DNA of 53,240 bases from NCBI GenBank assembly GCA_019058275.1, contig JAHLVW010000118.1, forward strand, positions 1 through 53,240, written 5' to 3'. The notes under the pieces were generated by a model that had not been told where the DNA came from, ran no database searches, and saw nothing but the letters and a program-made list of their open reading frames with translations. The stretch is from Candidatus Heimdallarchaeota archaeon. GTDB taxonomy: Archaea > Asgardarchaeota > Heimdallarchaeia > JABLTI01. The position numbers and the translations under genes were made by a program. Below are positions 1-53,240 of the stretch, piece by piece; positions within the stretch are counted from its first letter, which is position 1, and every line of letters starts with the position of its first letter.

Positions 1-353
1 GCAAGTTCTTTTGTTGGAGTTTTTGTTTCTTTAATTGCAGTAGGTGCTTTTTTTTTCTCAATAGGTTTCTTTTCTTTAGTTTCTTTAGGAGTTTTTACTT
101 TAGCTGCAGGTTTCTTTTCTTTAGTTACTTTAGGAGTTTTTACTTTAGCTGCAGGTTTCTTTTCTTCTTTCTTTGGAGTTTTTTCTTTAGTTTTAGTTGT
201 AGCAGGTTTTTTCTCTTTTACAGCTTTGGTTGTTTTAGTTTCCATTGTGGCTTTTTTATCAGTGGAAGCTTCTTTTTTAGCTGGTTTTTCCTTTTTAGTA
301 TCTTTCTTAGATTCCTTCTTCTTTGCTTCCTTCTCTTTTCTAGATCTAAACAT
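1..353 (-). CDS. 5' part of a gene (runs off the window) with a >=117-aa Lys/Glu/Thr/Pro-rich N-terminus; by synteny probably ribosomal protein uS7
   Basis: Not in the ORF track. ATG at 353 follows an AGGTG SD-like motif overlapping the rps12 stop. Open frame MFRSRKEKEAKKKESKKDTKKEKPAKK... runs to the window edge. rps12-rps7 order is conserved, but no uS7 core is visible. Confidence 0.55.
   Translation of the reverse strand, partial: MFRSRKEKEAKKKESKKDTKKEKPAKKEASTDKKATMETKTTKAVKEKKPATTKTKEKTPKKEEKKPAAKVKTPKVTKEKKPAAKVKTPKETKEKKPIEKKKAPTAIKETKTPTKEL
63..166 (-). repeat. 45-nt coding tandem repeat (~2.3 copies; EKKPAAKVKTPK(V/E)TK)
   Basis: 63-107 and 108-152 differ at one base; a partial third copy spans 153-166. 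Confidence 0.9.
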
Positions 354-363
354 AATTTAACAC

Positions 364-807
<444 letters not shown>

Positions 808-996
808 TGTTTTTACACCATTAAATATTTATTAATCTAATATGTTTGCGTGAAAGGATTATTTAAAAATCTTTGCGAAGACTATGATTTAGTTTTCTGC
901 TTATTCTGTAAGGTTATAGTATTACTATCTTTACTCATTTTGTTTTTTTCGAATATCTTCGGTCGTCTCCCTTAAAATCGTCCTTTAATAAAGAGA

Positions 997-1431
997 ATGG
1001 AATTTAATTTAACTAGCGCATATGGGAAAATCTCCCTAAAATGGTGTATTAATTTGCAAAATGATGATGTAGGTCTCTCACATTCAAAGGCAAATTACGA
1101 TAAAGTCTGTACCATTTGTAATAAAATTATTAGTGAAAAAGACTTGGTTCATGTATTAGATCCAGATGATGCCAGTACAACTGTTCATTTTAGATGCTAT
1201 ATTGAGATACAAGAAAAACTTTGTTCTGAATGTGGGAAGCCATTCAAAGATCAAGAACGATTATTTTATTGTGAAAAACATTATGAGTATTTTCATACAA
1301 CAGATTTGTGCTTACAAAAACATCTTGAAAAGCATATGAATTTCCAAATAGCCTTTTATGATGCTATAAAAAATAGAATCACCAAAATAGAAAGCAGTGA
1401 GAGAGAAACTGTAAGGAAGAAAATTTACTAG
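997..1431 (+). CDS. Zn-finger protein (LIM-like half finger plus a second Cys/His finger)
   Basis: CxxC-x22-HxxC, then CxxC-x12-CxxH-x4-H-x4-C-x3-H-x3-H. Start codon uncertain. Confidence 0.6.
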   Translation: MEFNLTSAYGKISLKWCINLQNDDVGLSHSKANYDKVCTICNKIISEKDLVHVLDPDDASTTVHFRCYIEIQEKLCSECGKPFKDQERLFYCEKHYEYFHTTDLCLQKHLEKHMNFQIAFYDAIKNRITKIESSERETVRKKIY

Positions 1432-1616
1432 GTACATGTAAAAATGAAAACTGTATCGAGTTTTACCTAAATCAATAATATTAAAAAAGAGATTTTCAAC
1501 ATATATTCCAGCATTAACTATAGTTGTTCTATACCTGAGTTAAGGTTGAACACAGACATATAACAATAAATGCTTAAGACTACAAAAAAAACATTATATG
1601 GAGAGTCCGAAGAAAC

Positions 1617-2012
1617 TTGAGTAAGAAACACTGTTTTATTTATCAAAGAAATAGAGACGAATTCCAAGAAGTTGATAAATCAGATATGGCAGAGCAATAC
1701 TTTTCCTATCTAAGCAATGAACCAGACCAAATTGAAACATACACAGGTCAAAATGGATCAGATGCAGTACTACTCTTAGATGCAGATGAACACAAATGGA
1801 CCTTGGTATACGCAAAGGGATCAGGTATCGTTACTCAACGAACAGCTCGAAGACGTGCTGATTCAGCAAGCCGATCAGGAATACTAATTAAAACTGGTGA
1901 AAGAGTAGGCGTTAATGCGCCTTTGAGTGTATTATCAGAATCCAATATTGGAGATCTAAATAAAAGCGTTCAAAACAAATATCTTTCTAATACTGATTTG
2001 CGAGGGGTATAA
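1617..2012 (+). CDS. hypothetical protein (possible divergent gelsolin-like fold)
   Basis: Clean 131-aa ORF with a GGAG SD upstream; fold idea is weak. Confidence 0.5.
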   Translation: MSKKHCFIYQRNRDEFQEVDKSDMAEQYFSYLSNEPDQIETYTGQNGSDAVLLLDADEHKWTLVYAKGSGIVTQRTARRRADSASRSGILIKTGERVGVNAPLSVLSESNIGDLNKSVQNKYLSNTDLRGV

Positions 2013-2047
2013 TAAACAACTTTCCCCTCATCATTTGTTTTTTCTTA

Positions 2048-2956
2048 TTAACTTAGTTTTTCTAATGCTTGTTTAGCTTGTTGTAGAAAGCTACTTGCAC
2101 CTAGTTTTTCAGCAGAAACTTTTTTGGGAGCTGTTTCAATTGCAATCTTATAATACTTTTTAGCTTCATCCTTTTTCCCTCTTTTCTCAAAAATTACTGC
2201 AAGATAATAATTGATAGCATGATTGTTTTTTGCTAGTTTTTGTGCTTTTAGCATTGTTTCTTCTGCATTATCCAATTTACTAGATTCGAGATAGCTTTTT
2301 GCTAAATTATACAAAGCATCATAGCTCTTAGGATCTTGTTTAACTGCAAGGAGTAAATGTTGTATTGCTTTCTTATGTTGACCATTAAGAGCAAAGGAAC
2401 ATCCAAGATAAAATTGAGCCCAATAATCATCAGGATAGATCTTAATTGCTTTTTGTCCTAATTTAATACCGAACTTACCCTTATCTTCTGAACCTTTAGT
2501 TCGTATTTCATGAATAAGTTCATCAAAGATTTCATCCTGTGATTGTTTACGGCAATAACTGAATTGTTTTTCAAAAAGTGATACTACTTTTTCAACCAAT
2601 GAATTGTCTTTAGAATCATGCTCAAGAATAAGACCATCTTGTGAACTAATTGTGAATTTTATCCACAAATTTTCAATTCCAAATGATTCATTGGAAACTG
2701 TATATAATGAAGGAATGTTCGTATCCTTATCTAAAAGCTTGTAGTATGAATGGTATTTTATTCCTTGTTCTTTCGTACCATACAGCCTAAATTCATCTTT
2801 ATAGTCATATAATTTATTTTGTTTGTGAATTTCTTTTGCTTTGTTAGGTATTTCAACTTTACAGAATTTTTCTAATACCAATTTTACAAAATCATAAGAT
2901 TCTGTTGCATAAACATTTCTTGCAATCATAGTATTAATTTCTATTTTTTCTTTCAT
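2048..2956 (-). CDS. tetratricopeptide-repeat protein
   Basis: C-terminal TPR units (AQFYLGCSFALNGQHKKAIQHL, ALYNLAKSYLES, INYYLAVIFEKRGKKDEAKKYY). Confidence 0.9.
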   Translation of the reverse strand: MKEKIEINTMIARNVYATESYDFVKLVLEKFCKVEIPNKAKEIHKQNKLYDYKDEFRLYGTKEQGIKYHSYYKLLDKDTNIPSLYTVSNESFGIENLWIKFTISSQDGLILEHDSKDNSLVEKVVSLFEKQFSYCRKQSQDEIFDELIHEIRTKGSEDKGKFGIKLGQKAIKIYPDDYWAQFYLGCSFALNGQHKKAIQHLLLAVKQDPKSYDALYNLAKSYLESSKLDNAEETMLKAQKLAKNNHAINYYLAVIFEKRGKKDEAKKYYKIAIETAPKKVSAEKLGASSFLQQAKQALEKLS

Positions 2957-3078
2957 CGGAAATCCACAACTATAGTATTTACTAGATACTATTTCAATTT
3001 AATCTGTCTTCTTAATAATATTTTATCAATTTTATCTAAAAATGTAATCTAATTAATTTTAAAAGTAAAAATGAAGAT

Positions 3079-4263
3079 TTAGCTTAGAGCTAAAACTTCT
3101 TTCAATGCTGAAATAGCTGTTTCTGTATCTTGTTCCGTATTAAACAATTGAGCTGAAAATCTTAGACCACCATATCGAGCTGAAATTGTAATTTTATATT
3201 TTTCCTCAAGGGTTGCTACAATCTTCATCAAATCCTTATTTTCTCCAATTCGTACGTTTATCAAAGCACCTCTTCGCTCCTTATCATGAGGTGTTATAAT
3301 TTTTAGACCAAGATCTTCAAAACCTTCATTCAATTGTTGAGTGATTGAATGGTTATGGTTCGATACTGTTTTTATCCCAACACTATTAATCAGTTTTAAT
3401 GCAGCATTCAAACCTGCAACACAATATGTTGGTAAAGTTCCATTTTGGAATCTTTTCGCACCTTCAAGATAAACAACATTTCTTTTCATCCATTGTTGAT
3501 CTGTAAAATCATAATTACTAGTTCCTTGTAATGGTGGATCCATTGTTTCTACTATACGTTTGTTAATATAGCAAAGGCCAATTCCCAAAGGTGCCATAAG
3601 AAACTTTGGACCACCAGCAGATACAAAATCAACATCCATTTTCGAAGGATAAACTTCTATTCCCCCACATGCTTGTATAGCATCAAGAGCTACAAGTGCT
3701 CCGTGTTCATGAGCTGCTTTTATTATTTCTTCAGTTTTAACTCTTTGACCATTGTTAAACTGTACTAGAGATAAAGAAACCAATTTTGTTTTATCATCAA
3801 TGAGCTCAATTATTTCTTCTTCGCTGATTTGATGATTTTCATTGATTTTTGCAGCTCTGAATTTTACTCCCTTCCTTTTGCTAATGTACTTCCATGGTAA
3901 ATAATTAGTAGGAAATTCTAATTCACTTGTTACTAGATTATCTCCTTTCTCCCAATCCAGACCATGTAATGGGAAGTTTAAACCATGAGCAGTATTGTTA
4001 ATCAATGAAATTTCTTTAGCAGAACAATCCAATAATTTTGCAGCTCCCTCATAAACTTCCTTATTGAGATTTTCAAACATCTCAATAACATCTTCACCAC
4101 TTGATGGGATATGAAAGATGTTTATGAACTGATTCATAGCTTCTACAACTGATGTAGCATGTGGTGTATAAGCAGCACTGTTTAACCAAATTCGTTCCAT
4201 CAATTGTGGGAATTCTTTTTTTCTGATTTCTTCTTGACCTTCATACATCATATCACGACACAA
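3079..4263 (-). CDS. aminotransferase class V PLP-dependent enzyme
   Basis: WLNSAA, LEFPTN, DAIQACG and SAGGPKFLMAP (PLP lysine). No desulfurase catalytic Cys loop. Confidence 0.9.
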   Translation of the reverse strand: MCRDMMYEGQEEIRKKEFPQLMERIWLNSAAYTPHATSVVEAMNQFINIFHIPSSGEDVIEMFENLNKEVYEGAAKLLDCSAKEISLINNTAHGLNFPLHGLDWEKGDNLVTSELEFPTNYLPWKYISKRKGVKFRAAKINENHQISEEEIIELIDDKTKLVSLSLVQFNNGQRVKTEEIIKAAHEHGALVALDAIQACGGIEVYPSKMDVDFVSAGGPKFLMAPLGIGLCYINKRIVETMDPPLQGTSNYDFTDQQWMKRNVVYLEGAKRFQNGTLPTYCVAGLNAALKLINSVGIKTVSNHNHSITQQLNEGFEDLGLKIITPHDKERRGALINVRIGENKDLMKIVATLEEKYKITISARYGGLRFSAQLFNTEQDTETAISALKEVLALS

Positions 4264-4558
4264 GATGTCTTGAAAACTAAATTCTGTTCTGACAAAGCTA
4301 TTCTAATGAAAAATAAAAAGATTAGGGAAACGTAGAGAATAATTCAGAAAAACAGCTATTGAACTAAAGTTTTCTATTCTAAAGTAAGTTGGAGAATAAA
4401 AGTTTAAGATTAGCTTATTATCCTTATTAGTTATTATTAATTAAATTAAGAGAAATTTAGCTAAAAATCCTCATAAATAAGAAGATAAGGAGGAAAAAAG
4501 TACGAAAAATTATCTTGAAGATGTTAAAAAACGGATTCGCTCCATTGAACTTTTACGC

Positions 4559-5245
4559 ATGCTCAAGAAGTATAACTCATATGAAGAGCTCAGTGAGCTA
4601 ATGAGTTATTCTAAAGTTGTACTTAACAGATATATTAGAGGACATGTTTTACCAGCTTCGGATAGAGCTGATGAGATAATTGAAATCGCTAAGGAAAATC
4701 TTGATGTCGAAAGACTTGTGAAAGATCAACTGGTTTTCTTTAGAGGATATTTTGATACTACTATGCTTTTAGGAAATACTTCTCTACTAAAATTGGTTGC
4801 TCAATATGTTGCTGATAATTTTAAGGATGCAGGAATAACCAAAATTTGTGCTGTAGCTCCTGAAGGTCTACCTATGGCTGTTCATCTAGCTACTGAATTA
4901 GGAGTAGAAATTGCTATTGCTAAACGAACTCGAGATCTTGGTGTTCGAGAATTCGTGAAAGTACATTTTCCACAAGAATCAACAGGTGAGCTTTTGTCAC
5001 TTAATTTACCAAAAGGCTTGCTCACTTTAGATGATAGGGTATTAATCATTGAAGATAGTTGTAGGACAGGAACAACATTAGAAATGATGGTTGAGCTAGT
5101 TGAGAAATCAATGGCTCGAATTGGTGGGGTATTTGTTCTAGCAGGTATGGGTGATAAGTGGAAACCTGCAATAGGAAAACTCAAAAAGAGATTTGGTGAA
5201 AAGAGTATCTATATTTTTGTAGAATTGGTACTTGAATATGATTAA
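4559..5245 (+). CDS. HTH-phosphoribosyltransferase family protein (archaeal purine PRT-like); true start may be upstream
   Basis: LNRYIRGHVLP N-terminal HTH and VLIIEDSCRTGTT PRPP-binding loop. Confidence 0.85.
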   Translation: MLKKYNSYEELSELMSYSKVVLNRYIRGHVLPASDRADEIIEIAKENLDVERLVKDQLVFFRGYFDTTMLLGNTSLLKLVAQYVADNFKDAGITKICAVAPEGLPMAVHLATELGVEIAIAKRTRDLGVREFVKVHFPQESTGELLSLNLPKGLLTLDDRVLIIEDSCRTGTTLEMMVELVEKSMARIGGVFVLAGMGDKWKPAIGKLKKRFGEKSIYIFVELVLEYD

Positions 5246-6365
5246 GGTCTTTAAGGTTTTAAAATTGAAGGTAAAAGTAGGCCAGGAAACAAAAGAGTAC
5301 AAATCGATTTGGTGGGATAAAGAGGGAGTGGTAAATGCTATTGATCAACGCAAATTACCGTTTTCATTTGAAATCTTTAAAGCTAGAAATCTAGATGATA
5401 TTTGTTTTACAATCAAGAACATGGTTGTAAGAGGTGCTCCATTAATAGGTGTGACAGCTGCATATGGATTAGTTTTAACTTCACAAACATTAGAAAAGAA
5501 AAAAGATGAGGAATTTATCAATGGACTAGTAATTGCTGGAAACAAATTATCGAAAACGAGACCGACTGCTGCTGATCTTGACAATGCAATTAGCGAAATT
5601 ATGTCTATTGTTTATACCAATAATACACCCAAAGAAAATATTGATAACATAAAATGTGAATCAGATATATTAACACAAACCGTTATTGATGAATGTCTAG
5701 CAATTGGAAAAATTGGCAATCAATTGATAACTCAGGATATCAGTAATATTATGACAATTTGTAATGCTGGAGCACTGGCAACAGTAGATATTGGCACTGC
5801 ATTAGCACCAATAAGAAAAGCAAAGGAAAGTGGAAAAGAGCTAAATATCTATGTGAATGAAACGCGACCAAGAATGCAAGGTGCTCGATTAACTGCTTGG
5901 GAATTGTATAATGAAGATATTAGCCATCAAATAATAACTGATAATTCAGCAGGCTATTTTTTCAAGAAAGGGATGATTGATATGGTGTTAGTTGGTGCTG
6001 ATCGAATTGTTAGAAATGGCGATACAGCTAATAAAATTGGAACATACATATTGAGTCTTCTATGTAAAGAACATAGTATTCCCTTTTACGTTGCAGCACC
6101 TTTGAGCACATTTGATTTGAAAACTAAAACAGGAAACGATATCATTATTGAAGAAAGAGATGGTTTAGAAGTTCGTTCTGCTATGTCAGTAAATGATGAG
6201 CAAGATAAGATAGCAAAAAGAAGAATAATTCATCATCCTCATTCACCTAATTTAAATCCAGCTTTTGACATTACTCCTGCTGAAAATATCACAGGAATAA
6301 TAACTCCAAAGGGTTTATTGAAGAATCCTTTTGAAAAGGAAATTTTTCAAATGCTAAAAACTTAG
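5232..6365 (+). CDS. mtnA: S-methyl-5-thioribose-1-phosphate isomerase (eIF-2B alpha-like family)
   Basis: DQRKLP, MVVRGAPLIG, TRPTA, CNAGALAT, ETRPRMQGARLTAWEL, NKIGTY and NPAFDITP. Confidence 0.9.
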   Translation: MNMIKVFKVLKLKVKVGQETKEYKSIWWDKEGVVNAIDQRKLPFSFEIFKARNLDDICFTIKNMVVRGAPLIGVTAAYGLVLTSQTLEKKKDEEFINGLVIAGNKLSKTRPTAADLDNAISEIMSIVYTNNTPKENIDNIKCESDILTQTVIDECLAIGKIGNQLITQDISNIMTICNAGALATVDIGTALAPIRKAKESGKELNIYVNETRPRMQGARLTAWELYNEDISHQIITDNSAGYFFKKGMIDMVLVGADRIVRNGDTANKIGTYILSLLCKEHSIPFYVAAPLSTFDLKTKTGNDIIIEERDGLEVRSAMSVNDEQDKIAKRRIIHHPHSPNLNPAFDITPAENITGIITPKGLLKNPFEKEIFQMLKT

Positions 6366-6417
6366 CTTTATGTTAAATCACAAAGATTTTTTTAGACCAA
6401 ATCATAGATTTCTATAG

Positions 6418-6786
6418 TTGATTATCATGGGCAAAGTAAAACCTGGCATGAGTGCTGTTGAAATTGCTACTCTTCATTATGAGCTCATTATGGAAAATAA
6501 TTACGATGAGTGGCTAAAGACTTTTAGAAAATTCCATCAAGAAAGAGCGGATCGTTACGGATCTTCACCTCAGCTTTATTGGAAAACTGGTCGCAAATAC
6601 ATTGATAAACTTGAATATTCCTACAAATTCAAATTGGTTGAGGAAAAATATAGTACTGATGATCATAAGAAAATTTTCTTTCACAGACTTAATAAGGAAG
6701 GAAAGAAACAAGGTAGCGGTCAAGTACCCATTCACATTGTCATAGATGAAGATGGTGAATGGCGAGTTGATGTTGCTAGTTGGTAA
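6418..6786 (+). CDS. hypothetical protein
   Basis: 122-aa ORF with typical composition. Confidence 0.7.
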   Translation: MIIMGKVKPGMSAVEIATLHYELIMENNYDEWLKTFRKFHQERADRYGSSPQLYWKTGRKYIDKLEYSYKFKLVEEKYSTDDHKKIFFHRLNKEGKKQGSGQVPIHIVIDEDGEWRVDVASW

Positions 6787-6946
6787 GTATTATTAGCTGG
6801 GATTTTAACCATCTTTCTACTTTTTTTTCAAATTAACCTTAAGAGGCATAATTCTTAGTAAAAATTAAAATTAACATTAGAGATGGATTTAAAAAAGGAA
6901 GATTGTTTACAATTCATTGTAAAGAAAAACACGTAAGGCGATAACT

Positions 6947-7288
6947 ATGGGCATTAATCCTAGAGATTTGCAAAAAATGATGAAGAAAATGAAAATGGAA
7001 GAATTGAAAGGTGTTGAAGAAGTTATAATTAGATTTGCTGATTATGAACTTGTTCTTCCAAATGCAGAAGTTACCAAGATGTTCATGGGAGGAGAAGTTT
7101 ACCAGATTTCAGGGAATTCTACTAGACGAGATAGGTCTGATGTAGAAATTATTGAAATTGAAATCTCTGATGAAGATATACAATTAGTAGCAACACAAAC
7201 AGGAGTTTCTGAACAGGAAGCAGAAGATGCTCTTCTAGAAAGTGATGGTGACATTGCAAAAGCTATCATGTTTTTGAAATCAAAATAG
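6947..7288 (+). CDS. nac: nascent polypeptide-associated complex protein
   Basis: NPRDLQKMMKKM, VEEVIIR and C-terminal UBA-like EDIQLVATQTGVSEQEAEDAL...GDIAKAI. Confidence 0.95.
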   Translation: MGINPRDLQKMMKKMKMEELKGVEEVIIRFADYELVLPNAEVTKMFMGGEVYQISGNSTRRDRSDVEIIEIEISDEDIQLVATQTGVSEQEAEDALLESDGDIAKAIMFLKSK

Positions 7289-7308
7289 AATAACTACGAG
7301 TTATTTTC

Positions 7309-9321
7309 TTATGAAAATAGCTCTTCTATTTCTCTGTGTCCGAATTTTATAACTGGACATCGATTGTGACATTCTTCACATTGATTACATTTGGTGATAT
7401 CAATCTCTACTTGCTTAATCTCTTGCTGTATTGCAATCGCATTGTTAATACAGTGTGATAAGCATGTTTCACATCCTGTACATTCTTCTGATCTAAATAC
7501 TTCTAGAACTAGTTTTTTTAGAACCTTCTTTACTGATTTGCCTTTTGCTGTTAATATCCCATCTGCAGATAATGCAACTACATTATTGCTTTCAGTTATT
7601 ACAGTTAATATTCCCAAATCTTCATCATAATCAACCTCTCCAAAAATAGACCAGAACTGTTCAAGTCTTTGTAAATCTAATGCTAAATTAAAGAGGCCTT
7701 CAAGATTAATATCTCCTGATTTACAAGTTGCATATCCTTCTGCAAGTGTGAATTTTAGCTGCCAATCACCCAGCTTTTTCTCTTCTCTTTTTGTATAGTC
7801 AAGATTTACACCAGATTCAGCTGCTAAATCGATAATCTTTTTTGGTAGCTTTTTCCAGCGCCAGAGACCCCATGTAATCCATTCTTCTGGGAGGTTATTC
7901 TTCTCCTTCCACCTTTGTAAGAATCCCATCCATTTTTCCCAGAGGTCTTTGTTAAAATCTTTAACAATGTGAAATGTTGCTTGGTTACTAGCAGGACACA
8001 ACCAGCAACCAATTCGAGAAAGTCCTTGTTCATATAGTGAATTGTAATGTAATTTCTCTTTGAAAATGTAGAGCCACACATGTAGTGCTGTCCACTTTTG
8101 GATTGGCGTAAAATTAATTTGATTAGGTATCCATGGATTCGACCATAGAGTTTTACTTTTAGAACGAGCTAGGCTTTCATATGCTCTTTGACCAATTATA
8201 CTTAGAGTTTTTTCACCTATAAATTCCTCAATTAATTCATTTATTGGACCTATTTTTTGCAGCTTACAACAATAACGATAATCTTTACCAGGGGGACCAA
8301 AGTTCTCCACACTTGTCCAGAATTTCTCTTTTGGTACATCCTTTCTGCAAAAGTTATTTTTCAAGTCTAGTTCTTCTATAATTTCTTCAATATAAGAAAC
8401 AGTTTCATCAAATTCCAATCCAGTATTAGCAAATAATACTTTGTATTCGGTGTTTGGGATCTTACTAACTAAATTGAGACAAACTAGAGAATCCTTACCA
8501 CCACTAAATGAGACAGATAATGGTAAATGGGATAGTTTTTCTCGTGTCTTAATTATTGCATTTAACGCCCTCTTCTCATATTGCTCAATTGTCAACTTAT
8601 TTGCTTCTACTGCTTCTTCCCAAGATTTGGATTCTGTATTTAATTCTGTATTTATGTTTAAATCAAAGTCGCTCAAATGATGTTTTGCTTTTAGTACTAC
8701 TCCTTTTTTCATTTTCTTAAATTCTTGTGTACTAACTCTCATAATCCCAATTGATAGAACTCTTCCATCAGGTGCTAATGCTACTGCAGATTCACCTTTT
8801 CGCAAGTTTTCATCTATGTCGGTTATACCTGGTGCAAGTACATTGTAACCATTTTCGATATAATTAACAGCTCCATCATCAACTACAACGAATTTCTTTT
8901 TAGATTCTTTTGATTCAAATATTCTTTTTGCACCAATAAACTTTGGAATGAAATCCCAATCTTCTAAAAATAAATTATACCTAATCGATCCAACAATGTT
9001 TCCATCTATTATTATTTCTTCCATTAGATCATCGTAACTTACTTCATTAAGTAAAACGAGTTTATACTTTACCAAACCTAATGCTTCTGAACTCCCTTTA
9101 CCATATATTTCATCAATAATTGCGGATAATCTGACAATATCACTTTCAAAAGCAGGTCTTACATCTCCAGGTGGAGAAATTGGAACTTTATGAGCTTTAC
9201 CCCCGCATAGACCACAAGTAGTTTTATCAAGAATTGGCAGGTTACAATTGTCACACCAATTTAATTTAATCGCTCCTAGGAAAGGAGCAGTTCTTGCTCT
9301 TCTCATATTTGTTCGTTCCAA
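7309..9321 (-). CDS. PAPS-reductase-family protein with N-terminal Zn ribbon, PUA domain and C-terminal 2x[4Fe-4S] ferredoxin
   Basis: PPGDVRPAF, PUA (VDDGAV...LAPG), SFSGGKDS, YCCKLQK, RIGCWLCP and two CxxCxxCxxxC motifs. Confidence 0.9.
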   Translation of the reverse strand: MERTNMRRARTAPFLGAIKLNWCDNCNLPILDKTTCGLCGGKAHKVPISPPGDVRPAFESDIVRLSAIIDEIYGKGSSEALGLVKYKLVLLNEVSYDDLMEEIIIDGNIVGSIRYNLFLEDWDFIPKFIGAKRIFESKESKKKFVVVDDGAVNYIENGYNVLAPGITDIDENLRKGESAVALAPDGRVLSIGIMRVSTQEFKKMKKGVVLKAKHHLSDFDLNINTELNTESKSWEEAVEANKLTIEQYEKRALNAIIKTREKLSHLPLSVSFSGGKDSLVCLNLVSKIPNTEYKVLFANTGLEFDETVSYIEEIIEELDLKNNFCRKDVPKEKFWTSVENFGPPGKDYRYCCKLQKIGPINELIEEFIGEKTLSIIGQRAYESLARSKSKTLWSNPWIPNQINFTPIQKWTALHVWLYIFKEKLHYNSLYEQGLSRIGCWLCPASNQATFHIVKDFNKDLWEKWMGFLQRWKEKNNLPEEWITWGLWRWKKLPKKIIDLAAESGVNLDYTKREEKKLGDWQLKFTLAEGYATCKSGDINLEGLFNLALDLQRLEQFWSIFGEVDYDEDLGILTVITESNNVVALSADGILTAKGKSVKKVLKKLVLEVFRSEECTGCETCLSHCINNAIAIQQEIKQVEIDITKCNQCEECHNRCPVIKFGHREIEELFS

Positions 9322-9385
9322 TTATTAATTATGTAGTACTCAATGCTAAAGTTGCGAAAAAATAGGAGAGAGAATTAAAAAGGTT

Positions 9386-9751
9386 TCAGAGATCTGTTGA
9401 TTGAGGTTCTTGTCCTTTTTCAGCAGAGATATCAACACCAATTGCTCTTTTAATCAGATCTGTGAGTGGATCAATTCCTTCCGCTGCTTCTTTTCTTTCT
9501 CTAGTTTGAATTTCGACTATTATTGGGAAAGTCTTTTTACTAGCTCTTATATCATCAATTAATTTGTGATGCATTCGAGCAATATCATCATCTACAATTA
9601 AAATTCCACTATCTGTATCAGCTGTAAGCTCTAATAATATCTCAGCAGCATCCTTTGGATCTTCGACTATATGGCTTTCTTTTAGCCCACCTAGTCGTAA
9701 TCCCATTGCAGTTTCTGCATTTGTTAAACTTACAATCTTCATTTCATTCAA
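9386..9751 (-). CDS. atpF: A/V-type ATP synthase subunit F
   Basis: TAMGLRLGG, PIIVEI and LIKRAIGVDI. Confidence 0.85.
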   Translation of the reverse strand: MNEMKIVSLTNAETAMGLRLGGLKESHIVEDPKDAAEILLELTADTDSGILIVDDDIARMHHKLIDDIRASKKTFPIIVEIQTRERKEAAEGIDPLTDLIKRAIGVDISAEKGQEPQSTDL

Positions 9752-9777
9752 TCCTTTTTAGAGCTTTCATTTCAGCA

Positions 9778-10086
9778 TTATTCAACAGTAGTTATTGAAT
9801 CAATAATAACTTTGACAGCTTGTTTTTGGTTTTTCTTACTTGAATCTTCAGTTTCCTTTATTGTTTCTTCTACTTCAGCTTGAGATTTCTTCCTTTCCTT
9901 TTCTACTGTTTTCTTGGATTTTACTTCTAATGCTTTTAGCTCATCCTTAGCATCTTCTTTTGCTTTAGCTACTAACTCACTGGAATCTTTCTGTGCTTTT
10001 CTAATAGATTCTTGTACTTTCTGTTTGGAGTCTGTAATAATCTTTTCAGCTGTCTTTTCTGCATTTCTGATTTTATCAATGCTCAT
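9778..10086 (-). CDS. atpH: A/V-type ATP synthase subunit H (peripheral stalk)
   Basis: IDKIRNAEKTAEKII coiled coil, 102 aa, directly upstream of subunit F. Confidence 0.7.
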   Translation of the reverse strand: MSIDKIRNAEKTAEKIITDSKQKVQESIRKAQKDSSELVAKAKEDAKDELKALEVKSKKTVEKERKKSQAEVEETIKETEDSSKKNQKQAVKVIIDSITTVE

Positions 10087-10380
10087 TTTTTAACCTCAAA
10101 CAATTCTTTGCTTTTACTGCTTCTATGCAAACACAGTCGCTTTTTATTTTTTCTGTTTACGTGAATAAAAACCTTTCAAGAGTTCCTTTTAAATGCTACT
10201 TGTTCTTCTTTCTAAGGTATAAATATCTTACAGAAATTTAGTAGTATAAATACAAAATAAATTAAGAAGTATTATTGGATAGCAATTGGCCCTTTCCTTT
10301 TATCATATTAGAAAGACTAAAAATGTTAGTCATAAGACATATATCTGTTATCCAAAACAACAATTAGGAAAATAAAACCA

Positions 10381-11142
10381 ATGGTAGATGAAACTAGTAT
10401 TCCATCAGAAACCAATTCAAAGGAAATAGGATTGGCAATTATCTTGATGGAAGATATGGGTCCTCAAACAGAGATTAATCTTTCATCTCTTGATGAAATC
10501 TCTTCAATGTATTTAGCTGTTAAAGGATTTACAGCTTTTATGTCAGGATTTGAGCGAGATAGTTTTGGTCCAGGGAAAATAAGAGGAATTTTACAAATAC
10601 CTGAGTCAGAACTCTATGCTGTTGCTTTGGATTTAAACATGAGAGGAACAGGTTTTGAAGATGATCCTAGACTACAAAAGGGTCGAATGGGTGTTGTTTG
10701 CTTAATTGCAGATGAAGAGCAATTAAAACTGATTAGAAAATACTACACTGAAACAGAAACATTCCTAATTGAGCATTTGAAAATAATAATATCTGTAAAT
10801 CATTTAAATGACTCATTCTGTAAAAAACTTCTAGATGATTATAATACTTTTATAGCTAAACTAGATGCTAAAGATAAAGATAGTGGAAAGAAAGAATCAG
10901 CAAGTCTTTTTGAAATTGATGTTTTGCTATCGCTACCAAAAGAAGAGAATTTAACAGCTCGAATCATAATGGAATCTATGAGTACTTCTAAACAGGGACT
11001 AACACTTGAGGAAATCAGCAAAAACTCTGATAGAAAACAAAAGAAAGAACAACAAATTATTGACAGTTTATTGGAAAAAGGATTAATAATTGCTATCCCA
11101 TCTCCTCAAAGAAAAGATGATTTGCGTTACACTGCTAAATAA
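10381..11142 (+). CDS. putative uDENN/longin-like N-terminal domain plus C-terminal winged HTH
   Basis: Hydrophobic strand-EDMGP and DPRLQKG-hydrophobic strand pattern; GLTLEEIS...IIDSLLEKGLI wHTH. Confidence 0.5.
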   Translation: MVDETSIPSETNSKEIGLAIILMEDMGPQTEINLSSLDEISSMYLAVKGFTAFMSGFERDSFGPGKIRGILQIPESELYAVALDLNMRGTGFEDDPRLQKGRMGVVCLIADEEQLKLIRKYYTETETFLIEHLKIIISVNHLNDSFCKKLLDDYNTFIAKLDAKDKDSGKKESASLFEIDVLLSLPKEENLTARIIMESMSTSKQGLTLEEISKNSDRKQKKEQQIIDSLLEKGLIIAIPSPQRKDDLRYTAK

Positions 11143-11148
11143 TTAAAA

Positions 11149-11985
11149 TTGGAGTTAATTAATGAAATGAAAGTAATAGTCTTCCACAGTTATAAGGGGG
11201 GAACTGGAAAAACCACTTTAGCATTAAACATAGCAATAAGCTTTGCACGACAAGGCTATAAAACACTAGCAATTGATGCTGATCTTAATGCACCTACATT
11301 TGAGAGCATTTTTGTGGGATTAAATCCAAAGTATAAATTCAATGATTTATTCGAATTTGAATTAAGGAAAAAAGCTTTGAATGACGATGATGGTAAAGAA
11401 AAATCACCACCACAACCCAAGGATTTACCAATTAACTCCTTAATAGAAGAAAATCTTGATTTAGTATTTGCTGAATCCAAACCAAAGTTTGGTTTTGGAT
11501 TACTAAGTATGGATAAGAATTTTCATGTTGGAGCATTAAAAAAACTGATGGAAACAAAAAATGAATTTGAGAAGTTAGGTTATGATTACTTAATTATGGA
11601 TACTTCTCCTTCACTTAATTTAGCTTCCATTAATGCTATTATTATTGCAGATGCAACATTGATTGTTTTAAGACCAAATAAATATGGAATTGCTGGAACT
11701 ACTTTTCTTATTAAGGAGCTATATTCCATGCTTGGAACAGTAAAAAGGAAGGACTACATTGTCTTCAACCAAGTGGTTTCCAAAACTCCTACTAAATTAG
11801 TAAATCAATGGCAGAAGCACTTTAAGAAAAGGTTAGATGTTGAAACAATTGGTATTGTGCATTGCGATTGTGGAGTAGCCTTGAATATGCTATTTGGGAA
11901 TCTAATTGTTGAACATGAAGAAAACAAGGAATTTTCTAAGGTTATTAACAAAATAGTCGAAAAATTAAATCATGACTTGCTATAG
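11149..11985 (+). CDS. MinD/ParA family ATPase
   Basis: Deviant Walker A KGGTGKTT, IDADL and YLIMDTSP. Confidence 0.92.
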   Translation: MELINEMKVIVFHSYKGGTGKTTLALNIAISFARQGYKTLAIDADLNAPTFESIFVGLNPKYKFNDLFEFELRKKALNDDDGKEKSPPQPKDLPINSLIEENLDLVFAESKPKFGFGLLSMDKNFHVGALKKLMETKNEFEKLGYDYLIMDTSPSLNLASINAIIIADATLIVLRPNKYGIAGTTFLIKELYSMLGTVKRKDYIVFNQVVSKTPTKLVNQWQKHFKKRLDVETIGIVHCDCGVALNMLFGNLIVEHEENKEFSKVINKIVEKLNHDLL

Positions 11986-12069
11986 AAAGTTCCAAAATTA
12001 AGTAATACAACAACAATAATGGAAACATTTTTTTTTCAAAATAAACAAATTTAGCTTGAGTAGTGCGAA

Positions 12070-14244
12070 GTGCAGCATCTTTTGTCTAAAATAATTGGTA
12101 TTGATATTCTAGCTGGAACCTCGAGTCAAAAGAAATCATCTTCTAGAGTTAATCGTTTTGCTGCAGTAGTTATGGAAAAGGGAAATATCATCGAAACTCA
12201 TAACTCCATTTCTATAAGAAATCTCATTCGATTGTGCAGACAGCACGAACCAATATTCTTAGGTATAGATAATATATTTGAATTGGAAATAAATTCCGCT
12301 AGGATCATAAGATTCTGTGGGCAGCTACCAATTGATACAAAGATAATACAAGTAACTGGAGCGCCTCCTGATGGTTTTGAGTCACTGAACCGTTTAGCTA
12401 GAAGATACAATATCCCCTACCCTTCTCACCATGCAAATCCTACTCAAACAGCTGAAATTATCTGTAAACTAGCTGAGAAAAATATTGGTTACATCCTAAT
12501 GCCATATGAAGATGAAACTGAAATTAAAATATCTCGAGCAAAAGCAATAGGTCCAGGTGGTTGGTCTCAACAAAGATACTCGAGAAAAATGCGAGGTGAG
12601 ATTTTAACAATAACGCGAGAAATTGAGAAACAGCTACAAGATCACAATATAGATTTCGATTTAGAAGTTCGCAAAACTGAGTATGGTTATGATAATGCAG
12701 TGTTTAGAGCATATTCTTCTTTATCTGCCATAAGAAAAGTAGTGAAGCCTTTCAGAGGGGAATTATCTCGAGTATCAGTTTCACCTATTAGAAAAAAGAG
12801 ATTGGAATTTATTCCCGCTTCCGGCAGTAGAGGAAAATTCTCTTCAGGAATTAGAAGAAAATCTGAAAGAGGTTTAATTGTTGGAATAGATCCTGGACCA
12901 AACACAGGTGTTGCTGTTCTTAATTTCGCTGGAAAAATATTGTTGGTTGATTCCTTACGAAGTGTAGCAAGAGGTGATATAATCAGAAAGATAACCATGC
13001 TTGGTGATCCAGCATTAATCGCAGCAGATGTTACTCCCCCGCCAGATTTCGTAGTGAAAATTTCTAAAATGCTGAATACTTCATTATTTTTCCCGGAGAA
13101 ACTCTATAGCTCAGATGAAAAAAACCGAACAGTTAATGATTTTACAGAGATTAACAGGACTAGAGTAAAAGGATCTCATAAAAGAGATGCTTTATTTGCT
13201 GCCATAAAAGGTTATAACAAATACATGGGATTATTTGATCGGATTGACAATGAGCTTTCAAAATCAAAGGATATTGGATTACGCAATAAAGTAAAACAAG
13301 TTGTTATCAAAGAAGAAATGAATATTCAAGAAGCTATTGAAGAGGTTCGTAATCGTGAGAAGGTTTTCGAAAGACCCGAAATCAAACTTAAAAAGGAAGA
13401 AGAACTAACTGAAAGTGAAAAATCGTTAATAGAAAAGATTGATGCTCTCAAAGAACTTATTGATCGTCAAACAACTCATATTGAAAACCTTGAAGATTTA
13501 AATGAACAGATATTTGATGATATTGAAAGTCTTCGTAAAGAAAACAAAAATCTGAAACAAAGAATCAAGAAAGTTACTAATAAGCAATCACAGGAGCTAA
13601 AAAGAGAAAAAGCAATAAAGACGAGAGATGACGATCTGAGATTTCTGAGAAGTAGAGTAAAGGAACTTGAAAGTGAACTCTCTAAGGTAACTAGAATTAT
13701 TTCTGATCTTAAAAGAATGATAGTAATGGGTTCAAATCGAGTTGTTGTTCCTATGAAAGTTGTTTTTGAATTCTCTCGAGAGGGCATTGAAAAAACCATT
13801 TCTAGAATGAACATTGAACCATTTGATGTTATTTTACTAGTAGATCCTTCAGGTGGTGGAAAGAGAACTGCAGAGATGCTTATAGAAAGAGAAGTCAAAG
13901 CAGTTGTTTGTGCAAAAAACAATATTTCCAATTTAGCCATGGAAGCTTTCATTAGTGCTAACATTCCAGTATTGTTTCATATGGAAATAAGGCAGATAGA
14001 TGATATAGCTGTTACCTATTATGATGAACTGGAACAAGCCATTAATGGCTGGGAGGAACAAAGACAGGAATTTTTAGGGGAAAGAACAGAAGATAAACTT
14101 GGAACACTAATTGCAGAATATCAAAGCAAACGTAAAAAAGAACTAGAACAGATTTACAAAGATGAAAGAAAAGGTAGAAGTAAAACCGGCACTCCTAAAA
14201 AACCCATAAAAATCATTAAATCAAAGGATATTGAAGAAGAATAA
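12070..14244 (+). CDS. DUF460-domain protein (RNase H-like folds plus long coiled coil)
   Basis: IIGIDI, IIQVTG, GPGGWSQQRYSR, IVGIDPG, DVTPPP and HKRDALFAA. Confidence 0.88.
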   Translation: MQHLLSKIIGIDILAGTSSQKKSSSRVNRFAAVVMEKGNIIETHNSISIRNLIRLCRQHEPIFLGIDNIFELEINSARIIRFCGQLPIDTKIIQVTGAPPDGFESLNRLARRYNIPYPSHHANPTQTAEIICKLAEKNIGYILMPYEDETEIKISRAKAIGPGGWSQQRYSRKMRGEILTITREIEKQLQDHNIDFDLEVRKTEYGYDNAVFRAYSSLSAIRKVVKPFRGELSRVSVSPIRKKRLEFIPASGSRGKFSSGIRRKSERGLIVGIDPGPNTGVAVLNFAGKILLVDSLRSVARGDIIRKITMLGDPALIAADVTPPPDFVVKISKMLNTSLFFPEKLYSSDEKNRTVNDFTEINRTRVKGSHKRDALFAAIKGYNKYMGLFDRIDNELSKSKDIGLRNKVKQVVIKEEMNIQEAIEEVRNREKVFERPEIKLKKEEELTESEKSLIEKIDALKELIDRQTTHIENLEDLNEQIFDDIESLRKENKNLKQRIKKVTNKQSQELKREKAIKTRDDDLRFLRSRVKELESELSKVTRIISDLKRMIVMGSNRVVVPMKVVFEFSREGIEKTISRMNIEPFDVILLVDPSGGGKRTAEMLIEREVKAVVCAKNNISNLAMEAFISANIPVLFHMEIRQIDDIAVTYYDELEQAINGWEEQRQEFLGERTEDKLGTLIAEYQSKRKKELEQIYKDERKGRSKTGTPKKPIKIIKSKDIEEE

Positions 14245-14323
14245 TCTATTGCAATAAATCTAGATTCAATTAGCTTGTTGATTTGCGATAATTAAAAACT
14301 AAAGAACAAATCTATTTTGGAAG

Positions 14324-14566
14324 CTATTCTGGTTTTTGATCAATTTGTACCCAAAGAATGTTATTGCCACGTATGAAAATTTTACCAAAGGATGCAACTT
14401 TTTCTCCTCTAAAGTATTCAAGTGCATTTTGTAGAACCATATTCATGTGTTGGTCTTGAGCATCTAAATATCCTCGAAATTCTCGACCGTCTTTTAGTCT
14501 TATGATTATGAAATTGCTGTAAGCTTTTCGTAAACGATTAATTGGATGGGAATTGAATGTTGACAT
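14324..14566 (-). CDS. Sm-like (LSm/SmAP) RNA-binding protein
   Basis: Sm1 IRLKDGREFRGYLDAQDQHMNMVL and Sm2 IFIRGNNI. Confidence 0.95.
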   Translation of the reverse strand: MSTFNSHPINRLRKAYSNFIIIRLKDGREFRGYLDAQDQHMNMVLQNALEYFRGEKVASFGKIFIRGNNILWVQIDQKPE

Positions 14567-14740
14567 ATATATTTATCATCCTAATAGATTCTATAATTAT
14601 TGAAGATTCATACTTTAAAAAGCTAATGAATGCTAACAACAATTTTTGATGTGGAATTTTTCCACTCGTTTCATTGATTTTTCTAAGAATAAAAGGTTTT
14701 CTAAAAAATTGAATGTAAAAAAAGAAAGGAAAGAGGTCGT

Positions 14741-17128
14741 TTACGCTATGTAAAACGCCTCAGATGTAAGGCCATCATATTCTTCTGGTTCGTCTCCTCC
14801 GCCATAAGGATATGCTGCATGTGCATAAGCAAAAACATCTTCCATTGAAACTGATGCACTACCACCAAAATGGTTTTGCCAAGAGTAATCCAAGAAGTAG
14901 TATGTCCACAGACCATTATTATTTGCTGGTGAGTCATAACCATATCCGTTATCAGTACAAGTCATTGCTACATAAACATTGTTGCTATTTGGCATGTTCA
15001 TCAAATCGGGACCAAATCCTCCTGAATAACAATGATCAATGAAAACAAAAATACTGTCAGCGACAGCATCATCAAGAATAGCTTTTAGTTCTGTGTCGTA
15101 GAAGTCACCATCTTCACCGTTTTCTCCTGCAGCACAATCCCATTGACATAGATAAGAAGAGCCAACGCCATTACCAGAACCGTGTCCAGAAGTTATGAAA
15201 GCGATTATATCATCTGAATCCGCTAGGTTTACCATGTTAATTAATGCTTGTTTAACATTATACTCAGTTGCATAACCATCCCATTGTGGATAGTTAGTAG
15301 TATGGCCATCACCGTAAACCCAAATGTAATCATAATCCATTTGTGCACTTGTTAGATGATAATACCAATCAGTAGCATCTTCGTCACAGTAATTCAAATC
15401 ACTGATTGCTTTGTAGTATGAAATACCTACAATTACTGCATATTTTATAACCTGAACAGCAGTAGTATCAACAGTAAAGGTGACTGAATCAGTGGCGTCA
15501 TTACCTGCAAAATCCCATGCTCGGAGATCTACAGTATGAGAAGCATCTGTTAATCCAGTGAATGTATGGCTTGTGCTTGTACCTTTATTTATCCAAGAAC
15601 CACCATTGAGTCGAATCTCATAATAGTCAATACCACTTCCAACATCAGAACCAGACCATATGATATTTACATCAGTTGATGCAACAATAGAACCATCACT
15701 TGGTGAAGTTATTGTAACGATTGGAGGAGTTGTATCAAGACCACTTAGAGTAACAGTAATTGTATAAGTTCCTGATACACTATATGCATAACACCCAACT
15801 TTCCATGTTCCAGAAGTAGCAGCAGGTTCAACAGTTATCCATTCAGGATTAACAGAATAACCAGAATAGGCACTGTTAGGAATGGTTATTTTTACTGAGT
15901 GATCAGTATATGTCCAACCACCAGTTCGAAGATTTTGATCATCCCACATACTAAGATCGAAATCATAACTACTACTAAATGCTAATTCAACTTCTACTTT
16001 AGCAGTAGCAACTGGAACAGAAAATTCGTGTTGTTTACTATCTGAACCTTGACTTACTGAACCTGTAAAGGTATATACAATAGGTTCTGTTCCACCAGAA
16101 GTATCAACAGTAAAGGTAACTGAATCGAGATTGCTGTTTCCAGCAACATCCCATGCCTGAACATCTACTGTATGACTACTATCTGCTAATCCAATGAAAG
16201 TATGACTAGTGGTAGTTCCTTTATTTATCCAAGAACCAAAATCAATTCGAACCTCATAATAGTCAATACCGCTATCAGCATCTGAACCAGTCCAAAAAGT
16301 TGCAACATCTGAACTAGTTAATAATGCTCCATTAGATGGGGAAGTTATAGTTATATCCGGAGGAGTTGTATCAGGAAGATCAATTGTAAAACTAATGCTA
16401 TCTAAATTATTATTACCAGCATTATCCCAAGCATGAACATCTACAGTATGTCCACTTTCAGCTAAACTTGTGAATGTATGGCTTGTAACTGTACCTTTAT
16501 TTATCCATGAACCTAAATCTATTCGTATTTCATAGTAGTTAATGCCACTATCAGCATCTGAGCCAGTCCAAGTAACTGTAACATCATCGGTAGTAAGAGT
16601 TGCACCATTAGAAGGTGAAGTAATTGAAATAGTTGGTGGGGTAGTATCAGAAACATCTGATGTAACAATGACAGTTATTGTGTATGATCCTGAACCACGA
16701 TAGGAATAACACCCAATTTTCCATATTCCGGATGTTGTTGGAGGTTCAACAGTTATCCATTCAGGATTTGCTGAATAGCCAGAATAAGCACTGTTTGGAA
16801 TGTTATACTTAGTAGAACGATCAGAAGCAGTCCATCCACCAGTTCGACGATTTAGATCATCCCATAAGCTAAGATCAAAATCATAACTGCTACTGAAGGA
16901 TAATTCAACTTCAATCAAAATTATATCAGAAGGAACTGAAAAGGTATGCAAAGTACCATCAGAACCTTGACTGACAGAACCAGTAAATGTATGTACTACT
17001 GGAGCCTTAATATTAGTGGTATAAACCTTTTGATTTTCTGCTAAAGAATGATCAAGAGGTATTACTGAAATAGTTACAAAAAACAATAATAGAATAAACA
17101 AACTAACAAAAATTTTACTTTTTTTCAT
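14741..17128 (-). CDS. secreted multidomain caspase-like (clan CD/C14-type) peptidase with 2 PPC-like and 3 Ig/FN3-like repeats
   Basis: Signal peptide; duplicated ~110-aa domain; three DTTPP-x-I/V-x-ITSPS repeats; C-terminal YAVIVGIS, SGHG and IDHCYSGG His/Cys dyad. Confidence 0.85.
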   Translation of the reverse strand: MKKSKIFVSLFILLLFFVTISVIPLDHSLAENQKVYTTNIKAPVVHTFTGSVSQGSDGTLHTFSVPSDIILIEVELSFSSSYDFDLSLWDDLNRRTGGWTASDRSTKYNIPNSAYSGYSANPEWITVEPPTTSGIWKIGCYSYRGSGSYTITVIVTSDVSDTTPPTISITSPSNGATLTTDDVTVTWTGSDADSGINYYEIRIDLGSWINKGTVTSHTFTSLAESGHTVDVHAWDNAGNNNLDSISFTIDLPDTTPPDITITSPSNGALLTSSDVATFWTGSDADSGIDYYEVRIDFGSWINKGTTTSHTFIGLADSSHTVDVQAWDVAGNSNLDSVTFTVDTSGGTEPIVYTFTGSVSQGSDSKQHEFSVPVATAKVEVELAFSSSYDFDLSMWDDQNLRTGGWTYTDHSVKITIPNSAYSGYSVNPEWITVEPAATSGTWKVGCYAYSVSGTYTITVTLSGLDTTPPIVTITSPSDGSIVASTDVNIIWSGSDVGSGIDYYEIRLNGGSWINKGTSTSHTFTGLTDASHTVDLRAWDFAGNDATDSVTFTVDTTAVQVIKYAVIVGISYYKAISDLNYCDEDATDWYYHLTSAQMDYDYIWVYGDGHTTNYPQWDGYATEYNVKQALINMVNLADSDDIIAFITSGHGSGNGVGSSYLCQWDCAAGENGEDGDFYDTELKAILDDAVADSIFVFIDHCYSGGFGPDLMNMPNSNNVYVAMTCTDNGYGYDSPANNNGLWTYYFLDYSWQNHFGGSASVSMEDVFAYAHAAYPYGGGDEPEEYDGLTSEAFYIA

Positions 17129-17367
17129 AAGAATCCCACACTTCCAATAAAATAATATTGGGAGATCGTTTGTGTTAGTAATGGATAATTTTCTGATATT
17201 TATAAGGATTTTTAAAAAAAATCCACTTTGAGAATCACTATAGGAATTTATATACTGAAAGAAAAAATGCTAAAAAGAGAATTCTTAACAATCGAAAGAT
17301 TTTATAAGGAAAAAACTACCAACAAAGAACTAGGTGTCGCAAAAAGCTCTACTTAAGCACTAGGGTT

Positions 17368-17470
17368 GTCGCGGTAGCTTAGCCCGGAAGATCTTGAGGT
17401 TTGATCTGGGTACGAGAGCGCAGGACTGAAGATCCTGTTGTCGGGTGTTCAAATCACCCCCGCGACACCA
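17368..17470 (+). tRNA. tRNA-Phe(GAA) with encoded CCA and a 26-nt intron in the D-loop (~17388-17413)
   Basis: Acceptor GTCGCGG/CCGCGAC, D stem GCTT/GAGC, anticodon arm CAGGA-CTGAAGA-TCCTG, T arm GGGTG-TTCAAAT-CACCC, then ACCA. Confidence 0.95.
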
Positions 17471-17478
17471 ACTAATTA

Positions 17479-18273
17479 TTACTTTTTCTTAGATAACTCT
17501 TTTATAATTGCTAATGTGATTTCTCCTTCCAATTCAACGCAGTTCTTATAGTCTGGTTTTTCCCAAGATATCCTCCAACCTTCTAATGGATTATAATAAC
17601 TATAAAAAATCGAACCGAATCCAACATTTTTTTGCTGACAGATAGTTGCAAGTACATTCAATTCTCCATTTTCCATAGATATACAGTCAAGCTTTTGTAA
17701 TTGTACTATCTCGTTCTTTGTAAGTCTATATATTGCTTCCTTAGAATGATTCTTGCCTACATGGTAATTCTCCGTTCTTTTCGTTGTTTGATTTATTATT
17801 AAATCAACAATTTCTTCATCAATTTGAGTTTCTTCATCTGTATTTCTACCATAGTAGATTGAAGTTCCATCCGGTCCTAATGCGTGTGTAGGTATTAGAA
17901 AATCTAGTAACTTAACATTCTTCCCTATTCCCCATGCACCACAAACAAGAAGTATAATTTTTGCTCCACAATAGATTAAATCTTCAGCAACAGATGCTAA
18001 AGTAGATGATCCCATTGATGGTTTTATAGCTGTTATTGGAATTTTATTATAAGATCCTCTATAAAAATCACCTGATGCATAAGGATGATAAGGTTTTAAC
18101 CAATCATAATGAACCATTTTCATTTCTTCTTTAAGATATTCTAGTAGAAAATCAGAGAAGAAAATAATAACAAAAGGATCAACATTGAAATTTGATTTCT
18201 CTTTATTTGATGATTTGATTGCAGCTTCAAGAACATCTTCAGAAGTTAATAGTAATTTTTCATTCACAATCAT
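17479..18273 (-). CDS. nucleoside phosphorylase (PNP/UDP family)
   Basis: MGSSTLASVAEDLIYCGAK, DGTSIYY and CISMENGEL. Confidence 0.8.
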   Translation of the reverse strand: MIVNEKLLLTSEDVLEAAIKSSNKEKSNFNVDPFVIIFFSDFLLEYLKEEMKMVHYDWLKPYHPYASGDFYRGSYNKIPITAIKPSMGSSTLASVAEDLIYCGAKIILLVCGAWGIGKNVKLLDFLIPTHALGPDGTSIYYGRNTDEETQIDEEIVDLIINQTTKRTENYHVGKNHSKEAIYRLTKNEIVQLQKLDCISMENGELNVLATICQQKNVGFGSIFYSYYNPLEGWRISWEKPDYKNCVELEGEITLAIIKELSKKK

Positions 18274-18329
18274 ACCTCAAATAACTAAGGAGAATTTAAT
18301 ATTTATTGATTTTCATTTTGTTTGGTTAT

Positions 18330-18349
18330 AAATCACCTCCGCGACACCA
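18330..18349 (+). repeat. att-like direct repeat of the tRNA-Phe 3' end
   Basis: AAATCACCTCCGCGACACCA vs 17451-17470 AAATCACCCCCGCGACACCA (19/20). Confidence 0.9.
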
Positions 18350-18414
18350 CTTATTTATTTCCTACTTCATCAATGGTTACTTTTATTTAGTTATGTTCAT
18401 ATTGTAACTCCATT

Positions 18415-19053
18415 ATGGAACGAAAATGGAAAATAACTCTTGGTATTTTTACATCAATAATTGTTTTAATTGGAAGTACTGTGGGAATAATAAAACTAGT
18501 TGATTTTCTTCAAAATAGTAATCCTTCAGTAATAAATAATGAACCACCCGTTTTGGAATTTCCAGTTGAGAATATTGAGGTACTAATTACACTAGATGCT
18601 TTCATTTGGAATGAAACAGCACAGATCCACAATGGTATTGATTTTGGGATAAATGATACAGCAACTATTATTGCCCCTTGCAATATGACCGTCAATGATA
18701 AGAATTTGTTTTATAATGAAATTGGAGATCATTGGCAAGCTGGACTATCTTTCGATATTAATGATGATTATGAATTGTTTATTGCCTTCGAATCCTTTGC
18801 TGAGAATGAAACTTTTGGTAATCTGCAACTAGATGCAATGATTGTTGAAATTGGACAAGTTGTAACCCAAGGTGAATTACTTGGGCACTTGCTATTTCAT
18901 CGTATGGGTGCTCATATTCATTTTATGCTACATAAAAATTATAAACCTGTTTGTCCCTATCTCTATTTTAGTTCAGAAGCGAAAACCATTTTTGATACTC
19001 TCTGGACTCAAATTGGTACAAGTAGTAATCCTTGTAATGGGACTATAAGTTGA
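18415..19053 (+). CDS. membrane-anchored M23-family metallopeptidase-like protein
   Basis: N-terminal TM segment; HNGID (HxxxD) and HIH (HxH) Zn motifs. Confidence 0.8.
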   Translation: MERKWKITLGIFTSIIVLIGSTVGIIKLVDFLQNSNPSVINNEPPVLEFPVENIEVLITLDAFIWNETAQIHNGIDFGINDTATIIAPCNMTVNDKNLFYNEIGDHWQAGLSFDINDDYELFIAFESFAENETFGNLQLDAMIVEIGQVVTQGELLGHLLFHRMGAHIHFMLHKNYKPVCPYLYFSSEAKTIFDTLWTQIGTSSNPCNGTIS

Positions 19054-19138
19054 AGATTTCAATTATTTATCATTCATCAGAAAAAAGAGAATAAAGAAAT
19101 ATGTTAAGAAACAATCATTAATCTGAGGAGAATGCCCA

Positions 19139-19639
19139 ATGATAGATCCTAGTGCATTTATTTTGTTTTTAGAAAGTAACTTTCAGTTCATTTCAGGCGT
19201 ACCTTGCTCTTATTTTAAGCAATTTCTAATTCACCTTAATTCACTTAAAAATAAAACAAAACTGAAACATGTTTTAGCAACTAGAGAAGATGAAGCAATA
19301 GGTATAGCCTCAGGGGTTGCTTTTTCAGGAAAACAAGTCCTTGTTTACTTGCAGAATAGTGGTTTAGGTAATATCGGAGATGCTTTATCTTCACTCGCTC
19401 AATTATACAAATTACCCATGTTGATACTAGTTAGTTACAGAGGTCTGGAATCTGATAGAGATTTTCCTGAACATTCGATAATGGGAGAAATCACAGAACC
19501 TGTTTTGAAAGCCATGAAGGTTCCCTATTTTAATCTAACAGAAGACAAATGGGAAGCAGATTTGAATAACGCTTTGAAAGTGATGGAAGAAACCTCTTCT
19601 CCAGTAGCTTTGCTAATAAAAGATGGAGTGTTAAGCTAA
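19139..19639 (+). CDS. comD: sulfopyruvate/phosphonopyruvate decarboxylase alpha subunit
   Basis: GVPCS, TREDEAIGIASG, LQNSGLGN and SYRG. Confidence 0.75.
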   Translation: MIDPSAFILFLESNFQFISGVPCSYFKQFLIHLNSLKNKTKLKHVLATREDEAIGIASGVAFSGKQVLVYLQNSGLGNIGDALSSLAQLYKLPMLILVSYRGLESDRDFPEHSIMGEITEPVLKAMKVPYFNLTEDKWEADLNNALKVMEETSSPVALLIKDGVLS

Positions 19640-20205
19640 TGAAAGGTTTTGAAGTTATTACAGCACTGAAGAATTTTATTTCCGAGAGCGACGTTATCGT
19701 GAGCTCAAATGGTAATATCAGTAGAGAAGCTTATCACATTCTTCCTAAACCTCAAGTTTACCTCAGGGGGTCAATGGGTCTACCAGTTTCTGTTGGACTT
19801 GGATTAGCATTAGCTAATCCTGATAAGAGAATCATTGTAATAACCGGAGATGGTAATTTTCTGATGGGGTTAGGCTCAGCAATTACTACTGCCTTTTACC
19901 AACTTACCAATCTGAAAATTCTCATACTGGACAATCTGAAGTATTTTACAACTGGCGGTCAACAAACAGTTTCTTCAGCACTTAATTATTCTAAATTTCT
20001 AGATTCATTAAGCATTGGATATAAAGCATCGAAAGAAGCATCTATGGATCGTATAGATGAAGATTTATCTGTATTTCTTAATTCAGAATCTTTTAGTATT
20101 TTACATTTAGCTATCAAAGCTTCGAAAGAGAATTTAGAGAACATTCCATGGCATCCAGAAGAGATTACTGAGAAGATAACTAAGAGATTAACTAAATCAA
20201 AATAA
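19639..20205 (+). CDS. comE: sulfopyruvate/phosphonopyruvate decarboxylase beta subunit (ThDP-binding)
   Basis: GSMG, GDGNFLM...LDN and TGGQ; stop/start overlap with the alpha subunit. Confidence 0.75.
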   Translation: MKGFEVITALKNFISESDVIVSSNGNISREAYHILPKPQVYLRGSMGLPVSVGLGLALANPDKRIIVITGDGNFLMGLGSAITTAFYQLTNLKILILDNLKYFTTGGQQTVSSALNYSKFLDSLSIGYKASKEASMDRIDEDLSVFLNSESFSILHLAIKASKENLENIPWHPEEITEKITKRLTKSK

Positions 20206-20227
20206 AGTAAAGAAAGAAAAAAAGGCT

Positions 20228-30249: not shown

Positions 30250-30819
30250 TTATTGTCTTGATATTTTTTTTCGTTTATTTCGAGCTGATCTTTGCTCATA
30301 GAGCCTTGCACAAAAAGAAGTGAGAATATCGATCATGTCTTGTACAAGGTCATCTTTGCAATCAGAGTGATTCACAACAATAATCTCTCGCTTAGCGGAA
30401 AGTAAAGCTGATTGCAAGTATTCAAAACCGAACCTTGTGAGTCTGTCTTTATGTTCTACGATAATGAAATCTATCGCCAAATCTTTTAACAGTCTCTTAA
30501 GCTTTGCTCTTCGACCATTCATTCCAGAAGCGATTTCACTTACCTCTTTAGTGATCAATAAATTGTTTTCATTCGCATAATCTCGTAGCCTTTGCAATTG
30601 TCTTTGTAGGTCCTCTTTCTGATCATGTGAAGATACTCTTGCGTATATTGCTCCCTTTTTTTGTTTCGATGCTTGTTCTTCTTCCCTTAGGATCAGGTAT
30701 GTTCCTGTTGGTAATTGTTCTATTTTTTCTGGAAAAATTCCTCCTCGCACCATTCTCCAAGCTGTCTTGTAAGATATTTCCTTCTCTCGTACCCATTCAG
30801 ATAGTTTCATAATAATCAT
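30250..30819 (-). CDS. tnpA: IS607-family serine transposase TnpA
   Basis: MerR-like N-terminal HTH, IYARVSSHDQKEDL, EIASG, VEHKDRLTRFGF and DLVQDMIDILTSFCARLY. Confidence 0.96.
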   Translation of the reverse strand: MIIMKLSEWVREKEISYKTAWRMVRGGIFPEKIEQLPTGTYLILREEEQASKQKKGAIYARVSSHDQKEDLQRQLQRLRDYANENNLLITKEVSEIASGMNGRRAKLKRLLKDLAIDFIIVEHKDRLTRFGFEYLQSALLSAKREIIVVNHSDCKDDLVQDMIDILTSFCARLYEQRSARNKRKKISRQ

Positions 30820-30897
30820 TATTTCTCTTGCTAGTATTTATTCCTTTAATCTCGAATTAAGTCTCCTTCTGCTCAAATTTTCAAAACAACCCTTGTC

Positions 30898-31161
30898 CTA
30901 TTTGTCCATAAGGAGAAGCAACTGTTCAACCCAACCAGGATGACCTTCTAATTCTAGAACATTGAAATCACCTGCAGATGTTCCAGGAACTACAGGTCCC
31001 CAAGCTTTTAGTAGTTCTTTTGCTTTTATGTCCAGATCCTCTTCTAAATCCTTTACTATAACACAAGTGCCAAGCTCAAAAACAACCCAGCTTTTTCTTT
31101 CGTCATCAACTATGAACCGCCAGGTATCAACTAATGAATTAAGTTTATTTTGTTTGTTCAT
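30898..31161 (-). pseudogene. N-terminal part of a small conserved protein interrupted after ...PGWV
   Basis: KSWVVFELGTCVI...GPVVPGTSAGDF...PGWV, then an unrelated tail that runs into the IS607 end region. Confidence 0.6.
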
Positions 31162-31205
31162 TTTAATGCACTTAAGAAGTTAAAAGATGATTCTTGTCAA
31201 TTTAC

Positions 31206-31673
31206 TCAAATTAGGTAACCAACAATTTCATAGAAATGCAAAACCGAACCCATCTTTGGAGATCTAATATGAAGATAGTTGTCACCTTTTATTGGTTCAA
31301 TCTCTAACTTAATTGTCTGAAGCCCTTCTATTAGGTCTTCTTTAATTTTCTGTATACCAAAAAAGATCTGAACAACTTGTTTTTCTGGAGTGTTTACTTT
31401 TATTGCTAATTTTATCAGTTTATCATTTGGTATTTTTATTCCCTTTAGTTGAATCCTGATTACTGCATTTTCCCAAAAATTCCCTAATGAATCACTTATT
31501 TCAAAATTCTTGTTTTGTTTAATCGTTATTCTATCTTGTAGATATTGTGTCGATAATCTGAACTCCCCTTCTGAGCTAGTATATCCTCCAAAAGTGTAAA
31601 GATGACCTTTTGCTTTCTTTCCCTTAAATTCTGGGCGCATTGGTGTTAATTTGAAGATTTCTTCTTCAGACAT
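31206..31673 (-). CDS. hypothetical protein
   Basis: 155-aa ORF with an AGGT SD-like motif. Confidence 0.65.
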   Translation of the reverse strand: MSEEEIFKLTPMRPEFKGKKAKGHLYTFGGYTSSEGEFRLSTQYLQDRITIKQNKNFEISDSLGNFWENAVIRIQLKGIKIPNDKLIKLAIKVNTPEKQVVQIFFGIQKIKEDLIEGLQTIKLEIEPIKGDNYLHIRSPKMGSVLHFYEIVGYLI

Positions 31674-31804
31674 TCTAACTACCTTTTTTCTCTAAATAAT
31701 CGACAATAATCTAAAAATTAGACTACTACTCCCTTAAACATAAAACTATTGTTCTGTACTTGGGAGGATTCCTTTCAAGTTATATTTTAAGGTAATATTA
31801 TGGA

Positions 31805-33244
31805 TTGATCAAATTGGTTGAAAGTGTAAAACCAGTTACCGCAGTTTTAGTTGGTTTAGGAACTCGAGGTAGAGATACTTATGGTTCTTATGCAATCAAA
31901 TATCCTAAGAGATTGAAATTTATTGCAATAGCAGATTTAGATGAAAAGAAACGTAAGTTTTTCCAAGAATTACACAATATTCCCAATGAAATGGTTTTTT
32001 CATCTTGGGAAGATTTATTGAATAAAAAGGTTGGCAAAATTGCTCAAGTAGCTTTCATCTGTACGCCTGATCGTATGCATTATAAACCTGTAATGAAAGC
32101 ATTAGAATTAGATTATGATTTATTCTTGGAAAAACCAATTGCACCATCGTTGAATGAGTGTAAAGAAATTGCAACACTAGCGAAGAAGAAGAAAAAAATT
32201 GTACAGGTTGCTCATATACTGCGATTTACTGGTTATTGGAAAACCCTCAAGGAATTCATCTCCTCACAACGTTTTGGTAGAATCATTCATTATGAGCATT
32301 CAGAAAACGTTTCCTTTTGGCATTTTGGTCATTCTTTTGTTCGTGGAGCTTACAAAAATAAGGATACTTCTACACCAATTATCTTAGCTAAAACCTGCCA
32401 TGATCTTGATTTAATGCACTGGATAATGGATGAAAATGCATTAGACGTTTATTCCCATGGGGAATTATCACATTACAAACCTGAAAATGCTCCTGAAAGA
32501 TGTACTGATGGTTGTCCAATTGAAAAGGAATGTCCTTGGTATGCACCTAGGTTGTATATTGAATTAGAACCTATTATTCGTATTGCTCTGTATTCTGACT
32601 CGAGAATAATTAGATGGATAATTAAGGGAGTTCTAAAATCAAAATCATTTAGGAAATTCGTTTTACTTTTCAGTAAAGATGTTAGACGAATAGAACATTG
32701 GGATCAATTTCCTGTTATACATATTACAGATGATTATAGTTACAAAGGTAGAATGAAAGCTCTAAAGGAGGGACCTTATGGGGTATGTATTTACAAAACA
32801 GGAAATGATGTTCCTGATCATCAAATATCAAGTTTTAACTACCCTAGTGGTGCAACAGCAACCTTAACGATGCATGGTTTATCAGAGCATGAAGGTAGAG
32901 AATTTAGGATTTTTGGTACAAAAGGTGTATTACGAGGTGTTTTCAGGAATAGCTTAGAATTAATCGAATTTACAGATTTCAGATTTGGTAAAACAGAAAC
33001 TATATACAAGGAAGGATTGAGTATCCAAGCTCACGGTGGTGGTGATGTAGGAATTATGCATGCTTTTACATCCGTAATGCTCGGTGAAAAAACAAAAGAA
33101 GAAGGTAACTTATCTGATTTTTTTAGTGCAATGGAATCCCATTTCATGGGTTTTGCTGCAGAAAAATCCAGAATATCTGGTAAGAAACAGAAAATGAAAA
33201 CTTTAGATGAATCTTTCCAGACAATCAGTATCTTTACACTCTAA
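31805..33244 (+). CDS. Gfo/Idh/MocA family oxidoreductase
   Basis: VGLGTRG, ICTPDRMH, LEKPIA, KTCHDLD and HGGGD. Confidence 0.93.
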   Translation: MIKLVESVKPVTAVLVGLGTRGRDTYGSYAIKYPKRLKFIAIADLDEKKRKFFQELHNIPNEMVFSSWEDLLNKKVGKIAQVAFICTPDRMHYKPVMKALELDYDLFLEKPIAPSLNECKEIATLAKKKKKIVQVAHILRFTGYWKTLKEFISSQRFGRIIHYEHSENVSFWHFGHSFVRGAYKNKDTSTPIILAKTCHDLDLMHWIMDENALDVYSHGELSHYKPENAPERCTDGCPIEKECPWYAPRLYIELEPIIRIALYSDSRIIRWIIKGVLKSKSFRKFVLLFSKDVRRIEHWDQFPVIHITDDYSYKGRMKALKEGPYGVCIYKTGNDVPDHQISSFNYPSGATATLTMHGLSEHEGREFRIFGTKGVLRGVFRNSLELIEFTDFRFGKTETIYKEGLSIQAHGGGDVGIMHAFTSVMLGEKTKEEGNLSDFFSAMESHFMGFAAEKSRISGKKQKMKTLDESFQTISIFTL

Positions 33245-33300
33245 ACTGCTGAATTTTTTTATTCACAGAAAAATAATACATTATAGAAAAAATAACAAAT

Positions 33301-33657
33301 GTGAACATTATGACTCATGTTGTTATTCGTTATTTTTGGGCTTTGCTCATTGGTTGGTGGACAGCTATCTTTTGGTTCTTAATCGGTTATTTTCTTATAG
33401 CTATTGTTGTTACTCGAGAATCCGGTTATTGGGTATGGAATAAACTTGCATTTGTCTATTCATTAAACAATGAATTTGAGCCAAGAAATCGTACTTTTTA
33501 CAACAAAATTGTTACTTATATTTGGTTTTACCTATTTGGCTGGTGGATTGGACCAATAGTAATTTTTCTCGTAATTTTTATTGGAATATTTATAATACCA
33601 TTTAGATTAAGTGAGAAAATGGTTCATGAAATTGATATTGTAATTATTTCCAGTTAG
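33301..33657 (+). CDS. YccF-like small membrane protein
   Basis: Duplicated W-x3-(I/F)GWW membrane motif. Confidence 0.7.
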   Translation: MNIMTHVVIRYFWALLIGWWTAIFWFLIGYFLIAIVVTRESGYWVWNKLAFVYSLNNEFEPRNRTFYNKIVTYIWFYLFGWWIGPIVIFLVIFIGIFIIPFRLSEKMVHEIDIVIISS

Positions 33658-33682
33658 TTATTCACAATTTTTATTTATTTTT

Positions 33683-34024
33683 TTACTTTGAGAAATCATC
33701 TAATAATGCTTGTGTACTAGCATGTCCTCGAGCCTTAGCAATTTGACTTAAAGCCCATTCAGCTGATGTACGTACTCTTTCACTCTCATCATTATCTTTA
33801 GCAAAAATTAGTGCTGGTATTACAGCATCATGTGTACCAAACAAGGCTAATGTTTCAGCTATCACAGAACGAACTGCCTCATCTTGATCTTTTTTGAATG
33901 CACTTACTAAACTGGGTAATGCTTCCGCTGCACCCATTTCACCAAGATTCATTGCTGCTTTTGATCTTGTTTCGGGATTTAAATCGCGCAATTCTCTTGT
34001 TAACCTGTTGATACTACTACTCAT
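33683..34024 (-). CDS. HEAT-repeat (PBS lyase-like) protein
   Basis: D.NPETRSKAAMNLG, DQDEAVRSVIAETL and DESERVRTSAEWAL. Confidence 0.88.
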   Translation of the reverse strand: MSSSINRLTRELRDLNPETRSKAAMNLGEMGAAEALPSLVSAFKKDQDEAVRSVIAETLALFGTHDAVIPALIFAKDNDESERVRTSAEWALSQIAKARGHASTQALLDDFSK

Positions 34025-34167
34025 AATGATACATTCCTAATAATGATAATAAACTATGCTCTTCTTAATTATTAGAGTAACTACTATTTAAGACCTAATA
34101 AAGTGTTATTCCCAATTATCATTTCAGAATGTTATTTACTTCTTGCATTGTTGGAACCAGATGATTT

Positions 34168-34190
34168 TTCAAATCTCCACCGCAGCACCA
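34168..34190 (+). repeat. orphan tRNA 3'-end fragment (att-like)
   Basis: TTCAAATCTCCACCGCAGCACCA reads as T-loop, T-stem strand, acceptor strand and ACCA; 19/23 identical to the tRNA-Phe 3' end; no 5' half nearby. Confidence 0.7.
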
Positions 34191-34199
34191 AATACACAA

Positions 34200-34457
34200 T
34201 TAATAGATTCTTCCAGGCCATTCCTTCCAAGGAGTATTAGTAAATTCCACACATTGGATAATTGTCTTACCAATAAAATCCTCATCACCACATTCAAAGG
34301 TATACATTACAAAACCATCATAAGATAAGAAATGAATTCTTTCAACACGATAGATTATTTGAGGATCAGCTATTTTTACTAATTTTAGAAATTCCTCTCG
34401 AGTATATTTTACTCTATAGTCGCTTGCTTGCTGTTGTTCACCTGACACTTTCTTCAC
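34200..34457 (-). CDS. small hypothetical protein
   Basis: 85-aa ORF with typical composition. Confidence 0.6.
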   Translation of the reverse strand: MKKVSGEQQQASDYRVKYTREEFLKLVKIADPQIIYRVERIHFLSYDGFVMYTFECGDEDFIGKTIIQCVEFTNTPWKEWPGRIY

Positions 34458-34514
34458 CCAATAATTCCTTGAACATTATTAGTTAAGCAATAAGAATTAA
34501 ATAATTCTTTATCA

Positions 34515-34994
34515 ATGTTATTAGTGGGAACAAAAATGGGACATAATGCTATGACTAGTTGGTTTTATCGAGATTCTCCACCACCAAATGATGAAGCAAT
34601 TTTTGAAAACCTTACTCGAGTTATTTTCCAAGGGGGATTAAGTTGGGAATTGATACAGAAAAAGTGGCCAAATTTCCAGAAAGCCTTTAATAATTTTTCA
34701 ATTACCGAAGTTGCTAAATTCATTGAGGATGATTTTATTCGTTTAGTTGAAGATGCAGGGATTATTCGAAATTCAAAGAAAATTGAAGCTACAATCTTTA
34801 ATGCTCAAGAATTCGTCAAAATTCAAGAAGAATATGGTTCATTTAGTAAATACTTGCCAACACTAGATAAAGCTAATAATTATGAACAAGCAAGAAAGGA
34901 ATTGAGTAAGAGATTCAAGCGACTCGGACCTAAATCATGTTATATCTTCCTATATAGCATTGGTGAAAACATCAAACATTATGATGAAGAATAA
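34515..34994 (+). CDS. tag: DNA-3-methyladenine glycosylase I family
   Basis: FQGGLSW..IQKK..NFQKAF, DAGIIRNSKKIEATI.NA and FKRLGP. Confidence 0.9.
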   Translation: MLLVGTKMGHNAMTSWFYRDSPPPNDEAIFENLTRVIFQGGLSWELIQKKWPNFQKAFNNFSITEVAKFIEDDFIRLVEDAGIIRNSKKIEATIFNAQEFVKIQEEYGSFSKYLPTLDKANNYEQARKELSKRFKRLGPKSCYIFLYSIGENIKHYDEE

Positions 34995-35103
34995 TAGAAA
35001 ACTAGAATTAATTTATTTATCCTTTTCTTCCATAAGATTGCCTTTTTTGTCACCAATTTGCAGAGAAAGTTATGTTTTTTAAGATAATCTCAAAGAATAT
35101 AGT

Positions 35104-35895
35104 ATGAAGCGATTTAAGATTATCCCAATGGCATTTCTGTTAACATTATTTGCCTTTTCATTGCTTAATATTAACCTAACTTTAGCTGGTTATGAAACTG
35201 ATCCAGCTGGTGATGCTGGTGGTATCGGATCTAGTGATATTACTCGAGTTGATGTTTCTGTTTCTTACCATTCAGTTCCAGAAGACGATGAAATAATTCT
35301 AAAGATTACTTTGGCAGAAGAGATTACCATTAATGAAAGTGCTTCTTTCAACTGGTTTGACTATAACTTTTACGTTGATACAAGTTTAACTACTAACACC
35401 AATACTTCAGAACTTACTACTGATGATTATGAGTACCAAGCACATTTAGGACGAAAATTATCTGGTAGCACATGGACAAATACCTCGTCTTTATTTTGTA
35501 CACGTTATTACTACACTGGTGACGGTCAAGGAAAAACTTTAGGTGCTTTTTATTGGAATTCTAATACCGAAACATGGCAAAGTTCAGATCCAGAGCTTGA
35601 AGTTGGCGAAGTTATCGGTAACACGATTGTATGGGATGTAACTGGAGCCATTTACAGAGAACAACCAATAGGCACTGGCTATGTTGTTCAAGGAGTAGCA
35701 ACTACAGCATACAACCTAAATGTTAAAGATCAGGCCACAGAAAGTGGTTGGGTAGATGAGTTCGATAATGTATGCGTTCCTCCAACATCAAGTACACCAA
35801 CTACACCCTCATTACCAAGCATAGGTTTTCTATATAGCATTGTTTTCATAGGCTTAGTAGCATCAAGTATTACCATAATCAGAAAACGAAAATGA
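35104..35895 (+). CDS. secreted, C-terminally anchored surface protein
   Basis: Signal peptide, DPAGD motif, Thr/Pro linker, C-terminal TM plus RKRK. Confidence 0.8.
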   Translation: MKRFKIIPMAFLLTLFAFSLLNINLTLAGYETDPAGDAGGIGSSDITRVDVSVSYHSVPEDDEIILKITLAEEITINESASFNWFDYNFYVDTSLTTNTNTSELTTDDYEYQAHLGRKLSGSTWTNTSSLFCTRYYYTGDGQGKTLGAFYWNSNTETWQSSDPELEVGEVIGNTIVWDVTGAIYREQPIGTGYVVQGVATTAYNLNVKDQATESGWVDEFDNVCVPPTSSTPTTPSLPSIGFLYSIVFIGLVASSITIIRKRK

Positions 35896-36103
35896 ATAAG
35901 ATGATGTTAAGATCGCAGTTAATGCTGCGACTAACAATCTCTTTATACTTGAGCTCGTAATTTTTTTCTGTTTTTATTAATTTCAAATACTTTAATAACT
36001 AAATTTAAATTCTTGATTTTTTCTCAAAATTCTTAATGAAAATTAAAAAAGAAGAATTAAGAAATCCAGAACAAGTCTGAACTTCAAGTTTAGGATTTAT
36101 TCT

Positions 36104-37024
36104 TTATTTCCTACGTTTTTTCACAAGAACAATCGGAATTGCAAGTGATGCCAGTGCACCGATAGCAATTAGATACTCGAATCCTGGGAATGGCCATGTT
36201 GGAAGAGAATACAATTCAAAAATAGGCATATCATAACCTGCCTTTTCTGTTAGATAATTGTAATTCATTTCAAAAATCGTTCCATTTACAAATCCAGTAA
36301 CTTCACCGACCATACGCATTCCAAGCATTACACCTGTAGCTATTGTATAGGCAAATTGGTATCTATGTTCAATTGTAAGATTAACTTGTGTTAGAGAACC
36401 TGAGTTATTTACTAAATCAGCTATTTCTCCACTTAAGTGAGTTTCAAAGATGAAATCTGTTGATGTGTTATCATACGTTGCATCCCAAACTAAAGATGTT
36501 GTAATGTTTTCCATAGCTGTTGTACCATTTGCATGAATAGAATCAGCCATATCAGCCCAGATGCTCCATGGTTCCCAAGATGAGTTATCAACATCTAAAA
36601 ATGGAACCAGTAATAGTCCTGCATGGGTATCTTCAGTTGCATTTTGATCCCACTCAGTTGTAGCTATTCCCAAAGATACAAACAATGGAAATATTGTGAG
36701 AAGAGCCATACCCAAAGAATCCCAAACACTTGATGATTTCTCTTCAGTAAAGGCTCCTGCAGTAAGATTATAATCCACACCAAGGGAATCAAGAGCTGTA
36801 ACATTGAGCTCTACTGTTGTTCCTGCAGCAAAAGTGGTATTTGCAATTTCAAATCCAGTTCCAGATGCAGTGTTTACACCGAATGTTACAGACATATTTG
36901 AATCAATAACATCGTAGTTAAAGATAGAACCTACAGTAACTAAATAGTCACCGTTGACAGTTTGACTAGAGAAAACAATACCTATCATTAGAACAGGTAA
37001 AATTACTCTAAGTGCTTTTTTCAT
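36104..37024 (-). CDS. surface glycoprotein with PGF-CTERM-type anchor (choice-of-anchor S-like)
   Basis: Signal peptide, many N-x-S/T sequons, C-terminal PGF-TM-KKRRK. Confidence 0.8.
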   Translation of the reverse strand: MKKALRVILPVLMIGIVFSSQTVNGDYLVTVGSIFNYDVIDSNMSVTFGVNTASGTGFEIANTTFAAGTTVELNVTALDSLGVDYNLTAGAFTEEKSSSVWDSLGMALLTIFPLFVSLGIATTEWDQNATEDTHAGLLLVPFLDVDNSSWEPWSIWADMADSIHANGTTAMENITTSLVWDATYDNTSTDFIFETHLSGEIADLVNNSGSLTQVNLTIEHRYQFAYTIATGVMLGMRMVGEVTGFVNGTIFEMNYNYLTEKAGYDMPIFELYSLPTWPFPGFEYLIAIGALASLAIPIVLVKKRRK

Positions 37025-37230
37025 AATTTTTTCAACCTCAAAATAATATATGAATTAGAATTGACAGCTTTGTATTAAAAGGATAGCTATTTGGGAATTT
37101 TTGTTTGGAAGCTGAATTATATCTTGAACTTTTTCTACAAAAATTCTTGCTTTGTATTCAAACATTAACAGTTAAACCAAAAGCTTTTTTTCATAAGGCA
37201 TTCGCTTTTGAAATTATAACGAAACTTTGA

Positions 37231-37713
37231 GTGGAAAATATGACTTTTGCAACACTTGAAACAGAAAAAGGAATAATTGAGATAGAATTATTCGATGAAG
37301 AAACACCTAACACTGTCAAGAGCTTTGTTAGTTTAATTGAAAAGAGATTTTACGATGGCATAAAATTCCACAGAGTGATTCCTAAATTTGTGATCCAAGG
37401 TGGAGATCCTACAGGCACTGGTTCTGGTGGTCCGGGTTATAGAATTCCTTGTGAAGTAGATGCCCCAAAGCAAGAGCACAAGCTCGGAGCTTTAAGCATG
37501 GCTCATGCAGGCAGAAATACTGGCGGTTCACAATTCTTTGTCGTCACAGATGAACAGAATACAAAACATCTTAATCGCAATCACACTGTTTTCGGTCAAA
37601 CAATTAAAGGCATAGAAGTTGTTAACAGCATTATACAAGGCGATAAAATCCTAAAGGCAACTGTCAGAGACGTTAGTGAAAAGATTAAGAATTGGCAATT
37701 AAAAAAGATGTGA
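37231..37713 (+). CDS. cyclophilin-type peptidyl-prolyl cis-trans isomerase
   Basis: FYDGIKFHRVIPKFVIQGGDPTGTGSGG, LSMAHAG.NTGGSQFF and HTVFG. Confidence 0.97.
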   Translation: MENMTFATLETEKGIIEIELFDEETPNTVKSFVSLIEKRFYDGIKFHRVIPKFVIQGGDPTGTGSGGPGYRIPCEVDAPKQEHKLGALSMAHAGRNTGGSQFFVVTDEQNTKHLNRNHTVFGQTIKGIEVVNSIIQGDKILKATVRDVSEKIKNWQLKKM

Positions 37714-37744
37714 ATAAAAAAATTAATTAGAGGATGTAAAATCC

Positions 37745-39322
37745 TCAAACACTTTTTCTTGGTGTTCTTTTAAATTCAGTTATTTCTGCATCCCAATCTA
37801 GGTTTTTTCTACATACTGGACATGCGCCTGTAACTTTTACTGCTTCTTTCATATGACTTAGATGTCCCTTAATTCCGCAGTAAATACAAACTCCTAATTC
37901 ATCGTCGAAATCTATTGTTAATTTACAGACCGGGCATCTTGCTAGTTCTTCATTACAAGCTGGGCAAGTAGTCATTGATTCATTTATTGGTTCACCACAG
38001 AAGAAGCAAGTTCGAGCATAATCCACGCTAGTTTCAGGTAAGCTTTCTTCTCGAGAGAAATCACCTTTCTCATGTTGAACTGTGAAGATACCAGTAAAAG
38101 TATTGAATGTACCAATGATTTTGTTTTCTTCAAGAAGTACAATAATTACATCTTCAACTGTCGTTTTGCTACAATTATACCTACTTTGGACATCAGCTAG
38201 CTTTAATTCCTCATTTTCGTTCATCAAGGAGATAAGCTCAGGTAATTCTTGAGCTATTTTCATTCTAAGTTCTTCACTGTCAGTAACTTGTACTTTTTCT
38301 TCTTGTAGTTCAACTATTCTTCCTATTGATTTGTCCCACAGATTAGAAACAATACGTTTGACATTATCAATGTCTAATGCTTTCTTTGCTCGAGCCAAAA
38401 AACTAGTATCAGCTTCTGCCAGAATATCATCAACATTCCAAACTTTTACCTTACCGTCAGCAGCCAATGAGACGAGCAATGACCCATCTGGACTAAATGC
38501 CACTTTTGTGATTGTTTTCTTATGTTTCTCGATTGCTTTAATTTCATTAGCATTCTTAATATCCCAGAGTCTTACTATATTGTCAGATGAGCCACTTGCA
38601 ATCACTTTCTTTGTTGGGTGAAAAGCAATTGAAGTAAATACAGTATTTACAGCAGCGATTCTTCTGATTTCTTTTAGCTTCTCAATGTCCCAAAGTTTAA
38701 TTGAACCATCACTCGACCCAGTTACCAATGCTTTTCCATCTGGGCTGTAAACTAAATCTGTTACTGAACTAAAATGACCTTTTAGCTCACCGATCTTTTT
38801 TCCGTTGGCAACCTTCCAAAGCATTACCATATGATCTAGTGATGATGATGCTAAGATATTTGCACTTGGTGAAAATTCTATTTTAGTAATAGTATCTGAG
38901 TGTTGCTTTAGTTCTTGGGTCTTCTTCCATTTTCTCTTTAAATCCCATAATCGAATACGATTATCAGCTGTTGCTGAAGCCAATATTTTATCATCTTTTT
39001 TGAAAGCTAAACTATTTACTGATCCCCAGTACCCCTTAATTATTTTGAGAATATGTCCTTGAAAAGCATCCCAGATGATTATTCTTCTATCTGAAGATCC
39101 TGAAGCGAATATTTTTCCATCATTTGAGAAAACAATGGAAGTAATTTTGTCTTTATGTCCCTTTAACACTAACATCTCTTTATCTGAATTAATATTCCAA
39201 AGTCTGATTGTTCCTGAATCATAACCAGTAGCTATAACTGTGCTGTCTGGTGTAAACGAAAATGTTGTGCATTGTTCTACTTTTTGTACTGTTTCATCTT
39301 TCTTTTTACTTTCATCACTCAT
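37745..39322 (-). CDS. WD40 beta-propeller plus PCI-like winged helix, Zn ribbon and RING-like finger
   Basis: About 7 GH...WD repeats; VEDVIIVLLEENKIIGTFN; CFFC..CPAC; CPVC..CIYC..HLSH..CPVC. Confidence 0.85.
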   Translation of the reverse strand: MSDESKKKDETVQKVEQCTTFSFTPDSTVIATGYDSGTIRLWNINSDKEMLVLKGHKDKITSIVFSNDGKIFASGSSDRRIIIWDAFQGHILKIIKGYWGSVNSLAFKKDDKILASATADNRIRLWDLKRKWKKTQELKQHSDTITKIEFSPSANILASSSLDHMVMLWKVANGKKIGELKGHFSSVTDLVYSPDGKALVTGSSDGSIKLWDIEKLKEIRRIAAVNTVFTSIAFHPTKKVIASGSSDNIVRLWDIKNANEIKAIEKHKKTITKVAFSPDGSLLVSLAADGKVKVWNVDDILAEADTSFLARAKKALDIDNVKRIVSNLWDKSIGRIVELQEEKVQVTDSEELRMKIAQELPELISLMNENEELKLADVQSRYNCSKTTVEDVIIVLLEENKIIGTFNTFTGIFTVQHEKGDFSREESLPETSVDYARTCFFCGEPINESMTTCPACNEELARCPVCKLTIDFDDELGVCIYCGIKGHLSHMKEAVKVTGACPVCRKNLDWDAEITEFKRTPRKSV

Positions 39323-39545
39323 TGTTTCTCACCATATCGATCTATTGATTATCAAATCAAGCTCTGATTTTATGAGGTATCATTTATTGAATAAAGGTTT
39401 CCAAATTAATAATTTAAATCCTATTACTCATTTTAGAGGTATTTTTATAGCTCCCTCTAAACTACTTTTTGGATGATTAGTTTCAGTTGCGTATCGAATA
39501 TAATCACTTCCTCAAGGATTAGAATTATCCATTAGAGGGTCAAAA

Positions 39546-40727
39546 ATGATACCGAAAATAAGCTCTCGCAAACCTCCTTCTCCTAGTGAAGAGTTTCAAT
39601 ATCGTGATTTTGAGTTTGATGAATTATTGACTTCGTTTCGACGAGTTCTCACTAATCCTGGTGAAGCTATTGCTCGAGTAATTCTAATTGGTCCTTCTGG
39701 GTCTGGTAAATCATTTGTTTTAGATAATTTTCAAGCTAGGATTCAGAACAGACGTATTGTTAATCGTGAAACAGATGTTCAACTGAACTGCATAAGCATT
39801 GATTGTGCTAAGCACAACACTTCAAAAACTGTTGTTTTAGAAATAATTCAGAAAATAGATCCTTTCTTTTATGCTAATGCAGATGAATGTCAAACAGCAG
39901 AGCTACAATACATTTTGGCTGACATTCTTTACGCACGAAAAGTACACTTGATAATAATTTTCGATAATATTGATTCATTAGTAGAAAAGGAACCAGTTGA
40001 AGTTAATTCTCTCATCTATGGTTTTCAGAGATTTTCAGAAGGAAAATCAAAGGACGAACCTAATCTGTTCTCCCAAATCTTAGTTGCTCAGGATATTGAA
40101 TTTCTTGCGGAATTAGACAGAAGTGTCTTTAGAAAGATCGTAACCGATGTTATTCCTTTCGAGCCTTATTCAGCTCAGCAAACTTTCAATCTAGTTAATG
40201 AATACATTAAGAAGAATATCAAGAAGAAAATTGTTGAAGAAACTATTTGGTTTATAGCTATGATATCTCGAGGCAACATGCATTTATCATTAGAATTAGT
40301 AGATAAAGCTGATACACTTGCTCAGAAAAATCATTCCATTACAATAATCCCAGAACATTTACGAGCTGTAAATAAATCTCTGACAGATTTCTGTATAACA
40401 AATCAAAAACTAGAGGAATTCACAATAGGGCACAAACTTTTGTTATTAACAATTGCCCGAAGATTCAAGAGTAGCACGAAAGCATTCCTTAATTTCCTTG
40501 ATTTACCAAGTTTTTACATAAGCATCTGTGAAGAATACAATCAAATGCAATTAGCAAAAATGTTTTCAGATATTCTAAGTGATTTAGAGAAAAACGCAAT
40601 GATAGCTTTACATAATCTCGAGAGAGAAATACTATTATCACTCTCAGATATATCAGCAACGGAGTTAGCAAATCAACTGGAAGAGACCCTAAAAGCAAAA
40701 CGAAGAGATAAACCGTACTTCCTATAG
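39546..40727 (+). CDS. cdc6: Orc1/Cdc6-family AAA+ protein (divergent paralog)
   Basis: RDFEFDEL, GPSGSGKS, IIIFDNID, IPFEPYS and a C-terminal wHTH. Confidence 0.8.
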   Translation: MIPKISSRKPPSPSEEFQYRDFEFDELLTSFRRVLTNPGEAIARVILIGPSGSGKSFVLDNFQARIQNRRIVNRETDVQLNCISIDCAKHNTSKTVVLEIIQKIDPFFYANADECQTAELQYILADILYARKVHLIIIFDNIDSLVEKEPVEVNSLIYGFQRFSEGKSKDEPNLFSQILVAQDIEFLAELDRSVFRKIVTDVIPFEPYSAQQTFNLVNEYIKKNIKKKIVEETIWFIAMISRGNMHLSLELVDKADTLAQKNHSITIIPEHLRAVNKSLTDFCITNQKLEEFTIGHKLLLLTIARRFKSSTKAFLNFLDLPSFYISICEEYNQMQLAKMFSDILSDLEKNAMIALHNLEREILLSLSDISATELANQLEETLKAKRRDKPYFL

Positions 40728-40843
40728 AAATTATTTGCAAAGTGCAATTATTTCACTTTTTTCTAAAATGATTCGAATCTTTCTTCTTAGAAATGAGAGC
40801 AAATTGTTTTAAACTAATTACATAATTCAATTATTAGATAAAA

Positions 40844-41770
40844 ATGCAAGAGTACGATATAATTACTATAGGTGGGGGACCAGCAGGTCTAACAGTTGGG
40901 TTGTATGGAGGGCGTTATGGGTTAAAAACACTAATTTTGGAAAAGCAATTAGTTGGGGGAGCAATGGCAATTTCGCCATTAATTGAAAATTATCCTGGAA
41001 TGGAACCAATAAAAGGAACTGATCTTACTGCAAGATACAAACAGCAAAGTACCTTCTTTGGTGCGGAAATAAAAGAATTAATTAGTATTACAGCACTTGA
41101 TCCAGATGAGAAAATAATTACTTTGAATACTGAAGAGCAATTCAAAACCAAAACAATTGTTTTTACGACAGGTAGTAGTCATAGAAAATTAGGTGTACCA
41201 GGTGAAGAGAAATATACTGGAAGAGGTATTTCTTGGTGTGCAACTTGCGATGGGAGCTTTTTCAGAAATCGAAAGGTTGTAGTTGTTGGCGGTGGTAATT
41301 CTGCAGCAATTGAAGCTTTGCATCTTGCTAAACTAACACCTGAGCTTCATATGATTCACCGCAGAGATAAATTGCGAGCTGAACAAGCTTATATCAAACA
41401 GATTGAAAAAGCAGGCATCCAATTCTATTGGAACTCTATTATTAAGGAAATTCTTGGTGATGGGAAAAAGGTCACAGGCCTTAAATTAGCAAATGTAAAA
41501 ACAGATGAAGTAACAGAGGTTCCAGTCAGTGGTGTTTTCATTTCTATAGGCTATGATCCTAATAATAAACTTGCAACTGAAATTGGTATTGAACTCGATG
41601 AAAATGGCTACATTATTGTTGACAAGAAGATGCAAACCAACATTGAAGGTATTTACGCTGCAGGAGATATCACAGGTGGACAAAAGCAACTTACCGTTTC
41701 TACAGGTCAAGCAACAACAGCAACTATGAACGCCTTCTTGTTTATGAATGGCGGTAGTTGGTATAAATAA
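40844..41770 (+). CDS. trxB: thioredoxin reductase
   Basis: GGGPAGL, IENYPG, CATCDG, GGGNSA, HRRD and GIYAAGD. Confidence 0.96.
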   Translation: MQEYDIITIGGGPAGLTVGLYGGRYGLKTLILEKQLVGGAMAISPLIENYPGMEPIKGTDLTARYKQQSTFFGAEIKELISITALDPDEKIITLNTEEQFKTKTIVFTTGSSHRKLGVPGEEKYTGRGISWCATCDGSFFRNRKVVVVGGGNSAAIEALHLAKLTPELHMIHRRDKLRAEQAYIKQIEKAGIQFYWNSIIKEILGDGKKVTGLKLANVKTDEVTEVPVSGVFISIGYDPNNKLATEIGIELDENGYIIVDKKMQTNIEGIYAAGDITGGQKQLTVSTGQATTATMNAFLFMNGGSWYK

Positions 41771-41898
41771 TAGAGAATTGTTTAAGTTCTCACTTTATTT
41801 TTCTTTTATTACCTAGATAGTTTTTATTGACCTTAGCGAAGAATTTTTTATTTAGCATTATTACTAAAGATTAACATCGTTAGGACGGTTTAGGAATC

Positions 41899-42612
41899 TT
41901 GCATTTACTTGTTTCCCCTCAAACACTATCAGAAGCTTTGGAATGTGTTAGAGGAAACGCAGACATCATCGATGTCAAGAACCCTGCTGAAGGTTCCTTA
42001 GGTGCTAATTTCCCTTGGGTAATCAAAGAAATCCGTACTAATGTTCCTAGTCACATACCTATTAGCGCCACAATTGGTGATGTTCCTTTCAAACCTGGTA
42101 CCGTTGCTCTTGCTGCTCTTGGTGCAGCTAATGCTGGAGCTTCTTTTGTCAAAGTGGGTTTATTCGGTGTCAAGAATACAAATGAAGCAGTAGAAATCAT
42201 GTGTGCTGTTACTAGAACTCGAGATAAACTTACCCTTCCAATTGCTGTTGTTGCTGCTGGTTATGCTGAAGGTAAGAGTATTGGTTCTATTGATCCACTA
42301 TCCATTCCTAAAGTTGCTCTTGAATCTTCTAGTGATTATGTTATGATTGATACTTACAATAAAATGAATGGTAAATCGCTTTTTGACCTTCTAGAATTTA
42401 GTGATTTGAAAAAATTCATATCTTCTGCTAGAAAGAAGAAACTAGGTGTTGCTTTAGGTGGGTCGATTGGTTTAAAGCATATCCCTATTCTAAAAGATTT
42501 GAAACCAGATATTGTTGGTATTCGTGGTGCTGTTTGTGAAAATGGTGATAGAATAAAAGGAACTATCAAAGCAAAATTGATTACCGAATTTCTTGAGAAA
42601 CTGAAAGATTAA
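41899..42612 (+). CDS. mfnB: (5-formylfuran-3-yl)methyl phosphate synthase (methanofuran biosynthesis)
   Basis: LLVSP, DIIDVKNPAEGSLGANFPWVI, SATIGD, KVGL and PDIVGIRGAVC. Confidence 0.92.
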   Translation: MHLLVSPQTLSEALECVRGNADIIDVKNPAEGSLGANFPWVIKEIRTNVPSHIPISATIGDVPFKPGTVALAALGAANAGASFVKVGLFGVKNTNEAVEIMCAVTRTRDKLTLPIAVVAAGYAEGKSIGSIDPLSIPKVALESSSDYVMIDTYNKMNGKSLFDLLEFSDLKKFISSARKKKLGVALGGSIGLKHIPILKDLKPDIVGIRGAVCENGDRIKGTIKAKLITEFLEKLKD

Positions 42613-42646
42613 ATAAAAACTTCAATTTTTATTTTCTATAGATTTG

Positions 42647-43348
42647 TTATTTCTTACTGACATATTGTCTCTCGAGTAATCCTCTTGTTTGTCCTAGTTC
42701 TTTGTCAGACAATTCCGGTCTTTTACCAACATCATCTTTAGTGAATTCTTTTGAGTCAATGAACATCCCTTCGGATAAGACCCCATGAATTATTTGAGGA
42801 GGTAATTTAGCAATAGGTAAAATGTCACCTTTCTTTAAACCTACAATATTTGTTGCTACATTATATCTAGCTACTCCATCTGCAACTAAGTATCTCCAAT
42901 TTTTGGTATCTATTTGATCTACAGATAATATCTCTCCACATAGAATGTCAATTGTATCAGCATAATCATCAGATAGTCCTTTCGTTAATCTTTCTCTCAT
43001 TGTGTAGAAGAAGTTCCTTATGAATAGCAAATTGGCTACTGATAATTTTCCTTCCATTCCTCTTGATGAAAGTATTTCTTCCCAGGTTTCAGGAAATGAA
43101 TCGAATATATCCTTAGCAAAAATCTCAATATCTCTCAATTCTTTTGAATGTAGAATTTGCTCAAGAGGCTTATAGCTCCACTTTAACGCCATTAGATTAC
43201 TTTTTATCTCAGATAGTCTCGAGAGTATTTTTTGACGATTAAGTGTAAGCGGTATTCGTTTATTTTGAACTAGATCAGTAAATTCGTTTGTAATTCCTTC
43301 AGCAATTACTAGCCTAGCATCTGAATCGATTCCAGCCAAATTTCTCAC
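42647..43348 (-). CDS. archaeal tRNA-binding (Trbp-type OB-fold) protein with helical N-terminus
   Basis: GEILSV, VATN and AKLPP.IIHGVLSEGMF. Confidence 0.75.
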   Translation of the reverse strand: MRNLAGIDSDARLVIAEGITNEFTDLVQNKRIPLTLNRQKILSRLSEIKSNLMALKWSYKPLEQILHSKELRDIEIFAKDIFDSFPETWEEILSSRGMEGKLSVANLLFIRNFFYTMRERLTKGLSDDYADTIDILCGEILSVDQIDTKNWRYLVADGVARYNVATNIVGLKKGDILPIAKLPPQIIHGVLSEGMFIDSKEFTKDDVGKRPELSDKELGQTRGLLERQYVSKK

Positions 43349-43656
43349 CTTATTTCATTTTCATATCATAAATTCTTTTTTCAGTACTATTTTAAACTTC
43401 TTTCTCTAAATGATTTTTCCTCTTATTTCAAAGGAAAACTCCTTTCTTCACAGGAAATACTTTCGGTCAACCCTCACAGAAGCGCTTTTAATACTAAGTG
43501 CATTTAGCTTAACTTAGAAATATTTCAGAAACCTAAAGCGAAACTCAAACACAAGCAAAGTAAAGGATTTATATTAAATGATGACTCTTTCTATCTCCTA
43601 AGAAGCGAAAGAATCATATTGATTTAGGTCTTTGAGTTATTTCAGGAGAAAAAAGA

Positions 43657-44895
43657 ATGTCGAAAAAGAAAGAGGAAAAGGATGCTCCTAAGAAAAAGAT
43701 ATCCACTAAGAAAAAGGAAGAGAAACAAACTCCCCTAGATGAATTGGTAGAAGACGCTTATCAAAGTGTTTTAGAAGAAGACGATAAAACAAAGAAGACT
43801 CCCAAAGCAAAAGCTGATGATGAAGAAGAGAAACCAAAGAAAGGTACGAAAACTACAAAGAAGAAAAAAGATGAAGAGGAAGAAAAAGCAAAAAAAACTC
43901 CTACATTGACAACATTCGAGGGGGGCTATTTCGATGCTATTTCTAGAGACGATGGAAAAGAAATTCCTGTTCAAGATCTTCCGGGAGTTGGACCTGCTAC
44001 TGCACACAAGCTAAAGGAAGCGGGGTTAGTATCAATTAGATCGATTGCTCTTTCTAGTATAAAAGAATTAGTTGATAATGCTGATTTGGGTGAAAAAACA
44101 GCTGCTAAGCTCATTAAAATGTGTCAAGAACAAGTTGGGTTGACATTTAGTACAGCAGATACTCTCTATACTGAACGACTTGGTCTCGAGAGGCTAACCA
44201 CTGGTTCTGATAATCTTGATGAGCTTTTTGGCGGTGGAATTGAAACTGGTAACATTACTGAGCTCTTTGGTGAGTATCGTACAGGTAAAACACAAATTGC
44301 GCATCAATTATGTGTTACTGTTCAGCTTCCAAGAGAACAAGGTGGATTAGAAGCAAAAGCAGCGTATATTGATACCGAAGGAACATTCAGACCAGAAAGA
44401 ATCGTGGAAATGGCAGAACGATTTGGGCTTGATCCACAGCAAACACTTCAAAATATCACTGTTGGTAGGGCATATACTTCTGATCATCAAGTAAATTTGG
44501 CTCGAGATGTTAGTGTAATTGCTCGAGAAAAAAATATTAGACTGGTTGTGGTCGATTCACTCACTTCACACTTTAGGGCAGAATATATCGGTAGAGGAAC
44601 TTTAGCTTCTCGTCAACAGCATTTGAACCAACATATTCACTTCTTGTTGAAATTAGGTGAAATGCATCATGTAGCAATAGTAGTAACAAACCAAGTTATG
44701 GCTCGTCCTGACTTCTTTTTCGGAGATCCAACCGCACCAATAGGCGGTCACATTGTTGCTCATTCGTGTACAACTAGGGTTTATCTTCGCAAATCTAAAC
44801 AAACAAAACGTGTTGCTCGAATTGTCGACTCACCAAATCTTCCAGAAGTTGAGACCATTTTTGAAATCTTAAGTGATGGAATACATGATGGATAG
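43657..44895 (+). CDS. radA: DNA repair and recombination protein RadA with ~100-aa charged N-terminal extension
   Basis: DLPGVGPATA HhH, GEYRTGKTQ, IDTEGTFRPER, DSLTSHFRAEYIGRG and TNQV. Confidence 0.97.
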   Translation: MSKKKEEKDAPKKKISTKKKEEKQTPLDELVEDAYQSVLEEDDKTKKTPKAKADDEEEKPKKGTKTTKKKKDEEEEKAKKTPTLTTFEGGYFDAISRDDGKEIPVQDLPGVGPATAHKLKEAGLVSIRSIALSSIKELVDNADLGEKTAAKLIKMCQEQVGLTFSTADTLYTERLGLERLTTGSDNLDELFGGGIETGNITELFGEYRTGKTQIAHQLCVTVQLPREQGGLEAKAAYIDTEGTFRPERIVEMAERFGLDPQQTLQNITVGRAYTSDHQVNLARDVSVIAREKNIRLVVVDSLTSHFRAEYIGRGTLASRQQHLNQHIHFLLKLGEMHHVAIVVTNQVMARPDFFFGDPTAPIGGHIVAHSCTTRVYLRKSKQTKRVARIVDSPNLPEVETIFEILSDGIHDG

Positions 44896-45046
44896 TGAAG
44901 TAAACTATTCAAATAATTAGAGAAGGAATTTCCCTTCAATATTCTATTTTTATCCAAGCTCTATAAACAAATAGTTACAAACTTATTCAATGATATCACA
45001 ATTGAGGTAGAATTTGTATTTATAATCAAGAAAAAGAAATAAAGTA

Positions 45047-45075
45047 GGTATAAACGCTTTGCTATCGTTTATACC
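45047..45075 (-). terminator. hairpin plus T-rich tract downstream of the small peptide ORF
   Basis: GGTATAAACG (45047-56) and CGTTTATACC (45066-75), followed on the minus strand by TACTTTATTTCTTTTT. Confidence 0.55.
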
Positions 45076-45127
45076 CTCCAGACTAAAGTTTAATCTCCCA
45101 TAGTGAAATTACTTCTATGTAATTTAC

Positions 45128-45274
45128 TCAGAAGATTCCAGTATCGTCATCCATAGCTCCTTGAACGCTTGTTGGTTCGCCAATGACTTTTTCAACGGCA
45201 ATTCCTCCAATGAGGAGGGTGAGAAGTATTGTAACTGCGGCTACTACTTTTGGATTAACCTTTTTCATTTTCAT
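45128..45274 (-). CDS. 48-aa secreted pro-peptide MKMKKVNPKVVAAVTILLTLLIGGIAVEKVIGEPTSVQGAMDDDTGIF
   Basis: Below the ORF-track cutoff. More GC-rich than the surrounding spacer; basic n-region, 18-aa h-region and short acidic tail. Confidence 0.75.
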   Translation of the reverse strand: MKMKKVNPKVVAAVTILLTLLIGGIAVEKVIGEPTSVQGAMDDDTGIF

Positions 45275-45473
45275 TTTTCAACTCGTACAATATTTATTAA
45301 ATATATGCAGCATATAAGAGCAAAATGCCCTTAGCTTAAATAAATAACTTATATGAGTTTTTAATTCTTTCGCGAAAAATCTATATAAAAACAAATGTTT
45401 TTATTTTTGTCGATAGTCATTTACCTATTTAGTTTTATAATGAATTTAAACCTCTAGTAGTTAGAGGAGATAG

Positions 45474-45511
45474 AATTTGAGTGAGAAAAACAATTTTCTC
45501 TCACTCAAATT
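45474..45511 (-). terminator. 13-bp inverted repeat at the stop of the first receiver gene
   Basis: AATTTGAGTGAGA / TCTCACTCAAATT. Confidence 0.5.
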
Positions 45512-45998
45512 ACATCTTCAAGATATAGCCTATATCATCTTCCCAAATAATGAATCCGTTCCTATCCGATATCATAGAAAAAATATCTTCAACTCGGTAT
45601 GAGATAGAATCAAAATTCAAACCAACAAATTCAGGATTATGTGGTTCAATAAAACGATTGATTTCAGATAGAATATCATCTATTTTCACTGGTTTAGCAC
45701 GAAATCTGATCCGCCATTTCATTGCATCTTCTTTATTTACACTAGGATCACCAGATATCATTAGAATTTTTGATGATGGATTTCTTGTAAGAAGTTTTTG
45801 TGTAAGAATTAACCCATTTAATTTTGGCATTTTATAATCTACAATTATAATTTCTGGTTTTTCATCTAAGCTATCATATAAATGAATAGCTTTCTCACCA
45901 TCTTCTGCATCAATTATATCATACCCTTTACTTATCAGTATCTCCTTGTAGAGCTTTCTAATGTGTTGATTGTCTTCAACAATCATAATTCTACACAT
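45510..45998 (-). CDS. response-regulator receiver (CheY-like) protein with ~45-aa C-terminal tail
   Basis: IVEDN, IVDYKMPKLNG, MISG and KPV. Confidence 0.93.
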   Translation of the reverse strand: MCRIMIVEDNQHIRKLYKEILISKGYDIIDAEDGEKAIHLYDSLDEKPEIIIVDYKMPKLNGLILTQKLLTRNPSSKILMISGDPSVNKEDAMKWRIRFRAKPVKIDDILSEINRFIEPHNPEFVGLNFDSISYRVEDIFSMISDRNGFIIWEDDIGYILKM

Positions 45999-46130
45999 TT
46001 TTCAATCATTTCCTTATTTTTCGATGGGGTTATAGAGGAATGCTGCTGTCCCCTCATAATTATCAATATTGAAAGTGCCTTTTTTCTATTACGACAAAAA
46101 TTTGTAAGTAATTAGAAACTCAAAAAGAGC

Positions 46131-46213
46131 ATTCTCAGCGTTCTAAATGCAATTTTCTACTTTCTTATAGAGTTTAATCCTCTGCTTAATTTTATCCCTC
46201 AGAAATCTACATT
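46131..46213 (-). promoter_or_regulatory. conserved two-box upstream element, copy 1
   Basis: Minus strand AATGTAGATTTCTGAGGG-N47-ATTTAGAACGCTGAGAAT. Confidence 0.65.
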
Positions 46214-46297
46214 AAAAATGAAGTTATTCTTTCATATTATCTGGAGAATATCACCACAACCTCAAAAATTATATGCATCAACTAGTTTCCATAAGCT

Positions 46298-48085
46298 ATG
46301 CTTGCATCATTGAAGAGAGAATTAATGACTGATATGCGTAAAATTATACGTCTTAATTCAGTTGATACAAGAAACTTAGTTGATTCCTTCAATAGTACAT
46401 TTCATAAAATAACAAAGATAATTTTTGCTCATTTTAAAGAAGAAATAAAACCCATAAAAACAACCATTAGTTTAGGTTCAGTTGATCCAGCATTTAGCGT
46501 ATCGTATGGTGTTAATCGAAATAAAAATGAAATCATTATTGCTGATTGGATTTTTGAATTGCCAAAGATGATAAAAGGTTATATCCTCTATTTTATTATA
46601 GTTAAAGAAAGTATTTTGTATTATCTAAATCCTGAATTCCTATATGAATTACGAGAAACAGAGGAAGCAATTGTTAACATTATAACAATTTTGTTATTAG
46701 CTGAGGTTTTTGAAAGCAGCTCATTAGATAGTCCTCTAATTGCTTCAATTACAGCTAGGATTCATTCAACTGAAATCAGTGGTAGGAACGCTCATTATTG
46801 GGTTAACTTATTGCATTTATTAATTGCTAAAAAGATATCTTTTAGTGAAGTAATTAATGCAATCAAGGGTGTATTTGATAAACCATTTGAAAAGCAACCA
46901 GAAGCTGAGCTTGTAAAAGGTTTTAGTAGTTGGATTTTTGAGAATGCAGTTAGAGAGGAGGATGTAATCTCTCCGATTTATTTATCAAACAGGTTAATTG
47001 ATACAGTTGATAATCTATTGGAATTTGGTTATGTTATTGGTACTGCTCCTAATATTGCTGATAAAATGAATCTTCATGAGAATACAGTTCGTAATCAAAT
47101 ACAGTTTCTTTCAGAGAATTATGCTACGTTTTGGAGACCTGAAATTAACCTAGAGAAAATTAATTTGCATAATTATTTCTTAAAAATAAAAATAAAAGAT
47201 TCAAAATCATTCGATAAAATAAATCAAATTATCACAGAAATCCCTTACATTAAAACATTATTTCATGGAAAATATTCTGATGAGCAAATCATCTATACAC
47301 CCACATTAATATGTCCTCATATTGTAGCTAATGGTTTAGATGCTAGATTAACTGATTTCAAAAATAAAAAGCTAATAGAAGATTATACATTGCAAATTAC
47401 TAGAGAAAAGAAACATTTTGCTACCATAACAAGCTATCCTTTAAAACCAGACAAAAAAACATTTCAACAGTTAATCGATGGAAAATATGAACCATATTTA
47501 CGTAACTACCTATTTACTCATAGTAAGAAAGAATTTTCAATGGTAATTGAAGATGATGTACCTATTGATTATAATTTATTGTTCTTTTTAGCTATTTTAC
47601 GAATGAAATATATGTTAAGATCTCGTGTTGGTGTTTGGGTCAATGAATTACCAAAGCTATATCAATTAAATGATATTAGTAGTGCTGATGTTGCTAAGCA
47701 AACTGATTTTCTTAACCAAATAGAAATTCGAGCAAGAAAGAGAGGATTTTTGGCATATTGCTTTTTCATTCGTTCATTAACAAGAAGAGGTAGTGATATT
47801 TTAGTCACTGAAATTCAAGATATTGATGATTATCCTGAAAAATTCATAAAGGAGACTATAGAAAAACTACGAATTTTCTCCTTTTTGGGCCAAATCACTC
47901 TTTATGATCGCATTATTCTTACCATGCCAGGTGTTTCTTATCATCACTATATTAAAGACATTATGGCAACAACACTTGATCAAGTCGGAATTAAATCGAC
48001 ATTTTACACTATTGGATTGCAACAATCTAAATTCATACCATTTCATGATTTATTTGATTTTGACGAACAAAAATGGAAAGCATAA
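46298..48085 (+). CDS. large putative transcriptional regulator with central Lrp/AsnC-like HTH and ligand-binding fold
   Basis: IADKMNLHENTVRNQIQFL...PEINLEKINLHNYFLKI is an Lrp-type HTH and linker; unknown ~220-aa N-terminal domain. Confidence 0.65.
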   Translation: MLASLKRELMTDMRKIIRLNSVDTRNLVDSFNSTFHKITKIIFAHFKEEIKPIKTTISLGSVDPAFSVSYGVNRNKNEIIIADWIFELPKMIKGYILYFIIVKESILYYLNPEFLYELRETEEAIVNIITILLLAEVFESSSLDSPLIASITARIHSTEISGRNAHYWVNLLHLLIAKKISFSEVINAIKGVFDKPFEKQPEAELVKGFSSWIFENAVREEDVISPIYLSNRLIDTVDNLLEFGYVIGTAPNIADKMNLHENTVRNQIQFLSENYATFWRPEINLEKINLHNYFLKIKIKDSKSFDKINQIITEIPYIKTLFHGKYSDEQIIYTPTLICPHIVANGLDARLTDFKNKKLIEDYTLQITREKKHFATITSYPLKPDKKTFQQLIDGKYEPYLRNYLFTHSKKEFSMVIEDDVPIDYNLLFFLAILRMKYMLRSRVGVWVNELPKLYQLNDISSADVAKQTDFLNQIEIRARKRGFLAYCFFIRSLTRRGSDILVTEIQDIDDYPEKFIKETIEKLRIFSFLGQITLYDRIILTMPGVSYHHYIKDIMATTLDQVGIKSTFYTIGLQQSKFIPFHDLFDFDEQKWKA

Positions 48086-48188
48086 AGCTCTTTTTTGTGC
48101 AAAAAGCAGTATTTTGACGTGTTTTTGACATTTATTCTTGAATTTTTGTCGTTTTATGAATTATTTGGTTAAACGATCAGTTGATTAA

Positions 48189-48272
48189 AATGTGGATTTC
48201 TGAGGGGGCAGTTTCCAGTGGAAAAGCGATTTCTGTGAGAGGAGAAAAAATCCAATTTAGAACGCTAAGAAT
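48189..48272 (+). promoter_or_regulatory. conserved two-box upstream element, copy 2
   Basis: AATGTGGATTTCTGAGGG-N48-ATTTAGAACGCTAAGAAT. Confidence 0.65.
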
Positions 48273-48413
48273 CGATTTTTTTGATTTTTAACATATGATG
48301 AGGATATTCCCGCAATATAAAAAAATACTTTTGGTTAATATTAACTTGAGTGCACATCAGCGCTTATAGACCGGAGAATAAAGCAAAGTAAATCCCATCA
48401 GCAATTATAGGAG

Positions 48414-48785
48414 TTGATTAAAAAGATGTGTAAAATAATGATTGCCGAGGATGATCCACAAATTAGAAATCTCTTCAGAAAGATACTCATAAGTAAGGGA
48501 TATGAGACTGTAGAGGCAACTGATGGGGAGCAAGCAATAAGAATCTATGATAAACTAGAAAATAAGCCGGATATAATTATTGTAGATTTTCGTATGCCAA
48601 AGGTAAATGGGTTAGAAGTTACTAGAGAGATTCTTAAAAGAGATCCCTCAAGCAATATTCTGATGATTACTGGTGACCCACGTGTCAACCGTAATAAAAT
48701 GGTAAATAGTGGAATTCGATTTAAATCCAAGCCTGTTAGAATGGACGAATTTCTCAATGAAATTCGAAGCTTTGCTCAAACCTGA
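48414..48785 (+). CDS. stand-alone response-regulator receiver protein (paralog of 45510)
   Basis: IAEDD, IVDFRMPKVNG, MITG and KPV. Confidence 0.94.
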   Translation: MIKKMCKIMIAEDDPQIRNLFRKILISKGYETVEATDGEQAIRIYDKLENKPDIIIVDFRMPKVNGLEVTREILKRDPSSNILMITGDPRVNRNKMVNSGIRFKSKPVRMDEFLNEIRSFAQT

Positions 48786-48896
48786 TTTATTAGTGAGGAA
48801 CTAAGAATCAGGTTGAGTATAAGCTTAGAACACGTTCAGGAAAAAAAGAAACGTCCAGGAAAGAAATAGGAAAAAAGTCCAGGAATAGGATTAAAA

Positions 48897-49397
48897 ATGC
48901 AGATCCCAAAACTAGTCCATAGAAAAAACTCGAAAAAATTAACAGTAGAACTCATACCTACTACTGTTCGTTCCAAATCTCTTTTCCAAATTTATACTAA
49001 AAACAGATGTTTAGATGTATGGACCGAAATTAAAGATGAACTATTAGAAAGAGAAGGTAAAAAGTGTTGGATATGCGGGAAGAAGAGCATGCACTTATTT
49101 GTGCATGAATTTTGGGAATACGATGATGACAAATCACTCATGAAACTGCAAGAGATTCATCATTTGTGCAATAAATGCCATAAGATTAAACGCACTGATT
49201 TCTGGTTTTTCACAGATTATGGTAAAGAACAACTTAAAAAATTAGACATCAGTCCTGAGGATTTAATTAAACACTACTGTAAAGTAAACAAATGTGATTT
49301 GAAAGATTTTGGTCAGAATTGGCGTGAAGCTGTCGATCTTTGGAAAACAAGAAGCGAACAAGAATGGATTCAAGATTATGGTGAGTTTTTACAATAG
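48897..49397 (+). CDS. HNH-like endonuclease
   Basis: CWICG...HEFWEYD...LCNKCH. Confidence 0.75.
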   Translation: MQIPKLVHRKNSKKLTVELIPTTVRSKSLFQIYTKNRCLDVWTEIKDELLEREGKKCWICGKKSMHLFVHEFWEYDDDKSLMKLQEIHHLCNKCHKIKRTDFWFFTDYGKEQLKKLDISPEDLIKHYCKVNKCDLKDFGQNWREAVDLWKTRSEQEWIQDYGEFLQ

Positions 49398-49665
49398 TAA
49401 TAAATGAGAAATAACACTCTCTTTATTCACTTGTTAGTGTACTCACCGTTCAGTGTTTTTTTGATAGCATTTACTTGTAAACTTATTAACAAATCAGTAT
49501 GTATGTTTTTGTTATTAGAATAGTAAAAATCCTTACAATAAACGATATTGTGGTGATTGTGGTTCATGATTGAATTAATCTAAGGTAAATTGATTAGTTT
49601 ATTATGATTTAGTACAATTGCTTAACAGCTAGTTCACTTTACAATTCAACCCAGTCACACAGCTT

Positions 49666-50526
49666 TTGTTTCATGAAAATACCTGCTCTCAAAAAAACAT
49701 AAAACTATTAAATTTGCAAAAGAAGATTTCTATGTGTGAAAAAAATATGATTGAAATACGTGATTTGACTGAAAAAAACGTAGATGATATTGCTACCTTT
49801 TGTTCCCTAGGAGAAGTTAAAAATGATTTTTATTTACAAGGAGAAAAGAGAAAGAAAAAGTTCTTGCTTGAGAAATTAAAAAAAGGCGGACGAGCAAAGA
49901 TTGCCTATAAAGAGAACGAGTCGGTAGTCTTCATAGAATATTACCTGATAGAAGACGCTCCTATGAACATTACTGGAAAAGATATTATGATTATTCCTTG
50001 TATGAATGTTAAAGTCACTGAAAGGAAAAAAAGGATAGGTGAAAAACTTCTTCGAGCAAGTATAGAAGCTACTAAAAAAATGGGAAAAAAAGCAATAACT
50101 GTAATTGCAACTGAGTGGGAAGATTTCATGCCTAAAGCTTTCTTTGAGAAGAATGGTTTTGAAAATGTGACAAATCGCAGTCCAATTAATATCTTTATGA
50201 AAAAATTAGATGAGGTTGAAAACCCTCAATGGTTAAAATTGCTATATAAACAAAAACCAGTCAAAGGAAAGCTAGTAATTGACATTTTCCATACTGATCA
50301 ATGCCCATTTGATTGGCAAAATACACAAAGAGTTAAAAAAGTAGCACGGGAATTCGGAGACAGTGTTGTAGTAACTGATTTTGATACTAACAAACGAGAG
50401 AACATTTTAAAGTATGGGACCCAGGGAGCAATCATTGTAAATAAGGAATATTTAGGTACTGGACCACCACTAAGCGAAGAAGAGATCAGAAAAGTTTTCA
50501 AAGAAAGACTAAAGGCAACAAAATAG
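49666..50526 (+). CDS. GNAT acetyltransferase with C-terminal YoaP/thioredoxin-like domain (start likely ~49748)
   Basis: FIEY, IPCMNV...RKKRIGEKLL, FFEKNGF and DQCPF. Confidence 0.8.
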   Translation: MFHENTCSQKNIKLLNLQKKISMCEKNMIEIRDLTEKNVDDIATFCSLGEVKNDFYLQGEKRKKKFLLEKLKKGGRAKIAYKENESVVFIEYYLIEDAPMNITGKDIMIIPCMNVKVTERKKRIGEKLLRASIEATKKMGKKAITVIATEWEDFMPKAFFEKNGFENVTNRSPINIFMKKLDEVENPQWLKLLYKQKPVKGKLVIDIFHTDQCPFDWQNTQRVKKVAREFGDSVVVTDFDTNKRENILKYGTQGAIIVNKEYLGTGPPLSEEEIRKVFKERLKATK

Positions 50527-50876
50527 GAGAGGACTTGTACTCAACAATCCGGCAAGAATGCTTATCAATAGGATCAACCGTTCCTTTTTTTCTGGACAGA
50601 TATTCCAATGGTGATTGAAATTGTTTATCCCTAGCCAGTCACCGCAACGAGCCTGTTGGTGTGGGTCATCTCTGGTCCTCCGCTAGGAACAGTTGAGCGG
50701 AGGGTTCCCATCTCCTTATAGGGGATGAGGCTGTTGGTAGCATGAAAAATTCTTTTGGTTTTATTATTCATGCTTTTCTCTTTGAAAATAAATGGAATCA
50801 CTAGTTATCAATACTTTTTCTTCAGTGATTCCTGAAAGTATTCCTTCTAATCCTTCGTTCCTTTTCAAGCGTTCTC

Positions 50877-51302
50877 TTAAAACAAACCCCAATGTCCTAA
50901 TTGTCTATAAAAAGTGACAACTGTTGATACTCTATCAATTTTTCCACGCATAGTTTTAGTCCTAAGATACAGTTCGTAAGCTAACGGAAGCCAGTTTTCA
51001 GGATCGATTTCGAAGCGATGGCGTTCTTGCTCCCAGAATAAGCGAAGAAAAGGTTTAGAAAGGACAATAGCTGGAGGTGCTTTTCCAAGCATGAGATCCT
51101 TTCCATGGTCTTGTAGGAATTCAGTTAACTGGTGACGCTTTTCTGTGCCATCCCAAAGTTGCGGTTTGTAACTACTGTATCTTTTTCTCCCCCAAGGTCC
51201 TTCTTCTGTGTATAGATTTTGTTACTTCATCAAGTAGAATTTGATCGGACAATCCAAGTAAGCAGCAAATTCTGTTTTACTGAGGTTAAAGAGATGGTTC
51301 AA
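50877..51302 (-). pseudogene. Cas4/RecB-like PD-(D/E)xK nuclease pseudogene
   Basis: In frame with the 50877 ORF: LSKTEFAAYLDCPIKFYL, stop TAA at 51222-51224, then ELYLRTKTMRGKIDR and truncation before the (D/E)xK motif. Confidence 0.7.
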
Positions 51303-51448
51303 AGCATAATCCCTAATTCATATCTGAGAAATTTATCTTTAAGTAAAGCTAAATCCTAAACAGTGACAAAGAATTTCTCAAATAGTTAGAATCTCTGATG
51401 AGGGAAAAATGCTCACCAGAGACCATAACGTACTCACATCAAAAAAAA

Positions 51449-51583
51449 CTAGTAGACAGGTTTGAGTTTCATAAGGTCTTTCTTTAGTTGTTCAAACCAT
51501 TTTTCTACGAATTCTTGATCTCCTTCAATTTCGAATTCTTTTTCACCGATCTTATATTTTATCCTATGAGTGACCATGTTCAT
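51449..51583 (-). pseudogene. 44-aa gene fragment MNMVTHRIKYKIGEKEFEIEGDQEFVEKWF...
   Basis: AGGAGG SD and protein-like N-terminus with an early stop. Confidence 0.45.
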
Positions 51584-51722
51584 CCCTCCTAAGTACCTCC
51601 CTCTTTCATCACTAAAAAATGCTGTGAAGAAATAAGCTGCTGATGACCATTAAATAAACTACTTTTCAATCCTCTTTAATGAGGTTTTACTTTTGTAACA
51701 GTTATATGATAACAATCCTTAT

Positions 51723-52180
51723 TCATATAACATCAATATTTTGAATTAGAAAAGAATCTTTTTTGAGATAAACCACTTTCCCTTTTTTGTCATGATAATA
51801 GGCATTAAAAGTAACTTCACCCTTATGCCAACTCTCTGCTTTCCTAGTACATACAAAAGAAACATGCCTATAATCAGGAGATCCTGGAGTAATAGGATGT
51901 CTTTCTTTTAGGTTTTTTGTACCAGTCAATTTTTTCACATCAATATCAAAGACAATTATTTCAGGTTCATCCATTAGATATTCGCGTGTGTCTCCAACAT
52001 TTCGAACAAATCTTTCAATTGTAATTGTATAATTAGCACCACTAGTTGCTAAACTATTATTGATATGGTTTAAACCATAAATTTCCATTTTACACCTTTG
52101 GTTTTGGTACGATACCAAAAATAAATAAAAGTAAAAATCAATGCAGAAATAGCAATATAATCACTATTGGATAATCCCAT
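51723..52180 (-). pseudogene. probable frameshifted membrane-anchored hypothetical protein
   Basis: ATG at 52180 gives MGLSNSDYIAISALIFTFIYFWYRTKTKGVKWKFMV*, which overlaps the 51723..52118 frame. Confidence 0.4.
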
Positions 52181-53240
52181 TTTCCATCAAAAAACAATAA
52201 TTGTTCCTGCATATAAAAATTCCTTGAAAAGCAGTTCCTGGATACCCTTTCTGATCCAGGATGAAATTGATTGAGGTTTGTGCAGCAATCACCTAAATTG
52301 CCTTTTAGAGAAAGGGCAAGAGAAATTATAACCGTGTTATAAAATAAGAAAATACTCGAGACTTCACTGAAACCATTTTCTTTTATTGCTGCAGCAATGA
52401 TTTCTCTTTGGCATCTGCTGCAGCTTTTGAGAAATCTAATCCAATAAGGAATAGGAGAAAAAATAAAGTATAACAGGGGTACTAAACAATTCACTATTTA
52501 TGAAGAATAAACATTTTATCCCTCTTTCTTTTTCATTGTAATTTTTTCATTTTCATGAAAATTAATCGATAAAAAAATTAGCAAATCTTGTAATTAGTAT
52601 ACTCAGGATTAATAGATTATCAAAATTACTTCTGATAATCCTCAATCTAATGTCTAAAGAGCTGATGCTTACTCTGTCCTTCTTTTGAATAGGTATCGTA
52701 AACAGGGCAACGTTTCTCTTTGGTTTCATATAACTGGCAATGAGTGGCTGGTTTATTATCTTGTTTGTTTTTAGATGATTGATAATGAGGGCATAAATCA
52801 TTGATGAGAGGGCAGAGAAAGCTTTGATCATCTGTTTTGTCTAGCATCTATTTTCTTTTCCTGCTGTAAAAGCAACTAACTGTGAACTACTAAGCATATA
52901 ATTATTTTTTCAGGATAAATTGCTGAGTATTATTAATAAATTGATTGAAAGATGAAAAGGATAGTTGAAATAAAAATAAGCATCTTTTCAATATAAGATT
53001 CAGTGGAACTCCTATTCAACAACTAATTCTCTAGACTTATTTATAGAGAAGTTCAAGAGATGTGGATGTATGAAAGAAAAAAACTCTCTTTAGATTGTAA
53101 AGCTCAAGATTAATAACAAACAAAAGACTAGAAGAATATACACCTGGGTGCTCCCTTCGGAATAAAATCCCGTTGCGGTTTAATAGGGGATGAAGATTAT
53201 GGGAGCATCTCCAGGTTAAAATTTGAGTTTCCTTTAGATA

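Follow-up and report, generated by a model that had tools for sequence, protein, structure and literature searches.

A candidate peptide-receptor pair with a tandem Lrp-like barrel in a family of Heimdallarchaeia

Introduction

Pro-peptides of the RRNPP(A) systems are small Sec-type products with a basic N-terminus, a hydrophobic core and a C-terminal candidate signal, encoded beside a cytoplasmic receptor and present as many paralogous pairs per genome (PMC10075063). For archaea, the DFS/QarABC system of Haloferax volcanii comprises the best-studied quorum signal, which is secreted, still chemically undefined and sensed by a kinase-containing two-component system, in which QarC is a stand-alone receiver (PMC13464002). 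Our literature search found no archaeal signal peptide-receptor pair and no description of the peptide-regulator pair reported here. This pair lies in a stretch of 53,240 nucleotides, analysed as a whole (the window), from a member of the Heimdallarchaeia, the group nearest to eukaryotes.

The locus resembles the RRNPP(A) systems of Bacillota and their phages (Rap-Phr, PlcR-PapR, NprR-NprX, Rgg-SHP and AimR-AimP) in the Sec-type layout of the pro-peptide, the position of its gene beside that of the receptor and the occurrence of paralogous pairs, and it recalls Rap-Spo0F in its stand-alone receivers, which are here neighbours only. It differs in its archaeal host and in a predicted receptor that has no TPRs, consisting instead of a pseudo-zincin domain and a tandem Lrp module with a beta-barrel lumen as the predicted pocket. 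Since there is no homology to RRNPP, any likeness is convergent. The Haloferax system shares with it an archaeal secreted signal, putative in the present case, and a stand-alone receiver in the response, whereas neither a gene-encoded pro-peptide nor an Lrp-like receptor has been described there.

Results

All four ORFs of the first-pass annotation, a micro-ORF, two receivers and a 595-aa ORF, were found where it had placed them. The 48-codon micro-ORF at 45128-45274 on the minus strand is indeed present, but translation probably begins at the second ATG (45268), because all homologues begin with M-K/R-K and the spacing to the SD-like motif (45278..45284, minus strand) then agrees with that of the orthologues. 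The putative exported pro-peptide (45128..45268, minus strand) would hence have 46 aa, against 48 aa with the upstream ATG at 45274. Nearly all homologues of the micro-ORF are preceded by a GAG/GGAG-type motif. The micro-ORF was said to have its own downstream hairpin and T-tract, and both are there: a stem-loop at 45046-45076 (-13.1 kcal/mol) is followed by a T-tract, giving a terminator-like 3' end of the peptide transcript (45022..45076, minus strand), and 8 of 9 stem pairs show two-sided changes among the 10 homologous loci compared. Comparison with Rfam gave nothing meaningful. The locus is contiguous in four public assemblies, from which it may itself derive, and a viral origin was rejected, as viral contigs contained no relative.

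The peptide consists of a basic N-region, an h-region of about 17 residues (17-18) ending in a Gly-Gly helix breaker, and an acidic, Gly-containing tail. ORFs of the family span 43-50 aa, which matches the RRNPP(A) criterion of 10-100 aa with a basic N-terminus and a hydrophobic core. Lys at position 3 is invariant, K2, K3 and K7 are strongly conserved, and the N-region as a whole is conserved more strongly than is usual for signal peptides. The signal-peptidase-like site proposed earlier, between G and A of V-Q-G-A, was discarded, as it is unconserved in the orthologues and lies 13 residues beyond the h-region; by the -3/-1 rule, a signal peptidase cut near residue 24 followed by trimming appears likelier.

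In total, 60 distinct peptide sequences were collected, and gene callers annotate a homologue of the micro-ORF in several contigs. The family is confined to the Asgard family of the source genome, where it occurs in 11 of 11 relatives. The full-length regulator has the identical distribution (11/11, plus one contig that is probably mis-binned). When Asgard genomes were scanned for small signal-peptide ORFs flanking regulator homologues, as the first-pass annotation had suggested, 47 of 60 distinct homologues had a family peptide at most 1.1 kb away. The other 13 comprise eight that are cut by a contig end and five that group in one clade, whose exported neighbours are larger (clade C; clades were taken from a quick tree), and no regulator gene of clades A and B with intact flanks was without a peptide. 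Divergent, tandem and convergent layouts all occur. The peptide-regulator distance is 14-375 bp in 45 of the 47 linked cases; here and in genome G009 one receiver gene intervenes. Within the 4.1-Mb source genome, five of seven family ORFs lie at most 1.1 kb from one of six regulator genes, and the top tblastn matches of the micro-ORF adjoin regulator paralogues. The loci read contained no conserved protease, transporter or common target gene.

Outside this linkage, no such peptide accompanies the five clade-C regulators or the distant homologues in other Asgard groups, so the scaffold can function peptide-free. Two of the larger clade-C neighbours carry a similar D-P-G-x-G-G-G segment directly after the signal. 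At the loci of distant regulator homologues in other Asgard families, the peptide HMM gave no match and eight loci held no convincing small exported ORF, although a different peptide family could escape this search.

Purifying selection on the micro-ORF is evident, with pN below pS in 21 of 21 pairs compared. Two of the outcomes that the first-pass annotation had named as refuting, a lack of small linked ORFs elsewhere and a lack of purifying selection, did not occur. We also compared unlinked and receptor-linked copies within the same genome. In both G000 and G004 the last 16 residues of the two copies are identical (16/16) while their fronts differ (13/27 and 18/27, respectively); pN of the tails is 0.00 against a pS of 0.75 and 0.64, at which silent sites are saturated. 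When G000 is compared with G004, 5 of 16 tail positions differ in both copies.

The regulator is encoded at 46298-48085 on the plus strand. Its family length of 573-621 aa is outside the range of RRNPP(A) receptors (250-500 aa), and searches of Pfam and NCBIfam returned no match above cut-off, including TPR, PF13404 and PF01037. Weak HTH matches were found at residues 250-271, and its ESM Atlas neighbours carry HTH_AsnC/HTH_24. The structure model (pLDDT 93.7) combines a zincin-like domain of the alpha/beta type with two RAM domains and shows no helical repeat array, which bears out the earlier proposal of a non-TPR receptor. The description as Lrp/AsnC-like holds for the HTH and RAM domains of the predicted structure; it does not extend to a Pfam match to Lrp or to the single unit of about 150 aa, as the protein is a tandem one of 595 aa.

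The C-module (residues 226-595; 46973..48085, plus strand) comprises an HTH, two RAM domains that form a pseudo-dimeric barrel with a predicted peptide pocket, and a second, degenerate HTH-like unit. The top structural match of residues 231-595 is the siroheme decarboxylase NirDL (4czc; Z 15.2, E 7.6e-8, rmsd 5.6, 276 aligned), and Z values of 6.6-7.6 were obtained for the C-module with PH0061, PF0864, LrpA and AsnC. The regulator shares with Lrp/AsnC the order of HTH and RAM domain, yet it fuses two RAM units in one chain, has an extra N-domain of 225 aa and is predicted to hold a peptide in a polar barrel lumen, in contrast to an amino acid at the dimer-dimer site. With NirDL/AhbAB (PDB 4ch7, 4czc) it has the fused tandem Lrp-like fold in common; it differs in its low identity (11-12%), the extra N-domain and loci that, as far as read, contain no haem-biosynthesis neighbours.

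The N-domain (residues 1-225; 46298..46972, plus strand) appears to have a zincin/gluzincin-like fold from which the metal ligands are lost. The HExxH position reads K103-E104-S-I-L, so that only E104 is kept, and neither histidine is present in any homologue inspected. Residues 14-227 resemble the gluzincins DPP III (Z 7.3), M1 aminopeptidases and thermolysin (Z 6.8), with Z values of 6-7.3 that are middling and an rmsd of 4.4-4.8, as well as the zincin sensors IrrE and BlaR1; the domain differs from all of these in having no zinc-binding histidines. The top 18 rows of the structure search were all zincin-type, while no Foldseek match of the N-domain fell below E 0.001 (E above 0.7).

Co-folding, also suggested earlier, placed the last 10 residues of the peptide (37-46), almost exactly the C-terminal segment previously claimed as the mature product, inside the double-RAM barrel and no peptide in the zincin-like N-domain. 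The score for the cognate peptide was 0.79 against 0.09 for the best control, with runs agreeing in at least 34% of contacts and a partner pLDDT of at least 45; of 80 solved complexes 58 attain the mark used, and of 110 mismatched pairs 2 do. The tails are acidic, and basic residues (280, 371, 373/492) line the pocket predicted for them. The expected co-variation of tails with the regulator was not borne out beyond phylogeny: the partial Mantel correlation between pocket and tail was 0.006, and 619 of 1000 random column sets scored as high. A test on 19 independent pairs gave a rho of 0.33-0.45 (p 0.05-0.17), which is suggestive only. A post hoc rule connecting P335 with a tail glycine was dropped, since it held in the close relative L150, failed at L153 and was inapplicable to three others.

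Receiver 1 (45510..45998, minus strand) has 162 aa with a C-terminal extension (E8-D9, D54, S82, K102; PF00072 E 4.8e-17), and receiver 2 (48426..48785, plus strand) has 119 aa from ATG or 123 from TTG 48414 (E8-D9, D54, T82, K102; PF00072 E 1.9e-21). Both show the CheY-like acidic pair, phospho-acceptor Asp, Ser/Thr and Lys, and with 55% identity over 118 aa they are paralogous, as the first reading had it. Receivers recur alongside one regulator clade, and in G007 and G004 the counterpart of receiver 1 is instead found downstream of the regulator. Twin receivers on either side of the regulator, once taken as the defining layout, are specific to the source genome; in G007 both are downstream. 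An 18-bp box lies upstream of receiver 1 (46196..46213, minus strand) and again upstream of receiver 2 (48189..48206, plus strand) and is common to orthologous receivers. It travels with the receiver and not the peptide, being absent upstream of the latter, and as it follows only this receiver lineage, a role as a family-wide operator was not supported.

In agreement with the earlier remark that the window holds no histidine kinase, none was found on the contig; HisKA matches are on six other contigs. The source genome has genes for an archaeal signal peptidase I and for more than 10 family-5 peptide-binding proteins, together with three M50 matches; at 93% completeness, neither rhomboid nor PF00717 was found in it.

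Discussion

On balance, the locus is somewhat more likely than not a peptide-receptor signalling pair that works like RRNPP without being a member of it. The micro-gene would yield a Sec-type pro-peptide, from which signal peptidase would release an acidic tail of about 22 residues by cutting near residue 24. After trimming to about 10 residues, the tail may return to the cell through an Opp/Dpp-type ABC transporter and lodge in the double-RAM barrel of the adjoining regulator, whose DNA binding would change as a result. The regulator probably acts on the divergent peptide gene and on the stand-alone receivers; the latter may hand the signal on to phosphorelays whose kinases are encoded elsewhere, while the several paralogous pairs per genome could serve as parallel channels. 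Density sensing may be part of this scheme, and the label 'quorum sensing' may then be apt. We give about an even chance to the fuller claim, namely gene-encoded, multi-channel Asgard peptide communication that is independent of RRNPP and in which a tandem Lrp barrel was turned into a receptor, with species-specific signals and output through stand-alone receivers.

The same ligand-receptor pair could instead act cell-autonomously, with the micro-protein reporting on the condition of the machinery for export or envelope proteolysis, which we regard as rather unlikely. A stall in export or cleavage might bring the tail to the regulator; alternatively, the tail might be released and recaptured at short range, or the micro-protein might tether the regulator to the membrane. 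Linkage, selection on the tail and the co-fold are explained equally well in this way; the strongly conserved N-region with K2, K3 and K7, an h-region of a length that could be an uncleaved anchor, and the larger exported neighbours of clade C, two with the similar glycine-rich segment, also fit. However, the positive-inside rule would put the tail outside, far from a cytoplasmic regulator, and an export sensor needs neither up to six paralogous pairs with differing tails nor tails that vary by species.

It is unlikely that the peptide is an output, that is, a secreted peptide with an antagonistic, surface or kin-recognition role, under a regulator that senses another molecule (an amino acid, a tetrapyrrole or a short peptide) in its Lrp/NirDL-like barrel. 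Lrp RAM domains have amino-acid ligands and NirDL has tetrapyrrole ligands, and the divergent clade-A layout with a shared promoter of 280-375 bp is a typical arrangement for a regulator and the gene it controls. Non-significant pocket-tail covariation points the same way. Yet linkage also persists where the two genes converge, their stop codons 14-63 bp apart, an arrangement not required for co-regulation; no conserved immunity, modification or export gene is nearby, and the co-fold stands well above its controls.

Very improbable is a third reading, in which the 595-aa protein is an enzyme that either processes peptides as a protease or resembles siroheme decarboxylase, and the micro-ORF encodes its substrate or is an unrelated neighbour. 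The zincin-like N-domain and NirDL as the best overall structural match speak for it; the loss of both HExxH histidines in every homologue inspected, the intact first HTH with its weak matches and ESM Atlas neighbours, and the distance from NirDL speak against it; nor was H-x-Y-x-R, the Ahb/NirDL motif, seen at the matching strand. That the frame of the micro-ORF is open by chance has nothing but its small size and missing annotation in its favour and is refuted by the 60 distinct family sequences, conserved SD spacing, compensatory hairpin changes, pN below pS and gene-caller calls.

Under each of the three leading readings the module is undescribed, with a logic like that of RRNPP and parts that are not. 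As the pair is confined to one family, it is unlikely to be an ancestor of eukaryotic signalling. If the signalling reading is true, it would represent a new peptide-receptor architecture, the tandem RAM barrel, convergent with the TPR receptors of Bacillota, and could supply orthogonal peptide-responsive regulators. With ligand and receptor both named in Heimdallarchaeia, archaeal cell-cell communication would then become directly testable, culture-free, with synthetic 10-20-mers and one recombinant protein.

The micro-ORF belongs to a gene family linked to the regulator

The first-pass annotation placed an RRNPP-like peptide-signalling locus at 45047-48785, and its four ORFs all lie where it put them. 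The micro-ORF (45128-45274, minus strand), a putative exported pro-peptide, is a member of a real gene family. The 595-aa regulator (46298-48085, plus strand) has five paralogues in its own genome (24-41% identity); the best tblastn matches of the micro-ORF there adjoin three of them, and one paralogue is flanked by two near-identical micro-ORF copies. The anticipated linkage elsewhere was also found: among relatives and metagenomes, a family ORF lies within 1.1 kb of 47 of 60 distinct regulator genes, which include kin and hence are not independent. Of the 13 genes lacking one, eight lie where the contig stops within 150 bp, and the other five form a separate branch of the regulator tree, clade C. 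The pairs are divergent (~280-375 bp, clade A), tandem with the peptide upstream (~90-110 bp) or convergent (14-63 bp, clade B), so the linkage outlasted rearrangement, and pairing is present on both sides of the tree's deepest split. Every member opens with M-K/R-K, preceded at a constant distance by an SD-like motif; on this pattern the window's micro-ORF would start from the ATG at 45268 and encode 46 aa. The hairpin and T-tract 3' of it are present, and compensatory changes preserve the stem across ten homologous loci.

In genome G006, the same peptide gene occurs at four contig ends (L142, L143, L144, L091), indicating that several nearly identical copies interrupted its assembly. In seven loci of one sub-clade (L001, L015, L016, L018, L020, L025, L079), the stretch from the peptide stop codon to the terminator-like hairpin contains another conserved stem-like element plus a purine-rich motif; these may form a structured 3' leader of the receiver gene that comes next.

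Peptide tail and putative export

About ten family copies are unlinked. The one on contig C105 of the window's genome (G000) matches the C42-linked peptide in its last 16 residues (16/16; pN 0.00, pS 0.75) and in just 13/27 front residues; the G004 copy at the same chromosomal place has a tail identical to its own linked peptide (16/16, pS 0.64), site numbers being small throughout. Between G000 and G004, linked copies differ at 5/16 tail positions, unlinked copies likewise, and fronts follow orthology; thus two loci tracked one tail per species. Judged from sequence, constraint falls on the tail, which is also genome-specific, as would be expected if both copies served the same receptor; short-tract gene conversion may have added to the match. 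On C105, two family peptide genes stand in tandem at a long distance from all regulator genes (L136:3748-4019; G000:C105:63747-64018); codon 7 of the second is TAA, which marks either a pseudogene or an assembly error.

Family members share a basic N-region, ~17 hydrophobic residues and a Gly-Gly or Ala-Gly break, with small residues at -3/-1 around positions 21-26. By the standard rule, signal peptidase would cut the window peptide near residue 24, releasing ~22 residues; the V-Q-G|A site proposed originally is missing in orthologues. Genes for an archaeal signal peptidase I, for M50 proteases and for over ten family-5 peptide-binding proteins are present in the genome; they would be permissive for peptide maturation and uptake, not specific.

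Predicted peptide binding by the regulator

In the AlphaFold2 model (pLDDT 93.7), residues 231-595 resemble NirDL, with its fused tandem Lrp fold (Z 15.2), as well as single-unit Lrp/AsnC proteins. When residues 1-225 were folded by themselves, the matches were uniformly gluzincins such as DPP III (Z 7.3), M1 aminopeptidases and thermolysin, though at middling scores. No TPRs occur, as expected for the non-TPR receptor proposed. Co-folding with residues 17-46 of the cognate peptide, the only family peptide used, gave 0.79 against 0.09 for the best control; the mark applied is reached by 58/80 solved complexes and 2/110 mismatched pairs. The runs had no fewer than 34% of contacts in common, with a partner pLDDT of 45 or more. 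Residues 37-46, approximately the mature peptide first suggested, were placed inside the barrel that the two RAM domains form rather than in the zincin cleft, and conserved basic residues line the predicted pocket opposite the acidic tail. The model thus supports, as a prediction, tail binding in the RAM barrel. Pocket-tail covariation was null over all pairs; among 19 independent pairs it was suggestive only (rho 0.33-0.45, p 0.05-0.17). A post hoc single-residue pocket-tail rule failed on new data.

Receivers and genomic context

The 4-kb stretch is unbroken in four public assemblies, which may be its source (genome 4.12 Mb, GC 32.5%). Receiver 1 (45510-45998, minus strand) and receiver 2 (48414/48426-48785, plus strand) are 55% identical, each retaining every canonical receiver residue. 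Close homologues accompany ~18 clade-A loci, mostly behind peptide or regulator, and receivers are therefore a recurring component of clade A. Their outward-pointing placement proved local: in G007 the two are found downstream of the regulator, from which the peptide gene diverges directly. Both receivers, like their orthologues, have an 18-bp box upstream, and its position follows that of the receiver. As noted earlier, no histidine kinase is encoded on the window's contig; the six HisKA matches fall on different contigs. The receivers are best read as regulated outputs acting on kinases encoded elsewhere; by analogy, Rap-Spo0F-like direct contact with the regulator is possible.

An inverted repeat with 23-bp arms (45468-45517), probably a terminator, overlaps the receiver 1 stop codon. 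A 166-aa ORF with two Cys pairs (48897-49397) stays next to the receivers in G007 as well as G004; it resembles HNH proteins weakly (IscB model, E 1.3e-4), at a score far below cut-off. RadA (43657-44895) has a long Lys/Glu-rich N-terminal extension, and radA adjoins several clade-A pairs (L012, L013, L031, L147, L152).

Distribution and larger exported neighbours

A peptide profile search of 400 genomes found members in 11/11 same-family relatives and one other genome, G209, assigned to another family; its contig (C25, L043) is 95.5% identical to G007 and probably mis-binned. Strong regulator matches have the same range. The wider scaffold extends to other Asgard groups and, by structure, Bathyarchaeota, with no such peptide at the eight loci read. 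Another Asgard family has distant homologues arranged two in a row (L097, L098, L099), with a MoxR-like AAA gene on one side and cdc6 or DNA polymerase genes on the other; no small exported ORF was apparent there. Short forms (350-385 aa) without the zincin-like domain in other Heimdallarchaeia families (L054, L055, L059) are followed or flanked by exported proteins.

The five clade-C regulators adjoin no family peptide, being accompanied by exported proteins of 190-500 aa and no known family (L003:2123-2836, L089:6928-8070, L154:1196-2683, L155:2172-2741, L087:5847-6518). Two of these and one unlinked protein (G000:C98:106000-106698) carry D-P-G-x-G-G-G directly after the signal. The segment resembles some peptide tails (L147, L148), which suggests that the micro-peptides derive from, or mimic, an N-terminal pro-segment.

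Proposed mechanism

Literature searches found no description of this peptide-regulator pair, and the quorum signal of Haloferax has yet to be defined (PMC13464002). In layout the pair resembles RRNPP systems, and by layout it would function like them; however, the regulator lacks the TPRs, and is outside the length range, that PMC10075063 requires, and the system is therefore not an RRNPP member.

The same binding pair could instead form a cell-autonomous export or envelope sensor, to which we give a modest chance; the co-fold would suit it equally, and the peptide may alternatively persist as an uncleaved membrane anchor. Slightly less probable is a secreted output peptide with some other ligand for the regulator, which the predicted barrel binding disfavours. 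That the 595-aa protein is an enzyme is improbable: its N-domain resembles gluzincins, but the HExxH histidines are lost in all homologues inspected. Chance origin of the micro-ORF can be virtually dismissed, given the purifying selection that had been looked for (pN < pS in 21/21 pairs compared).

The most likely reading, though far from certain, is that the pro-peptide would be exported, cleaved and then trimmed, and the trimmed peptide re-imported and bound in the regulator's RAM barrel to switch transcription, with several such channels operating in parallel.
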